This document shows, piece after piece, positions 1 through 64,000 of a stretch of 64,000 nucleotides of DNA. Within the stretch, counting starts at the first letter, position 1. Every line of letters starts with the position of its first letter. Under the pieces are notes generated by a model, which did not search any database, had not been told where the DNA came from, and worked only from the letters and a program-made list of their open reading frames with translations. Location of the stretch: the NCBI GenBank assembly GCA_965228855.1, contig CBDDIJ010000005.1, positions 512,001 through 576,000 on the forward strand, read 5' to 3'. This DNA comes from Candidatus Obscuribacterales bacterium. GTDB taxonomy: Bacteria > Cyanobacteriota > Vampirovibrionia > Obscuribacterales > Obscuribacteraceae. A program made the position numbers and the translations under genes.

Positions 1-535
1 TGGCACGCAGACTACCTAACGCAGCGGCGCGCTGATAATAGATTGCAGCTTTACTCTCATTTCTCGGCACACCAACGCCGTTGCAGTGCATATGTCCAAG
101 GTAGTAAATCGCTTCGGGGTGCTGGCGGCGAGCCGCAAGGGTGAGGTAGTGACGGGCTTTTGTTAAACATTTGTCGCAACCATTTACACCCAAGAAATAA
201 AATAGGCCTACATCATATTGAGCCTGGAGATGCCCATTGATGGCCGCCGACTCCAGCCAGTGGAGAGCATCTCCAAGGCTTCGTTCGATGCCGAATCCCT
301 TATGCAACATTCGCGCTGCACGATACTGGCTCTGTACATCTCCGTTGCGAGCCGCACACAGACACCATTTTGCGGACTTCTTAGCATCGCGATTTGAGCC
401 GTGCGAGCCTTCGTACAGAACCGACAAATAGAATTGCGAGGTCGGATCACCGCATATCGCCTTTCTACCAAGCAAGCGAAGAAAGCGTCGTCGAGAAGAC
501 TCGGGTGTCTTCATCTGCGGATTGGGCACCTTCAT
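1..535 (-). CDS. Sel1-like repeat protein, partial (runs off the window); missing from the ORF track
   Basis: Manual translation from ATG at 535 (ATGA overlap with the stop of the upstream COG0523 gene) is open to the window edge: ...[52 protein letters not shown]...[35 protein letters not shown], which are typical ~36-aa Sel1 repeats. Confidence 0.85.
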
Positions 536-1779
536 GTTGCTATTGCTCCGGTCTTTGATTGCTCGGCAGCAAATTCCGAAAGCAGCTTGATTTGCCATTC
601 AGGGAATGGATCGGAAAATTCCTGCCAACCGGCCTCTGCAAGTAGCATGTCGCCATCGCTGAGCAAACAACGATCGAGTTGTTCAATTATCCAGTCCTTA
701 GCCATATCAATTCCGATAAAAACAAGCTCCTGACGGCGGTCTCCCCAGGGCTCCTGCCAGGACTGATGCAATTCTTTCAACAGAAGCGAATCTTGAGGCC
801 ACTTCTCCTTATCCATAGCTGCCCACCACATCGCGCCGGGCTCAATACGACATGCACCACCTGCCTGTGACCACTCGATTGAATAATCCATGCGAGTAGC
901 TATCCAGAGAAAACCTTTTGAGCGCAAAACACCGGACCATTCAGCATCTAGAAACCGCCGGAGTTTTTCCGGGTGGAACGGACGCCGGGCTCGGTAGACG
1001 AAACTGGAAATTCCATATTCGACGGTTTCAGGAACGTGCTCGCCTCGCAACTCGCGCATCCAGCCAGGCGATTCAGCAGCGTGATCGAAACGAAAAGTTT
1101 CCGTACTCAAAATCTCCTTAAGCGGGATGTTGCCAAACTGGCTTTTCACGATTCGGGCCATTGGATTGAATCGTTTTATCAGCGCGAACAGTCTTCGCAA
1201 GTCATCTTTACTCACCAGGTCGACTTTGTTCAGAACAATCACGTTGGCGAATTCTATTTGCTCAATCAGCAAATCTGTCACGGTGCGCGCGTCGTTCGCA
1301 TTGGCTTCTATCCCGCGCTCGACGAGTTCTTCAGTCTCCTCAAAATCGTTTAAAAAGTTGAAGGCATCAACAACTGTCACCATTGTGTCGAGTTGAGCTA
1401 TGTCGGAAAGCGTGAATCCATGCCCATCGGAAAACGCAAATGTTTCAGCGACTGGCATCGGTTCTGATATGCCGGTTGACTCGATGAGCAAATAATCAAA
1501 TCGATTCTCACCAGCCAGTCTTTTTATCTCAACCAGAAGGTCTTCTCGAAGAGTGCAGCAAATGCAACCATTAGACATCTCTATTAATTTTTCTTCGGTC
1601 CGATTTAAACTGGCATCGCCACGCAAGACGAGCTGCGAATCTATATTTATTTCGCTCATATCGTTTACGATGACGGCCACTTTTAGTCCTTCACGGTTTC
1701 TCAAAACGTGATTCAAAAGCGTTGTTTTTCCAGCGCCCAGAAATCCGGAAAGCACTGTGACTGGCAATTTTTTCTGCAT
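532..1779 (-). CDS. COG0523 (CobW/YciC/ZigA-type) G3E GTPase metallochaperone, copy 2
   Basis: GFLGAGKTT Walker A, GCICC metal motif, ESTG, NKVD, CobW_C-type RSKG..W..WSQAGG and [20 protein letters not shown]. Confidence 0.95.
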
Positions 1780-1790
1780 CGCGCCTCCAA

Positions 1791-3026
1791 CTAATTAGCA
1801 AGCAAATATGCCGAGAGTTTCTCAATGTCCGCTTCCAAACTCTGAGCAAGTGAATATGGATCGATGAACTCCCGCCAGACATCCGGTCCCTGTTCCATTT
1901 CCATTGGAGTGAGGAGAGCGAGATTCAATTGCCTCTCAATATGCTCGCGATCCATTTTTCTTCCAATGAAAACCAACTCCTGGCGCCTGTCGCCCCAGGG
2001 CTCCTGCCATTCGCTACGCAAATCTTCGAGCCCTTCCTCTTCTTCCGGCCACTCGTCGGAAGGAATAGCAGCCCACCAGGAAGCGCTCAATCCGATATTG
2101 GAGGCACCACCGGCCTGGGACCACTCAACAGACTGATCCATGTATTTAGCAAGCCACATTATTCCTTTAGAACGCACTACACCAACCCAGTCGGAATTGA
2201 GAAATGCCGCCAGGCGTTCCGGGTGGAACGGACGGCGAGCCCGAAAGACGAAGCTGCTAATGCCGTATTCTTCGGTTTCCGGAATGTGCTCACCTCGCAA
2301 CTCCTGCATCCACCCTGGTGCTTGAGAGGCCTGGTCGAAGTCAAACAGATTTGTATCCAGAAGTTCTTTCAGCGGAACTCTGCCTTGCTCACTGAGAATC
2401 AACCTGGCATGAGGGTTCAAATGGTGGATTACACTTTTGAGTTCATTCAACTCTTCGGCCGTGATTAAGTCGGTTTTGTTCAACACAATGACATTCGCAA
2501 ATTCGACCTGGTCTATCAATAGATCTGAAATAGTGCGTTCGTCGTCGCTGTTCAACTGCAGGTCGCGCGCCTTCAGTTCAGAACCTTCCTCATAGTCAGG
2601 AAGGAAATTCAAACAATCGACGACGGTGACCATTGTGTCGAGGCGCGCCATATCCGATAAACTCACGCCATCTTCATCTTCGAAGACGAAGGTTTCCGCA
2701 ACCGGCATCGGCTCGGAAATTCCAGTAGATTCTATTAGCAGATAATCGAACCGTCCTTCTCTAGCAAGCTTGGAGACTTCAACCAGGAGATCCTCGCGAA
2801 GCGTACAGCAGATGCATCCGTTGGACATCTCGACCAATCGTTCCTCTGTTCGAGACAGACTGGCACCGCCCTGTTTGACAAGTCGAGCGTCGATGTTCAC
2901 TTCGCTCATGTCGTTAACGATTACCGCTACTTTGCGACCTTCGCGATTGTTTAGAACCTCATTCAGCAGCGTAGTCTTTCCTGCGCCCAGAAAACCGGAT
3001 AATACGGTTACGGGAAGCTTGTTCAT
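1791..3026 (-). CDS. COG0523 G3E GTPase metallochaperone, copy 1
   Basis: Same motifs as the neighbour ([30 protein letters not shown]); AAGGAG RBS. Confidence 0.95.
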
Positions 3027-3038
3027 TACAGATCTCCT

Positions 3039-3206
3039 TTATGCTTTTGTTTCTTTAAACGGCGCGTGCATGTTGCAGCCCGGACAGTACTTCCGCAGCT
3101 GTATGCGCTCTGGGTTATTTTTTTTGTTCTTGGTGGTCGTGTAAAAATGCCGGCAATCATGCTCCGCGCACGCCAACCTGATTATTACTCTTGTACTTTT
3201 TTTCAT
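3039..3206 (-). CDS. rpmG: 50S ribosomal protein L33
   Basis: MKKSTRVIIRLAC...YTTTKNKKNNPERIQLRKYCPGC...FKETK matches L33; start moved to ATG 3206, which follows a GAGGA RBS. Confidence 0.92.
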   Translation of the reverse strand: MKKSTRVIIRLACAEHDCRHFYTTTKNKKNNPERIQLRKYCPGCNMHAPFKETKA

Positions 3207-3284
3207 AAAAAGAATCCTCAATGCGACTCAGCATTGCTTAATGCGGTCTTCTGAGAGTGCGCTCCGCAGTTACTAACCGCTCCT

Positions 3285-3306
3285 TATTGATAATAGATTA
3301 TCAATA
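3285..3306. promoter_or_regulatory. Fur/Zur-type operator (perfect 10-2-10 inverted repeat)
   Basis: TATTGATAAT-AG-ATTATCAATA between the divergent rpmG/COG0523 operon and the Fur-family gene. Confidence 0.8.
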
Positions 3307-3342
3307 TCGACAAAGTCAAATGCACATGGCAGAATTTAAAAT

Positions 3343-3720
3343 ATGGAAAGAAACACACAACAACGCCAGGCAATTCTCAAAGTGTTCGAGCGCTCGACAA
3401 GACCGCTCAAGATTCAAGAGATCCATACTGCGGCGAAAAAACGCTGCACCGGAATAGGCATCGCAACTGTTTATAGAAACCTGAAAGCACTGCTTGAGGA
3501 CGGAAGACTTGTTGCCGTCGATATGCCAGGCGGGCTGGTTCTGTATGAGTTGCCCGGCATCGAGCATCATCATCATTTTTCCTGCAACAGCTGCGAAAAG
3601 GTCTTCGACGTAGAAGCCTGCGGTCTAAATTTGCAGAGTCTAATTCCAAGTGGTTTCAAATTGGAGCAACACGAGATTCTTTTATCGGGCTTGTGCGACA
3701 GCTGCGCCGTCAGAGCCTGA
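3343..3720 (+). CDS. Fur-family transcriptional repressor (probably Zur-like)
   Basis: TQQRQAIL, GIATVYRNL helix, HHHHFSCNSC and C-terminal GLCDSC; metal specificity inferred from COG0523/rpmG neighbours. Confidence 0.9.
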   Translation: MERNTQQRQAILKVFERSTRPLKIQEIHTAAKKRCTGIGIATVYRNLKALLEDGRLVAVDMPGGLVLYELPGIEHHHHFSCNSCEKVFDVEACGLNLQSLIPSGFKLEQHEILLSGLCDSCAVRA

Positions 3721-3734
3721 CCGAAAGTGTGAGG

Positions 3735-4730
3735 CTAAACACGAACTGCCGTAGGAACGCTGACCTGGTCGGCGGTTAAGCGAGACAGTGCAGCTTCGTA
3801 AGAGAAATCGGCATCAAGATTTTCGTCGAGGTTTGCTCCGTAGAACTCGTTGTACCATTCCTGACAGACTTTGGAATGCGTTGAGCGCAATGATGCCAGA
3901 TACTCGCGCCAATCTCTCTTGCGGTTAACAAGCACACGCAAACAAGCATCAAATGCTTCGTTCTGTTCCTGGTGAAACTGATCAAGCGCCTCGAAATTGC
4001 CTTGCTCGAATCGTTTTAAATATCGAGAGTTCGGAACGAATCCCAACAACTTCTCAGACGAAACATGGTGCAAGATAAATGATTTATCGTCTTCAGTTTC
4101 GATCTTGTTTCCAATAACGTAAACCCGCTCAGCAAGTTGCGGAGCGATATCGAGAAAGTCGCTGTAGACTCGCAGGGATTTCAGAGTGGGTTCGACAACG
4201 AATACGTTTACATCATAAGCGAAGGATAGAGAAGTTGCTATGTTGTCGGTACCGGCAGTAGTATCAGCAACAACGATGTCCTCAGGGAGATCCAAAAGAT
4301 GATGCATTACGCCTGCCAACCCGCGAAGCTTTGTGTGATAGCATGAACCGCCGACATCCGACTCTTTATAGGTTCCAACAGTCAATAGCAATATATTCTC
4401 GCTGCGCAGCGCATAAGCAGCAAGGAATGGATCGTCGCCCGCTACTCGTATAAATGATGATTTGAACGAAGGCGGGGTGGTGCCCAACATTTGTTTTGCT
4501 CCCACGTCGGTTCGTTCACCGCGCAGATAGTCAAAAATCTGATCGCAAATTTCGCCTAGCTCGATCTTGTTTCCCCTGATTTTTTCAAAATTGAGAGCCC
4601 CCAGTAAATGCGCATTTACGTCCGCGTCGATGGCCAGAACTGAGCTGAACTTCTCGGCCGCGTATTTGACGAAACCAGCCGCGGTAGTGGTTTTACCAGC
4701 ACCTCCCTTCCCGAGGAATGCTATTCTCAT
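3735..4730 (-). CDS. CooC/MinD-like P-loop ATPase
   Basis: MRIAFLGKGGAGKTT deviant Walker A, IDAD, DTTAG, VVEPT, GNK; start at ATG 4730 after AAGGAGGAG RBS. Confidence 0.85.
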   Translation of the reverse strand: MRIAFLGKGGAGKTTTAAGFVKYAAEKFSSVLAIDADVNAHLLGALNFEKIRGNKIELGEICDQIFDYLRGERTDVGAKQMLGTTPPSFKSSFIRVAGDDPFLAAYALRSENILLLTVGTYKESDVGGSCYHTKLRGLAGVMHHLLDLPEDIVVADTTAGTDNIATSLSFAYDVNVFVVEPTLKSLRVYSDFLDIAPQLAERVYVIGNKIETEDDKSFILHHVSSEKLLGFVPNSRYLKRFEQGNFEALDQFHQEQNEAFDACLRVLVNRKRDWREYLASLRSTHSKVCQEWYNEFYGANLDENLDADFSYEAALSRLTADQVSVPTAVRV

Positions 4731-4900
4731 TTGCGTCTCCTCCTTTTGTAAACGAACGGAACCGTCGCACCACATACAGTGCAGCAGCAAATGCGTCCGG
4801 TTCACGAGCGAAATCGAGTTAGTTTTTGATTGAAGTGAGCAGCAAGGTAACACAAAAAAGCAAACAAGCGACAGCCGGCATCAAATCGACCGTTACCTTT

Positions 4901-4926
4901 CTTAATGAGAATCAATTATCATTAAG
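4901..4926. promoter_or_regulatory. Second Fur/Zur-type operator (12-2-12 inverted repeat, 1 mismatch)
   Basis: CTTAATGAGAAT-CA-ATTATCATTAAG about 170 bp upstream of the CooC-like ATPase; same core geometry as 3285-3306. Confidence 0.7.
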
Positions 4927-4964
4927 CCAAATAGTTCACTCGATCGTCCAACAGACGTTTTTAC

Positions 4965-5858
4965 TTATGGAATCAATGCGTCTTGATTCGTGTTGTGCAG
5001 AAACTCGGCGAACTCCTTCTTCAGGTCGCGTCCCTTATAGGAATCAATCAGGTCAACTGGTCCGATTCGTCTATCGGTCGCCGTATTCTCTTGAATGGAA
5101 CGTGGTCTGCCGCCTGCGTTGTACACCTCAAAAGACATCTGGGTTTCAATCTGGTTATCCGAAAGCGGTCGATGGCGAGTGAGTGCTTCCATCATGTACG
5201 AATCTGTGATCAACTTCGACTGTTTCTGGACATCGAGAACGGTATAAATTTCGCGAAAGATGATTTCTTTATCTGTTACGCGAATTGGCTCCTTCGCTCG
5301 CATGAGGGCAATCGATTGATAGCTGCCATGATCGGAAATCGCTTGCGGTTTTAAATTACAGTTCCATATGTGACCTTGCTTATCCCGTTGCACACCAAAG
5401 TCAGCAACCTGTTCCGACATGAAAGTATTCTGTGATCTATCTGTATATCCAGAAACGCAATCCTGGCTGAAGACCCGCGTTTCCATACGTCGCTGCCATT
5501 GGCCAGCGAGCCAATCAGGAATGCGATACCACGTCAATTTGTCACTGCCGCCCTCGAGGAGTCGACTGTCAAATATCGAACCGGCTTGCAAATTGTCCGG
5601 TACGGGATCGAGCCGGCCCGAGTGCTCAATGCCAAGTTTCAGAACTGTTTTGTCTCCCTGTTTCTCGACTCGTGGAGATGAGTTGGGTGCGTCCTCGACC
5701 CAATCAGGATCGTCAGCGGAGTAAGCAGGAAGCATCACTATTAGTGATACCAGGCACGTTAACACCATCAAAGCGGGTTTCGCAAAAACTGGCACCGCTT
5801 GCGACACCATCACTCTCGCCACTGATACCATATGTGACACCATCAATTTCAAAATCAT
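4965..5858 (-). CDS. Secreted hypothetical protein (paralog of 52273-53127); start uncertain
   Basis: Hydrophobic signal-like N-terminus ending AYSA; shared motifs IEHS..LDP, W.R.P.WLAG.W, G.Q.D..G..W, C-terminal DL...FA..L......LIP. Confidence 0.75.
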   Translation of the reverse strand: MILKLMVSHMVSVARVMVSQAVPVFAKPALMVLTCLVSLIVMLPAYSADDPDWVEDAPNSSPRVEKQGDKTVLKLGIEHSGRLDPVPDNLQAGSIFDSRLLEGGSDKLTWYRIPDWLAGQWQRRMETRVFSQDCVSGYTDRSQNTFMSEQVADFGVQRDKQGHIWNCNLKPQAISDHGSYQSIALMRAKEPIRVTDKEIIFREIYTVLDVQKQSKLITDSYMMEALTRHRPLSDNQIETQMSFEVYNAGGRPRSIQENTATDRRIGPVDLIDSYKGRDLKKEFAEFLHNTNQDALIP

Positions 5859-5890
5859 TCTGCTTCAAACCGTCACGGACACTGTAAGCG

Positions 5891-6652
5891 CTAACCGTTT
5901 TTCACCGATATCTGCCTGTTAATAAATTCTATTGTTCGCTCCCAGGCATCTTTAGCGGCAGCTTCATTATAGTGATCGCGAGTATCGTTGAAGAAGGCAT
6001 GCGGAGCATCGGGATAGATTTTGAGTTGAACATCAGGCGAGTATTGTTTCAATCGGTCCTCCAACTGTTCAACGTCTGAAACGGGAATCAGGGAATCGAT
6101 CCCGGAGAACAAACCGAGCGTAGGGCAAACACTTCCGGAAGCGTAGTCGATCGGATGCTTCGTTTTCGTCTCTGTTATTTCGGGATAGCGGACGCGCCCG
6201 TAGTAGTCGATTAGGAAAGCGATATGCGGAGTAGAGCAGGCAAACATCAAAGCCATCGCTCCACCCATGCAGTATCCGATAGTTCCAACTGTTTCGGAAA
6301 GTACATCGTCGCGCTTACTCATTTCCTGATACAGCGCTTGTAAGTCGCTTATCAGCTCGGAGTCGGGAATCTTGGACCAGACGGCGCGCATACCGTCTAG
6401 ATCGTTTTTGTCCTCTGGAAGTCCCGGCCGGTCGGCAAACAGATCCGGAGCGAAAACACGCAATCCAAGAGTCTTGGCGAACCGCCGACTGACATCACGA
6501 ATGTGTTCGTTCAAACCAAAAATTTCATGGATCAAAATCAAGCCGGCAGATGCAACATCTTTCGGACCGACGGCGAAAACAGGCAGCTCTCGACCGTTCC
6601 TTCTCAGCAAAAATTCCTCTTCTTGAAGACTTCGCTCGTTGCTGTCGCTCAC
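5891..6652 (-). CDS. Dienelactone hydrolase family protein
   Basis: HEIFGLN..I, APDLF, GYCMGG nucleophile elbow, YYG, YPDAPHAFFND. Confidence 0.92.
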   Translation of the reverse strand: MSDSNERSLQEEEFLLRRNGRELPVFAVGPKDVASAGLILIHEIFGLNEHIRDVSRRFAKTLGLRVFAPDLFADRPGLPEDKNDLDGMRAVWSKIPDSELISDLQALYQEMSKRDDVLSETVGTIGYCMGGAMALMFACSTPHIAFLIDYYGRVRYPEITETKTKHPIDYASGSVCPTLGLFSGIDSLIPVSDVEQLEDRLKQYSPDVQLKIYPDAPHAFFNDTRDHYNEAAAKDAWERTIEFINRQISVKNG

Positions 6653-6678
6653 GTTTTACCTCCAAGATTGAACAAAAT

Positions 6679-7602
6679 CTATTCCAAAATAGAAAGAGAC
6701 TGCTCGTCAGCGTGATAACTGCTTCGCACAAGCGGACCGCTGAAGACGTTTTCAAAGCCCATCTTCATACCGACTTCGTGGAAATATTCAAACTCCTCAG
6801 GCGTTACCCAGCGTTCCACGGGAAGATGGTTCAAAGTAGGCTGCATGTATTGCCCGAGTGTGAGCAAGTCAACTTTGACTTTGCGCCACTCTTCCATGAC
6901 TTCGAGAATTTCCTCGTTCGTCTCGCCGAGTCCGACCATGATACCGGATTTGGTGACCATGCCTTGCTCTTTGGCGCGCTGGAGAAGCTCCATGCTACGA
7001 ACGAATTTGCCCTGAGGTCGGACTTTGAGATAAAGACGCGGAACCGTTTCAGTGTTGTGGTTTAAAACATCGGGTCGGGCGTCGATAACTGTTTGCAAGG
7101 CGTCCCAGTTCGAACAGAAGTCTGGAATGAGAACCTCAATCTTGGTGTTCGGGCTTGCCTCGCGGACAGCGCGAATGGTTTCGGCCCAAACAGAAGCACC
7201 ACCATCCTTCAGTTCGTCTCTATTAACAGAAGTTATAACTGCGTACTTCAAATCCATCAGACGCACCGCATCGGCTACGCGGCGCGGCTCGTCGAGGTCG
7301 AGTTCAGTGGGTTTGCCAGTGATTACATTACAAAAACCACAGCTTCGAGTGCATATATTTCCGAGAATCATGAAGGTGGCGGTCTGGCGAGACCAGCATT
7401 CTCCGCGGTTCGGGCAGGCAGCCGACTCACAAACAGTGTGCAGCTCGTGCTCTTCAATGAGGCTCTTTACCTTGCGATAACCTGTCCCAGTCGGAAGCTT
7501 CACTCGCAACCAATCCGGCTTGCGGAGCCCGATTCGAACGTTTTCGCTTTCGTCTTTCGTTCGGACTAAATTTTGTTCAACATTCGAATTTTTATGATTC
7601 AT
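6679..7602 (-). CDS. lipA: Lipoyl synthase
   Basis: RKPDWLR, CESAACPNRGEC, CTRSCGFC radical-SAM motif, C-terminal RSSYHA; divergent from the 2-oxoacid dehydrogenase operon. Confidence 0.97.
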   Translation of the reverse strand: MNHKNSNVEQNLVRTKDESENVRIGLRKPDWLRVKLPTGTGYRKVKSLIEEHELHTVCESAACPNRGECWSRQTATFMILGNICTRSCGFCNVITGKPTELDLDEPRRVADAVRLMDLKYAVITSVNRDELKDGGASVWAETIRAVREASPNTKIEVLIPDFCSNWDALQTVIDARPDVLNHNTETVPRLYLKVRPQGKFVRSMELLQRAKEQGMVTKSGIMVGLGETNEEILEVMEEWRKVKVDLLTLGQYMQPTLNHLPVERWVTPEEFEYFHEVGMKMGFENVFSGPLVRSSYHADEQSLSILE

Positions 7603-7802
7603 TCAGATTCCGGCTCAAAATCAAGTGTTTTAGCGATTTCTTCATGCCATATTAATAGATCATGGCGCGGTCGTATGACATACTTTCATGGTCTGATGCT
7701 GATCGTCAAGCATGCATGGATATAAACCAGGCTAGGCGATCGCGGCGGATGCGAAGACGCTTAGACTTTGGATATCAAAGCAAATTACGCAGGTGACTTA
7801 AC

Positions 7803-8945
7803 ATGCCGAGAAAAGTTCTAGAGATCGAGCAGAAAATCGAATACCTCTCGATTCTCGATGAAAACGCCAACGTCGACAAAGAGCTTGAGCCGGACATCCC
7901 GGCAGAACAGCTCAAGTCGATGTACAAGTACATGTTGCTTGGCCGACGCTGTGATGAGCGCATGCTCAAAATGCAGCGCCAGGGACGCCTTGGCACATTC
8001 CCCCAGTCTGCCGGACACGAAGCTATCTCAATCGGTTCCGCCATCAATTTGCATCAAGATGACTGGCATGTGCCCGCGTATCGCGAACTGGCCGGAATGC
8101 TCTATAGAGGTTGGCCTATTGAAAACATCATCCTTTATTGGAATGGTTTCGAAGAGGGCACTGCACCGCCGGAGCACGTCAACGACCTGCCGATTTGCGT
8201 TCCGCTGGCAACTCAATTGCCACATGCCGTAGGCATCGGCATGGCGATGACCTACAAGAAAGAAAAGAATGTCGTCATGACTTACTTTGGTGACGGTGCC
8301 TCGTCCGAAGGAGATTGTCATGAAGCCTTGAACTTTGCGTCGGTCTTCAAGGCCCCTGTCGTTTTCGTTTGCTTGAATAACCAGTACGCGATTTCGGTTC
8401 CGCTCTCACGCCAGATGAGCTGCGAAACAGTTGCGCAACGAGCGATCGCTTACAACATGCCCGGCATCCGAGTGGATGGCAACGACGTCCTGGCTGTTTA
8501 CGTCGCCACCAAAGAAGCTGTCGAACGCGCCAGAGCCGGCTACGGACCGAGTCTGATCGAAGGTCTGACCTACAGACTGACACCACACACTACTGCCGAC
8601 GATCCGAAGAAGTACAGAAGCGAAGCGGAAACAGATGAGTGGGCGAAGAAAGAACCGCTTATCCGGTTTGCGAAATATCTGCAAAACAAAGGCGTTATGA
8701 CCGCAGAAGATCTGGAGAACATGGAAGCGGAAGTCGACAACATGGTCAAGACAGCCGTGGTCAAAGCAGAAGAGATGGCGAAAAGCGAGGAACTCCTCAA
8801 CCCCTTCACCATCATCGACCACGTCTACGCGGACATGCCGCAATTCCTGCAAGAACAGCGTGACGAACTGGCAGAACTCGTGAAGAGGGAAGCAGCACGC
8901 AAAGAAAAAAAGAACGCAAAGAGTGAGACGGGAGCGCGTTCGTAG
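7803..8945 (+). CDS. pdhA: 2-oxoacid (pyruvate/branched-chain) dehydrogenase E1 alpha
   Basis: QRQGR, GHEA, TPP motif GDGASSEGD..N, NNQYAIS, TYR..HTTADDP. Confidence 0.92.
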   Translation: MPRKVLEIEQKIEYLSILDENANVDKELEPDIPAEQLKSMYKYMLLGRRCDERMLKMQRQGRLGTFPQSAGHEAISIGSAINLHQDDWHVPAYRELAGMLYRGWPIENIILYWNGFEEGTAPPEHVNDLPICVPLATQLPHAVGIGMAMTYKKEKNVVMTYFGDGASSEGDCHEALNFASVFKAPVVFVCLNNQYAISVPLSRQMSCETVAQRAIAYNMPGIRVDGNDVLAVYVATKEAVERARAGYGPSLIEGLTYRLTPHTTADDPKKYRSEAETDEWAKKEPLIRFAKYLQNKGVMTAEDLENMEAEVDNMVKTAVVKAEEMAKSEELLNPFTIIDHVYADMPQFLQEQRDELAELVKREAARKEKKNAKSETGARS

Positions 8946-9008
8946 TTTTTATCGAGGTCAGGCGCGCCACTTAGGAGGCGCCTTTCGAAACAGCAACAGG
9001 AGTTTGAA

Positions 9009-9986
9009 ATGGCTGAAATAAATATGGCAAAAGCGATCAACCTCGCGCTCCATGAAGCAATGGATCGCGACGATCGGGTTGTCGTGATGGGTGAAGACGT
9101 CGGTCAGGATGAAGGCGTTTTTCGTATCACCGAAGGTCTGTTCGCGAAATTCGGCGACGACCGCGTGATCGATACCCCCCTTGCGGAAGCTGCAATCATC
9201 GGCACCGCGATCGGCATGTCGATCAATGGAATGAAACCGGTGGCAGAAATTCAATTTACCGGTTTCGACTACTACGCGTTCCACCAGATTGAAAGCCACG
9301 CTTCGCGATTCCGCAACAGAACCAGAGGACGCATCCATATTCCGATGGTGATGCGCGCTCCATATGGCGGAGGTATACGCGCTCTCGAGCACCACTCAGA
9401 GAGCCGTGAAACATACTATGTTCACACGCCTGGTTTGAAAGTTGTAATTCCTTCCGGGCCGAGAAACGCGAGGGCACTGCTTCACAGCTCGATTCAAGAC
9501 CCGGATCCCGTTATCTACCTGGAACCTAAAGCTTGCTATCGTCTTTTCAGAGAAGAAGTGCCGGACAAAATGGAGACTCTTCCAATCGGTCAAGCGCAAG
9601 TGGTCAAAGAAGGTGAAGACTTGACGCTCATCTCTTACGGAGCCAGCCTCCGAGCTGCGATCGAAGCTGCCGAAGACATGGAAGACGATGGCATCCAGGC
9701 AGAGGTCATCGATTTGCTGACGGTTTCTCCAATGGATCATAAGACCATAATCAAGTCCGTGATGAAAACCGGTCGCGCGGTGATCGTTCACGAAGGTCAG
9801 CGCAACTGCGGAATCGGTGCCGAAATCATCGCACGGATAAACGAGCATGCGTTCCTTTATCTGGAAGCGCCAATCAAGCGCGTAACCGGACTTGATATTC
9901 CGATTCCGTACTTCTCGAAAGAGCGCTACTATCTGCCAGATGCAGAGCGCGTGGTAATAGCCTGCAAAGAAACACTGAACTTCTAA
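9009..9986 (+). CDS. pdhB: 2-oxoacid dehydrogenase E1 beta
   Basis: GEDVG..GVFR, DTPLAE, EIQF, GGGIRALEHHSES. Confidence 0.93.
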   Translation: MAEINMAKAINLALHEAMDRDDRVVVMGEDVGQDEGVFRITEGLFAKFGDDRVIDTPLAEAAIIGTAIGMSINGMKPVAEIQFTGFDYYAFHQIESHASRFRNRTRGRIHIPMVMRAPYGGGIRALEHHSESRETYYVHTPGLKVVIPSGPRNARALLHSSIQDPDPVIYLEPKACYRLFREEVPDKMETLPIGQAQVVKEGEDLTLISYGASLRAAIEAAEDMEDDGIQAEVIDLLTVSPMDHKTIIKSVMKTGRAVIVHEGQRNCGIGAEIIARINEHAFLYLEAPIKRVTGLDIPIPYFSKERYYLPDAERVVIACKETLNF

Positions 9987-10136
9987 CTGCCCGGAGCCCG
10001 TTTCAATCGATGAAGCCGGCTCCGAGTCCGTTACCCGAGACCTTTGAGCAGCTCGGATCGTTTGAAGCAAAGGATTTGAAACAGGCTGAATTGAAAAAAC
10101 TTTTGTAATTCGTTTGACTAGACTAAGAGGAAAACA

Positions 10137-11558
10137 ATGAGCGAGTTTAAGCTGCCCGACCTTGGTGAAGGTATCCACGAAGCTGAAATCATCAGCATTA
10201 AGGTCAAGGAGGGCGACACCGTCAAAGAAGACCAGCCGCTTTTCGAAGTCGAAACCGACAAAGCGGTAGTAGAAATCCCGTCTCCGTACTCTGGCACGGT
10301 AACTAAGATCCATGTCGAAGAAGGCAAAGTCGTCACCGTCGGTAGTGTCATGATCAGCTTCGATCTTGCAGGCGGTAAGGTCGAGAAAAAAGAAGCAAAA
10401 GAAGATAAAAGCGCTGCCAAAGCAGGGGAGAAAGAGAAGGTCGCTGCAGGCGAGAAAACGCCAGTCGCTGCAGGCGCAGTGAAAACCGCCACCGCGGAAA
10501 GTGCTAAGCACGCCGGCGGTAATGGCAACGCCGGCCGCGTGGCTCACGACCCGAATCGCCCGGTCCCAGCGGCTCCAGCGGTTCGCCGCCTGGCTCGAGA
10601 ACTGGGCGTGGACCTCTATCAAGTCGAGCCGTCCGGACCTTCCGGCCGCGTCCTCAAGGAAGATGTTAAGGCTTGCGCTCAGGGAACGATATCGCGCATG
10701 GCTTCTTCGCCGTCGGACGCTAAAGAAAGCGCTCCAGCAGCTAAGACCCAGCCGTCAATGTCGCTTTCCGACAAGTACGGCGGCGGTGGAGCAAGCACCG
10801 CATATGATGCTCAACCAATGACGGCGCAGGCTGTTGAACTTCCGGACTTCGGCAAATTCGGCAAGACCGAACGCGTTCCGCTTCGCAGCATTCGCCGGAA
10901 GATTGCCCAAAACATGACCACATCGTGGACTCATATTCCTCACGTCACGACCTTCGACGAAGCGAATGTGAGTGAATTATCTCGTGTGCTTGGAAAACGC
11001 GACAGCAAGAAAGAGCGCACTGGTCCTCGTTTGACAATGACAGCTTTCGCAATCAAGGCGGTCGTAAGCGCACTTCAGAAATTCCCGCAATTCAACTCCA
11101 GTCTCGATGAAGCGAAAGGCGAAATTGTTTTCAAACACTTCTATAACATCGGAATCGCAGTCGCAACCGAGCGCGGTTTAATCGTACCGGTCATTCATAA
11201 CGCTGAGACAAAGTCGATAATGCAAATCGCGAAAGAGCTCGGTGAGATTGCAGAGAAGACCAGATCCGGCAAAGTCGAACTAGATAAACTGCAAGGCGGA
11301 ACCTTTACGATAACCAATATTGGCGCCATTGGCGGTACCAGTATGGTGCCAATGGTTAACCATCCTGAAGCGGCGATTCTCGGCATGGCGAGAGCGAATG
11401 AGCGACCGATCGTGAAGAATGGTCAAATCGAAGTTGGAACGATTTTGCCGCTGGCACTCTCGTTTGACCACAGGTTGGCCGACGGGGCTGAAGCAGCTCT
11501 GTTCGTCCGTCACATCATCGATATGCTGGAAGAGCCGCTAAGTCTGGTTCTCGAATAA
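10137..11558 (+). CDS. pdhC: Dihydrolipoamide acyltransferase E2 (one lipoyl domain)
   Basis: FKLPDLGEG, ETDKA lipoyl Lys, APAVRRLARELG subunit-binding domain, DHRLADG catalytic motif. Confidence 0.93.
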   Translation: MSEFKLPDLGEGIHEAEIISIKVKEGDTVKEDQPLFEVETDKAVVEIPSPYSGTVTKIHVEEGKVVTVGSVMISFDLAGGKVEKKEAKEDKSAAKAGEKEKVAAGEKTPVAAGAVKTATAESAKHAGGNGNAGRVAHDPNRPVPAAPAVRRLARELGVDLYQVEPSGPSGRVLKEDVKACAQGTISRMASSPSDAKESAPAAKTQPSMSLSDKYGGGGASTAYDAQPMTAQAVELPDFGKFGKTERVPLRSIRRKIAQNMTTSWTHIPHVTTFDEANVSELSRVLGKRDSKKERTGPRLTMTAFAIKAVVSALQKFPQFNSSLDEAKGEIVFKHFYNIGIAVATERGLIVPVIHNAETKSIMQIAKELGEIAEKTRSGKVELDKLQGGTFTITNIGAIGGTSMVPMVNHPEAAILGMARANERPIVKNGQIEVGTILPLALSFDHRLADGAEAALFVRHIIDMLEEPLSLVLE

Positions 11559-11643
11559 CGAGCACCTGACGTGAATTGAACGGACACCGTGGGTGGACTA
11601 CAATGGTTCACTTCTGAACACTTACTCTGTGGAGGAGTTTCCA

Positions 11644-13095
11644 ATGGTCGTGGGCGAATCGGTCGAACAAGTCGATCTTGCTGTTGTTGGTGGTGGGCCG
11701 GGCGGTTACACAGCCGCGCTCCGCGCCGCAGAACTCGGCATCAAAACCATATTGATCGACGCTCAGCCCAAGCCGGGTGGCGTCTGCCTGCATATGGGCT
11801 GCATCCCGTCGAAGGCGCTACTCCACGCAGCGGAAGTGATAAACGTTTCCGGTCGCGCGAAAGAGTTTGGTATCAAATTCTCATCGCCGGAAATCAATGT
11901 CAACGAACTCCGCACCTGGAAAGAAGGCGTCATTGACAAATTGGCCAACGGCATCGTCGGTATGCTCAAAGGAGCAAAGGTCGAGAGACTGATTGGAAGC
12001 GCGTCGTTTCAAGACTCCAAGAGCGTTCGCGTCGACCGCTACGGCGAGAATCCGGTCCGGGTAAAATTCAAACACTGCATCATTGCCACAGGTTCGCGCC
12101 CGACGAAACTACCGAAGCTTTTCAAAAATGCTGCAGACGTCGACAGTCCCTTGATTCTGGACTCGACCAGTGCGCTCGCGCTGTCCGACGTTCCAAAGAA
12201 ACTTCTCATCGTAGGCGGCGGATACATCGGTCTTGAGATGGGAACTGTCTATGCAGCACTTGGAAGCGAAGTCACAGTGGTCGAGATGATGGATGGTCTG
12301 CTGCCAGGGGCAGACCGAGACCTCGTCAGACCACTCGCCACGAGGCTCGCCGAAGACTTCAAACAAATCTTCTTGAGCACGGGTGTTCAAGGTCTCGAAA
12401 TCAAGGGCAATAAAGTCATCGCAAGCTTGAAGGGCAAAGATGTTCCGGAGACCATGGAATTCGATAAAGCCTTGATCTCAGTCGGCAGACGACCCAACAC
12501 AGACGAACTCGGACTGGAAAACACTGAAGTCGAAATCGATCAACACGGTTTCATCAAAGTCGACGACACGCTCCGAACGACCGACAAGAAAATCTTCGCG
12601 ATAGGCGACGTCTCCGGACAGCCGATGCTCGCGCATAGAGCAATACGCCAGGGCATTGTCGCCGCAGAAGTAATTGCTGGCAAATCGTCATCATACGACA
12701 ATCGAGCGGTTCCGGCGGTTGTGTTTACAGAACCGGAAATTGCCTGGTGCGGGCTCACTGACACGGAAGCCAAAGAGCAAGGCATCAAAGTCGGAACGGC
12801 AAAATTCCCATGGTCTGCATCTGGTCGCGCTTTGACGCTAAACGAGCCAATCGGTCAAACCAAGATTCTTTTCGATCCCGAGACTACAAGAGTACTCGGC
12901 GTAGGCATTGTCGGTCCCCGCGCCGGTGATTTAATCGCCGAAGCAGTGCTGGCGATCGAGATGGGCGCGGTCCTGGAAGATCTGGCTTCCTCGATTCACG
13001 CACACCCGACTCTGTCGGAAACCTTAAACGAAGCCGCTCTGTCAGGCATGAGCCGCCTCGAAAGAAAAGCGAAAGAGGCGACCTCAGCAGTTTAG
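11644..13095 (+). CDS. lpdA: Dihydrolipoamide dehydrogenase E3
   Basis: MVVG start after GGAGGAG RBS; GGGPGGY, GGVCLHMGCIPSK redox disulfide, HAHPTLSE. Confidence 0.96.
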   Translation: MVVGESVEQVDLAVVGGGPGGYTAALRAAELGIKTILIDAQPKPGGVCLHMGCIPSKALLHAAEVINVSGRAKEFGIKFSSPEINVNELRTWKEGVIDKLANGIVGMLKGAKVERLIGSASFQDSKSVRVDRYGENPVRVKFKHCIIATGSRPTKLPKLFKNAADVDSPLILDSTSALALSDVPKKLLIVGGGYIGLEMGTVYAALGSEVTVVEMMDGLLPGADRDLVRPLATRLAEDFKQIFLSTGVQGLEIKGNKVIASLKGKDVPETMEFDKALISVGRRPNTDELGLENTEVEIDQHGFIKVDDTLRTTDKKIFAIGDVSGQPMLAHRAIRQGIVAAEVIAGKSSSYDNRAVPAVVFTEPEIAWCGLTDTEAKEQGIKVGTAKFPWSASGRALTLNEPIGQTKILFDPETTRVLGVGIVGPRAGDLIAEAVLAIEMGAVLEDLASSIHAHPTLSETLNEAALSGMSRLERKAKEATSAV

Positions 13096-13107
13096 GCCCG
13101 GAAACCG

Positions 13108-13140
13108 CCACCGGAATTCCCATAGTGCCCATTCCGGTGG
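13108..13140 (+). terminator. Stem-loop just after lpdA (terminator or 3' stabiliser)
   Basis: CCACCGGAAT / ATTCCGGTGG perfect 10-bp stem with a 13-nt loop; no U-tract. Confidence 0.45.
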
Positions 13141-13360
13141 GGCATCGGAGCGCTCATCGCTCCATACGTTGGGGAGAATTGGCTTCTTTCCCCGACCGAA
13201 TTTTCAGACCGCAGATTAAAAATGGCGGCGGTTCATAGAATTAACGTCTTTATCAGTCAGCTCAAGTGACTTATACGCGCGTGGGTAAATTGACAAGGTA
13301 GGAAAATAATACGTGCTGGGTATACCAGGCTTGGCTAGGCGTACAGGTACAGGAGTGATC

Positions 13361-14761
13361 ATGCCGGAAGACGACAAGGACCAGAATTTGAACTCGGCCC
13401 TGAATTTGTGGCAAGAGGGAGTCGACAAGGCAGCGGGCGACCTCGAGAAGATTGTCAACAACTCAATCGATCAGCTCACACGCTACAGCGAGGAGCTTGA
13501 GAAATCGCTCGAATCACAACTCAAAAAAATCGCCAGTCAGACGAATTCAATGGTGGAAAACAACGTCGAAGAACTGGGGTCCAAGCGCGACGAACTCAAC
13601 GAGCGACTTGCCGAATTCGAGCGCAGCGAAGCAGACGAAATTTTGAAAACCGCCCAGGAGAGCCGCGAGCGCGTTTATCTTCTGGTAGATAAAACCAAGC
13701 AAGAACTAACAGCGAAGCTTTCAGAAACGCTCAAGAAACTGAATGGCCTGGCAGAAAATCCGCAGGGACGCTTCGCCAATTTTACGAACAAAAACCGCGA
13801 AGCAATGAGCGAATTCGCAGAAGCAGCGCGCGATAAGCTAGCCACGCAAAAGACCACTCTCGAGAGCGGTTTGACCAATAAATCCAAAGAACTCGACAGC
13901 CTGGCGGACGAATCGGTTGGTTTATCCAAGCAAAATATCGAGAAAAAACTGAGCGAGTATGAAGAAGGCTTCGACAAGAAAATCGCCGAGGTCCTCGTGC
14001 AACTCGATGAGATGCTGGCCATGACGACCAAAGCGACGGAAGAGTCAACCACCGAAGGTGCGACGGATCTCGAGGCGTGCCGGCTGGAGAATTCCGAATT
14101 CCTCGCGCACAAAGTTGACGAGTGGAAGACGAACATGGAAGTGCTGCAACACAGCTTTCAAGAAGACCTGGAGAGCATGCGCGAGGAAACACTCTCGAAC
14201 CATAGCCGCCGCCTGACTTACTCCGTCACGGAGGCAAAGTCGTCGATCAATCAAGTCGCGAACGACGCTCTCGCCAGAATTACCGGCAACCATCGCATGT
14301 ATTACAGTTCTTTGAAGCGGCTCGAGCGCAAATACGAGGAGCAAGTTGCTCGGCTGTTCAGCCGATTGGAAACTGTTATTTCCGAAGAACGTGATTTGGC
14401 CGGCGGCGGCAGCGCTCAATCGACTGAAGAGATAAAACAGAAACTCAAATCCCAATTAAAAATTCGTGGCAGCGAACTTGTTAAAACCTACAGACGGCAA
14501 GTCGATCAGATGGAAAATGATTTTGCCAGAGCTAGCACCACTTCATACGAGCGCATCGACAGCATCAGATTGCAGACGGTGGAGTCGCTGGAGAAGCAGG
14601 TTCGCATCATTAGAAGCGAATTAGACCGAATCGAAAAATCATTCAAAGTCGAACTTTCGCAACTGTCCATCGAGTTGCCGGAGATCGAAGAACGCGGTCG
14701 GGTAGCGGCTATGTCCGTCCAAGCCTACCTCGAATCATCTCTCACTTTGGATACAGACTAG
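13361..14761 (+). CDS. Hypothetical all-helical protein with 11-residue (hendecad) periodicity
   Basis: Long ORF with AGGAG RBS before ATG 13361; almost no Pro; hydrophobic residue every 11 aa; no signal peptide or TM segment. Confidence 0.85.
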   Translation: MPEDDKDQNLNSALNLWQEGVDKAAGDLEKIVNNSIDQLTRYSEELEKSLESQLKKIASQTNSMVENNVEELGSKRDELNERLAEFERSEADEILKTAQESRERVYLLVDKTKQELTAKLSETLKKLNGLAENPQGRFANFTNKNREAMSEFAEAARDKLATQKTTLESGLTNKSKELDSLADESVGLSKQNIEKKLSEYEEGFDKKIAEVLVQLDEMLAMTTKATEESTTEGATDLEACRLENSEFLAHKVDEWKTNMEVLQHSFQEDLESMREETLSNHSRRLTYSVTEAKSSINQVANDALARITGNHRMYYSSLKRLERKYEEQVARLFSRLETVISEERDLAGGGSAQSTEEIKQKLKSQLKIRGSELVKTYRRQVDQMENDFARASTTSYERIDSIRLQTVESLEKQVRIIRSELDRIEKSFKVELSQLSIELPEIEERGRVAAMSVQAYLESSLTLDTD

Positions 14762-14833
14762 AACAATTTTGGAAACCGTTTCAACTGGCTCCTCACAAGA
14801 GCCGCACCGGATGTGGAATAAGGAGACGCTCGC

Positions 14834-16165
14834 ATGACCCTGGCAGGTAAGAAACTCCAAATTATCTATGATGGCGGGACAGAACAAATGTCCAGCATCG
14901 AAACCGACGCCATCGCAAAACTGACTGGCTCAGCCAATAAACATGCTTCGCAACAACGCAGTTCCGCGATGAATCACTCAAGCGTTGTTGAGTCGAAGTC
15001 AAAAGAGATTGAGGGCGAACTTCACGGGATGATGGATAAGTCCGTCAAGAAGCTCTCCAAGCTTAAGGAGCAAGAGGTCGAGAAGTGCAAGGAACATACT
15101 GAATCCTTGACTGAAGAGCTTCGCAGAATCGGCGAGTTGGTTCGGGAATCCGTTGATTCGATCAAAGCAAGTCTGGGAGATCGATTGAACGACGTTAAAC
15201 ACGAGTTGTCGAGCGAGTTTGATAAGACTTACGAGCAGAACGTTGCCGGTCTGATGGGCAGCAATTTCGAAGGCAGCAAAGAGATTCGCTCGCACGCGAC
15301 CGGGCTCACCAACAACCTCCAGCAGAAATTAGACCAGAGCGTCTGGGAGCAGAAGGGAAGCGAAAAACAAATTGTCGCGCAGCTGTACAAAAACTATATG
15401 CAGAAAGCAAGCGCGATCGAGACCCACTTCTCACAGATCATGCAAAAGCTGTCGGGCGAGTTTCAAACTCAATACAAAACGGTTGAAGAGGCCTCCTCGA
15501 AAGCGAAGGTCAACATCGGTGACGATATCGACAAATGTTTGACAGCGATCGAAGAAGCAAGCTCCGATGGTGAACGAGATATCAACGCATTCTTCGGAAA
15601 ACTCGTCAGCGAGCACGAATCGGAGCTGGAGAGTGAATTCGAGAAAGTCACAAGAGAGGTCACCCAGGCGAACTCAACTGCCACGACTGATTTGAAACAG
15701 AAGACGCAAGACTACAGTTCAAGCCTGTTAACAGCTGCGACTTCCGCGCTGGAGTCATTGAAAACCTCGTGCAACGACACCGTGAAAAACGCCGATACAA
15801 TGCACACAGATTTTCTCAATCGCATCGAAGAACGAGTCAAGGGCACGAAATCCACTCGCGACCAACTAGACGCAACAAAGACTGACACCATCAAAGAAAT
15901 TTGCGACGAGCTCGCGACCATGCGCAAAGGTTTCGAGGCTAACCTTGATAGACTCACTCGTGAAGCAGACGAGAGTGTTCAAACTGTGGCTGCCGAAGTC
16001 GAAAAGGAAATTAAACAGGCGCATACGCGATGCTTGAACAAACTGGCTGATGATGGGCAATCAGCAATAGACTCGATCAACAAAGAGACTACTAGAGTTC
16101 TCACGATGATTGAAGACCACAAGAGAGCAGCGCTTGATGAAATCACACAGGCCGCGCGCTCCTGA
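14834..16165 (+). CDS. Hypothetical all-helical hendecad-repeat protein
   Basis: 443 aa, TAAGGAG RBS, no Pro, long unbroken 11-mer register. Confidence 0.88.
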   Translation: MTLAGKKLQIIYDGGTEQMSSIETDAIAKLTGSANKHASQQRSSAMNHSSVVESKSKEIEGELHGMMDKSVKKLSKLKEQEVEKCKEHTESLTEELRRIGELVRESVDSIKASLGDRLNDVKHELSSEFDKTYEQNVAGLMGSNFEGSKEIRSHATGLTNNLQQKLDQSVWEQKGSEKQIVAQLYKNYMQKASAIETHFSQIMQKLSGEFQTQYKTVEEASSKAKVNIGDDIDKCLTAIEEASSDGERDINAFFGKLVSEHESELESEFEKVTREVTQANSTATTDLKQKTQDYSSSLLTAATSALESLKTSCNDTVKNADTMHTDFLNRIEERVKGTKSTRDQLDATKTDTIKEICDELATMRKGFEANLDRLTREADESVQTVAAEVEKEIKQAHTRCLNKLADDGQSAIDSINKETTRVLTMIEDHKRAALDEITQAARS

Positions 16166-16224
16166 ACACATATGTAAGAACTCCTTGGTTACAAATTTAA
16201 GAACGAAAAGAACGGGACGATAAT

Positions 16225-19200
16225 ATGCATTCAATGCTTCGCCAAAACCAGGTTAGACAACAGGATGTGAAACCATACATCCGGACCTTCACCCGCAATA
16301 ATCCGATGGATTTGAACGAGTGGGCGAAGGAAGAAGGCGGGCTGTTCGAGCCTGGCACGCTGATTTTCTTGCTGGAACCGGCCAAACGACCACCAGGCAT
16401 GTCGTCATTTGCACGCGGTCAAGCTCCGGGTGCCGGCGGGGCGGCCGATGCGGCGCAGGATGGCTACCGAGTAAAGGATATGTGCGTCGTCGTCGATAAA
16501 ATCGACGGGAAGTGCTGGGTGTTAGCTATATCACCAAGCGCGTTTGAATTGCGCTTCATAGACACGTTGTTCCGTGAGAAAACGCAGAAAGCGTTCCTCG
16601 AAGGTCTGGATTTTCAGTATCTGGCTTGTGCACCACGGCCGGTGCTCAACGACCAGCAGCAAAAAGAACTCAGGCAGCTCTCGACCTTGTACAGTAAGTC
16701 CGGATCGAGACGCACTATTGCTCAAGATGGAGTCGGTCCGGAAGAACCGGCCAGGGCGATGCTCAGTTTCCTGGGCGCCGACTTATCCTCTGTCGGCAAA
16801 CAGATGATTGAACTTGGTTTAATTTGTAACCTGATCTTCTCCCCGGAAGGTGTGCAGGAGAACAAGGCACAAAGTCAGGTGAAATCGTGTTTTTCACCGA
16901 TTCTAGCAACGGACAAATTGAAAAAGTTGCAGCAATCAACGCCCGCGGCGCCAGCTCCTACCCCTGCCACGGAGAGCAGCGATGAGCAGGTATCTCTGCT
17001 GTCGCCAACATATTTAGAAAACGAGGCGCGCGAAGCCGCAGACTTCCTTGCCTACAATCAGCCAGAGCCAGGAGCGGCTCCAGCTAGCGCAGGGGTCTGG
17101 ACTTCCACTCCAGCCGCGCCATCTAGCACCACCCCTGGTGCCGATGAGTTCAAGGCGTTGACGCCACCATCATTTGATCTCGGTGGCTTTCCATCCGGCG
17201 GTCCAGGCGGAGGTCAGCCCGGAATGATGTCTCCGGACATGCCGGCTATATTGACCGGTGAGCATGCCGTCATCAGTGTAGATCAGAAGTTGAACACCGA
17301 AGACGCAAACGGTTCGAAAGTTCCGGCGTTGCCTGCATGGTACATGACTACTCATAACATCAATGAGATGAATGAAGTGGCGCTGAGACGTGCAGCGGAG
17401 AGTCCGACGGAGATGCCGGCTGGTCTGGACAAACTCGAGTCTGAGTTGTCTTACGACGCCCTTCCTGTCGTGGATGCTCGCTTTCGTCCAGGAGCAGAAC
17501 CGCCAACAGCGCAACCCTACCCAGGACCGCCGGATACGCTGGTTCCCGGCGCTCAGGCCCAGATGGAACAGGACGCTTCCGGAGCGTGGGCACAACCTCC
17601 GCAGGCAGCGGCACTCGGACAGGCCAAAGATTTCAACGACTCCATATTTGAAGGTACTGGGGGACGAGGTTCTTTAGAAACCAATCCCGATGCGGTCCTG
17701 GAGCAGTCAAAGAAAACGCGAGGTCAAGCCGGCGACTGGCAGCAAGTCGATAGTGGTTCGAGCGGTTCCGCCTTTGTCTCGCCGGGAAGCACAGCTCGTT
17801 CTCAACCGGAAATTCCCGATCCAAGTAATCTATTTGATAGGCTCGGCGGAACGCAAGCACCGGAAGAGGCACCACCTGCGGCACCATCATGGGCAGACGG
17901 CGAGCGCGGCCGCCCCACTAATCTCAAAGACATGCTCACGGCTGATAGCGCTGTTTTCACAACAGATAGCGGCAAACTCAAGGAAATCACTCCGGCTCCG
18001 CAGCCTGAAAACCCGTCTCTTGAAATGCCACCGCCGGCGGTGGTTGAAACGCCCCACCTTGAGGAGCCCGCGGCCACGGACAGCACCACCGAAGCGCCTT
18101 CACCATGGATGAACTTAGCCAAAACGGAGTCAGACTCAGCGGTCGAACCCGCGAGTCCGTGGGACTCACCTAAAGACCCAGCTGGACAATCGTCGTCGAG
18201 CTGGGATGCGTTCAATCAGCAAAACCCGATAGAGCAGCTAGACATTCTGGAAGCTCCGGAGGCGCCCACACCGCCTTCGGATCACGTGAACGAACTTGCC
18301 GCAGCGATGCGTGGCTTGATGACTTCTCCTGACGCGATCGAGCCTGGTACGGCAGTGGATCAAACTGCTGCCGGCGGGGCAGCTGGCGCGGGAGAGTCGC
18401 TACCGGAAGCCACTGGTTCTGAGGACTTGTTCGGCGACGTCATGGATAAAGTCATGGACCTGGCTGAAACGGCTCAACCCGTTGAAGCCGAATCGACCGA
18501 AGCACAACCGAGTGCGGAAGTAACGGACTCCGAATTTGACATGTTCGAAGACGGCAGAGACCAGACAATGGATCTCGATTCAGCCCTTCTGCAGCGCTTG
18601 AGCAGCGGACCCGCGACACTTCACACCACCCAACCTGCAGAGACGGAGGAAGCACCAGCAGCGCCACCAGTACCGTCGGTGCCCACCTTCTCGACTGACA
18701 CTTCACTGGTATCGTCAGCGATGGCTGCCCACGCACAGGCGATGGTAGATCCGGAAGCGCAGGCTGAACCAGCCGACGAGACGCAGCTCTCGGCGTCTGA
18801 CGTGACCGCTACTACAGAACCGACAGCATCCGAGTCTGTAGCATCGGAAGTTTCTGAGCCGGAACCGAAACCGGCTCCAGCTCCGACCCCATTGAGACCC
18901 GGTCGTCGTCGCACAGCGGAACTGCGAGCAGGAATCAAGCCGCTAGAGCTTCCAGCAGATGCACTGCTCGAGCCAGCCGCGGCAGAGCCGGAGGCACCCG
19001 CCGCACCGGTCACACCTGAGGCTGAGGCTCCCGCAGAGCCCGAGTCAATTTCCCCGCAACAGGACGTTCCAGAGACCACAAACGTCACTCCTGATGTCAC
19101 ACAGGGAGAGGATGAGCCATCCTCATCATTATTGGATGCAGCGCCACTCGACATATCCAGGCGCGGTTCGATGGAGCAGATAGAGGCTCCGACGCCTCCA

Positions 19201-20886
19201 GCGGAGGAATTAGTGGAACCTGAAGCAGCGGTCGAGGAACCATCTGCCTCAGAGTCGACGCCACCGGCACCGGTATCAGAAGTTTCAGAACCCGCGGCTC
19301 CGGAACCAGCGATCGCTGAAGCGGTTACAACGACGGTTCACACCGACTCATCAACGTCTACACCGGCACTCACGACTTCACAGGAAACCGAGCTTGCGGA
19401 TCTGGGAGACGGTTTCGACGATGAAGAGGATGAACAGGATACCAGGAAGCCCGCACCTTACGGACAAGAATCCAAGCTCACCGCATCCGGTGTCATGCGG
19501 TCGCATCAGCCCACCAACGATCCAAAATTAGTCATCTCAGAGTCGACACGCTTCATGGCGAGACTGAATCAACGTCTTTCAGAAGCGGACAAAAAGCTTT
19601 CGAGTCGATGTGAACAATCGAGAGATCGCTTACTCCGAGAACTAGACGCCCTTGTAGAGGAAGCCCATAAGGTCGAACGCCAGAATGAACTGAGCACCGG
19701 TGCTCTCACTGAGCAGCTCATGACCCATCTGGAGACGGTTTCAAGCGAAGTGAAAGCCCGCATTGAAAAGACCTCCCAGCAAAGTCGCAAGGAACTGAGC
19801 GAATTGATTCAGATGGCCGAAAACACGGTCACCAAGATGCATACCGATTTGAAGAAAGAGCTGGATGGTGCCGAAAGCACATTCCAAGCCGACTCCGATG
19901 CACTCGCAGAAGCAACGCGTTCGGAACTCAACCAACATGCGCAAGAACGCATCAACGACTTCAATCAAAAGCTGGAAGAGATTTCGAATGCACTAGAGTC
20001 GGTGTACAAGCACCACATCAATGTTTTGATGACCCGCTTTGAGAAATTCCAGACACGATTGAATGAAGAGGTAGATGCAATTATCAGCGCACTCGACCGC
20101 AACGTCGGCTCCATGACCGTCGAAATCGATGGTTCCTGGGATCGCGCCTCAGAGAAATTGATGGCGAGCCAGACCGAATTCGGAAATAGCGTAAATTACC
20201 TCGTTCACAGTTGCCGTGCCGAGTTGAAGCAGGTGCATCTGGAGTCTTACGCGAAGAGGGTTTTGCCGCAACTTCTCGAAAACAAAGACATCTTCCGCAC
20301 GATGCTGTTGGACATGAAGCGCAACTTCGAAGAGCAGTCAGCCAACCTGAGAAAGACTCAGCTTTCCAGCCTGGCGGATAGCATCACAACTTCGAAGACC
20401 GAGTTAGACAACCTCACCAAGGAGTGTCTCAACACAATCGAGTCGGTTGGCAAAGGTCAGCAGTTCGGGCTAGAGGAGTTGTTTAACAGCACAAACGCTC
20501 GACTTGAAGAGATCATATCGACAGTCGAAACCCGCCTGAAGTCTGCAAAACAAGAGATCACCGACAACGATGAAGCCTGCATGAAGACATCGGAAGCGTC
20601 GAGAGTGGAAGATGAGCCTGCGTTCTCACGCGAAAAGCAAGCTGCCATCGCCGCTCTCAACGAATGCAGAACCAAGGCGGACAACGCACTCGAAACTCAT
20701 ATCAGCTCAAGCTGCCTGGATCTGGAGCATCTCAGCGAAGAGATGCAGGAAGATTTGGCGAAACAGCGCCAAGACTGGACAGCGCAGGTTCGCACAACAG
20801 CTGACGAGAATATCAATAAGGTGAAACAGGCTATCCAGGACGCCTTCCAGGCGATCGACTCGGCAAAGGAAAAGCACATGGATTGA
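16225..20886 (+). CDS. Large protein: ~235-aa globular N-domain, ~860-aa acidic Pro/Ala/Glu/Ser disordered region, ~455-aa hendecad helical C-domain
   Basis: 1553-codon ORF with three compositionally distinct blocks; start may be GTG 16267. Confidence 0.88.
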   Translation: MHSMLRQNQVRQQDVKPYIRTFTRNNPMDLNEWAKEEGGLFEPGTLIFLLEPAKRPPGMSSFARGQAPGAGGAADAAQDGYRVKDMCVVVDKIDGKCWVLAISPSAFELRFIDTLFREKTQKAFLEGLDFQYLACAPRPVLNDQQQKELRQLSTLYSKSGSRRTIAQDGVGPEEPARAMLSFLGADLSSVGKQMIELGLICNLIFSPEGVQENKAQSQVKSCFSPILATDKLKKLQQSTPAAPAPTPATESSDEQVSLLSPTYLENEAREAADFLAYNQPEPGAAPASAGVWTSTPAAPSSTTPGADEFKALTPPSFDLGGFPSGGPGGGQPGMMSPDMPAILTGEHAVISVDQKLNTEDANGSKVPALPAWYMTTHNINEMNEVALRRAAESPTEMPAGLDKLESELSYDALPVVDARFRPGAEPPTAQPYPGPPDTLVPGAQAQMEQDASGAWAQPPQAAALGQAKDFNDSIFEGTGGRGSLETNPDAVLEQSKKTRGQAGDWQQVDSGSSGSAFVSPGSTARSQPEIPDPSNLFDRLGGTQAPEEAPPAAPSWADGERGRPTNLKDMLTADSAVFTTDSGKLKEITPAPQPENPSLEMPPPAVVETPHLEEPAATDSTTEAPSPWMNLAKTESDSAVEPASPWDSPKDPAGQSSSSWDAFNQQNPIEQLDILEAPEAPTPPSDHVNELAAAMRGLMTSPDAIEPGTAVDQTAAGGAAGAGESLPEATGSEDLFGDVMDKVMDLAETAQPVEAESTEAQPSAEVTDSEFDMFEDGRDQTMDLDSALLQRLSSGPATLHTTQPAETEEAPAAPPVPSVPTFSTDTSLVSSAMAAHAQAMVDPEAQAEPADETQLSASDVTATTEPTASESVASEVSEPEPKPAPAPTPLRPGRRRTAELRAGIKPLELPADALLEPAAAEPEAPAAPVTPEAEAPAEPESISPQQDVPETTNVTPDVTQGEDEPSSSLLDAAPLDISRRGSMEQIEAPTPPAEELVEPEAAVEEPSASESTPPAPVSEVSEPAAPEPAIAEAVTTTVHTDSSTSTPALTTSQETELADLGDGFDDEEDEQDTRKPAPYGQESKLTASGVMRSHQPTNDPKLVISESTRFMARLNQRLSEADKKLSSRCEQSRDRLLRELDALVEEAHKVERQNELSTGALTEQLMTHLETVSSEVKARIEKTSQQSRKELSELIQMAENTVTKMHTDLKKELDGAESTFQADSDALAEATRSELNQHAQERINDFNQKLEEISNALESVYKHHINVLMTRFEKFQTRLNEEVDAIISALDRNVGSMTVEIDGSWDRASEKLMASQTEFGNSVNYLVHSCRAELKQVHLESYAKRVLPQLLENKDIFRTMLLDMKRNFEEQSANLRKTQLSSLADSITTSKTELDNLTKECLNTIESVGKGQQFGLEELFNSTNARLEEIISTVETRLKSAKQEITDNDEACMKTSEASRVEDEPAFSREKQAAIAALNECRTKADNALETHISSSCLDLEHLSEEMQEDLAKQRQDWTAQVRTTADENINKVKQAIQDAFQAIDSAKEKHMD

Positions 20887-21065
20887 TGAGAGGCGCAATC
20901 GGTTTTGTCGCATTGTTGACAGAATCGGTTTAAATCTGCTCGCTAAATTAAACCGAAAAGCCCGAAAAACGCGCAGGAATGGAGCGCAGTATTTTGGCTC
21001 AGGTTCTGCCGGTGAGTTAATCTGCCTGATAGTTTAGGATGTAAAGTAATGAGGGCATAGGAAAA

Positions 21066-21794
21066 TTGGAGGTATTGTTTTTCCGGATCCAATTTCCCGC
21101 CGAATTTAGTAGAAGGATTCAGCTCCTGAGTAATTATCCTGACCATCAAGTGCCTCCGGCTCTAGCGGAATTCGGTAGAGACTGGCCTAGCCTGGATTAC
21201 GACGAGGACCTCAACGAGATCTTCCTCTATCACGGTACAAACTGCTATCGGCGCTGGGAGATTGCACGAAGCGGAAGTCTCGAGCCGGGTCGCAACCTCT
21301 ACAGTTTCTTTTCTACGAACGCAATCGACGCATACACCTATGCCCGTGCCGCGTGCATGCGCGACATCGGTCCGAATACCTTCAATTCGCTGATATGCGA
21401 ACCGGTTGTTCTCAAAATCAAATTCACTGGTCGGACCTGGCTTCAGGTCGACTTTTTGAAGTTCAAAACCGGTGAAGACACAGGTTTACCATCCTTCGAA
21501 GCGGCAGTGCTGGGTCCGATTTCGTGCACCAACATCGTAGACGTTCTCCATTGCACTCACGGCAGACGGCTCGGTGCAGGAGACACAAACAGAACATTTG
21601 AAGACGGCAAATTCCTGACCAGCATTCGTCACCTCAAAGAGAAACTAACGAAAAACCGCATGGATACATGGGTTCTGAAAAAACTTGGCTTTATGCGACA
21701 AACTGTCGAAGTTCGGCTTTCTGGCGGGGAAGTTCCTGAATTGACATCGGATGACCACTTGCGGAAATTAAGACAGAGTCAGGCTCGCGCCTGA
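21066..21794 (+). CDS. Putative ADP-ribosyltransferase-fold protein (start uncertain)
   Basis: LYHGT...I..SGSL.....FFSTNAIDAYTYA...PVVLKIKF...FEAAVLGPI pattern, typical of small ART domains. Confidence 0.6.
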   Translation: MEVLFFRIQFPAEFSRRIQLLSNYPDHQVPPALAEFGRDWPSLDYDEDLNEIFLYHGTNCYRRWEIARSGSLEPGRNLYSFFSTNAIDAYTYARAACMRDIGPNTFNSLICEPVVLKIKFTGRTWLQVDFLKFKTGEDTGLPSFEAAVLGPISCTNIVDVLHCTHGRRLGAGDTNRTFEDGKFLTSIRHLKEKLTKNRMDTWVLKKLGFMRQTVEVRLSGGEVPELTSDDHLRKLRQSQARA

Positions 21795-21879
21795 CCTTTC
21801 TTGGCTTGATTTGTCGCAGCATTGAAGCGTAAATTGAGTTAAAATCCAGGCACGTGAGTCTAATCAGAGACGGAGAACG

Positions 21880-22842
21880 ATGAGACCCGCCCAAACGATT
21901 TCCAGAATTTTCTTTTCGCTCAGCCTACTCTGTGCGTTATCGTTCAACTCTTATCCTGTGCTGGCGCAGTCTATGAGCGAAGCCGAGATGCAGCAGATGC
22001 TTGATGAGATGAACACTTGGAAGAAACCGAATGGAGGCCAGCCGCAACAGTATGGAAGTGGTGGCATGCAGCAACCGTATGGTGGCATGCAACCGCAATA
22101 CGGTGGGATGCAACAGATGGGATATCCCCAACAAATGCCCATGCAGCAGATGCCTCCCATGGGAATGCAGCAACAAATGCCCGTGCAACAGATGCAACAG
22201 ATGCAACCGATGAACATGCAGCAGCAAATGCCTATGCAACAAATGCAACCAATGGGCATGCAGCAGCAGATGCCTATGCAGCAAATGCAACCGATGAACA
22301 TGCAGCCGATGAACATGCAGCAAGGTATGCCTCAGATGCCACCACTATCAGGAATGCAAGCGACACCGCTAAATGGTGGTGTTTCACGCGCAATGCCGAT
22401 CGGTAACGCAGGTGTCGGGCCCAAGTTCAATCTGTCGAATCTGTTCAACCAACGCATCGGCGGTGGTGGCGGTCCCATGGGTGGATTAGGAGGTATTTTT
22501 AGAACAATGGCAGCGATGAACAGCGGCGGCGGCGGCAATTCCGCAAGCATGTCCTCCGCGAAGGACGCTATTGAATATGAACTCAGTCACGCAAAGTCAA
22601 TGGCCGCGCAAGCCGTTGCATATTCTGATGACGCTCGCTCCGCGAGCGAGCGTTCAGCGAAGCAATCCGCCGCATCCGAATCGCGCTATTATGCCAACGA
22701 AGCGAGAGCAGCTGCGGACAGAGCGCAATCAAGAGTATCTGAATACCCAGACGGGCAGGGCATGGCGAGCGCCGCAATGGCCGAAGCAGATCGCGCCTAC
22801 TCGGCAGCACAATACGCAGCCGACGCCGCGAGCGGCTGGTAG
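21880..22842 (+). CDS. Secreted Met/Gln/Pro/Gly low-complexity protein with an Ala-rich helical C-terminus
   Basis: Signal peptide ending VLA-Q; GGAGA RBS; MQQQMPMQQMQPM repeats. Confidence 0.8.
   Translation: MRPAQTISRIFFSLSLLCALSFNSYPVLAQSMSEAEMQQMLDEMNTWKKPNGGQPQQYGSGGMQQPYGGMQPQYGGMQQMGYPQQMPMQQMPPMGMQQQMPVQQMQQMQPMNMQQQMPMQQMQPMGMQQQMPMQQMQPMNMQPMNMQQGMPQMPPLSGMQATPLNGGVSRAMPIGNAGVGPKFNLSNLFNQRIGGGGGPMGGLGGIFRTMAAMNSGGGGNSASMSSAKDAIEYELSHAKSMAAQAVAYSDDARSASERSAKQSAASESRYYANEARAAADRAQSRVSEYPDGQGMASAAMAEADRAYSAAQYAADAASGW
22040..22325 (+). repeat. Coding tandem repeats (MQQQMPMQQMQPMx 42-bp unit; QPYGGMQ units)
   Basis: Near-identical 42-nt units at 22216-22257 and 22258-22299, with degenerate copies on either side. 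Confidence 0.85.
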
Positions 22843-22848
22843 AAACTC

Positions 22849-24021
22849 TTACCTGGTGCGCTCGCAACGGTATATTTTAAACTTACCATCTTCCGCGTCG
22901 CGTTTGTGGAAAAACAATTCGTGGTTCAAGGCAGGCAGCGTAGGCGCCTCTACGAAGCCTTGAATGACGCCCAGAACTGAAGGCGGACCGAAAGCTGATG
23001 AAACTTTGTCGCGTTTGGAAACAAGAATTCTCATGAGCAAACGGCCCTCAAGATCTCTCTGAGCGCGTGTGAAATACAGTTCCAATTGATCAGCGGATAG
23101 CGAGGGTGCATACTCCAACGCAGGTGAATTGACAGCCTTCAAGACGGAGATGGACTGCGGATCTAAAGCGAAACCGTTCTCACCCTTCACGAACATTTGC
23201 AAATCGGATTCTGCCGGATGAATCGAACCGAAGTCGAATCGAGCGCGTGAAACAACTAGTGTTTTTCCATCAGCGCTAATACAGCAATCCATATTGATCC
23301 ATGTTTGAACCTTGGGAGAAATGTCACCTGACACTTCCTGAACACCAGTCACAGACTCATCCTTCAGCTTCCCCACATACAGAGACTTTAAGTCCCGATC
23401 GTAGCTTTTCAAACAGGTGTAATACAAATTTCCAGCGTTATCAACCGACGGTGCCATGTCTTTGGAATCAGATACGGTGCCTGGTAACTCGCCTATGTAT
23501 TTAAAAATATTCGTGTCCAGCCGCTGACAGAGGTGGATGTGCGTTTTCGCGCCCGGCTCATTGCTGTTGTTAAACATCAAATACTTTCCATCAAGCGTTA
23601 TGCAAGGTTCCATCATATGGTCGCTGTAACCTTGAATTTCTGTCGGTCGCGGCACTGAAAAGGTATTATCTATCGGCTCATCAGAAGCCTGGATCGGTGG
23701 ATTGAAGCGATTGCTCGCTGCTGGTTCTCGCGATATCTCCGCAGCGATGGACACCACCTCTTTACGGCCGAGAATTTGATCGAGGAGCTTCTCCGCGTTC
23801 ACCGCATCGCCTTTATCAAGCGTCTTTTTAAACTCGGTAATCTGCTGTACGACACCGTCGAGCGCAATCTGTTTTCGCCCCAGAATCGTCACAGCCGCTT
23901 GCACACGTTTGAATTTTGCGCGTATTCGGTCAGCAGCTGTCAGAGCTAAAGCTCCGAAACCAACGGCGAAAACGCAGACGAGAACGGACATTACGACAAT
24001 TACTTTATTTCGTCTTTTCAT
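22849..24021 (-). CDS. Membrane-anchored PD40/TolB-like beta-propeller protein
   Basis: N-terminal TM; repeats EPCITLDGKYLMF, APSVDNAGNLYY, CISADGKTLVVSR, APSLSADQLELYFTR, APTL...ELFFH. Confidence 0.78.
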   Translation of the reverse strand: MKRRNKVIVVMSVLVCVFAVGFGALALTAADRIRAKFKRVQAAVTILGRKQIALDGVVQQITEFKKTLDKGDAVNAEKLLDQILGRKEVVSIAAEISREPAASNRFNPPIQASDEPIDNTFSVPRPTEIQGYSDHMMEPCITLDGKYLMFNNSNEPGAKTHIHLCQRLDTNIFKYIGELPGTVSDSKDMAPSVDNAGNLYYTCLKSYDRDLKSLYVGKLKDESVTGVQEVSGDISPKVQTWINMDCCISADGKTLVVSRARFDFGSIHPAESDLQMFVKGENGFALDPQSISVLKAVNSPALEYAPSLSADQLELYFTRAQRDLEGRLLMRILVSKRDKVSSAFGPPSVLGVIQGFVEAPTLPALNHELFFHKRDAEDGKFKIYRCERTR

Positions 24022-24182
24022 TTTTCTCTCGTTAAAAGCGAAGTATTTATTTATAGCTTTGCTCGTTGCAACAGGCGATAGAGCTCAACACATGGCGTTT
24101 TCAACGATACTATGCTCGACTAGCTTTTACGCGCCGGTGGTACAGTGGTTATACCAGATTGAATCGCCCGTTAATAGCATAA

Positions 24183-25841
24183 ATGCCCCCGAAAGTTCAT
24201 TATCAGTTAAGCGCCCTGACGCTCGCATTGGCAGCGTCTTTGAGCCAGTGCTTGCCCGCTGAAAACAGCGGCGCTTTCGCGCTCGATCTCCAGGGCAAGG
24301 TTGACACCACGCACGCGACAGGCGGCGCGGGCGGCGACTATATTCAAGGTGGAATTAAAAACGAAGCAACAATCGAACCATCCGTGAAAGTTATTCCGGA
24401 ACAATCGAAAAGACGCCCACCGACCGGAAAGCTACAAGCAGAGACTCCCCAGTATTTTTTTCCCGCTAACGCGAAATTGACTCAGTTCCACGGTTCGCAG
24501 CAGATTGGCGGTCCTCGCACGCCCAGTCCATTCTCTGCGCAGACGCCATCGCTCGACGTTCAACAGTTTTCCGGCAATCGGGGTCCGCATCAAATTGCTC
24601 CGATTTCGAGCTACACGTTGATGCCGCACACAAGTGTGCAAACCTATCATAACAGCGGCTGGTCTGCGACATCTTCGGTTCGCGGCGTCACATCTTATGT
24701 TCCAGGCTACGACGTCACCAGAGTCGAGACGCACAAAGGTGTGAGCGGCTATGCCCCGGGTCATGCAGCGCAACAACCTTACTCTTCACAAAAAGGTGTC
24801 GCAACCTTCAGCCCCGGCTACGAATTCAACTTTACACGACTCACTCCTCTGGGCGGTCTGCCGCACGGAGGAGCACACCCGGTGCCGGGTCCAGTCGTAC
24901 GCGAAGGAGTGACAGCATACGCACCGGGTTTTGAAACCGTTCCCGTAGCTAGCACCACTCATAGTACCATCTCAACGTCCTCGCCCGGAAGATTTTTCAA
25001 CACTCCCACCACCAGTAGTACCACGACAACACACGTGCCTGGATATCAGGTGACAATTAAAACACCCAAGAGCGGGGTTGTTTGCTGGGATTCGAGTTAC
25101 GAAACATCGCACGTCAGCAATAACTTGATTAAAAACACCCTCGGCGGCATGTGGTTCCACAATCCGAACCAACCGGAGCACGTGACTCCTGAGACCGCTG
25201 GAGGACCTGGCACCGACCGGCTGGCGATGCGTCCGATGTTCGCTGTACCGGTGGTTGCGATCCCGGAAAAAGGCTTGCAGGCACTGCCGCTCGGTTTGAC
25301 TGGAAATAAAGCCGAAATCAGCGCAATTCCGAGTACCGGAACAGTAAGTGCTGTCGATAGCAACACGACCTGGGGTGAGTGGTACAAGCGAGTAGCCAGG
25401 GCCGTTTATAGAAGATGGCAAAACGCCGATGTGGGGCCCGGCAACGCAAAGGTTTCAGTAACAGTGAATCCCGATCGAACTATTGTCGGTCGCGTTCTGG
25501 ATTTCACGCCGGCAGCGGATATTGAGCGGAATGTGGAACAGGAGACAGCTTTCAAGAAGGCGGCACTTGATGCGGTCAATCTCGTAAGTGAATTCGAAAT
25601 TCCGGAGTTCCCCGCAGATGCTGACGGCACAGCAGTAAGCTTCGAGGTCGAGATGAAACGTGAGGTTGACGGACCGGTTGGATTCGATGTCGCTTCAGTG
25701 CCCGGCGCTCCCAGTTCCGCGAGTCTGGAACCACTCAAAGAGCGATCGCCCAACGAGACCGCTGGAGCGAAGCCAGCCGGAAAATCGGAGCCGAAGAAGA
25801 ACGCCGTATCGAAGCCAATCTCCTCAAAAAAACACAAATAG
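24183..25841 (+). CDS. Secreted protein with GVxxYxPG repeats and a C-terminal TonB/TolA-C-like domain
   Basis: Signal-like N-terminus; WYKRVARAVYRRWQ...VSVTVNPDRTI...FKKAALDAV...PEFP pattern. Confidence 0.65.
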   Translation: MPPKVHYQLSALTLALAASLSQCLPAENSGAFALDLQGKVDTTHATGGAGGDYIQGGIKNEATIEPSVKVIPEQSKRRPPTGKLQAETPQYFFPANAKLTQFHGSQQIGGPRTPSPFSAQTPSLDVQQFSGNRGPHQIAPISSYTLMPHTSVQTYHNSGWSATSSVRGVTSYVPGYDVTRVETHKGVSGYAPGHAAQQPYSSQKGVATFSPGYEFNFTRLTPLGGLPHGGAHPVPGPVVREGVTAYAPGFETVPVASTTHSTISTSSPGRFFNTPTTSSTTTTHVPGYQVTIKTPKSGVVCWDSSYETSHVSNNLIKNTLGGMWFHNPNQPEHVTPETAGGPGTDRLAMRPMFAVPVVAIPEKGLQALPLGLTGNKAEISAIPSTGTVSAVDSNTTWGEWYKRVARAVYRRWQNADVGPGNAKVSVTVNPDRTIVGRVLDFTPAADIERNVEQETAFKKAALDAVNLVSEFEIPEFPADADGTAVSFEVEMKREVDGPVGFDVASVPGAPSSASLEPLKERSPNETAGAKPAGKSEPKKNAVSKPISSKKHK

Positions 25842-25908
25842 TTTGATATGCGCTTCAGACACGTCACACGGATCCCCAGACTCAGCGTGTCTTGTTTTGT
25901 CATCACTA

Positions 25909-26319
25909 TTAGTGAAGGCAATGTTTAGCTAACGCAAACGCTGATACGGGCGCAACCAAAACCACGATCGAAAAAACGGTTCCCAATGTCCATAATTGCG
26001 GTCCATGCGTTCCATCTTTATTCTTGAAAAGCGCATCCAGAGCCGGTCCCAGACAGTAGCAAAGGTTCCAGCCAAAGGCCGCAACTACGAACAGGACAAA
26101 CATCATTATCGGTTCTACTGCATCCTCGCCGGGTTTTACCATGTCTACGGCGAGAAACTCAAAGACAAAAATAGTGGCAAAAGTAGTGACCATCGCTATC
26201 ATGTTGTATGGAACGCGGTGCAGTTCCCACCAGGCCATGATGTCCATATAATGGGCTTCCGCACTCATCGGTTTAAAAAGACTGATTTTAACCGGCGTTC
26301 TTTTCACTTGATTGCTCAT
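25909..26319 (-). CDS. Hypothetical membrane protein (about 3 TM)
   Basis: WWELHRVPYN and NLCYCLGP segments flanking hydrophobic helices; GGGGAG RBS. Confidence 0.7.
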   Translation of the reverse strand: MSNQVKRTPVKISLFKPMSAEAHYMDIMAWWELHRVPYNMIAMVTTFATIFVFEFLAVDMVKPGEDAVEPIMMFVLFVVAAFGWNLCYCLGPALDALFKNKDGTHGPQLWTLGTVFSIVVLVAPVSAFALAKHCLH

Positions 26320-26442
26320 GCTCCCCCGTCCGATCGTTTCATTTATTCGGCATGATATTCAGGATAGATCAAGGAAGACCCGCTCGAGCGCCCAGCGTCA
26401 GAAGTCTTACGATCATCTTTTGAGAAGTTAACAGTCGAAAGA

Positions 26443-27606
26443 CTAAATTTTCAAATACTCTTTGACTAAACCAATTAAACGATCGACTTCCGATTCATCA
26501 TTGAAAAAGTGCACTGCAACTCGCACCCAGCCATGGCGCACAGTAGTTAGAACACCATTCTCCAGAAACATCTTGTATAGCTGCTCAGAATCAGCGCGCG
26601 GATGATGGAAGGAAACGATACCTGACCAGTACTCGTCCCAGCGCGGGGAAACAACGGTGAAATCCAGGGTCGAAAGCGCCCCGGCGAGGCGGTTTGTCAG
26701 AGCATGAATCCGCTTGGAAATGTTCTCGACGCCTTCTTCCAAAATCAAATCGATGCTCGCACCGAGTGCCGCAATCCCTGGAAAATTTGGCGTTCCCTCT
26801 TCAAATCGGCGAGCGGAATTGAACAGCCTGGATTCGCACGATGCAAAGGAACTCAACTCTGTGTTGAACGGATCGTCTACGCTCAACCAGCCAAGGTTCG
26901 GCACCCAGGGCTCCTCTAGCCAATCTTGCTTCACATACAAAAGCCCGACCCCGGGCGGGGAAAGAAGCCACTTTTGCGAACCCGCAGCGACGAAATCAGC
27001 CTTGCAGTCAGTCGCGGAGAACGGCAGTGCACCTAAGCCTTGAATGGCATCGACGACGAAAGTAATGTCGTTTTCCGCACAGAATGCGCCAAGCTCATTC
27101 ATGTCGCGCCGGCATCCATCATCGTATTGGACGAAACTAACTGCTAACAGACGCGTCTTGTCCGTCACCATATTCGCCACCGATTTCGGTGTCACTAACG
27201 GACGAGCCAGATCATCACGTTCTGGCGGTAACCACTTAATTTTGACGCCAAGCGGCTCCAGCGACAGCCACGGAAATACGTTGGAGGGAAACTCGTGTTC
27301 CGGCAGGATTATCTCATCATCCGGCTCCCATGGAATCATACGAGATGCAAGCCACAGTCCTGTACCGGTGTTTTTGGTAAACGCGACATTCTTAGCGTCG
27401 CAGTCTAAAAGCCTCGCGGCACTCTCTCGCGTTCTCTTAACGGTCGCCATCCACGCGCCGAACGCAGCCGAGCCTTCCTCCATCAGCATGGTGTTGAACC
27501 TGTCTGCCGCTTCATAAGTAGGCACAGGAATAGGCCCGCTAGCCGAACTCATGAAGTAGGCGTAGCGTCGCTTTATTGGAAATAATTCTCGAAGTCGCTC
27601 CAGCAT
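26443..27606 (-). CDS. PLP-dependent aminotransferase class V family enzyme
   Basis: LRELFP, EFPSNVFPW, DAIQGLG, GSQKWLLSPPG (PLP Lys), RFEEGTPN, RVAVHFFN; no C-terminal catalytic Cys, so probably not a cysteine desulfurase. Confidence 0.88.
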   Translation of the reverse strand: MLERLRELFPIKRRYAYFMSSASGPIPVPTYEAADRFNTMLMEEGSAAFGAWMATVKRTRESAARLLDCDAKNVAFTKNTGTGLWLASRMIPWEPDDEIILPEHEFPSNVFPWLSLEPLGVKIKWLPPERDDLARPLVTPKSVANMVTDKTRLLAVSFVQYDDGCRRDMNELGAFCAENDITFVVDAIQGLGALPFSATDCKADFVAAGSQKWLLSPPGVGLLYVKQDWLEEPWVPNLGWLSVDDPFNTELSSFASCESRLFNSARRFEEGTPNFPGIAALGASIDLILEEGVENISKRIHALTNRLAGALSTLDFTVVSPRWDEYWSGIVSFHHPRADSEQLYKMFLENGVLTTVRHGWVRVAVHFFNDESEVDRLIGLVKEYLKI

Positions 27607-27944
27607 TCTCGTGCGATGAAGTTGATACCACCACAATAATTTCAAAGCATGACGCCACGCGACATGAAACGCAAATCACAAACGGTCAGATTAGAAACAT
27701 ATAGCATTTGCGTGCGGTTTCAAACCACTCACAGCTGTCCGGCATCTGAAGCGGGTTTTAAGAGATTGCCCGAAACAATATCGATATAAAGTGGTGGCAT
27801 ATTGGGTGGCAAAACAGCCTCCACAATTGTCAACAGATCAACAAGGATATATCCTTTGTATCAGTAGGAAACATTTTGCGCGGCCGGTTGTAATGACGCC
27901 TGCGCTGTAGATCGAGCGAACTTCATTTGAGGAGGAAACGGCAG

Positions 27945-29471
27945 ATGGCAGTCACACAGAGCAGTGCCGTGACGACGTGCAAACTGTTAGTGGGCGGCGA
28001 ATGGATCGATTCCAGCGCCACAGAATTTTCGGAAGTCTTCAACCCGTCCACAGGCGAAGTTATCGCCAAAGTTCCAGTGGGAAAGACCGACGACGTAAAC
28101 AAGGCCGTTCAAGCGGCTAAAGAAGCATTTCTCGAATGGCGAGAAGTGCCAATCGTAGAGCGCGCTCGCGTGATGTTTCGCTTCAAGGCTCTTCTAGAAG
28201 CCAACTACGAAGAAATCGCTCGCTGTGTCACCCGTGAGCACGGCAAGACACTTGCAGAAGCCAGAGCGTCCGTACAACGCGGTATAGAAGTCGTGGAGTT
28301 CGCTTGCGGCATTCCAAGTCTTATCATGGGCGAGTCGATGGAAAACATCGCTCGCAATGTCGATTGCGAAACCATCAGGCATCCTCTCGGTGTATGCGTC
28401 GGCATCACACCTTTTAACTTCCCAGCCATGGTTCCACTGTGGATGTATCCGGTCGCGTTGACCTGCGGCAATACCTTCGTTTTGAAACCATCGGAGAAGG
28501 TGCCGTTAGCGTCGATGCTGATTGCGGAGCTTTTGATAAAAGCCGGAATTCCGAAAGGCGTATTCAACATCGTTCACGGCGGTAAAGAGTCTGTAGACGC
28601 GCTTCTCGAACATCCGGATGTGCGCGCTGTTTCATTCGTCGGTTCGACTCCAATCGCGAAATACATCTACGAGAAAGGAACGAAACACGGAAAGCGCGTT
28701 CAATCCGCCGGTGGCGCGAAAAACCACATCATAATCATGCCGGATGCCGACATGGAGCAAACCGTTCAAGCCCTGCAAGCGTCAGCCTTCGGCTGCGCGG
28801 GCGAGCGCTGCATGGCAGGTAGTCTGGCTCTTCCCGTCGGCGAAGCAGCCGACCAACTCGTTCCGATGCTTGTGAAATCGGCTGAGAAAATGAGGATAGG
28901 TAGAACCGATGTCGGCGAAAACGCGGATATGGGACCTGTTATAACCGCTCAGCATTTGAAGCACGTGCGCGGCATGATCGACAAAGGCGAGGCTGAAGGC
29001 GCCAAAATCGCGCTCGATGGAAGAACTGTCAAGGTTGCGGATGCACCTAACGGCTACTTCATCGGACCAACCGTTATAGACCAGGCTAAGCCGGAAATGT
29101 CCGTTGTCAAAGATGAGATCTTTGGACCGGTATTATCGGTGGTGCGCTGCGAAACTATCCAGGACGCTATCGGCGTCGGAGAAAAATGCGAATTCGGCAA
29201 CGGGGCCGTCATCTTCACGAACAGCGGTTCCGCCGCGCGCGAATTCAAGCGTTACTTCAATGCCGGTATGATTGGAATCAACGTTGGTGTTCCTGCACCA
29301 ATGGCCTGGTTCCCCTTCACAGGCTGGAATCATTCATTCTTCGGCGACCTGCACATACAGGGGCGCGAGGGAATCCAGTTCTACACCCAACAAAAAATGA
29401 CGATGACTCGCTGGTTCAGCGATAAGTCGGGCAAATTCCAGGATCCAATCTGGAAAGCTCGTCAGAAATAA
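27945..29471 (+). CDS. mmsA: CoA-acylating methylmalonate/malonate-semialdehyde dehydrogenase
   Basis: ITPFNFPAMVPLWM, KPSEK, GGAKNH, FGCAGERCMA, GINVGVPAP..FPFTGW..SFFGDLH; GAGGAGG RBS. Confidence 0.94.
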   Translation: MAVTQSSAVTTCKLLVGGEWIDSSATEFSEVFNPSTGEVIAKVPVGKTDDVNKAVQAAKEAFLEWREVPIVERARVMFRFKALLEANYEEIARCVTREHGKTLAEARASVQRGIEVVEFACGIPSLIMGESMENIARNVDCETIRHPLGVCVGITPFNFPAMVPLWMYPVALTCGNTFVLKPSEKVPLASMLIAELLIKAGIPKGVFNIVHGGKESVDALLEHPDVRAVSFVGSTPIAKYIYEKGTKHGKRVQSAGGAKNHIIIMPDADMEQTVQALQASAFGCAGERCMAGSLALPVGEAADQLVPMLVKSAEKMRIGRTDVGENADMGPVITAQHLKHVRGMIDKGEAEGAKIALDGRTVKVADAPNGYFIGPTVIDQAKPEMSVVKDEIFGPVLSVVRCETIQDAIGVGEKCEFGNGAVIFTNSGSAAREFKRYFNAGMIGINVGVPAPMAWFPFTGWNHSFFGDLHIQGREGIQFYTQQKMTMTRWFSDKSGKFQDPIWKARQK

Positions 29472-29523
29472 GTTGCGATTCAACATCAGATAAACCGAGG
29501 CATCCACTCACATAGCCTCAGCA

Positions 29524-29553
29524 AGAAGAGGACGGTAATAACCGTCCTCTTCT
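29524..29553. terminator. Probable bidirectional terminator hairpin
   Basis: AGAAGAGGACGGT-AATA-ACCGTCCTCTTCT perfect 13-bp stem between convergent mmsA and phosphatase genes. Confidence 0.7.
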
Positions 29554-29590
29554 ACATTGTATGAACTGTCTGGGGTAAAAACCTTGTGTT

Positions 29591-30397
29591 CTACAAACTG
29601 CTTTTCTTCTCCACCAGGGTTTTGGCGAACGGCTTATTGTCGGGGGCAGCAGAGCGAACTTCGTTCTGAGTAGAACTCGCAGCGTCGACACACGCCTCCT
29701 TGTCGCAGCCGGAGTTCTTCGACGGCGCCGTTCCCGAAGCGTCACTGACTCTGGAAGTTCCAGCCTCCGGCTCCTGGCAGATCGGATGGTCGAAAATCAC
29801 TTGCTCACCTGGAAGGTGCGCATATCGTCCGTTGGCGTTCGATCCCTCTTTTGGAAAATCTATCGCTGCCAATTCAGCCTCTGTGATCTTTCCTTTGCGG
29901 CATTCATCAGCCCAGGTGTCCAGGAGTGCCACAAGTTTCTTCTTAAAGATCCATCCACTTGTATTCGCGATGCATTTCTCCGGATCTTCGCCTTTCAATC
30001 GAGCTTTATAGACGGCGACGAATCCACTGGACCTGTCCATACCGATCGAACATGAAACGTAGACGGGTAGATACTTGGGATCATTCATGACCTTCAAAAA
30101 GTGATAAACCTGTTTTGTGGGTCGATGAAAGAAGCCGACAGGAAAGTGAAAGTAATTCATACCCAACTCGTGCGCGAGCTTCTCCTTACCAGGCTGACCG
30201 TTCATCCTTATACTAACGATCGTTTTGATACCATATTCTTTTTTGAGCATTGGGATGTGATCGTCGTCAGCATCTCGTCCTGTGTATAAGTTGTCATCGA
30301 TCTTGGTGATATGCGTGTGATCCTTCCAATCGCCTGGTCCAAACACAGGAACGAGCATAATGATTAACGACATCAATATGGGCAGCAGTGTCATCAT
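29591..30397 (-). CDS. Exported tyrosine/dual-specificity phosphatase family protein
   Basis: Hydrophobic N-terminus; GIKTIVSIR; PVYVSCSIGMDRS CX5R loop (Ser in place of the usual His before Cys). Confidence 0.8.
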   Translation of the reverse strand: MMTLLPILMSLIIMLVPVFGPGDWKDHTHITKIDDNLYTGRDADDDHIPMLKKEYGIKTIVSIRMNGQPGKEKLAHELGMNYFHFPVGFFHRPTKQVYHFLKVMNDPKYLPVYVSCSIGMDRSSGFVAVYKARLKGEDPEKCIANTSGWIFKKKLVALLDTWADECRKGKITEAELAAIDFPKEGSNANGRYAHLPGEQVIFDHPICQEPEAGTSRVSDASGTAPSKNSGCDKEACVDAASSTQNEVRSAAPDNKPFAKTLVEKKSSL

Positions 30398-30634
30398 GAT
30401 ACGTCCCTCGGGTTCCTCTATGGGGTCTGAGATTTATAGACCTTATGTAGCACGACTTCACAGGGCGTAGCCGATCCGACTGTCCGCCACGCCTCGACCA
30501 GGAAATTTCCATGATTCCTGCAATTGGGTGAAAAGCTATGCCGGCGAGCCTTATCGCCTTGAGAGCCATTAAAACTAAGTGTACAATTGGCGAAATTTGA
30601 AATTAGTAGCGACTGCACCGATGAAAGGTCTTCC

Positions 30635-31699
30635 ATGCGAAATCGTCTTCTGCCAACACTTCTTGCCGGTCTTCTTTTATCTTCTCAATCAGCACTTGCC
30701 TGCACGGATTTTGCGCTAAAAACCGACAGCAACGGTTTTATCGCAGCCAGAAGCATGGAGTGGAGCTCGGATCTACAGTCGCGCCTGGTAATTCATAGCC
30801 GTGGCGAGTCACGGAAAGCGCACAGTGAAGGCGGCGAACCGATAACCTGGAAAGCAAAATTCGGGTACGTTGGTGTGGATGCGAATCATCTCGATGCCAT
30901 CGTAGATGGTGTCAATGAAAAAGGTTTATCTTTCGGTCTGCTTTGGATGCCACTATACACAAGATACCCGGAAGTGGCAGCTGGAGCCAAGACTATCGAT
31001 GTTACCGATCTTGGATCGTGGCTGATGGGAAATTTCGAAACTGTCGAGGAGGTAAAGGAGGCGCTAAAATCAGTCGCAGTCTCGGCGAGCAACCTGCCGA
31101 GCTTCGGAGGAATTCCAACCGCGCACCTCGCTGTTCACGACGCAAAGGGCAATCACTTGGTGGTCGAATGGATCGACGGCAAACAAATCATTTCCGACAA
31201 CCCAACCACCGTGCTCACGAACGCACCACCATTCGATTGGCAGTTGATCAACCTGACCAACTTCATGATGGTAGATTCAAAAAATCCCAAGCCGATACAA
31301 ATTCAAGGCAGCGTTCTAAGTCCTCCCGGACAGGGTGGCGGTTTCCAGGGATTACCAGGAGACTGGACACCACCTTCGCGATTTGTAAGAACATGCGCGA
31401 TGCTAAGATTCGCAAAACCGGCCAAGGACACCACATCTGGTATCAACCTTGCCGAGCACATCTTGAATGCGGTGGACATCCCAAAGGGGGAGATCCGCAC
31501 AACAGTGGATGGGCAGGAGTTTACGGATTACACGCAGTGGGTGGTAATAAAAGATTTGACCGATCCGGCAATCTACTTTAGAACCTACGACAACCTGACG
31601 CTGCGGAAGTTAGATCTAAAAACTATAGATTTCTCCGGAAGCGACAAATTGCGCTATATTGAAATCAGCGGTGGAGCCGCGTGGCAAGCGGTAGATTAG
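30635..31699 (+). CDS. Linear amide C-N hydrolase (choloylglycine hydrolase/penicillin V acylase family)
   Basis: Signal peptide ALA followed by nucleophile Cys (CTD), ARSME, DGVNEKGL, TNAPPFDWQ, GLPGDWTPPSRFVR. Confidence 0.93.
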   Translation: MRNRLLPTLLAGLLLSSQSALACTDFALKTDSNGFIAARSMEWSSDLQSRLVIHSRGESRKAHSEGGEPITWKAKFGYVGVDANHLDAIVDGVNEKGLSFGLLWMPLYTRYPEVAAGAKTIDVTDLGSWLMGNFETVEEVKEALKSVAVSASNLPSFGGIPTAHLAVHDAKGNHLVVEWIDGKQIISDNPTTVLTNAPPFDWQLINLTNFMMVDSKNPKPIQIQGSVLSPPGQGGGFQGLPGDWTPPSRFVRTCAMLRFAKPAKDTTSGINLAEHILNAVDIPKGEIRTTVDGQEFTDYTQWVVIKDLTDPAIYFRTYDNLTLRKLDLKTIDFSGSDKLRYIEISGGAAWQAVD

Positions 31700-31700
31700 C

Positions 31701-32333
31701 GTGTTGCCGAAACAGACCGAAGGACAATACTTTAAATCGACATTTCGCCTTCTTTTTGCGATCTGTACTATTGCGTCCATCTATTTGTCAGAACGATTCA
31801 TTTTCCCTTACATTCTGAAAGTATCCTGGCAGGGCACAGTGTTCGAAGAAGCCCTGTTTGTTACCCTTACCTGGTTTATCTCTTCAATGCTTGTCGGCTT
31901 CGCGACGGTCGGAATCGCACTTATCTACATCATGCGAATAGTTCAAACCCATGATAGGAATGAAGGCGAGGGAATCGACAAACCGCAACTCGCCAGGGAA
32001 TTCTTCAAGGGCTCCGCGGCGCGCTGGTTCACCTCGTTATCACCGTGTATCGGACCGCCAATAGCGTTTCTTATCGTCTCTCCACTCTACTCGACGCAAT
32101 TGTACTTTCAAGATTTCGGAACCCTGATAGAGGCAGCATTGCTTCTTGGATGCTGCTCTTTTATGATCTCGCTTCCTCTCACTATTGACGCGCAGCGTTC
32201 TCTTGGAGCCCGTGTCCAAGAGCGTTTCGGTGTTGACATAGAAGGAGACCAACGCGGTGATGCGATAACGACTGACCCAGCAGACAGCGAACTCGTCAAG
32301 CCCGACCAGAAACGCGACGGGGCAGATGATTAG
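31701..32333 (+). CDS. Hypothetical membrane protein (about 4 TM)
   Basis: 210-aa ORF directly after the hydrolase, with several hydrophobic helices. Confidence 0.65.
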   Translation: MLPKQTEGQYFKSTFRLLFAICTIASIYLSERFIFPYILKVSWQGTVFEEALFVTLTWFISSMLVGFATVGIALIYIMRIVQTHDRNEGEGIDKPQLAREFFKGSAARWFTSLSPCIGPPIAFLIVSPLYSTQLYFQDFGTLIEAALLLGCCSFMISLPLTIDAQRSLGARVQERFGVDIEGDQRGDAITTDPADSELVKPDQKRDGADD

Positions 32334-32374
32334 TCAATCTCGTTTCGTTTAAACCGCAAATCCGGTCAAACAAG

Positions 32375-32914
32375 CTACTGCAACAATTCGGCTCTTAAAT
32401 CTGCCAACCGACTGGCCAGCGCGTCGCGATCCGCATCTCTGCCTAGATCCGTAAGCATAGAACCAAAATTGCGCTCAACCATGTCGAGAACAACTGCGAT
32501 CACCTGCTTGTTGTGCTCCCGTGACTTATCGCGCTGCTTATAAATCTCAGCCTGTACATTCTCTGCAGCCTTGCGCTCTTCTGCGGATTCCAGGTGTTCT
32601 GCGCCTCTAACTTCGAACATCTGCTCATCGAGAGGTGTTGCTGCGAACACTAGAGCTTGTCCGTAGTCCCGTTCAGCTTCTCCGAACTTGGCCAATTGAT
32701 GAAAGCAATAACCCATCCGCTCGGCAATCTGAGCTCGCTGAACAGTTTTATTTGCATCAATGCGCTGCTCGGCTTCCACCAGCAGTGGAATCGCTTCGGC
32801 ATATTCCTGATTGTTGATTAAACCGACGGCCTCGAAGTAACACTCAGACCAAGCGGTAAACTTCTCCAAGTTATCCATCAACTTGCGCCCGGGTTGGGTC
32901 TGTTCGTCTGCCAT
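32375..32914 (-). CDS. Small TPR-like protein
   Basis: YAEAIPLLVEA...MGYCFHQLAKFGEAERDYGQAL; start ATG 32914 after GAGGTGG. Confidence 0.72.
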   Translation of the reverse strand: MADEQTQPGRKLMDNLEKFTAWSECYFEAVGLINNQEYAEAIPLLVEAEQRIDANKTVQRAQIAERMGYCFHQLAKFGEAERDYGQALVFAATPLDEQMFEVRGAEHLESAEERKAAENVQAEIYKQRDKSREHNKQVIAVVLDMVERNFGSMLTDLGRDADRDALASRLADLRAELLQ

Positions 32915-32993
32915 AAATACCACCTCGTTTGAGATGTTATCACACTTAAAACAGACTGGGATATCCAAGTGGACCGGTTTACGCGGTGAGTTC

Positions 32994-33314
32994 TTACGCG
33001 GTGAGAGCTTCGTCCTCACGTAACTCAGCCAGCAGTTCTTCGCGAAGTTGAGCGCGCTCTTTCCGAGTCAAGTCGTCGGTGTAGTGAACTGCCGCGCAAA
33101 GCGAACCTGCGCAATTTTCTTGATAGAACGCTATGTTATTCACGAACTCTTCGTTCTGCAAACATCCGTCGACGTTGTCGGAATGATCGACCTCTAGTAA
33201 TTCGTACTCATCATCAGTCTCGCAGAAAAGCGCGAACAAACCTGGTCTTGCTTCTATCGTCTCACCATCGTGAAACGGTCCATCGAATTCCAATCTGCCT
33301 ATTAAGATTGTCAT
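32994..33314 (-). CDS. Acidic hypothetical protein, possibly a degenerate GIY-YIG-like fold
   Basis: IGRLEFDGPF...PGLFALFC...YELLEVDHSDNV; GAGGA RBS. Confidence 0.65.
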   Translation of the reverse strand: MTILIGRLEFDGPFHDGETIEARPGLFALFCETDDEYELLEVDHSDNVDGCLQNEEFVNNIAFYQENCAGSLCAAVHYTDDLTRKERAQLREELLAELREDEALTA

Positions 33315-33403
33315 CTCGAATCCTCATCAAACAGCGGGCAAATACACTTTGACCGGTCTGAAGTGAAGGAGAGGTTAAGAGCGGAAATAAATTACGACAA
33401 TAA

Positions 33404-34252
33404 CTATTGGTCCAGCCAATAGCGGTATTGCGGAAAGCCACTAGGGTCAGGCTTATCGAGCGCTTGCAACCATCCGCGCGGACCGCCGGGTTGTCGACTT
33501 TTAAATGTGAAGTTGCCGGGTGCTCGCGGATCAGGTTCAACCAGCACGAAACAAGGTTCGGCAACGTAACCTCGCCAAAATCTGGAAACAGACGTCGAAA
33601 GTCGCACCATCTGCGGTTTGTCAGGAATAGGTCTCTTATCCCACCAGAAAATATCCATGGCGTGATAGGGCGCCACCATGGACTCATTTGTGAAAGCGTT
33701 ACCTGGAATCCACCAGGGCCGTTCCGCCGGAGGCGTATTATTCTGCTTTACAGCTCCGTTCATAAATGACTTGAGCACTCCTCCAAACAGCCCTCCCTTT
33801 GGCGAGTCTGGAGATTTATCCGCTTGCCCGGTTCCCGCCTGCAAACTGCCTGGTGGCGCCTGCGGTGGCACAAAATTTGGCTGATAGGGCTGATATGTTG
33901 GAGGGGGACCCTGGGGAAAAACGATTTGAGGTGCGTATCCGTTGCCCGGAGCAAAACCGTTTGAATAGCCGAAATTACTCGGCGGCATATAGTTTGGGGG
34001 CGGAGGAAGCGCCAGTGGAGCCGTTCTTGAAACGTTTCCCTGTAGCGCGGGCGTCGCGGGATCTGGCTCGTCGACCTCGCCACCACTCCGACTTGCACCC
34101 TCAGAATTCAAACCGCTTCCGCCATCAACAGAGTCTCTTTCTTGCGCAGTCGGGTCTGCGGATTCTTCCATCCCCTGACCAAGCGCTGGTGGCGTTGTAA
34201 GCGCACCGACCATGAGAGCTAATGCTAAAACAATGCTGGTGCGAGCTGTCAA
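33404..34252 (-). CDS. Secreted Pro-rich hypothetical protein
   Basis: Signal peptide ending ALG-Q; Pro/Gln-rich middle; Trp-rich compact C-terminal domain. Confidence 0.72.
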   Translation of the reverse strand: MTARTSIVLALALMVGALTTPPALGQGMEESADPTAQERDSVDGGSGLNSEGASRSGGEVDEPDPATPALQGNVSRTAPLALPPPPNYMPPSNFGYSNGFAPGNGYAPQIVFPQGPPPTYQPYQPNFVPPQAPPGSLQAGTGQADKSPDSPKGGLFGGVLKSFMNGAVKQNNTPPAERPWWIPGNAFTNESMVAPYHAMDIFWWDKRPIPDKPQMVRLSTSVSRFWRGYVAEPCFVLVEPDPRAPGNFTFKSRQPGGPRGWLQALDKPDPSGFPQYRYWLDQ

Positions 34253-34282
34253 ATTTCCACCCGCCTTCTGATACGCGCCCCT

Positions 34283-36013
34283 TTAGTCAACAACGAATTG
34301 ATCAGTCGTTCGCACACCATCAAATCTGTGGAGCTGAGATTTGGTTCGCTTTTCAATGGCCTTCTTCATCGCAGTGTAGGTGCCGGATCCCAATATATCC
34401 TCATCGCCGACAAAAGTGAAGTAAAACGGCTCAATGACGTTTTTGTGAACACGATCATTAGACCTGGTTCCATCAGAATTGAAAAACGGATAGTAGCATC
34501 GGAGCATCTGCACACCGGGCGGCAAACCATCCACATCCTGCGGATAATAGCCGACGGCGTAAATTTGTTTGATTTTGACTTTCTGACTCGCTCGCGAAAT
34601 CGTCCACATCGTCGGCTGATACGAGTTTAAAACCAAAACAATTGGCTTGCCTTCCTTCTGTACATCCACAAGCACATGACCAAATCTTGCTTCCGATTTC
34701 TTCGCGTTCTGCGGATTGAGTTCGCCTTCATACACGCTCAAAACTCGCACGTCATAGAGATCGCCGGCTCTTTCCGGATACACCTTAGAATACTTCTTGT
34801 ACTCTACTTTTGCTGGAGTAGAAACAGAATTACCGGCATCAGCAGCCTCGCCGTCCTTCCTGGTCATTTGCGAACCAACAAACAGGCTTGCCAGAATAAT
34901 TACAAGCATGACAGCGACTCCGGCCACAGAATACAAAATCAGCTTTTGTTTTTTCTGACCCTCATCGCCTTGAGCACTGCGTTCGTCCTCATGTCGTATA
35001 GCTTCATTCATGCGGCTTTCCGCGGCCGTATCCTGTATGGATCGTTTTTCATCGGCGGTCGGCGCTGGAGCAAACTTAAGTGGTTCTGGCTCCATGCCAA
35101 ACTCGAGAGCGTGCATAAATTCACGCATCGTTTGAAACCGAGCAGCCGGATCCTTTTCAAGACACTTCAGGACAATCCGCTCCAGCTCTCGCAACTGGTC
35201 GTTCATCGGCAGATCGGGCATAACCTGCTGAAACTTGGGCGCCGGCTCCTCAACGTGACTGTTCATAGTCAGAATTGCGCTTGTCCCCACCAGTGGTGGC
35301 ACTCCCGTGAGCATTTCGAACATAACGCAGCCCAGCTGATAGATATCCGTCCTCGCATCGTGGGCTCGACCGAGAACCTGCTCCGGCGCCATATACAAGG
35401 GACTGCCGAACACTTCTCCGGTCCGAGTAAGTTTCATCATGGCGCCATCATCTTCGCCACCAATTAATTTCGCAACGCCAAGGTCAACGACCTTCACGTG
35501 ATCTCTCGAGCCGGATTCTATAACCAGAATATTCGGCGGTTTCAAATCTCTATGAATGATGTTGCGGTCATGAGCATGCGCGAGGGCATCCGCGATTTGC
35601 ATCAAAATCGGTTTAGCTCGCTCGGCGGAAAGGAAGACCTCTTCTTGCAAGACCTGATTAAGCGGTTTACTGGGCAGATATTCCATAACAAAGTAGGGAC
35701 TGCCAAATTCGGTGGTCCCCGCATCAATAATGCCGATCAAATTCGGATGGGAAAGAGCGCTCATCGCAGTGACTTCCTGCTTGAAACGCAGCATTGTGCG
35801 CTCATCAAGCATGAACTGCGGGTGCATGATTTTTATTGCGACCGGCCGGTTAACGCCCAGGTTAGTAGCCTGATAAACGGCCCCCATGCCACCGGCGCCA
35901 AGCAGTCGGACAATCTCAAACCGGCCTTCAAGAACTTTGCCGATCAAAGGATCAATCGGCACCGTCTTTTTCTCGGACTGAATTCCTGAGTTCTGCGATT
36001 CGCTGTTGCTCAT
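34283..36013 (-). CDS. Hanks-type Ser/Thr protein kinase with TM and extracytoplasmic domain
   Basis: GAGGMGAVY, VAIK, HRDLKPPN, DLG, GSPLYMAPE, TM LILYSVAGVAVMLVIILASLFV. Confidence 0.94.
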   Translation of the reverse strand: MSNSESQNSGIQSEKKTVPIDPLIGKVLEGRFEIVRLLGAGGMGAVYQATNLGVNRPVAIKIMHPQFMLDERTMLRFKQEVTAMSALSHPNLIGIIDAGTTEFGSPYFVMEYLPSKPLNQVLQEEVFLSAERAKPILMQIADALAHAHDRNIIHRDLKPPNILVIESGSRDHVKVVDLGVAKLIGGEDDGAMMKLTRTGEVFGSPLYMAPEQVLGRAHDARTDIYQLGCVMFEMLTGVPPLVGTSAILTMNSHVEEPAPKFQQVMPDLPMNDQLRELERIVLKCLEKDPAARFQTMREFMHALEFGMEPEPLKFAPAPTADEKRSIQDTAAESRMNEAIRHEDERSAQGDEGQKKQKLILYSVAGVAVMLVIILASLFVGSQMTRKDGEAADAGNSVSTPAKVEYKKYSKVYPERAGDLYDVRVLSVYEGELNPQNAKKSEARFGHVLVDVQKEGKPIVLVLNSYQPTMWTISRASQKVKIKQIYAVGYYPQDVDGLPPGVQMLRCYYPFFNSDGTRSNDRVHKNVIEPFYFTFVGDEDILGSGTYTAMKKAIEKRTKSQLHRFDGVRTTDQFVVD

Positions 36014-36083
36014 TGCGAAATTAAGCCATTGCGTCTTGCCACACAAGGACATTCTACTAGAAGTTCTTGTTTTCCCCCAAACC

Positions 36084-36113
36084 AAAAGGGGCAGCCCGAA
36101 AGCCGCCCCTTTG
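36084..36113 (-). terminator. Rho-independent terminator after the desaturase gene
   Basis: Minus strand AGGGGCGGC-TTTCGG-GCTGCCCCT followed by TTT. Confidence 0.7.
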
Positions 36114-36132
36114 AAGTTTTTTGGACAGTGCT

Positions 36133-37101
36133 TTATCTTTCGCCGGCGCCGACGGGCTCCTTAACGACCGGTGCCACATCCGGGACGACCGGTGCTGAGG
36201 CGATAACGACTGTTTCAATCTCAGCGGCTTCTTGAACGCCGGCCGGCTCCTCTACGGGCTCATCATCTTCTGCCGGAGCCAGAGGACGCTTGCCGGTTGA
36301 TGCGTTGACTTTCGCAAGGCGGGTCGGCGGGTACTTCGGACGTACAACGTCCGTCGCCAGACCGAGTTTCTCGAGGAAGAGGATGGTGAGCCAGGTCACG
36401 TCGAATTCCCACCACGCCATGCCATGTTGAGCACTGCGCGGAATTGCGTGGTGGTTGTTGTGCCAGCCTTCGCCGAGCGCCATCAAGCCAACCCACCAGA
36501 CGTTGCGGGACTCATCGCGAGTGTCGAACAAGCGATAGCCCTGAGTTTTGTCGTGGCAAACAGCATTGACGAGTTGCGGGCTCCAGAAGACCAAGAAGGT
36601 AGCAACGAGATTACCTGCCAAAGCTGCCCAGCCGAACAGACCGAGAATCACAAAACGGAACAAGACACAGAAAGCGAGACACATCTTCGCTTGCTCAGCG
36701 CAGTGGTCAACACCGAACCAGCAAAGACCTTTGTCTTGGAGAAGGTCTGGAACTTGTCTGCGCAGCTCATCGTTGGTTTGGCGGTCCGCCATAGTGAACA
36801 TCCAACCGTAGAGAGCGTGTTTGAAACCACCCTGGACAGGACTATGCGGATCTTCCGGTTGGTCGGATTTTTGGTGGTGCAAACGATGCACCCCGACCCA
36901 GTTCACCGGACCGCCCATCAACACAAGGTAACCACCGGACACGACCAGATAAGTGAGCCACTTTGGCATTTTCAGCGCTTTGTGGGTCAGCAATCTATGG
37001 TATCCGAGGGTGATGCCGATCGCATGATAATAGTAGGAGAGAACAAAAGACGCTGCAAACGTCAGCGCGATAGATAAAGCCGAACCGCCTGTTAAGTCCA
37101 A
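36133..37101 (-). CDS. Delta-9 type membrane fatty acid desaturase
   Basis: His boxes GYHRLLTH, HRLHH..SD...DPHSP, GEGWHNNHHA, WWEFD. Confidence 0.93.
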   Translation of the reverse strand: MDLTGGSALSIALTFAASFVLSYYYHAIGITLGYHRLLTHKALKMPKWLTYLVVSGGYLVLMGGPVNWVGVHRLHHQKSDQPEDPHSPVQGGFKHALYGWMFTMADRQTNDELRRQVPDLLQDKGLCWFGVDHCAEQAKMCLAFCVLFRFVILGLFGWAALAGNLVATFLVFWSPQLVNAVCHDKTQGYRLFDTRDESRNVWWVGLMALGEGWHNNHHAIPRSAQHGMAWWEFDVTWLTILFLEKLGLATDVVRPKYPPTRLAKVNASTGKRPLAPAEDDEPVEEPAGVQEAAEIETVVIASAPVVPDVAPVVKEPVGAGER

Positions 37102-37434
37102 AACCGGTTACCCCGACGTGTTAAAAGATTCCGAGTTGGGTTGATCCCAAGAAGCTCAGTTATAACACGTATACTTTTCGGAGAACCTGATCGATTAAGT
37201 AATGAAGCGAAGATTTCAAGCGCTGAAGAGCGTGAATGGGTCCGGTTATTCTTTGGTAATCAAAAACCGAAGCGCCCATCCGTAGCGGCTGCGGCTCGTA
37301 TCAATAAACTCATGAAACGCGCTCTTTAGTGGCGCCTCCAGTAGAATAGTCAAATATTTTAATTGTGACGTTTTTGCAATCTTCGCAAAGATCGCCACGA
37401 CCGGCGACCAGCGCGCGAGGCTCATTGATACTGT

Positions 37435-38613
37435 ATGCGATACCATCACGGCGCTTCTCGGAACTTCGCAGCTGCGCTTCTAGCCCTGCTCTTCATCCAC
37501 TCAATTGCGTCTCCACCTGCTTCTTATGGGGAAACCGAAAGCGCGACCGCGGCGGAAATGAAAAACGTTTCCGATTTAAAAGGAGAGTCCGCGTCGATTG
37601 GAGACATCGAGGGCGCCGCTTGCGAGTCGACGAAGGTGAAACCTTCACAGTCATTTCAAACAAAAATTCAGAATAAACGCCCGAAAATCGGACTGGCGCT
37701 CGGCGGCGGCGGCATACGAGGAGCCGCGCACATCGGTGTTCTTCGTGTGCTGGAGAAAGAGGGCATCAAAGTAGATTGTATTGCCGGCACCAGCATCGGT
37801 GCCATAGTCGGAGGACTTTACAGCGCCGGTCTCTCGCTTGACGAGATCGAGAAAATGGTCGCGAAGAAGTCGCTGAAGAAAGCCTATTACACGGTGCCCC
37901 TCTGGTTTCGCGTCGCTCTGGTTCCTATCTTCATGATTCCCCACCTGATCGGTCAAGATTACGACGGTCTATATAGAGGAAACAAATTTGCCAAGTTCAT
38001 CAACAAGAGCGTAGGAGAAGACCAGCAATCCATCGAGAATTTGAATATCCCCTTTTGTGCAATCGCTGCCAGCCTTACTGACAGAGATGCTCATGCTCTA
38101 AGAAAAGGTAACCTTGGGCGAGCACTGCAAGCCAGTTCCGCAATACCAATTTTACGCAGACCGGTCGAGCTAAATAACGACGTGTTCATCGACGGGGGCA
38201 TCATCAACAATCTTCCCATTGACGAATGCCGCTCCCTGGGCGCCGATATCGTTATCGCCGTTTCTCTCAATGTCGAAGACGACCCGGACGAATCAATTCC
38301 CGACAAGAATTTTAAACAATTCAAAAAACTCGGCAGTATCGGAAATCGCGTCATCAACATGATTTTGTGCCACGTTGATAAGGATCAAATTCGCAGCGCG
38401 GATGTTTTGATCTCGCCACGCGTGAGCGAAATTAAGTTTCTTTCTGTAAAAGAGAAAGACGCTTATAAAGCAATCGCGGCAGGAGAAACCGCAGCAAAAG
38501 ACGCGCTCGCCGATATTAGACAGAAGATTCGCGCCAGTCAAAAAGCAATCGAAACGCAAGCCGATGGCGCCAGGCAGTCTACGAAAACGGACTCGCTGCC
38601 GGCTATAGACTGA
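37435..38613 (+). CDS. Exported patatin-like phospholipase (RssA/NTE type)
   Basis: GGGGIRG, GTSIG, DGG motifs; signal-like N-terminus. Confidence 0.92.
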   Translation: MRYHHGASRNFAAALLALLFIHSIASPPASYGETESATAAEMKNVSDLKGESASIGDIEGAACESTKVKPSQSFQTKIQNKRPKIGLALGGGGIRGAAHIGVLRVLEKEGIKVDCIAGTSIGAIVGGLYSAGLSLDEIEKMVAKKSLKKAYYTVPLWFRVALVPIFMIPHLIGQDYDGLYRGNKFAKFINKSVGEDQQSIENLNIPFCAIAASLTDRDAHALRKGNLGRALQASSAIPILRRPVELNNDVFIDGGIINNLPIDECRSLGADIVIAVSLNVEDDPDESIPDKNFKQFKKLGSIGNRVINMILCHVDKDQIRSADVLISPRVSEIKFLSVKEKDAYKAIAAGETAAKDALADIRQKIRASQKAIETQADGARQSTKTDSLPAID

Positions 38614-38836
38614 CCGCTCAACCGGCGGATCAAGTCGAACGATAAACCACATCTAATCAAACAAGCTTCCAATTCTACGTGAATCACGAAGAAGACATCG
38701 GCGCTAATGGGGGTTTTCCCACAAGATTGCAGGAATTTAGCTTGATCAGATGTAAGTCTGATCTTAAAGTTGAATTACTTGATCCGTAGAATTAAAAAAC
38801 GGATATTGAAACCGATCTGAGCGTTGGCGGTAACAC

Positions 38837-39427
38837 ATGCGAATAGTAATCACAGGCGGCCCTTCGACAGGGAAAACCACGATCATCAATTTGTTGGAGG
38901 TCATGGGTCAAAAGGTTGTTCACGAGCTGGCAACCAAAATTATCAAAGAAGGAAAATATCTGCCCTGGGTTGATCGCGTTAAATTCCAATCTGAAGTTCT
39001 GCGCAGGCAACTAGCGGCAGAGGCAGCAATTCTGGATTTCGATAATCCAATATTTTTAGACCGCGGCGCTTTCGACGGCGAGGCTTATTACATCGCAGAC
39101 AGCCTGCCTATCCCCCCAGCATTCTCGACTATCGATCCGTCTCAGTATGATCTCGCATTCCTTATTGAGGAATTGAGTTTCTTCGATCAGAATGACGTTC
39201 GCCGCGAAGATCTCGAGTTCACGAAAAAGATCAGTGCGACGCTGGAAGGCTGCTACACGAGCCGAAATATAAGAGTTATTCGCGTGCCGGCCATGTTGCC
39301 GCATGCACGTGTCGAATTCATCATGAAGCATGTCGCGGACTATCAAAAATCTCGGGTACGCTCTCCCGAGCAAGCAGCGATGATGTTCCAGGCTGGTATG
39401 ATGCAACCGGTGGTAACTCCTGTTTAG
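38837..39427 (+). CDS. AAA_28 (NadR/Ttd14-like) P-loop protein
   Basis: IVITGGPSTGKTT, E.A..II, FLDRG..D. Confidence 0.85.
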   Translation: MRIVITGGPSTGKTTIINLLEVMGQKVVHELATKIIKEGKYLPWVDRVKFQSEVLRRQLAAEAAILDFDNPIFLDRGAFDGEAYYIADSLPIPPAFSTIDPSQYDLAFLIEELSFFDQNDVRREDLEFTKKISATLEGCYTSRNIRVIRVPAMLPHARVEFIMKHVADYQKSRVRSPEQAAMMFQAGMMQPVVTPV

Positions 39428-39483
39428 TTGCGGCGGCTGCGCAAGACTGAACATATTAGAGTAGATAGGTCCGGTCGACGAAA

Positions 39484-41205
39484 ATGCCGAAAGCTCAGAT
39501 GACCCAAAGACTGCTATTATTCGGTCTTCTATGGTCTTTCGTTTTTGCGGCTCCAGCCATGTCACAACAAAGTCACGACCCAGCCGATATCATTTTGAAA
39601 AATGGAGCAATCTATACCCTGGATGCGGCGCGCTCCTGGGCGCAAGCGCTTGCAGTGAAAAACGGAAAGATTATTTTCGTTGGCACCACCAGTGGTGCTG
39701 ATGATTTTCAAGGTCCGAAAACGACGATAGTGGATCTGCAAGGCAAAATGGTATTGCCGGGTCTGCACGACAGCCATGTTCACCTCGTCGATGGCGGTGT
39801 TGATTTAGGCACATGCACGCTCCTCGATTGCAAGACGCGCGATGCTGTTTTCAAAAGAGTCAAAGACTTTGCTGAGAAAAACAAGGACGCGAAGTGGGTT
39901 CGTGGCAGTGGATGGAGTCTGCCGGTTTTCAAAGATGGTCATCCGAAGAGGAAAGAGCTGGACGATCTGGTTCCCGATCGACCGGCATGGTTCGAATCGC
40001 AGGATTACCATTCAGGCTGGGCGAACAGCAAAGCTCTCGAGCTTGCCGGCATAACCAGGGAAACAAAAGATCCAGAAGGAGGTCGCATCGAGCGGGACGG
40101 CAAAGGCGAGCCGACTGGAACGCTGCGCGAGTCCGCGATGAAGCTGGTATCGCAAGTGGTGCCCGAGCGCGAAGATAAAGAATATTTTTCCGGCCTTGAA
40201 CGCGGTCAAAAACTGGCTAACAGTTTCGGCATCACCTCAATCCAGGACGCCTGGACTAACGATAAATTGCTGAATGCTTATTACAGCTTCGACAAAGAGA
40301 ATAAACTGACAGTTAAGGTCACCACCGCAATTGAAGTGAAGGCAGATGGAGCTGACCAACAGATAGACCAGCTGCTCAAGAAAAAAGAAGGAACGGTCGG
40401 AAAAAATTTACGCGTAACATCGGCAAAGCTGTTTGCGGACGGCGTTATTGAAGCGTGCACGGCAGCGCTCCTGGCACCCTATCGGGGGCGAGACGGAGAT
40501 AGCGGAAAGCTGTTGTTCACACCGGAACAAATGAACGATGCCGTTGAAAAACTTGCCTCCAACGGCGTGCAGGTTCACATCCATGCAATCGGAGACCGAG
40601 CAGTCAGAACTTCATTAGACGCGTTTGAGAACGCCGCAAAGAAAAACTGCGGCGTTCATTTGCGCCACCACATTGCCCACCTGGAGATGGTAACGGAGCA
40701 GGACATACCACGCTTCCGAAAGCTTCAAGTCTGCCCGAATGTTCAACCATTTTGGGCGCAGCAAGATGCTTACGTAAAAGACTTAACGGAGCCGGTTCTC
40801 GGGAAAGACCGTTCGAAACACCTTTATCCAATTGGCTCCCTGGCCGCATCGGGCGCGGTGCTGGTCGCCGGTAGCGACTGGCCGGTCAGCTCCCTGAATC
40901 CATTTGACGCCATTGAAGTTTCCATACGAAGACGCGAACCAGGCAACACGAAAGTACCAGCCTGGCTTCCGGATGAAGCGACCGATCTTGCCACCATGCT
41001 TGCCGCGTATACGATCAACGGTGCCTATGTTCAACATCAGGAAAAGCTGACCGGCTCGCTCGAAGCGGGCAAAGCGGCAGATTTCATTGTTATCGATAGA
41101 AACCTATTCGAAATTCCACCCGAGGACATACACAATACTACGGTACTATGGACGGTGCTCGATGGCAAAGAAGTCCACCGGAATAATTCGTTCAAGCCTT
41201 ATTGA
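39484..41205 (+). CDS. Exported YtcJ-like amidohydrolase (amidohydro_3)
   Basis: PGLHDSHVH, KLFADG, HAIGDRA, IAHLE, GSDWPV, GKAADF. Confidence 0.92.
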   Translation: MPKAQMTQRLLLFGLLWSFVFAAPAMSQQSHDPADIILKNGAIYTLDAARSWAQALAVKNGKIIFVGTTSGADDFQGPKTTIVDLQGKMVLPGLHDSHVHLVDGGVDLGTCTLLDCKTRDAVFKRVKDFAEKNKDAKWVRGSGWSLPVFKDGHPKRKELDDLVPDRPAWFESQDYHSGWANSKALELAGITRETKDPEGGRIERDGKGEPTGTLRESAMKLVSQVVPEREDKEYFSGLERGQKLANSFGITSIQDAWTNDKLLNAYYSFDKENKLTVKVTTAIEVKADGADQQIDQLLKKKEGTVGKNLRVTSAKLFADGVIEACTAALLAPYRGRDGDSGKLLFTPEQMNDAVEKLASNGVQVHIHAIGDRAVRTSLDAFENAAKKNCGVHLRHHIAHLEMVTEQDIPRFRKLQVCPNVQPFWAQQDAYVKDLTEPVLGKDRSKHLYPIGSLAASGAVLVAGSDWPVSSLNPFDAIEVSIRRREPGNTKVPAWLPDEATDLATMLAAYTINGAYVQHQEKLTGSLEAGKAADFIVIDRNLFEIPPEDIHNTTVLWTVLDGKEVHRNNSFKPY

Positions 41206-42791
41206 GTTATTTGCGATTGAGCAATCTTGCCGTTCGAGGTTGTCTCACGATAAGCACGGATCCAGAGGGAATCGAGCACTCCGTTTACAGAAACTGATTT
41301 GACAGTGGCATCACCGTTCAGCCGCGCTTCCACCAGTCGACCGTCTTTGAGACGGCTCGTGTATAAAACGGGTTTATCGTTAGCGAAAACGAGCTTGTCA
41401 TCATGGTTTTCATCTGGAGGTACTCGTGGCGCAACGACATCTTCCTTTAGCGACGAGAAGTGTGCGATCTCGTAGTTAACCAGCGCGGTAAACAGCGCAT
41501 CGCGCACCTTCTGTTTCAAAACGAATGCTTCCAATTCGCGGGCATTCTGATAGCGGGCACCCAGCAGAATAAGCCAGGAAGCTGGTTTTCCGTGGTCATC
41601 CCTGGTTACCCTCACTCGATAAATCGGAGTGTATTTGTTGTAGATCAAACCATCCCAGGAAATCTTTGTAGTGTTCGGCTCTCCAAATTTTTCCCCTTGC
41701 AAATCGCCGCCAATCTCCAGATCGGCTTTCGGCAAGCGGCTCAGGCTGTACTTCATGGCGTTTTTAGTATCATCGGTACAGTACTCATTCATCAATTGCC
41801 GGGTGAAAAACTTGTCCAGATATTCTCTGGCAACTTTCTCCTCCGCCTGGCTCTGTTGAACTTCAGCATCGTTCAACCCACCATAGAAGAAGTCGCGCTT
41901 CCCTTCCGTCATGGACTCCGCAGGCTCTTCGGCTCCGGCAAAAACAGTTTGAGTCCCAGGTCCGGATACGAATGTCAAATAATGTCCCCAATTCAAATAG
42001 GGTAATTCAGAGACACAGCGTTGCACCAGATGCAGTGCGTCCTGATCGAACTCATCGAAAGAGCTATCCAGCCAAACTTTGCAGTCTTCCGGTCTGGTTG
42101 AAACACTGTACGAAGGCTGTTTTATTTGAATACGGACCAGGCGAAACTCGGCACTGGGAAACGGTTTCCAACGAGACTGGACAAAGTTTTCAATAAACTT
42201 TCGGCCTTGCCCCGGCCTCAATCGGAGTTCGTGATTGTGGACGGCGGCAGCAGCTTCAAGTCCCGCCAATCGGCGAAGCAATTGCTCCGCTTCGACGTTG
42301 ACGCCTTCTGGCGAAAGTGCAATCGCAGTTTTAAACTCCACATCTGCTTCATCGTCGCCTGGACGCACGCCTCCCGGATCACTCATAAACTCGGGATTTA
42401 GCCGGTTCATGCAATAGATTCCGAGCGCCAGATGGGCATTTGGGTCGATCAGACTTTTAGAAACGAGATCGTGCAAATCCTGAGTGAGCGCTTCGACAGG
42501 CTCGTGAGGGATACTTACGGCAGCTTTGTACTCGATTGCAGCATCCTTGAAATTCCCCTGTCCGAACAGCTTCCTTGCTTTCTCGTAATGGTTCGTGAAC
42601 TTTGTCTGATTCGCGGCAGATACATTCGAGCGCGCTACATGCCCGGCGGTTTGTAGAGACGGCGACGAGGCGGTTCGGTTTGCAGCCTCATAAGACAGAG
42701 CGGGAACCGGAACAGCTAACAGCGCCGCTAAAATTGCTGCCGAGAAGGAGAAGGCTGTTTCCCGGCTTGCGATTATCAGAATGTTTTTCAT
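41199..42791 (-). CDS. Secreted TPR protein with a TonB-C-like middle domain
   Basis: Signal peptide; GNFKDAAIEYKAA and AHLALG TPR-like helices; VQSRWKP...SSFDEFDQDALHLV. Confidence 0.65.
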   Translation of the reverse strand: MKNILIIASRETAFSFSAAILAALLAVPVPALSYEAANRTASSPSLQTAGHVARSNVSAANQTKFTNHYEKARKLFGQGNFKDAAIEYKAAVSIPHEPVEALTQDLHDLVSKSLIDPNAHLALGIYCMNRLNPEFMSDPGGVRPGDDEADVEFKTAIALSPEGVNVEAEQLLRRLAGLEAAAAVHNHELRLRPGQGRKFIENFVQSRWKPFPSAEFRLVRIQIKQPSYSVSTRPEDCKVWLDSSFDEFDQDALHLVQRCVSELPYLNWGHYLTFVSGPGTQTVFAGAEEPAESMTEGKRDFFYGGLNDAEVQQSQAEEKVAREYLDKFFTRQLMNEYCTDDTKNAMKYSLSRLPKADLEIGGDLQGEKFGEPNTTKISWDGLIYNKYTPIYRVRVTRDDHGKPASWLILLGARYQNARELEAFVLKQKVRDALFTALVNYEIAHFSSLKEDVVAPRVPPDENHDDKLVFANDKPVLYTSRLKDGRLVEARLNGDATVKSVSVNGVLDSLWIRAYRETTSNGKIAQSQITQ

Positions 42792-43072
42792 GGAGGGCTA
42801 TTAAGATTCCGGACTAGATGCTCCTGCACTCTCTAGCACATTGAGCAAGCATCTAATCGGATTTAAGCGTGATCGACACACTGCGTCAATTCACCGTCAC
42901 AAGTCGATCTCAAAATAGTTGGGGTCGCCCGTAATCTTGACTGGCAAACCGGCCCAAACAAAGAATTCGACCTCACACCTTCCTAAAGAGAGCAGATCGG
43001 TGGTAGGCTAGACATATGACGGTGCCAAACTCACCGTTTGTTTACCAACTGGCGTCGAGATAATTAGGTTTT

Positions 43073-43276
43073 GTGCCGATGAGAAAGTTACCTCAGGTCC
43101 TGCTCGTTATGCTTGCTTGCGCTGCGTTCTTCGCTCCGCCTGCACACGCGTACATCGATCCAGGTACCGGCAACTTCATTTTCCAACTTCTGCTTGGCAC
43201 GATCGTGGGAGCAGCAGCCACATTCAAGATCTGGTGGGCGCGCGTGCTTGCTTTCGTAAAGCCCAAGGCGAAATAA
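43073..43276 (+). CDS. YIDPGTG-family small membrane protein
   Basis: Signal peptide AHA, then YIDPGTG, a hydrophobic helix and a basic tail; 12 bp upstream of the NoeA-like gene. Confidence 0.8.
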   Translation: MPMRKLPQVLLVMLACAAFFAPPAHAYIDPGTGNFIFQLLLGTIVGAAATFKIWWARVLAFVKPKAK

Positions 43277-43288
43277 CTCACGGTCAAA

Positions 43289-44707
43289 ATGTCCTCCAAG
43301 CAGTCTTTACCGTCATCCTTCCGTGACCCCAGCGGGTTCATTTTTGTCGAGGACGGCGTCATATACCGGCAGATAAACCATTGCTACCGGTCGGAATTTG
43401 AACGGTTAATCGAGTCCGGGCTCTACAAGCGGCTCACGGAAGAGAAGCTTTTACTACCGCACGAAGAAGTTGCGGAAACGAGCACGGTCGCAAGGGCTGG
43501 CACAGTCGGCAGTGAGCCGGAGGCGCCAGACAGCTACAAAGTCATCCGCCCTGAGCGAGTTCCCTTCATCTCATATCCTTACGAGTGGAGCTTCAGTCAG
43601 CTCAAGGATGCAGCATTACTGACTCTTTCAATCCAAAAGATTGCAATCGAGCACGGCATGACCTTGAAGGACGCGAGCGCGTTCAACGTTCAATTCCTGC
43701 GGGGGAAGCCGATCTTCATCGACACACTGTCATTTACCACCTACGAAGAAGGTCTGCCGTGGGTCGCTTACAAACAATTTTGCCAGCACTTCCTGGCGCC
43801 GCTTGCGCTTATGGCGCACTGCGACTTGCGCTTGCACAAATTATTTCGCCCGTTCATAGATGGTATCCCGCTTGACCTGGCGGTAAACATCCTGCCAAAG
43901 ACAACCTTGATCGATCTCGGTTTGCTCACCCACATTCACATGCAGGCGAAGTTTCAACAAAAGTATTCAAAACAAGAGGCATCCAGCCAGTTGACCGATA
44001 GGAAACTCTCTAAAACTGCACTTCTCGGAATCGTCGAGAGCTTAGAGGCGACTGTAAAGGGTCTGCGGTTGAAAGGACAGGACAGCTTCTGGCGAAACTA
44101 CTACCAGGAACATAACTACTCCGATGCGGCCTTTCAAGCTAAGAAAGCCGCTGTTGAAGATTATCTAGAGCAGGTTTCGCCCCAAACGGTTTGGGACCTT
44201 GGCGCCAACACCGGCATCTTTAGCCGTTTGGCATCAAACCGAAACATCTTCACGCTGTCAACCGATATGGACGCGCTGGTAGTGGAAGCCAACTACCTCA
44301 AGGCAAAAGAGGATGGTGACGAGAATTTGCTGCCGCTGGTCGTTGATTTAACCGCTCCAGCACCGGCAATCGGCTGGGCGAATGCTGAGAGAATGTCGTT
44401 CGGCGAGCGTGGTCCTGCAGACGCAGCTCTGGCTCTGGCTTTGATTCACCATCTGGCGATTGGAAACAACGTGCCGCTGCGCTCAGTGGCGGATTATATG
44501 AGCACGCTTACAAAGAACCTGATTATCGAATTCGTGCCTAAAGAAGACTCACAAGTCCGAGAACTGCTCAGAATGAGAGAGGATGCTTTTCCGGAATACA
44601 ACCAGGAAAGTTTTGAAAGGGCGTTCGAGACAAGATTTGTTATTCGAAACAAGACCAGGCTCGGCGATAGTGAACGCACGCTCTATTTGATGGAACGCTC
44701 GCACTAA
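43289..44707 (+). CDS. NoeA-like protein: kinase-like N-domain plus class I SAM methyltransferase
   Basis: SFRDPSG, SYPYEWSFSQLKDAALLTL, LKDASAFN..IFID, DLGANTG, ALALIHHLAI. Confidence 0.85.
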   Translation: MSSKQSLPSSFRDPSGFIFVEDGVIYRQINHCYRSEFERLIESGLYKRLTEEKLLLPHEEVAETSTVARAGTVGSEPEAPDSYKVIRPERVPFISYPYEWSFSQLKDAALLTLSIQKIAIEHGMTLKDASAFNVQFLRGKPIFIDTLSFTTYEEGLPWVAYKQFCQHFLAPLALMAHCDLRLHKLFRPFIDGIPLDLAVNILPKTTLIDLGLLTHIHMQAKFQQKYSKQEASSQLTDRKLSKTALLGIVESLEATVKGLRLKGQDSFWRNYYQEHNYSDAAFQAKKAAVEDYLEQVSPQTVWDLGANTGIFSRLASNRNIFTLSTDMDALVVEANYLKAKEDGDENLLPLVVDLTAPAPAIGWANAERMSFGERGPADAALALALIHHLAIGNNVPLRSVADYMSTLTKNLIIEFVPKEDSQVRELLRMREDAFPEYNQESFERAFETRFVIRNKTRLGDSERTLYLMERSH

Positions 44708-44788
44708 AATCGCGTCCATGAAATTGCCCACGAACAGCCGTCAAGGTGATAACCTATACGGCAATTTAGTCCATCATTTGCAGGCATT

Positions 44789-46048
44789 ATGAAAGCATCA
44801 GAAGCAACCAATTATTACTTTCAAAAGGCTGCCAAAGAACTCCACATGCAAACTCAGCTCGAGCGCATTCTAATGCTGCCGAAACGCGAGGTGAAAGTGG
44901 AGTGCGTGGTCGAGCTTGACAACGGCGAAGTCGCATCGTTTCGAGGCTTTCGTGTCCAACACGACGCCTCGCGCGGACCGATGAAAGGCGGATTGAGATT
45001 CCACCCGGAAGTCGATTTTGACGAAGTCAACTCACTGGCATCTTTGATGACGTGGAAAACCGCCGTCGTCAACATACCCTACGGTGGCGCCAAAGGTGGT
45101 GTCAGTTGCGATCCGAACAAATTGTCGCACCAGGAATTGCAACGCATCACGCGAGCATTTATCGATGAAATCCACGATTTGATTGGACCACAGTTAGACA
45201 TTCCAGCTCCCGACATGGGAACGAACGCGCAAACGATGGCATGGATCGTCGACCAGTACTCGAAGTATCACGGCTGGACGCCTGCGGTTGTCACTGGAAA
45301 GCCGCTTGAGTTGGGCGGCTCGGAAGGTCGCGAGGCGGCGACCGGTCAGGGTGTGTTTTACGCGATCGAAGCTTTGATGAATGACGAGCAGAAAAATTTT
45401 GCAGATCTCTCCTTTGCTATTCAAGGTTTTGGAAACGTCGGTTCATTTGTCGCGCGCTTCATTCATGAGGCAGGCGGTAAAGTTGTCGCCATCTCAGACG
45501 CTAATGGCGCGCTTCTAAATCAGATGGGCATCGATATTCACGCGCTCATGTTGCACTACCAGGCGACTGGATCGCTTGCCGAATTCGCTGGAGCCGCGCC
45601 TCTCGAGCGCGATATGCTTCTCACTATAGAATGCGACGTTTTAATTCCTGCTGCACTAGGTGGCGTTCTTACCGGCGAAAACTGCAAGGATATTCGGGCG
45701 CACTACATTATCGAAGCGGCGAATGGTCCCACCACTCCGGAAGCCGATGAACACTTCCGCAAAGCAGGAAAGATACTTTTGCCGGACATCTTCGTCAACG
45801 CAGGCGGCGTTGTAGTCAGCTACTTCGAGTGGGTGCAAAACATTCAACAATTCCGCTGGAGATTGGATCGCGTAAATACTGAACTGAAAGCGGCAATGCT
45901 TGATGCCTACCGTGAGCTCCGCGCGATTACGAAACAAAGCGACTGCGATTTCAGAACCGCAGCGTTTCAGCTGGCGATAACCCGCGTGGCCAGTGCCACT
46001 GCACTACGTGGACTGGAGACGGACAGCTTCTGCATGATTAAGACATAG
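44789..46048 (+). CDS. gdhA: Glutamate dehydrogenase (Glu/Leu/Phe/Val family)
   Basis: RGPMKGGLRFHP, GGAKGG, PAPDMGT, GKP...GGS.GR..ATG, QGFGNVG, EAANGP, NAGGV.VSYFEW. Confidence 0.94.
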   Translation: MKASEATNYYFQKAAKELHMQTQLERILMLPKREVKVECVVELDNGEVASFRGFRVQHDASRGPMKGGLRFHPEVDFDEVNSLASLMTWKTAVVNIPYGGAKGGVSCDPNKLSHQELQRITRAFIDEIHDLIGPQLDIPAPDMGTNAQTMAWIVDQYSKYHGWTPAVVTGKPLELGGSEGREAATGQGVFYAIEALMNDEQKNFADLSFAIQGFGNVGSFVARFIHEAGGKVVAISDANGALLNQMGIDIHALMLHYQATGSLAEFAGAAPLERDMLLTIECDVLIPAALGGVLTGENCKDIRAHYIIEAANGPTTPEADEHFRKAGKILLPDIFVNAGGVVVSYFEWVQNIQQFRWRLDRVNTELKAAMLDAYRELRAITKQSDCDFRTAAFQLAITRVASATALRGLETDSFCMIKT

Positions 46049-46052
46049 ATAA

Positions 46053-48020
46053 ATGACAGACGAAAAAAACAACGGCAACATTGGTGACCTGGAAACAACT
46101 AATGCAAGCGACGTCGTCCACACCGGAGCTGAGCATGTCGAGACTCGCGGCGAAGAACCGGAGTTCGATTTGACTGCTCCGGCTGGACTGCCAACCGACG
46201 AAGAGTTCGAACGCCGCCAGCAGTGGTGGCTGAAGAACGTTTACCAGGGCAAGGATGTGCCGCAGCTCACGGTTCGCGCCGTGATAATGGGCGGAATTCT
46301 TGGCGCCCTGATGTCCATATCGAATTTATACACCACGCTAAAAGTAGGCTGGTCCTTCGGCGTAGCTATCACCGCCTGTGTTTTGTCCTATGTAATCTGG
46401 AAAGCCATTCGTGTGGTGCTGCCGATGCTCACACCGATGTCGATTCTCGAAAACAACTGCATGCAATCCACTGCATCAGCAGCTGGTTATTCGACCGGCG
46501 CGACGATTGGCACCGCCTTTGGTGCCCTGCTTTTGATCACCGGCGTACACATCGGCTGGCAGATAGTTCTGCCCTGGACGTTAGTATCAGCGGCACTGGG
46601 CGTGTTTATCGCAGTGCCGATGAAGCGGCAAATGATTAACCGCGAACAGCTAACGTTTCCCAGTGGCGTAGCCGCGGCAGAGACGTTGAAGAGCCTCTAC
46701 GGTCAGAGCAAGGAAGCTGTCACGCAAGCATACTCTCTGGTTGCATCGCTCGCATTTGGCGCGGTCACTGGCTTTCTTGGCAAAGCTGAATTTCCATGGT
46801 TTGTTAACAGCGGTTTCAAACTGCCGGAGTTGCTCACCTTCGGAGGAGTAATCAAAGGTGTAGAGCTGTCGAAAATGCCGGCGTTCGGATTCGAACCGAG
46901 TGCACTGCTTATCGGTGCAGGCATGATTGTCGGGCTTCGAGTATCCGTATCTATGCTGATCGGCGCATGCCTACTTTATCTGGTTTTCGGCCCGATGATC
47001 GTGAACATGGGCGAAATTCCGGATGCGAGCAAATTGATAAAAGGTTGGGGACTGTGGCCGGGAACAGCATTGTTGGTCACGTCAGGTCTGACCTCGTTTG
47101 CGCTTCAATGGAAAACTATCGTCAAAGCATTCGCATCGGCAAAGCTCGCTTCACAAGGTGCAAGCGGTGGTGCAGCGGCAGAATTGGCTGAGATCGAAGT
47201 GCCGGGCAAATGGTTGCTGGCGGGCTTGATTCCCCTGGCTATAATTATGATCGCACTGCAGGCGGTGGCATTCTCAATCTCGATACCTTTAGGTCTGCTT
47301 TCGGTCGTGATGAGCTTCTTCCTGTCCCTGGTCGCCTGCCGCGCCACAGGAGAAACTGACATCACGCCGATAGGACCGATGGGTAAGATTACTCAGCTGA
47401 CTTACGCAATTCTCGCGCCATCCAACATCACGACTAACTTGATGGCAGCCAGCGTTACCGCCAACATTGCAAGTTCATCCGCTGATTTGCTCACAGACCT
47501 CAAGAGCGGATATCTGCTTGGTGCCAATGCGCGCAAGCAGTTTCTCGCACAGTTCATGGGAGTTTTCTTTGGAACGCTGGCGATCGTTCCAGCCTGGTAT
47601 CTTATGGTGCCGGACAAAGCGGCGCTGGATAAGTTCAACCCTCCTGCTGCAAATATGTGGAGAGCCGTTGCAGAAGCTCTGGTGAAGGGCATCGATTATC
47701 TTCCTGAAACCGCTCGCATCGGTCTTCTTATAGGCGGGACAATCGGGATCGTGCTCGCAATTGCTGAACTTTACGCGCCTGCAAAGATCAAGAAATTTTT
47801 GCCCTCATCAATGGGGTTGGGGCTTTCCTGGGTGGTTCCATTCGCCAACTCGCTATCGTTCTTCATTGGCGCAACGCTGGCATTCATCTGGACAAAAGTA
47901 TCGAAACGCACCGGCGAACTCTACATAATTCCAGTTGCGTCAGGTGCGGTTGCAGGTGAGTCGCTCATGTGCGCCATTCTCGCCATGATAACGGCAGCGG
48001 GCGCCCTGATGGCGAAGTAA
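46053..48020 (+). CDS. OPT/YSL family oligopeptide transporter
   Basis: QLTVRA, LENNCMQSTASA, FPSG.A.A, RATGETD.TP, DLKSGYLLGA..RKQ..AQ, GAVAGES. Confidence 0.93.
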   Translation: MTDEKNNGNIGDLETTNASDVVHTGAEHVETRGEEPEFDLTAPAGLPTDEEFERRQQWWLKNVYQGKDVPQLTVRAVIMGGILGALMSISNLYTTLKVGWSFGVAITACVLSYVIWKAIRVVLPMLTPMSILENNCMQSTASAAGYSTGATIGTAFGALLLITGVHIGWQIVLPWTLVSAALGVFIAVPMKRQMINREQLTFPSGVAAAETLKSLYGQSKEAVTQAYSLVASLAFGAVTGFLGKAEFPWFVNSGFKLPELLTFGGVIKGVELSKMPAFGFEPSALLIGAGMIVGLRVSVSMLIGACLLYLVFGPMIVNMGEIPDASKLIKGWGLWPGTALLVTSGLTSFALQWKTIVKAFASAKLASQGASGGAAAELAEIEVPGKWLLAGLIPLAIIMIALQAVAFSISIPLGLLSVVMSFFLSLVACRATGETDITPIGPMGKITQLTYAILAPSNITTNLMAASVTANIASSSADLLTDLKSGYLLGANARKQFLAQFMGVFFGTLAIVPAWYLMVPDKAALDKFNPPAANMWRAVAEALVKGIDYLPETARIGLLIGGTIGIVLAIAELYAPAKIKKFLPSSMGLGLSWVVPFANSLSFFIGATLAFIWTKVSKRTGELYIIPVASGAVAGESLMCAILAMITAAGALMAK

Positions 48021-48104
48021 ATGATGATGTTGTTGTGATGCGGTCAGTTTCCGCAAATGCGGTTACCATGAGAATGTGGACCGCGGAAGTGAAAGTTAGT
48101 TGGT

Positions 48105-49409
48105 ATGCAGACGCAAACGGTAGACAAAAAAGTTGTTCTAAAAGCCATTGATTCGCTAGGCAGGCGTGTTACTCCGGCGGATGTCGCGTTGAAAACCGGT
48201 CTGCCGCTGCTTCCAGTGACGGCTACCTTAAACCAGATTGCCTCTGAAACCGCCGGTCACATGGAAGTGGGCGAAAAGGGTGATGTCGCTTACAAATTCG
48301 ATGCCGGATTTCAATCGCGTTACCTCGCCAAAGGGTTTCAAGAGACTCTGCAGAAGATCTGGAATGCCGTTTTCAAAGTCGGCTACTTCCTTGTCAGAAT
48401 TTCATTCGGCGTGATGCTGATTTTGAACGCAATCATTATCGTGATTCTCGTCTTCGCCCTGGTCATGTATTTCCAATCGCGTCGAGGAGACGATGATGAC
48501 GGCGGCTTCGGCGGAGGTGGTTACAGCGGCAGACATGGTGGCGGCATTTTTCCGTTTCACTTCTCCTTTTTCGACTACCTGCTTCTGCGGGATTTGCTTT
48601 TCGGCTATCCATCTAGAACATACGATCGCTATGATTACGGCACACCATCAGTGCGTAAATCAAAAGACGGCAACTTTTTCTTCAATGCATTTTCGTTTTT
48701 ATTCGGCGACGGCAATCCCAATCAAAACCATGAAGAATACAAATGGTCGATGATTGCAGAAGTGATCCGCAGAAACAAAGGCGTAGTCACGTCCGAGCAG
48801 CTCGCTCCATATCTGGGCTCAGAGCCCAATAACGACGATGCGGTTCTCCCCGTGTTGGTGCGTTTCAACGGCCGCCCCGAGGTTACCGAAGACGGACATA
48901 TCGTCTATGTGTTCGACGAGATGCAGGTGACAGCCTCATCCACCGATTCCCAGTTCAAGCACCAACTGCCTTCATACCTGAGCGAGTGGACCTGGAAGTT
49001 TACGAACGTTCCGCCGGGTCAGATGATCATGGTTTATGTCCTTGCGGGCTTCAACTTCCTGGGAAGCTGGTTCCTGTTGTCTCAAATGGGTGCAAGTGTT
49101 CCAGGCTATGAAAATCCACTGGTCGCGGTTGCGCCGTTGGTTTATTTCCTGGTAATTTCAGCGACCCTTTTCGTTTTAGTCCCGGCCTGTCGCTGGCTGG
49201 TCTTGCAAATTAAGAATGGCGCTATCGCCGAGCGAAATGCGAAACGCCTGGCCAACGCAAAGCTACTGGAAAGCCCTCCCCCAGAGGTTTTGAAAAAACT
49301 GGGAACCGCACAGCGGATGAGCTTGGATACCCGAAGAATTTCTGAGGACAATACAGTTTTCAGTACGGAAAAGGATTCATTGGAGCAAGAATTTGATGCC
49401 TCGCCCTAA
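48105..49409 (+). CDS. Conserved membrane protein of the cyanobacterial/plastid At5g03900-like family
   Basis: RVTPADVA..TGL...ASETAGHMEV..GDVAY.F; FSFLFGDGNPN; EQLAPYL; LPVLVRFNGRPEV...G.IVYVF.E.QVTA (recognised from memory). Confidence 0.75.
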   Translation: MQTQTVDKKVVLKAIDSLGRRVTPADVALKTGLPLLPVTATLNQIASETAGHMEVGEKGDVAYKFDAGFQSRYLAKGFQETLQKIWNAVFKVGYFLVRISFGVMLILNAIIIVILVFALVMYFQSRRGDDDDGGFGGGGYSGRHGGGIFPFHFSFFDYLLLRDLLFGYPSRTYDRYDYGTPSVRKSKDGNFFFNAFSFLFGDGNPNQNHEEYKWSMIAEVIRRNKGVVTSEQLAPYLGSEPNNDDAVLPVLVRFNGRPEVTEDGHIVYVFDEMQVTASSTDSQFKHQLPSYLSEWTWKFTNVPPGQMIMVYVLAGFNFLGSWFLLSQMGASVPGYENPLVAVAPLVYFLVISATLFVLVPACRWLVLQIKNGAIAERNAKRLANAKLLESPPPEVLKKLGTAQRMSLDTRRISEDNTVFSTEKDSLEQEFDASP

Positions 49410-50247
49410 ACTCTACGTCAAATCTCTGCATTTTTACCCTGTTAAATCATGCGCCGGAATAGACTTGCAAACAGCCGCAATTGATACGCGCGGCATCAAA
49501 GACGACCGTGGTTGGCTGATTGTTACAGAGGACAATAAGTTTCTAACACAGCGGCAGATTCCCAAAATGGCGTTGATTCAAGCCACCATAACTGGTGACG
49601 ACAATAGTCGAGCGTTAAAACTTGAGGCGTCCGGCATAGCACCACTGACGGTGCCTGAGTTCACATCACTGGAGCAGAACCCCAAATTGTCGGAACGCGA
49701 GGTCACGGTCTGGGACGATAGCGGCTTAAAGTCCATCGATCAGGGAGATGAGGCTGCCGAATGGCTTAGCGGCTTCCTCGGCAGCAGAGTGAGACTCGTG
49801 CGAATGAGTGCTAATGGCATTCGCGACGTAAAGGGTGAATTGCCTACCGCACCACAGGCGGTGTTTGCTTTTCAGGACGGATTTCCATTCTTATTGATCT
49901 CAACTGCATCATTGCAGGAGCTGAACCGTCGTATGGAAGCTCCTCTGCCGATGAATCGGTTTCGCCCCAACATAGTTATCGAGGGAGCGGAGGCGTTCGC
50001 CGAAGATCACTGGGCTACTATCAAAATTGGCGACGTCACAATTGAATGCGACAAACCCTGCGCGAGATGCGTCATAACCACGATCGACCAGCAGACGGCA
50101 ACCAAACATTCAGAGCCGTTGAAGACTTTGGCGACATTCCGCAAAGAAGACAATCAGGTTATGTTTGGACAAAATGCGATACATTTGAATCAAGGAACCA
50201 TCAGGGTAAACGACGAAGTCGAAATTTTGAAAATGAAATCGTCATAA
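49396..50247 (+). CDS. MOSC domain protein (YcbX/mARC-like)
   Basis: YPVKSC, DRGWL, FLTQR..PKMA, FQDGFP.LL, RFRPNIV, KPCARC. Confidence 0.93.
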   Translation: MPRPKLYVKSLHFYPVKSCAGIDLQTAAIDTRGIKDDRGWLIVTEDNKFLTQRQIPKMALIQATITGDDNSRALKLEASGIAPLTVPEFTSLEQNPKLSEREVTVWDDSGLKSIDQGDEAAEWLSGFLGSRVRLVRMSANGIRDVKGELPTAPQAVFAFQDGFPFLLISTASLQELNRRMEAPLPMNRFRPNIVIEGAEAFAEDHWATIKIGDVTIECDKPCARCVITTIDQQTATKHSEPLKTLATFRKEDNQVMFGQNAIHLNQGTIRVNDEVEILKMKSS

Positions 50248-50250
50248 AAA

Positions 50251-52230
50251 ATGCGCACGATTCTCATCCTCACGCTTATACCCTTTGTGCTGGTGATGTT
50301 TCTCGCCACTGTTCTTCTCACCAATCCGGAAACAGAACTCTCCATTGGACAGGCATTCTTGAAAGGAGAGGCAGTACCGAAAAACACAGACTGGGGAATG
50401 TTCTGGATCAGATGCGCCGCCGACGGCGGAAACAGCGAAGCGCAAGCATTAATGGGAAGAAGCTTGTTAGTAGGTTTGCTGAAACAAGATCTTACAACAG
50501 CTGTTAAATATCTGAAGATGGGAGATAAAAACGGCAACGTTGAAAGCACGAAGCTGCTCTCATACGCCTACACCTATGGTCAAGGGGTGCCACAGGATTA
50601 CGATCTGGCGCTTGAACTATCGGAGCGAGCGCTCAAAGAAGAGCGCGATGGTCGAGAGCTCATGGGGCTCTCGTTCTTCAAATTGATTCTGCCTGGCAAG
50701 TATCGCGACTATAAAGGTTCCAGAGCGTACGCGGAAGAGTTGATGAATGTTGGCTATTCATCAGCATGGCCGTACTGGTGCCTTGGCATAATTCAAGAAT
50801 ATGGTTTGGGCACACCGATAGATCTGCCCAAAGCTCAGAAGCTTTACGAACAAGGCGCCCGGCTTGGGGATAACGACAGCCAGTACGCAGTTGCTCGCGG
50901 CGTCTATGAAGGCAAATTTGTTATCTCAGATAAGAAATTGGTGCGCTCCTACCTGGAAGCGGCTTCCAGAACGCAGGTTGTAGACGCTCAGCTCTTGCTC
51001 GCGCTGGTTCTAGCGACGACCTCTCGCGACAAAGCACAGGAACAAACCTACAAAAGTCTCTTAACGCAGCTTGAGAAGCGCGGCTTCGAAAGTTTCTCCA
51101 AAAGGCTCAGGGATGTTTCGCCCCCGGACAAGGTCAACGATTCAAGCATTGCGATCAAAAATTTGCTGGATGAAACCAACGACGTCGACGGCTCAAAACA
51201 TCTAATCGCCGCGTTGATGAAGCGGTTTGGCATTGGAACGAAACCGCAGTTCTCATCCTTCATGCAATCATTGAACTGGGCTTGCGAAAAGAAACTGCCC
51301 GATGCGACCGTTCTCAAAGGGAACGTTTTAACGGGACTGGAACTGGGAAACCCAGCCTACGATCAGGCATTTAAACTGTACAAAATTGCAGCCGACAAAG
51401 AACACACATATGCAGAAGGCCAAATCGGCATGCTCTATGCACTTGGTCTCGGAGCAGAACACGACTGGACCAAAGCTATTGAGTATCTGAATAGAGCCGC
51501 GGATGCAGGAGATCCTGAGGCGTTATACATGCTGGCAGGCTTTTACTGCGACGGCAGGGGCGTGCCACCAAGTCGGAAAAAATCTATCGAGCTATTCGAG
51601 CGAGCCGCAAATCAAGGTCACGTAGAGGCTATGCTCGAATTGGGAATCATGTGTAACTCCGAAGATTTCCCGGACATCAAAGAAGATTGGAATAAGGCAA
51701 AGATCTGGTTTAGAAAAGCGGCAAAAGCCGATTTACAAGAGGCAAATTTCTACGCAGGTTCCATTATGGCGAACCGAGGTTTTACAGACGAGGCACTTGA
51801 AGTTTTCAAAGACGCAGCAGAACATGGACATCTGCTTTCAGAAATTCAGGTGGGACGATACTACATGAATCGCCAAACATTCGACGAAGCACGAAAGTGG
51901 TTTAACACGGCTCGAGCGCAAGGGAGCACCACAGCGCGCCGAGAACTTAGAATCCTTGGACTGCGCGAGTCAATGCTTTCCAACAACCCCAAAGCGCCAC
52001 TACTTGTGGTGGCAGCAAAACACATCACAAAAGGTAGTCTGATAACAAAGGATTTGATTTCCACAAAAGCGAACGAATCAGAAGATTCCGATGTACAGTG
52101 GAATAACGACAGTCTAACAAATCCTGATGCCGTAATCGGGGCCGTTGCAGAATCAGATATTTCGAAGGGTTCATCTCTCAATGCCGCAGATCTGAGTTTT
52201 CCAGATCCGACTAAACACAAGCACGAGTGA
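50251..52230 (+). CDS. Membrane-anchored Sel1-repeat protein with a C-terminal SAF-like domain
   Basis: N-terminal TM; many G.GVPQD/AA..G...A Sel1 units; VVAAKHITKGSLIT..DL...VIG.VA..DI.KG..L SAF pattern. Confidence 0.82.
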   Translation: MRTILILTLIPFVLVMFLATVLLTNPETELSIGQAFLKGEAVPKNTDWGMFWIRCAADGGNSEAQALMGRSLLVGLLKQDLTTAVKYLKMGDKNGNVESTKLLSYAYTYGQGVPQDYDLALELSERALKEERDGRELMGLSFFKLILPGKYRDYKGSRAYAEELMNVGYSSAWPYWCLGIIQEYGLGTPIDLPKAQKLYEQGARLGDNDSQYAVARGVYEGKFVISDKKLVRSYLEAASRTQVVDAQLLLALVLATTSRDKAQEQTYKSLLTQLEKRGFESFSKRLRDVSPPDKVNDSSIAIKNLLDETNDVDGSKHLIAALMKRFGIGTKPQFSSFMQSLNWACEKKLPDATVLKGNVLTGLELGNPAYDQAFKLYKIAADKEHTYAEGQIGMLYALGLGAEHDWTKAIEYLNRAADAGDPEALYMLAGFYCDGRGVPPSRKKSIELFERAANQGHVEAMLELGIMCNSEDFPDIKEDWNKAKIWFRKAAKADLQEANFYAGSIMANRGFTDEALEVFKDAAEHGHLLSEIQVGRYYMNRQTFDEARKWFNTARAQGSTTARRELRILGLRESMLSNNPKAPLLVVAAKHITKGSLITKDLISTKANESEDSDVQWNNDSLTNPDAVIGAVAESDISKGSSLNAADLSFPDPTKHKHE

Positions 52231-52272
52231 GCAACATAAACACCGGCAAGAGTGAACGAGCTAGTTCAAAAC

Positions 52273-53127
52273 CTACTGCGGAATCAAGGACGTGAGGTTG
52301 TGGTCTCGCAGGTAATCGGCGAAGGAATCGCGCAGATCCAGAGGCACATACGAAAGTGAGCGCATGCTTGGTGAAATTGTCATTGACGGATAGCTTACCG
52401 GCCGGTGAGTTCGTTTATCCAGAAAATCGACCGGACAATACGAATTGCAGCGGTGACTGTACGATAGCAACTGTTTCGTTGCCAGAGGAACTCCATCCTT
52501 GTCGAAGAACTTAGTCGAGTCGAGAATTGAGACATGGTGGTCGTCTACAAGTGTCCAGGTTTGAAGTGATTCTCTCTGGCAAATGGAAACAACTTTATTT
52601 GTTTCCCGACTCACCATGAGAGTAACCAGAAAAAGGCGCACAGTCATGCTGTTTTGCTTCTCTTCCACAAGATCGAACGAATGGTAAATATTGACGTTCA
52701 TGTGCGGACCGCTGTATGTTCGCCCCACGCACGGAAGCGGAACAAAGGTCCAGACGCGCCCATTGCGATCGGTTTGGTGACCGAGAACCTCAGCGTCAGG
52801 ATAGTGAACCTTCACAGTCTTCGGAGAAGGAATCGCCTCGTTCCTTTGCAGGTCCGTATACTCCAGGATGTGAAGCTTGCCTTTCTTGTGCCATTTGCCC
52901 GCCAGCCAATGAGGAACGCGCCACCAGTTGCCCGAACAATCGGTGTTTGTCGGAAGAAGGCTCTCGTCGAATTCGGTGCCAACCTGATACCGGTCAAGCG
53001 GATCGAGCTTGTCGGAATGTTCGATTTTGCCTTCGAGCAAAAGACTATCGGCGAACGCCGCACCTATCCCGATGGACAGATAGGACAGTAACATTGCGCT
53101 AGCGATGAGCGAACGTGTGAATCGCAT
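52273..53127 (-). CDS. Secreted hypothetical protein (paralog of 4965-5858)
   Basis: Signal peptide ending AFA-D; shared motifs with 4965-5858. Confidence 0.78.
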   Translation of the reverse strand: MRFTRSLIASAMLLSYLSIGIGAAFADSLLLEGKIEHSDKLDPLDRYQVGTEFDESLLPTNTDCSGNWWRVPHWLAGKWHKKGKLHILEYTDLQRNEAIPSPKTVKVHYPDAEVLGHQTDRNGRVWTFVPLPCVGRTYSGPHMNVNIYHSFDLVEEKQNSMTVRLFLVTLMVSRETNKVVSICQRESLQTWTLVDDHHVSILDSTKFFDKDGVPLATKQLLSYSHRCNSYCPVDFLDKRTHRPVSYPSMTISPSMRSLSYVPLDLRDSFADYLRDHNLTSLIPQ

Positions 53128-53370
53128 GGCGGGTGTTCTCCGTGGAAACTTTATTCCACTTGACATCCAGTGCTAAACAGCCAGCCCCTTCGCTTTCCCT
53201 TCAAATCCAGGCGAATTGTTGTCGCGGTGTTCACGGTGTTGGGCGGAATAGGTCCGAGCCCAGTGGCAATGGGTATCTCATTAATTTCGGTACCTAGAGT
53301 GATGTCTACAGAGGCACAGCATGACCCTGCCTAGTTAGAATGAAAGTGTTTCCAAACAGCGAGCCATACT

Positions 53371-53886
53371 ATGCAACGTCGTCTAAGGCTAGCAGGAATA
53401 GGCTGTGCAATCTTTGCTTTTACAAGTTGTATGTTCTTGTCGATTTTCAGCGTGGTTCCCTGGGAACAGCCACAACTTGGCCTGCTTGAGGCGTACATAC
53501 TTGTTAGCGTTGTTTGTATTACTATCCTCACTCGTATTCAAAAGGCCGTTCTTGCACGAAGTGGAAAATGGGCAAATTCTAAAATGCGATGGCTTGGTGT
53601 ATCGTTGGTTGGAGCGTCCATGGGTTTGTTTGTTTTAGGATGGATTTCAATCCTTGCTCCTCCAGGCTTGGAGGCGTTCAAGACCAATGAGTTCGAGAAG
53701 TTCCTCTGTGGTGTTGGGCCAGAGCCACTTTGGGTTCAAGCTCGTCAGCTGATGCCGCAGGCTGAGTTATTGGCTGCATGCAGTCTGCTGATAGAAAACT
53801 GCATGCAGTTCGCAGCCGGATTTGCCCTGTTTGCTATCATTGCTGTGTCGGCTTACGACGCCTCAAAGGCATCCAGTAAAGCTTGA
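53371..53886 (+). CDS. Hypothetical membrane protein
   Basis: 171 aa with about 4 hydrophobic helices. Confidence 0.6.
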   Translation: MQRRLRLAGIGCAIFAFTSCMFLSIFSVVPWEQPQLGLLEAYILVSVVCITILTRIQKAVLARSGKWANSKMRWLGVSLVGASMGLFVLGWISILAPPGLEAFKTNEFEKFLCGVGPEPLWVQARQLMPQAELLAACSLLIENCMQFAAGFALFAIIAVSAYDASKASSKA

Positions 53887-54028
53887 AAAACAGAAGGATA
53901 GGTCGGTTTCAATTGAAGCAGACTTCGACGTAGTACGCCATGCTGAATCGATTTGAAAATAGCTCGAATCGCTCCGCAAGTAATCACCTTATACCCTTCG
54001 TAGCACACACCATATTTGGTGGAACTGG

Positions 54029-54925
54029 CTAATTTGTCGCCTTGAGGACAGACCGAGAAACGGCAGCCAGAACCTGATCACGCTTGCTTGAAGAACCAGG
54101 AGCATCGGAGAGAAAAACGGCAAGTATGACTTTATCGCCGTTCGGCTTTGTGATGATGGCTACGTCATTTGCGCTGCCGCGCCCGCTTTTAACTGGACCG
54201 GTGCCCGTCTTATGTGCAACTTTTGTGCCCGTTGGGACGCCAGCTTTTATGCGATTTACGCCGGTTATTGCCTTATGCATCATGCTCAGCAATGTTTCGG
54301 TAGATTTAGGCGACAAAGTCTTTCCTTCCTCGAGTTTCAACAGCAACTGGCAGATAGCCTTGGGGGTTGCGGTATCGAGCAACTTATCTTCGGCCCCGGG
54401 CTGAGTTAGTTGTTGATAAAGACGATCAACGCGAATTCCTTCGATGTCATTGTCGGTGAATACCTTATTTATGGCTTCAATTCCTCCCACCGTGCGCGTC
54501 AAAACATCAGCAGAACCATTATTGCTGTTGCAGATGGTGCGTTCCAGGAGCGATTGGACACTGCATGATTTCGTATTTACAGGCATTTTGTCCGGCACGG
54601 AGCTGTTTCTGATCGCAAGCACATCCTGCTTTGAGAGCTTGATAGGGGCATCAAGACTGAGCTTTCCGCTATCTACTTGCTGTAGAACCGCGATTGCGAT
54701 AGGAAGTTTGCCTACACTCTGCATCCGATACGGGGTGTCTCTATGTAGATAAAACGAGTCACCGGTTTTTACATCGTAGGCGCCCACTCCGAGCGAGCCG
54801 CCGGAAGTCTTTTCGATTTTCTGGAGTTCCTTTTGTAAGAGAGGTTTATCCAGGCTGGCTTGAGCCGGCAGCGCAAATGCACAAAGCGTAGAGAGCGCGA
54901 TCGCTATTGAATGAATGTTTTGCAT
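54029..54925 (-). CDS. Class A beta-lactamase-fold serine hydrolase (atypical omega loop)
   Basis: Signal peptide; SVGK (SxxK), SNN (SxN), HKTGT, RVDR and DTATP motifs. Confidence 0.88.
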   Translation of the reverse strand: MQNIHSIAIALSTLCAFALPAQASLDKPLLQKELQKIEKTSGGSLGVGAYDVKTGDSFYLHRDTPYRMQSVGKLPIAIAVLQQVDSGKLSLDAPIKLSKQDVLAIRNSSVPDKMPVNTKSCSVQSLLERTICNSNNGSADVLTRTVGGIEAINKVFTDNDIEGIRVDRLYQQLTQPGAEDKLLDTATPKAICQLLLKLEEGKTLSPKSTETLLSMMHKAITGVNRIKAGVPTGTKVAHKTGTGPVKSGRGSANDVAIITKPNGDKVILAVFLSDAPGSSSKRDQVLAAVSRSVLKATN

Positions 54926-55049
54926 AATTCCCCCGAGTTCGTGCTACAGCCTATCGACGAGTGTAGCAAGGGAAAGTAATGCCTTTGCAAGACGACCGTG
55001 AACTCATTGATCGAAAACAACTTTTACTCTGGCAGGGATTGCTTGTCGT

Positions 55050-55514
55050 CTATGCTGGTTCTGTTTGGGCAATGCGCTTCCGAAACTCACGCAACCCCTC
55101 GTCGAGGTCCGCAGTCTGCCGCAGGTCTGATGAACTCACTAAATCTACCGTCTCGTTGATCTGAATTAGTTGCGACAATCCAATTTCTGCGGCTACTACA
55201 GAAATTCTCGACAATCGGACGAAATACTCGCGAAGAGCCAAATCATTCAAATTTGGCATTAGCTGATCGAGCCGATTCTGAATTTGCAGCAGCAATGTGT
55301 TGAAATCATTTTGAATCCCAGCTTCTTGATAGTGTTCGTTGACCTTTTGAAGGTCTCCATCGAATCGGATTAGATTCGCAACCAGATTGCATACGGCAGA
55401 GTCGATCTCGACAAGCTCATCATCACTTACTTCAGTTCGAGCCTTAGGCAAAGTCTGCTTCAAGTGGTCTGTAAGCATTCTCTGCGCTCTTTCAACGCGT
55501 TCTTTGTTATTCAT
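55050..55514 (-). CDS. Hypothetical helical protein
   Basis: 154-aa ORF filling the gap between genes; no recognisable motif. Confidence 0.6.
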   Translation of the reverse strand: MNNKERVERAQRMLTDHLKQTLPKARTEVSDDELVEIDSAVCNLVANLIRFDGDLQKVNEHYQEAGIQNDFNTLLLQIQNRLDQLMPNLNDLALREYFVRLSRISVVAAEIGLSQLIQINETVDLVSSSDLRQTADLDEGLREFRKRIAQTEPA

Positions 55515-55626
55515 AGATTCCAGCCAGGAGTGAATCGTTCTCCCATGTTATCAGGTTGCGGTGAGTGTGGGGAGTCGGTGTCGCCAGCTTAATTACCTGG
55601 TCAATTTCGATGATTGCCGATTTTCT

Positions 55627-56493
55627 TTAAACTGTAACGCGCTTTAGATGCGCATCAATCTCTCTCGTGGTCTGTTCCGATTGCTGCCAGAGTTTCCGTG
55701 CAAGCTGTGCGTCTTGCGATTCCTTTGAAGATGCCACCACTTTTTCTTTGACGAAGTAGTTACCTGACACGCCATCTACTTCGGGCGAGGTCGCGAGATA
55801 AATGATAGTCTTTGCGCCTTCCTCTGCGGTGATTGAGACGAACGCGGTCATCAGGTTGAATATTCGACCGGGAATGCCGTTGTTCGCGCCAAAATTTGTC
55901 GAGACAACGCCGGGATGCATGGAATTCGCTGTCACACTTGTGTCTGACAAACGCTTCGAAAGTTCAACTGTGAACAGAATATTTGCAAGCTTTGAATTAC
56001 CGTAGGTAAAGTACGGTACGCGGTTTTTCTCGTCGATGCAATGATCGGGATTTAGACGCGCGCGTTTATGCGCGTCAGAGGAAACATTGATGATACGAGA
56101 GGGAGCGCTCTCTTTGATCAAGTCGAGCAATTCTTCGGTTAACCAGAAATAGCCGAAGTGATTTAACGCCCAGGTCATTTCCAAACCGTCAACGCTGCGC
56201 TCATCCTTAAAGAAAACAGCTCCAGCGTTATTGACTAAAACGTCCAGCCGATCGAACTTCTCTTTATACTGCTGAGCAAGCTCGATTACGCTTTGACGGG
56301 AGGACAAGTCCGCGACAAAATAACTCAAGTCGCCACCACCTTCGGTAGCAATCATTTTTGCCAGGGTATTTTTGCACCGATTTTCGTTGCGACCGACAAT
56401 CACAACGTCCGCGCCCTGTCTTGCGATTTCGACTGCAGCAACTTCACCGATTCCGGCAGTCGCTCCAGTGATAAGACATCGTTTACCCTTCAT
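55627..56493 (-). CDS. SDR oxidoreductase (retinol dehydrogenase-like)
   Basis: ITGATAGIG, LVNNAG, NVSSDAH, YGNSK, HPGVV.T. Confidence 0.93.
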   Translation of the reverse strand: MKGKRCLITGATAGIGEVAAVEIARQGADVVIVGRNENRCKNTLAKMIATEGGGDLSYFVADLSSRQSVIELAQQYKEKFDRLDVLVNNAGAVFFKDERSVDGLEMTWALNHFGYFWLTEELLDLIKESAPSRIINVSSDAHKRARLNPDHCIDEKNRVPYFTYGNSKLANILFTVELSKRLSDTSVTANSMHPGVVSTNFGANNGIPGRIFNLMTAFVSITAEEGAKTIIYLATSPEVDGVSGNYFVKEKVVASSKESQDAQLARKLWQQSEQTTREIDAHLKRVTV

Positions 56494-56562
56494 TCCATTT
56501 GTCCTTTCGATACCCGCTGAATTGTTGGCGTTTGCCCCATCTTATTCTTATTCTAAACAGTT

Positions 56563-59500
56563 TCAGCGACTGTTCAGATAATCTCGTAACCGCTCAATCG
56601 CAACCTTCCATTTCTCAGGAGGGAGACTGAAACATAACCTCGCCCAATCACCACTACGCGACCACTTTCCTGAGTTAATCAGCAACTTGGACATTTTAGC
56701 AAGCTCATCGCGCTGATCCGCCATTTTTGCAATGACGAATAAACCACCGCGGTACGGAGTATCAAGTCCATCATCGAGTTTATGCTCTTTTAAAACCTGT
56801 AGCAGTTCGTCACGCTGCGAGGTCAGCAACTTTCTTGCATCGGACAGGTAGGTGTGAACTTCGTTTTTAGCAGCGTCTATGTCAATCAGCCCGTGCGGCG
56901 CCTCTTCGAGAAAGGCAGAGTAAAGATTATCCCAGGCCCGCAATATTGATTTCGGAGGCAACTCGATTCGCGCTTGAATCTCATGAGCGAATGATTGATC
57001 CGGACAGATCATGAAGCCGGCGCGCAATCCGCCTGCAGCAAACGCCTTCGATGTACCATCAGCGAGGAAAAGGTATTTTGATTTATCAGAGGACGCAAGT
57101 CCTGTTCCAAAACTGAGGAATTGCGGAGTCCAGGCACCAAGGCGATAATCGCTCAGCATAAAGAAAATTTCGTCAGCGAATAAATAAATCTGTTGACTGG
57201 CGCAAAGGTCAAGAATTGATTTAACGGCGTTAGCGTCAAACATAAGACCGCTGGGATTATTCGGCTGCGTGAGCCACAGCAAGTCAGGTTTCTTCGGAAG
57301 CTTATCGATAGCCGCCTTTGTTATGACGAAGCCGTTGCTGTGGTCGGTCTCTACTGGCAAAATCTCAGCGCCGTGATAAACGACAGTTGGATAAATGCAT
57401 CCGTAGCTTCCGTTCGGAACCGCCACCACGGGCGGTCTGCCGAGGCGAGCGGCGAGCGTTCTCAATAAAGCACCGAATAACGGATACAGTCCCTGACCTA
57501 GTACAACTCGATCGGGAGTGACCATTTGCCCCCGAGTGAAGTGCGTGTAGGAAGTAACTCGCTGGCGCAAAAGTGAGGGCAAAGCGTCGGACGGTTCCTC
57601 AACAAAGCCTTTTACAAGTCCCTTCACGAGCAAGTCTGGAACAGGATATTCAAACTCACCATAGTCGAGCCGGATCAATTCCGGGTCCTCGACCGAGATC
57701 GGTTTTGGAGCAAAAACTTCATCGCTTGCAGCAGAGAGAAACTCTTCTCGATACTCAACATTCTTCAGTTCGTTCTGCTTCAACGGGCACACTTCAGGCG
57801 CGGGGAACGGGAAGGAAAGCAGGTCGTCGAAAAGCCACTCATAGTAGAGCTGGCTGGGATAGGGAATTCTGGAATAGGTAAGTTCCGACGCGACATCGAA
57901 CTTTTCGCTCCAGTCGGATGGAGCATTGATAAGGAAACTCAGCTCCAGGTCCGGGCACACTGTGTTTTTCACCAGACCGTAGAGGAAGATCACGTTGCTC
58001 GGCATCTTCATTTGCGATGCAATACGCAACGTCATGTTCGCTTCGAGACTGGAGTCGATATCGAAGTTGGCGGAATCGTCGATTATGTAAAACCGCTCGG
58101 GGTGCAATCTCGCCTGCTCGAACAGAGCGCCCACGTTGATCATCGAAGGACGAGTCATTGAATTGGGAGCCAGTATCAAGAGGCGGGGGGCAAGCGCATT
58201 GTCGAGCTCGAATATCTCGTGCAAATCATCGTTTGCCGATGTCAAATTCAAATGAGTGTATCCGGTGCTAGAGAATAGCTTGTCGTAAACGGAACGAAGC
58301 GATTGAGAGATTAGAACGTTATCGCCGGCACGCGCCACCATATCCAGTATCATTGAAAGCAATACGCGACGCTCGGGTGCGACAAAGATATCGTCGGGCT
58401 CCAGCGCAGTGTGGCAATAGATGCGAAGAAAGCTAGCAAGCCTTTTTCGCAGACTCATGTCGCCGCGTTCGTGCGGATACGGGAGAGCTTTAGATTTCAG
58501 AAGCGAACCAGATAAGCGCTCCAAAAAACTCATCTGCTCTTCCGACATTCGCGAAAAATCCAGTTCCTTTCGCAAAGAATCGAGCTCCAACGCTTTCAAG
58601 TTGCGCACAAAACCGAAGGTGCTTTTCTCGAAGCGCGTATTCGCTTCATACACAAGGAGATCGTGGTAAATCTGCCGATTCTTCTTGAGCAGTTTTACAG
58701 CAGTGTCTGCGCTCAATGATTGGCGCGAATGTTTTCCAAGAAAAAAGTGGAATTGAATTCCGTGCGCCTTCTCTAGTTCCACGAGCGAGGCAAGATCGGT
58801 ATCATCCGCTTGGGCAATGCGACGACTCCAGACGATCTCAGGTTGGAAACCGCGACGGACAAACATTGATTCAATCGCATGGGGACCGGGTCTTCCACCA
58901 AGGATCAATGTCACTTTTCCATTCGGCTTCAAACAAAGTTGCGACTGTTCGAGGGCACGAGCGATAAGAGGCAGTCCAAATCGATCTTCAAGAATGCCTT
59001 GCTCGAAGCAATAATTCGAGAGGTCGTATAAATCGCGTTCGCTCAAACGTTGCTCGAGGTCGTCTTCCTCTTCTTTCCCGGGATGCAGAACTTGGGGAAT
59101 GCAACCAATGATGTGATCGAAACTGTCCTTAGAATCGATGATTACCTGAAGTAAATCCGATTCCATCGCACGAAAACAGCCAACAATCGGCATCCCCGAT
59201 TGGCTCAAAATCATCGAACCGTCGGGACGTGTACCGTTGAGCCAGGCATTCAAACGCGCGGTCATGACTGCGACCGGATTGATATCGAGTCCAATGACTT
59301 CCTTAACTTGCGTCTTTGCTAACAGAACAAGACTGATCCAGCCAGACCCGGTGCCGAGTTCTACTACACGAGTTCCATGAAACTGTTCGGGATATTTGAG
59401 CAAGCCCTCTGCAAATGTCTGCCCCCACATCTCCGGAGAGAAAACAGCCGGCGTCAAAAACAATCGAATCGGCTGTTCCAAACCAGGAACGTCGACAGCA

Positions 59501-59676
59501 CGCATCATGAGATGCGGATATTTTTTCTGCGCGCAAGACTCTGCCAGACGGTGGAGCTCGCCTATTGCATCCAGACGCGTTTCGGTTTCATCCAGCCTGG
59601 CGAGCAGAGCTTCGAGCGCTCTCATGGACGCTTCCGGCGACCTGGCTGATTCTATCTGTTCTGTTATATCAATCAT
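56563..59676 (-). CDS. Plant-type methionine S-methyltransferase (MmtN-like MTase fused to PLP aminotransferase-like domains)
   Basis: PEMW..TF.EGL, ELGTGSGWIS, GLDINP, ESDLL, GCIPQVL.P, LSNYC..QG..ED.FGL.LIARA, GGRPG, QADDTD...LVE.EK; C-terminal QPNNPSG, ADEIF, SKAFAAGGLRAG. Confidence 0.88.
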   Translation of the reverse strand: MIDITEQIESARSPEASMRALEALLARLDETETRLDAIGELHRLAESCAQKKYPHLMMRAVDVPGLEQPIRLFLTPAVFSPEMWGQTFAEGLLKYPEQFHGTRVVELGTGSGWISLVLLAKTQVKEVIGLDINPVAVMTARLNAWLNGTRPDGSMILSQSGMPIVGCFRAMESDLLQVIIDSKDSFDHIIGCIPQVLHPGKEEEDDLEQRLSERDLYDLSNYCFEQGILEDRFGLPLIARALEQSQLCLKPNGKVTLILGGRPGPHAIESMFVRRGFQPEIVWSRRIAQADDTDLASLVELEKAHGIQFHFFLGKHSRQSLSADTAVKLLKKNRQIYHDLLVYEANTRFEKSTFGFVRNLKALELDSLRKELDFSRMSEEQMSFLERLSGSLLKSKALPYPHERGDMSLRKRLASFLRIYCHTALEPDDIFVAPERRVLLSMILDMVARAGDNVLISQSLRSVYDKLFSSTGYTHLNLTSANDDLHEIFELDNALAPRLLILAPNSMTRPSMINVGALFEQARLHPERFYIIDDSANFDIDSSLEANMTLRIASQMKMPSNVIFLYGLVKNTVCPDLELSFLINAPSDWSEKFDVASELTYSRIPYPSQLYYEWLFDDLLSFPFPAPEVCPLKQNELKNVEYREEFLSAASDEVFAPKPISVEDPELIRLDYGEFEYPVPDLLVKGLVKGFVEEPSDALPSLLRQRVTSYTHFTRGQMVTPDRVVLGQGLYPLFGALLRTLAARLGRPPVVAVPNGSYGCIYPTVVYHGAEILPVETDHSNGFVITKAAIDKLPKKPDLLWLTQPNNPSGLMFDANAVKSILDLCASQQIYLFADEIFFMLSDYRLGAWTPQFLSFGTGLASSDKSKYLFLADGTSKAFAAGGLRAGFMICPDQSFAHEIQARIELPPKSILRAWDNLYSAFLEEAPHGLIDIDAAKNEVHTYLSDARKLLTSQRDELLQVLKEHKLDDGLDTPYRGGLFVIAKMADQRDELAKMSKLLINSGKWSRSGDWARLCFSLPPEKWKVAIERLRDYLNSR

Positions 59677-59837
59677 TTGCACGAACTGAGTTTACTTCAA
59701 ATCGAAAGGTTCTTCTTGATTGACAACCATGAAAGAATGGAATAGCCAGAAATATTTATTTCGCCCATTACTAGACATACAACAGGTCTGTTATCCTATT
59801 CTAATTAACCACAATTCAGGAATGGATACGGCGGGCA

Positions 59838-62123
59838 ATGAGCACCAGATGGAGCCATCTGAAGGCAGACGCGGATTACGCTCTGGAGTACGGCAATTAC
59901 CAGGAAGCGGAGATGCTTTGGCAGCGTGCTTTGAAAGAAGCAGAGTCTTTCAGCAAGGATGACACACGCTTACCCTTGACGCTTGAAAAGCTTTCGGATG
60001 TGCTGTGCCAGCAGGAAAAATATTCCGACGCATTAGGATTTCTGGAACGGGCCGCGAAAATTCGTCACGAGGAACGAAACAGTCCACAAGACGAGCTTGC
60101 AGCAACGCTCTCGGATCTATGCACCGTCTATTTGCATCTCGAAAAGTTTGAGGAAGCGGAGCTTGCTGTGAGGCGAGCGCTCGAGATTTACGAGTCGACC
60201 CCCAACGAACATCAGGCGAAGCGAGGCGAGTGTTATTACGACTTGGGCCGTTTGCTTCACGCCAAAGGAGATGTTGGCGGCGCAGAAGCAGCCTATCGCC
60301 AGGCTCTTGAGATTTCGGAATCAGCGCTCGGTGAGAGTGATGTTTTCATATCAGACATTCTTTTTGCGCTTGGAACACTTCTGGATGAAGACGAGCGCTG
60401 GACAGAGTGTGAGCCATTTCTGGAAAGATGCGTGGCGATTCGCGAACAACAATTGGGCGCATCACATGCAGAAGTGGTAGCGGCCATGGGAAGTTTGGCG
60501 AACCTCTATCTCAAGGAAAACCGGTTGATAGACGCCAAAACCGCCTACGAAAAAATCTGGATCGCAATGGATAAGATTCCGGAGTCGCGGCAACCGCATT
60601 TGATACCATACATGCTGGGCATGTCGGAAATGTATGAGATGCAGGGTCACTTCGCGGACTCGGAGAAGCTCTTGAATCGCGTCTTGCGCCTGCAAAAGAG
60701 CGCGCTCAAATATGACGAGATTGAGTTGCTTCCGACGTACGACCGACTGGCGAACGTTTCAAAACTCCAGGGCAAATATCACGAGGCTGAAGAACTGCTC
60801 GGCAAGGTTCTGGAAATTCGTGAGTATCTGTTGGGAAGCGACCATCCGGATGTGGCGGAAACGCTAGATCGATTGGCTGGTCTGTATTTCGAAACAGAGC
60901 GCCATGACGAGGCGGAGCAAATTTGCGTGCGTGCCACCGAAATCTTCGAACGAGATGACGCCAGCGAAGAGGAAGTGATCAACACTTTAAAACATCTAGA
61001 CACGATTTACCGCACACAGGAAAAATATGACGAAGCTGAAAGTGTATTGATTCGTCTGTTTATTTTGCAGAAGAAACTATTTGGTTCCTGCAATGCGGAA
61101 ACAGCTGACAGCCTGGCGAACCTCGCTTTGGTTTATCAAAAGCAAAATCGTCTGGATAAGGCCGACGCATTTATGCAAAAGGCACTTGATATAAAAACAG
61201 ACGCGCTCGGCGGTGACACAGCGGAATTACAAAACTTGATTTCGAGTACGGCCGAGATAAAAGAGCAAATCGGTGACTACGACAGCGCACTGTTCCTCTG
61301 GAAGCGGCTTGAGAATCTGTATAGAGAGTCTTTCGGAGAGATGCACCCAAACGTCGCCGATGTTCTCGATCACACATCGAGGTGCCTGCAAGCCGCTGGA
61401 AAATTTGCCGAGTCTGAAGACGCGGCCATTAAGTCGCTGGCATTGCGCGAACATACATTCGGCGAGGACCACCCGAAGGTTGCGAATAGTCTATGTGAGC
61501 TTGGGCAGCTGTTCTTCGAGCAGGGAAAACTTGAAGAAGCCGAGAGAAATTACAAGCGCGCATTGAAAATGCAGCTGGATATTCTCGGCGATGAGCACGA
61601 GCAAGTTGCAGCAACTTACAGCAAACTCGGAGCGGTCGCATATCAGCAAGATAATGTCGAAGATGCTCGGGAGTACTTCGAAAAGGCTTACGAGACACGC
61701 AACGACAGATTCCCGCCCGACCATCCTGATGTATGCATTTCATTTGAAACGTTGATTACGGTTCTTCGAGAGCAAACAGAATTTGAGGATGGAGAAACTC
61801 TTTGCAAACGAGTGATTGCACTTCGAAGCAAGAAGTTGGGCTCGAGGCATATTGAGGTAGCCTACGCGATGGCGCATCTTGGTGGGCTTTATCAGGACCA
61901 GGAGAAATGGGAGAAGGCAGAGAACATGTATCGCCAGGCGATTGATGTTTACACGCTCGCTCGTGGTCGTGAAGGAATGGAGCTGGTGAACATGCTCGAA
62001 GCATACGCTCAGGTTTTGCGAGCACTCGGCAACAAAGTCAAAGCGGCTAAGATGGACACCAGAGCGAAAGCAATTCGCGATAGTCGAACCAGCACGGAAC
62101 GCGCCTTGCCCACTGTTGGATAA
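59838..62123 (+). CDS. Kinesin-light-chain-type TPR repeat protein
   Basis: Many ~42-aa repeats of the form LG.DHPDVA..L..LA.LY...G.Y.EAE..Y.RAL. Confidence 0.92.
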   Translation: MSTRWSHLKADADYALEYGNYQEAEMLWQRALKEAESFSKDDTRLPLTLEKLSDVLCQQEKYSDALGFLERAAKIRHEERNSPQDELAATLSDLCTVYLHLEKFEEAELAVRRALEIYESTPNEHQAKRGECYYDLGRLLHAKGDVGGAEAAYRQALEISESALGESDVFISDILFALGTLLDEDERWTECEPFLERCVAIREQQLGASHAEVVAAMGSLANLYLKENRLIDAKTAYEKIWIAMDKIPESRQPHLIPYMLGMSEMYEMQGHFADSEKLLNRVLRLQKSALKYDEIELLPTYDRLANVSKLQGKYHEAEELLGKVLEIREYLLGSDHPDVAETLDRLAGLYFETERHDEAEQICVRATEIFERDDASEEEVINTLKHLDTIYRTQEKYDEAESVLIRLFILQKKLFGSCNAETADSLANLALVYQKQNRLDKADAFMQKALDIKTDALGGDTAELQNLISSTAEIKEQIGDYDSALFLWKRLENLYRESFGEMHPNVADVLDHTSRCLQAAGKFAESEDAAIKSLALREHTFGEDHPKVANSLCELGQLFFEQGKLEEAERNYKRALKMQLDILGDEHEQVAATYSKLGAVAYQQDNVEDAREYFEKAYETRNDRFPPDHPDVCISFETLITVLREQTEFEDGETLCKRVIALRSKKLGSRHIEVAYAMAHLGGLYQDQEKWEKAENMYRQAIDVYTLARGREGMELVNMLEAYAQVLRALGNKVKAAKMDTRAKAIRDSRTSTERALPTVG

Positions 62124-62163
62124 CTTCAAGACCGGTTCTCGTAGTGGTACCGGTGAAAAGAAA

Positions 62164-63960
62164 CTAGTGCGAGCGAAGGCTGCTATTTTTTGGTGATACC
62201 GAATGTGATGCTCGGTTATGTCCCCTGTGCCGCACCGATCGTTTATTTTCCAAGCTAGCCGGTGCTGGTTCCGGCGCGGCCAGAGCCGGCGCAACGACAG
62301 TCGAACTCTTGTCTGGACTTGAAATAGTGATGGGCGTGGGCGGTTCTCGCATCAAAAGAGCAAACACCAATCCACCTAGTGAGACGGCAAGAAGAAAGCA
62401 GCAACCGGCAATGGCCCATGGCAGCCAGCGAATGGCAAGCTCTATCTCAGGTCGCTTCGTAGCAGCCACTCCGCTATCACCAGCCGGACTCATGCGCGTC
62501 ATGGTCGCACGCAGACTGGGGCTTATGGACGGACTCGTCAACTCAGCTTTTGCCTCGGCAGCGAGCGACGTTGACGGCGCAATTGGCGCGGGATTTGCAG
62601 AGAGAGTCTTACGCGCGGCACTCTGCTCGGTCGAAGCAACGGCGTTGATACCGCCAAAGGTTTTAGTGCCAACAGGTGAGTTCAAAGCGGCATCGTCAGC
62701 TGAACCGCCTCCTTTAGCGGAAGAAGCTCCGGAAGCGGCAGCGGGAGTAATGCCGGAGTGAGTGGTGGCACCAGGTCGAGCTGATCGCGTCGCATCGGCA
62801 GGTTGACCTGGTACGCCGGGAAAAGTGTTTGGGTTGGAAACTGTTCGAGCTGCAAGAGCGGGGAGGTTGGTTGCGGTGGACGTGGGCTTGTAATTCGCAG
62901 CAGTCGTTCCCAACGCTTTGAGACCGGTTGCGGTCGACTTGGGTGAAGCGGCAGCACGTTCAGTCAGATCCGTGTTGATGGCCTTGATCAACTCATCTGC
63001 ATCAAACTTGGTCTCATGAACTCCGACAACGGGAGCGGCTTGATCACCCGACTTGCGAGTTGAGAAACGCAGTAGATAATCGCGCGAAGCTCCTTCGAGT
63101 TGCGGCGAAAGGGCCTCGACCAGCGCGGCTTGCATCTCCGCGATTGTTTGATATCGTTCGTCGGACTTTTTGTTCAAACTCTTGAAGATAACTGATTGCA
63201 CCGCAGGCGGTATCAGTCGATCCGGGTTAGCGTGCATGAACGGCGGTGGTGGTTTCTCGATATGTGCCTGAATAATCTCATATACGGTTGTGCTCTCGTA
63301 AAACGGATCCTTTCCGGTCAACATTTCGTAGAATACGGCGCCCAGACCATAAATGTCGGTCCGCGTATCAATAGGGTCGCCGTTCGCCTGCTCCGGAGCC
63401 ATGTACGGAGGGCTGCCCCAGAGTTCTCCGGATTTCGTCAAACTGCGATTCGATTGGGTAAGTTTAGCCAAACCAAAATCCACGACTTTGACGATATCGG
63501 TGTCGTCATCCATCAGCATGATGTTGCCTGGCTTCATGTCGCGGTGAATGATTCCCTTTTTGTGCGCATGATCGAGCGCGCTCAAAACTTGCAACGAGAT
63601 GCGTGCGAATTGTTCCAGGCTCAACGGGCCATCTCGCCGGAGAAGCGCATCAAGGCTCAGTCCTTTGAGATAGTCCATGACTATGTACGGATGATGATCT
63701 TCCCCGAGAATGCAATCATATACGGTGACAACATTAGGATGACTAAGCGCGCAAAGACTGTTGATCTCATTCATGAAACGCTCACGAATCACGTCCGTGG
63801 CGTCTATTTCCATATTGATTGTTTTTATGGCGACGTGGCGATTGACGCGCAGCTGTTTAGCCTTATAGACGACACCAGCGCCGCCTGAGCCGATGACTTC
63901 CTCGATCTCAAAACGTCCATCTAGAATTTTGCCGACCAGCGGATCGGATTTTGTTATCAC
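62164..63960 (-). CDS. Hanks-type Ser/Thr protein kinase with a long low-complexity linker and TM
   Basis: GSGGAGVVY, VAIK, HRDMKPGN, DFG, GSPPYMAPE, TM WLPWAIAGCCFLLAVSLGGLVFALL. Confidence 0.94.
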   Translation of the reverse strand: MITKSDPLVGKILDGRFEIEEVIGSGGAGVVYKAKQLRVNRHVAIKTINMEIDATDVIRERFMNEINSLCALSHPNVVTVYDCILGEDHHPYIVMDYLKGLSLDALLRRDGPLSLEQFARISLQVLSALDHAHKKGIIHRDMKPGNIMLMDDDTDIVKVVDFGLAKLTQSNRSLTKSGELWGSPPYMAPEQANGDPIDTRTDIYGLGAVFYEMLTGKDPFYESTTVYEIIQAHIEKPPPPFMHANPDRLIPPAVQSVIFKSLNKKSDERYQTIAEMQAALVEALSPQLEGASRDYLLRFSTRKSGDQAAPVVGVHETKFDADELIKAINTDLTERAAASPKSTATGLKALGTTAANYKPTSTATNLPALAARTVSNPNTFPGVPGQPADATRSARPGATTHSGITPAAASGASSAKGGGSADDAALNSPVGTKTFGGINAVASTEQSAARKTLSANPAPIAPSTSLAAEAKAELTSPSISPSLRATMTRMSPAGDSGVAATKRPEIELAIRWLPWAIAGCCFLLAVSLGGLVFALLMREPPTPITISSPDKSSTVVAPALAAPEPAPASLENKRSVRHRGHNRASHSVSPKNSSLRSH

Positions 63961-64000
63961 GCTGCCTTCTTCAGATGCGGCAGACGGATCGGCATGAAAT

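Follow-up and report, generated by a model that had tools for sequence, protein, structure and literature searches.

A fused, plant-type methionine S-methyltransferase of Obscuribacterales with a predicted second, PLP-dependent active site

The open reading frame (ORF) described here, on the minus strand of a 64,000-nt window of Obscuribacterales DNA, encodes a methionine S-methyltransferase (MMT) homolog that belongs to "Group III", the fused plant-type MMTs in the grouping of Peng et al. (2022; PMC9135737). Group III is taken here to mean about 1000–1100 amino acids, in which an aminotransferase-like region comes after an N-terminal SAM methyltransferase; this protein has 1039, in the order MmtN-like SAM methyltransferase, degenerate aminotransferase duplicate, and complete class I PLP domain (Table 1). 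The N-terminal domain is predicted to convert methionine and SAM to S-methylmethionine (SMM). The C-terminal domain, dead in plants, would bind PLP and catalyze a second reaction on an amino acid; this second reaction is likely because nearly all of the cofactor-binding residues are kept, unlike in the plant enzyme. Taken as a whole, we consider this reading probable.

The gene is one ORF, with its stop codon at 56563–56565 and two alternative starts: GTG at 59682 (1039 amino acids) and ATG at 59676 (1037 amino acids), the latter being the end given in the initial annotation. No clear Shine-Dalgarno sequence was found at either, and the start codon is ambiguous. The motifs originally quoted for it are all present in the translation: GCIPQVLHP (position 193), LSNYC..QG..EDRFGLPLIARA (221), GGRPG (262), and QADDTD (291) in the methyltransferase part, and QPNNPSG (806), ADEIF (836), DGTSKAFAAGGLRAGF (875), and RLCF (1015) in the PLP part. 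This is far beyond chance, since 124 representatives match at E ≤ 1e-30 in a search of 1.84 billion proteins. A pseudogene is ruled out by the intact frame and by conservation of the gene, which is common in the order (73 of 107 Obscuribacterales genomes). No NCBIfam family reaches its cut-off (the best, GntC, scores 76 bits against 415), and therefore no curated name applies. In Pfam, Aminotran_1_2 (PF00155) matches residues 705–1032 (85.3 bits, cut-off 19.7); methyltransferase matches are weak (residues 78–160).

Table 1. Positions in the window of the MMT-family ORF, its domains and two key codons, and the adjacent reductase gene.
Feature	Position	Strand	Basis
Whole MMT-family ORF (1039 aa)	56563..59682	-	ORF reading and translation
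SAM-dependent methyltransferase domain, MmtN/MMT-type (residues ~60-349)	58636..59505	-	Alignment with MmtN 7vvv
Middle domain, degenerate aminotransferase-domain duplicate (residues 350-655)	57718..58635	-	hhalign against C-terminal domain
C-terminal class I (subgroup I-gamma-like) PLP domain (residues 656-1039)	56566..57717	-	Pfam PF00155, PDB profile, model
Lys879 codon, predicted Schiff-base lysine	57046..57048	-	Alignment with solved enzymes
Tyr402 codon, middle domain, predicted to reach in trans to the C-terminal PLP site	58477..58479	-	Motif spacing
Short-chain dehydrogenase/reductase (SDR) gene, 69 nt downstream of the MMT ORF	55627..56493	-	Pfam adh_short

The proposal of a full-length homolog of the plant enzyme was borne out: the alignment runs end to end (Selaginella MMT P0182, E 5.5e-90), and the motif blocks align. 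Plant MMT (EC 2.1.1.12; Group III, PMC9135737) shares the length class and the three-part domain order, with 26–30% identity overall. According to Williams et al. (2019), as cited in PMC9135737, bacterial Group III MMTs have been reported from some Deltaproteobacteria and Oligoflexia; one of the full-length relatives, the putative SAM:L-methionine S-methyltransferase of Myxococcus xanthus (P0121), has the same architecture and an intact set of PLP residues, but identity to such proteins is only 32–34%. In the tree, the fused family forms one group against four short methyltransferase-only representatives (SH-aLRT 99), and the protein lies within it in a separate clade with support of 100, confined here to Obscuribacterales. 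The stand-alone MmtN type (Group I/II; 7vvv, 7vvw, 7vvx) is homologous to the methyltransferase domain over about 265 residues (E 6e-6). However, MmtN proteins are trimers of about 300 amino acids without aminotransferase-like domains, whereas in the present protein some 690 more residues follow the methyltransferase in the same chain, which rules out that type.

The methyltransferase domain has an ELGTGSGW run at 108 (with the GxGxG glycines G110, G112, and G114), Asp133, GCIPQV (including Cys194), LSNYC, GGRPG, and QADDTD. When its motif blocks are aligned with nine plant sequences they are nearly identical to those of plant MMTs, for which SMM-forming activity has been reported (PMC9135737, PMC11464771). 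The methyl-transfer site is the most constrained part of the protein, since 37 of the 48 columns invariant in a 44-sequence alignment fall within residues 1–349. SMM synthesis from methionine and SAM by this domain is predicted with considerable confidence. A HemK/PrmC-type glutamine N-methyltransferase, the alternative named in the initial annotation, is ruled out: TIGR03534 reaches 36 bits where 199 are required, the (N/D)PPY motif (searched as [NDS]PP[YFW]) is found nowhere in the protein, its region being occupied by GCIPQV, and HemK structures in the PDB search match residues 10–146 only.

Pairwise alignment with MmtN 7vvv covers residues 80–344, gapped and weak in part. The SAM-binding residues of MmtN are Asp69, Ser101, Leu102, and Cys121 (PMC9135737); Asp69 and Cys121 have equivalents in Asp133 and Cys194, and Ser101 and Leu102 are paired with Arg and Ala where the alignment is broken by gaps and of low confidence. 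For the methionine-binding residues compared (Glu127, Arg132, and Glu250), where the alignment is also weak, Glu127 is paired with His200 (Asn in plants), Arg132 has a gap opposite it, and Glu250 is paired with Gln. Two unmatched methionine-binding positions are what might be seen if the acceptor differed in bacteria (e.g., selenomethionine, another thioether, or an amine), making the protein an MMT homolog but no SMM synthase, and PMC9135737 describes what SMM does in bacteria with Group III proteins as hard to predict. The same paper nevertheless counts bacteria with Group III proteins among the organisms taken to S-methylate methionine, and methyltransferase motifs that are almost letter-for-letter those of plant MMTs argue against a change of acceptor, to which we give hardly any weight.

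In aspartate aminotransferase (AspAT), an Asp contacts the pyridine nitrogen of PLP and an Asn its O3′, while one Arg binds the phosphate and another the substrate carboxylate. The C-terminal domain has Y760, N809, D837, F840, S878, K879, R887, and R1015. Lys879 (DGTSKAF) aligns with the Schiff-base Lys of NGAAKAF in Thermus thermophilus AspAT, and the intact PLP lysine first read from the motifs is accompanied by its partners Asp837, Asn809, Arg887, Arg1015, and Tyr760. One further AspAT residue, Tyr225, lies three positions after the Asp and usually bonds PLP O3′; here this is Phe840 (in ADEIF), and Phe is the rule throughout the family. The substitution could mean weak or unusual chemistry.

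The complete residue set, with Asp837, Asn809, Arg887, and Arg1015 all conserved, is found in 67 of 72 bacterial or other non-plant family representatives, against none of 11 plants, and in all 59 ORFs of the Obscuribacterales clade that cover the C-terminus and all 9 from other phyla. The intact lysine is thus no peculiarity of this protein. Judged from these sequences, bacteria in general have the PLP site intact, and it is plants that have lost it. Strict retention of these residues over sequences only 28–43% identical argues for selection acting on the PLP site in the bacterial members. The initial statement that plant MMT lacks the Schiff-base Lys proved correct in the alignment for all 11 land plants examined: Lys879 is kept in 0 of 11, Tyr760 in 0, Arg887 in 1, and Tyr402 (of the middle domain) in 5, whereas the Obscuribacterales protein keeps all four. 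The passages of PMC9135737 on fused MMTs make no mention of PLP, and a literature search, mostly of journals open without subscription, returned nothing relevant on this family in Melainabacteria/Obscuribacterales or on its PLP site.

The host does belong to a cyanobacterial sister lineage, the non-photosynthetic Obscuribacterales, as the initial annotation had conjectured. The direct bearing on the origin of plant MMT that was expected from this did not survive phylogenetic analysis, which upheld placement in the Group III family but not a clade of plants with Obscuribacterales. Obscuribacterales as sister to, or source of, plant MMT is rejected by the AU test (p-AU 1.9e-5, lnL 210 lower); plant MMTs sit on another branch, nested among other bacterial sequences (a split with SH-aLRT of 100), and Selaginella MMT is 38–41% identical to this other bacterial group vs. 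30% to the Obscuribacterales protein.

The middle domain, originally described as a degenerate aminotransferase-like block, is indeed one: the profile of residues 350–655 matches that of residues 656–1039 with an hhalign probability of 98.3% (E 1.2e-14, 204 columns). Its fold assignment is based on this comparison, the VIA search of the 690-residue model of both domains having covered essentially residues 290–690 only. The domain has lost the Asn and Arg of a PLP site of its own, and retains P-Y402-x4-G407-x4-R412 and S604-R605, with Y402, G407, S604, and R605 invariant in 38 of 38 bacterial sequences.

In class I aminotransferases a Tyr (Tyr70 of AspAT, in a Y-x4-G-x3-LR motif) is lent to the PLP phosphate of the partner subunit. 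The Y(+5)G(+5)R spacing around Tyr402 equals that of Y-appa-G-ipe-L-R in T. thermophilus AspAT. Decay of the two domains is complementary: the C-terminal domain lacks the Y..G..LR motif (with Glu at the Tyr position), and the middle domain retains it. Because this cross-dimer Tyr survives in the middle domain, the two domains are suggested to form an internal pseudo-dimer with a single active site; the cis residues would come from the C-terminal domain and Tyr402 from the middle domain. In plants, relaxation at Tyr402 accompanies loss of the Schiff-base Lys. A model of both domains as one chain (pTM 0.94) is confident and rigid, as judged by its confidence values only.

The C-terminal domain also resembles known enzymes over its full length. 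In a PDB profile search it matches aspartate/aromatic aminotransferases, including those of subgroup I-gamma (T. thermophilus AspAT, 1b5p; S. mutans, 4my5), with E about 5e-28, and its AlphaFold model (pLDDT 94.6, pTM 0.93) matches whole aminotransferase chains (Foldseek TM 0.78–0.81, VIA Z 39). ACC synthases (1b8g, 7dlw) also match over the whole length and score much alike (E 6e-25 vs. 5e-28; TM 0.77–0.79 vs. 0.78–0.81; Z 38.0 vs. 39.0), so these searches do not name the reaction: neither fold nor profile tells the chemistry of an aminotransferase apart from that of an ACC synthase, a C-S lyase, or a decarboxylase. Across both groups (TM 0.77–0.81, Z 38–39), the Lys, Asp, Asn, and both Arg are in place. 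They differ from the present protein in being homodimeric, with two active sites to each of which the partner subunit contributes a Tyr; here the partner appears to be the fused decayed copy, with one site, and Phe840 replaces the usual Tyr. On balance, we expect the C-terminal domain to bind PLP and to be catalytically live.

Alternatively, the methyltransferase might be the sole catalyst, with the PLP domain tuning or assembling the enzyme in the manner of MocR/GabR-type effector domains: it would bind PLP, perhaps together with an amino acid, and serve as a sensor or scaffold, the plant scaffold working cofactor-free. MocR/GabR-type domains likewise retain the aminotransferase fold and the Lys within a fusion protein; the structural matches include the GabR effector-binding domain (Z 30.7), and the NCBIfam hits include MocR-type families. 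In land plants the Lys has gone but some 700 residues of the two aminotransferase-like domains have stayed, so on this argument the domains have a PLP-independent role; Phe in place of Tyr225 and the failure to find a conserved pathway context around the gene (below) point the same way. MocR/GabR-type domains are fused to a DNA-binding domain and regulate transcription, whereas here the fusion partner is an enzyme. Against this alternative, the closest sequence and fold matches are true enzymes. All of the catalytic-type residues, Arg1015 for the alpha-carboxylate and the trans Tyr402 included, also vary little or not at all among bacteria, which exceeds what cofactor binding would need by itself. 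We consider a non-catalytic PLP domain unlikely.

The SDR gene has AGGA directly upstream of its ATG, and no terminator-like or promoter-like site was found between it and the MMT ORF; from this arrangement it is probably co-transcribed with the MMT gene. Its closest NCBIfam group is PRK06197-like, below cut-off. Of the 59 clade loci whose sequence continues for at least 900 nt beyond the MMT gene, 30 have an SDR gene directly downstream (gap 0–75 nt) and 29 have none; it was found in none of the 8 loci of other phyla with room, and in this the Obscuribacterales clade differs from the other bacterial Group III MMTs. The SDR may also be merely a lineage-specific neighbor in a broadly syntenic region. 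Apart from this reductase, no gene of the methionine, SMM, or DMSP pathways was found linked to the MMT ORF. The conserved neighbors in the clade (LTXXQ, caspase-TPR, Ser/Thr kinase, OPT transporter, MOSC, and MFS) include none tied to methionine metabolism, and those in other phyla are heterogeneous (kinases, molybdopterin oxidoreductase, YchJ, AhpC, glycoside hydrolase). No stand-alone homocysteine S-methyltransferase was seen in the organism's own genome, which has only a MetH-sized ORF and a fusion with MTHFR.

These genes could also be read with the PLP domain working before methyl transfer. It might form methionine from 4-methylthio-2-oxobutyrate, the last step of methionine salvage, or deaminate methionine to an oxo acid that the SDR would reduce, the hydroxy acid then being methylated. 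The latter is the order of the transamination DMSP pathway, in which the first three steps require an aminotransferase, a reductase, and an S-methyltransferase (PMC11306096), and the locus encodes one candidate for each; E. coli YbdL, to which its PDB title ascribes a methionine aminotransferase function, is structurally close (Z 35.3). Several observations make this order improbable: the methyltransferase domain is most like plant MMT, which methylates methionine itself; half of the clade loci lack the SDR, as do all of the other phyla examined; and the SDR falls in a generic PRK06197-like group rather than in any known family of 2-oxo-acid reductases.

Our best guess, a tentative one, is that the predicted PLP site acts after methyl transfer, on the sulfonium product SMM itself. 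It might transaminate SMM to the 2-oxo acid, or release dimethylsulfide from it by gamma-elimination, and a carbonyl product might then be reduced by the SDR. The fullest version would make these proteins two-step enzymes: methylation would turn the thioether into a dimethylsulfonium leaving group, the single-site PLP pseudo-dimer would then transaminate or gamma-eliminate SMM, in Obscuribacterales the SDR would reduce the carbonyl product, and the plant enzyme would descend from a different bacterial branch, its second site having been switched off in plants. As a complete scheme this is speculative, and we would sooner doubt than assert all of it.

One route to DMSP and dimethylsulfide starts from SMM, on which the plant SMM cycle also centers. 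What has been a vaguely described "C-terminal aminotransferase domain" becomes a concrete and testable second active site, because in bacteria the PLP site is complete and conserved, probably completed by a Tyr from the decayed duplicate, and in land plants it has decayed; its loss can be dated to the plant lineage. If the PLP domain is merely a sensor or scaffold, the protein is an ordinary member of its family. If the two-step reading is true, bacteria would have a route not yet described that leads from methionine to dimethylsulfide, to a DMSP precursor (e.g., 4-dimethylsulfonio-2-hydroxybutyrate), or to ACC. Obscuribacterales are common in sludge, biofilters, and fresh water. As the gene is widespread among them, release of dimethylsulfide or synthesis of a sulfonium osmolyte by this enzyme, if true, would give the organic sulfur cycle a further source, neither marine nor photosynthetic.

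The gene for a methionine S-methyltransferase (MMT)-family protein is real and well conserved, and all of the MMT and PLP motifs quoted for it in the initial annotation are found in its translation. Neither of its possible start codons is preceded by a clear ribosome-binding site; a database protein 99% identical to it is 1037 aa long, and residue numbers here follow the 1039-aa form. Residues 705-1032 are recognized by Pfam as a class I/II aminotransferase domain (85.3 bits; cut-off 19.7), with weak matches to generic methyltransferases at 78-160; no NCBIfam model scores above its cut-off for this protein. Among solved structures, the Met S-methyltransferase MmtN (7vvv) aligns with the N-terminal part across 265 residues, and similarity to HemK-type enzymes is confined to the SAM-binding stretch; aspartate aminotransferases align with the C-terminal part, their Schiff-base Lys lying opposite Lys879.

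Features of the window discussed in the text (SDR, short-chain dehydrogenase/reductase)
Feature	Position	Strand	Description
MMT-family ORF	59682 (GTG) or 59676 (ATG) to stop 56563-56565	-	uninterrupted frame, 1039 or 1037 aa
SDR gene	55627-56493	-	downstream of the MMT gene
154-aa ORF	55050-55514	-	after the SDR gene; also in the 99%-identical relative
Class A beta-lactamase-like gene	54029-54925	-	Pfam Beta-lactamase2, E 2e-42
Three consecutive long ORFs	13313-20886	+	482, 443 and 1553 aa; strong A-over-T skew (0.14-0.25)

The block between the methyltransferase and the C-terminal PLP domain had been described as degenerate and aminotransferase-like, and it can be identified more closely. A family alignment of 83 full-length members (72 non-plant representatives and 11 land plants) was cut by the coordinates of the window protein, and the profiles of residues 350-655 and 656-1039 matched each other over 204 columns (hhalign probability 98.3%, E 1.2e-14); the middle block is therefore a decayed copy of the PLP domain. 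Tyr760, Asn809, Asp837, Phe840, Ser878, Lys879, Arg887, and Arg1015 are present in the C-terminal copy, and we take their roles from published work on aspartate aminotransferases. In the middle copy, the Asn and phosphate Arg of the PLP site are gone, and P-Tyr402-x4-Gly407-x4-Arg412 is retained, spaced identically to “Y-appa-G-ipe-L-R” of the Thermus thermophilus aspartate aminotransferase. In class I aminotransferases, the Tyr of this Y..G..LR motif extends to the other subunit's cofactor; in the C-terminal copy of the MMT protein, Glu occupies its position. Across 38 bacterial sequences, the middle-copy residues Tyr402, Gly407, Ser604, and Arg605 are invariant, as are the C-terminal PLP residues. 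Because the decay of the two copies is complementary, we infer that they form an internal pseudo-dimer with a single active site. In structure predictions, the C-terminal domain folded alone gave a pLDDT of 94.6 and a pTM of 0.93, and both copies as one 690-residue chain gave 93.8 and 0.94, the latter pTM indicating that their mutual position is confidently fixed.

The statement in the initial annotation that plant MMTs lack the Schiff-base Lys was right. A Selaginella MMT was among the representative matches to the window protein, and a search with it retrieved more than 100 named plant MMTs. In 11 land plants, position 879 is occupied by T, T, Q, F, Q, S, S, F, F, L, and F, and never by Lys (0/11); Tyr760 is likewise found in none, Arg887 in one, and Tyr402 in five. 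The intact Lys singled out in the window protein is indeed present, but is not peculiar to it: the complete PLP residue set is found in 67 of the 72 non-plant representatives, and all PLP residues are kept in 59/59 ORFs of the Obscuribacterales branch of the family (hereafter the clade) that reach the C-terminus in genome loci, and in 9/9 from other phyla. An intact Lys is therefore the usual bacterial condition, and its absence a derived plant condition. A Phe at the Tyr225-equivalent position is common to nearly the entire family. In the five non-plant exceptions (representatives P0184, P0191, P0192, P0196, and P0204), parts of the set are missing; these would represent separate losses of the second site, apart from that in plants.

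What the enzyme does can be predicted with different confidence for its two sites. The methyltransferase part holds 37 of the 48 invariant columns, and no region is more conserved than the methyl-transfer site; because this site is also common to plant enzymes of known activity, formation of S-methylmethionine (SMM) is the likely first reaction. A working second, PLP site is predicted with rather less assurance, though we favor it, since the full PLP set and the trans Tyr are strictly kept down to 28% identity. Ordinary aminotransferases, the methionine aminotransferase YbdL, ACC synthases, C-S lyases, and the GabR effector domain are all good matches alike, and neither sequence nor fold identifies the second reaction. 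Our preferred guess is that the methyltransferase domain would form SMM first and the PLP site would then act on this sulfonium product, by transamination or by a gamma-elimination that expels DMS, because the fused enzyme would itself create this leaving group, and because a precedent exists in ACC synthase, which acts analogously on SAM.

The SDR could afterwards reduce a carbonyl product, a suggestion that is inference only. Its gene begins 69 nt past the MMT stop codon on the same strand, with AGGA immediately 5′ of its ATG start codon; the gap contains no sequence resembling a terminator or promoter. An SDR homolog follows the MMT gene, with a gap of 0-75 nt, at 30 of the 59 clade loci where the sequence extends for ≥900 nt downstream, and lies 1.6 kb away at one more; it follows at none of eight loci of other phyla. 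The MMT region is broadly syntenic across the clade, its other conserved neighbors there having no evident connection to methionine; outside the clade, neighbors vary between loci. In the window's own genome, homocysteine S-methyltransferase domains occur only in a MetH-sized ORF and an MTHFR fusion. The 154-aa ORF has no Pfam or NCBIfam match. Farther downstream, past this ORF and the SDR gene and ~1.6 kb from the MMT gene, is the beta-lactamase-like gene, in what is an environmental bacterium. Elsewhere in the window, the three long ORFs, which come after the E2 and E3 genes of a 2-oxoacid dehydrogenase, have apolipoprotein-like (helical repeat) matches, all sub-threshold.

Candidatus Obscuribacterales (Melainabacteria), the order to which named close relatives of the protein assign the window, are a non-photosynthetic sister group of the oxygenic cyanobacteria. 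Matches to the window protein were found in 73 of 107 Obscuribacterales genomes, including 30 of 39 high-quality ones; in 5 of 301 genomes from an even sample of the phylum, the window's own counted; and in none of 123 from a small-genome family of the same class. Within the window's own genus, the gene is present in three of seven other genomes and absent from four that are 87-95% complete; it is therefore dispensable there, and recently lost or gained. A search of one genome per prokaryotic species gave 339 stretches encoding a relative, the best 80 of which include, outside the Obscuribacterales, Myxococcota, Planctomycetota, Acidobacteriota, and one Sericytochromatia genome; a 50%-identity protein library gave 124 representatives at E ≤ 1e-30. 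Three loci with clade-typical genes (L033, L038, and L095; 54-57% identical) are in records titled as Proteobacteria, Flavobacterium psychrophilum, and Oculatellaceae MAGs, and these contigs are probably mis-binned or mis-labelled. Representatives P0189-P0221 (1200-2450 aa), in which an MMT-like methyltransferase lies mid-protein and the match is restricted to residues ~10-350 of the window protein, appear to be other fusions of this domain.

Plant-like MMTs with the same dual-domain structure (Group III) are described in some Deltaproteobacteria and Oligoflexia (Peng et al., 2022; PMC9135737). According to that paper, only one of four Group III strains produced DMSP, the gene was unlinked to downstream genes, and the role of SMM in these bacteria was difficult to predict; the words “PLP” and “Melainabacteria” are absent from it. 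Among the papers listed by literature searches, none dealt with this family in Melainabacteria, and none with its PLP site.

FastTree analysis of 74 full-length rows divided the family into three groups, which were also obtained with IQ-TREE (LG+G4, short search) on a chosen 46-row subset (12, 7, and 21 rows from the respective groups and 6 plants, with the remaining rows omitted). Myxococcus xanthus falls in group A, and the Obscuribacterales clade makes up group B (support 100). In group C (support 100, branch length 0.70), the land plants form a single clade alongside bacterial sequences, among them those of a Moorena cyanobacterium and a Myxococcales MAG. A tree constrained to unite plants with Obscuribacterales, a grouping chosen after the unconstrained tree was seen, was worse by 210 log-likelihood units (p-AU 1.9e-5), and the Selaginella MMT shares 38-41% identity with group C bacteria vs. 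30% with the window protein. In a methyltransferase-domain tree rooted with four short methyltransferase-only representatives, the fused family is united (support 99), with the Obscuribacterales clade branching first (moderate support, 87). Tree placement, rejected constraint, and identities together argue that this clade is an old, separate branch; as donor of the plant MMT it is out, and, contrary to what had been suggested, the window's lineage has no direct bearing on the origin of the plant enzyme. Three classes of the cyanobacterial phylum each have a different branch of the family (the window gene, locus L097 (=L004), and locus L006). The copy in a Sericytochromatia genome resembles group A (39% identical to representative P0124), and the L006 copy belongs to group C (44% identical to Moorena, 36-37% to plants).

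The window protein is thus a member of a known family, and what is new is its host lineage and separate clade. Its PLP site is probably live, unstudied, and general to the bacterial members. The place to search for the origin of the plant MMT is group C, rather than the Obscuribacterales clade.
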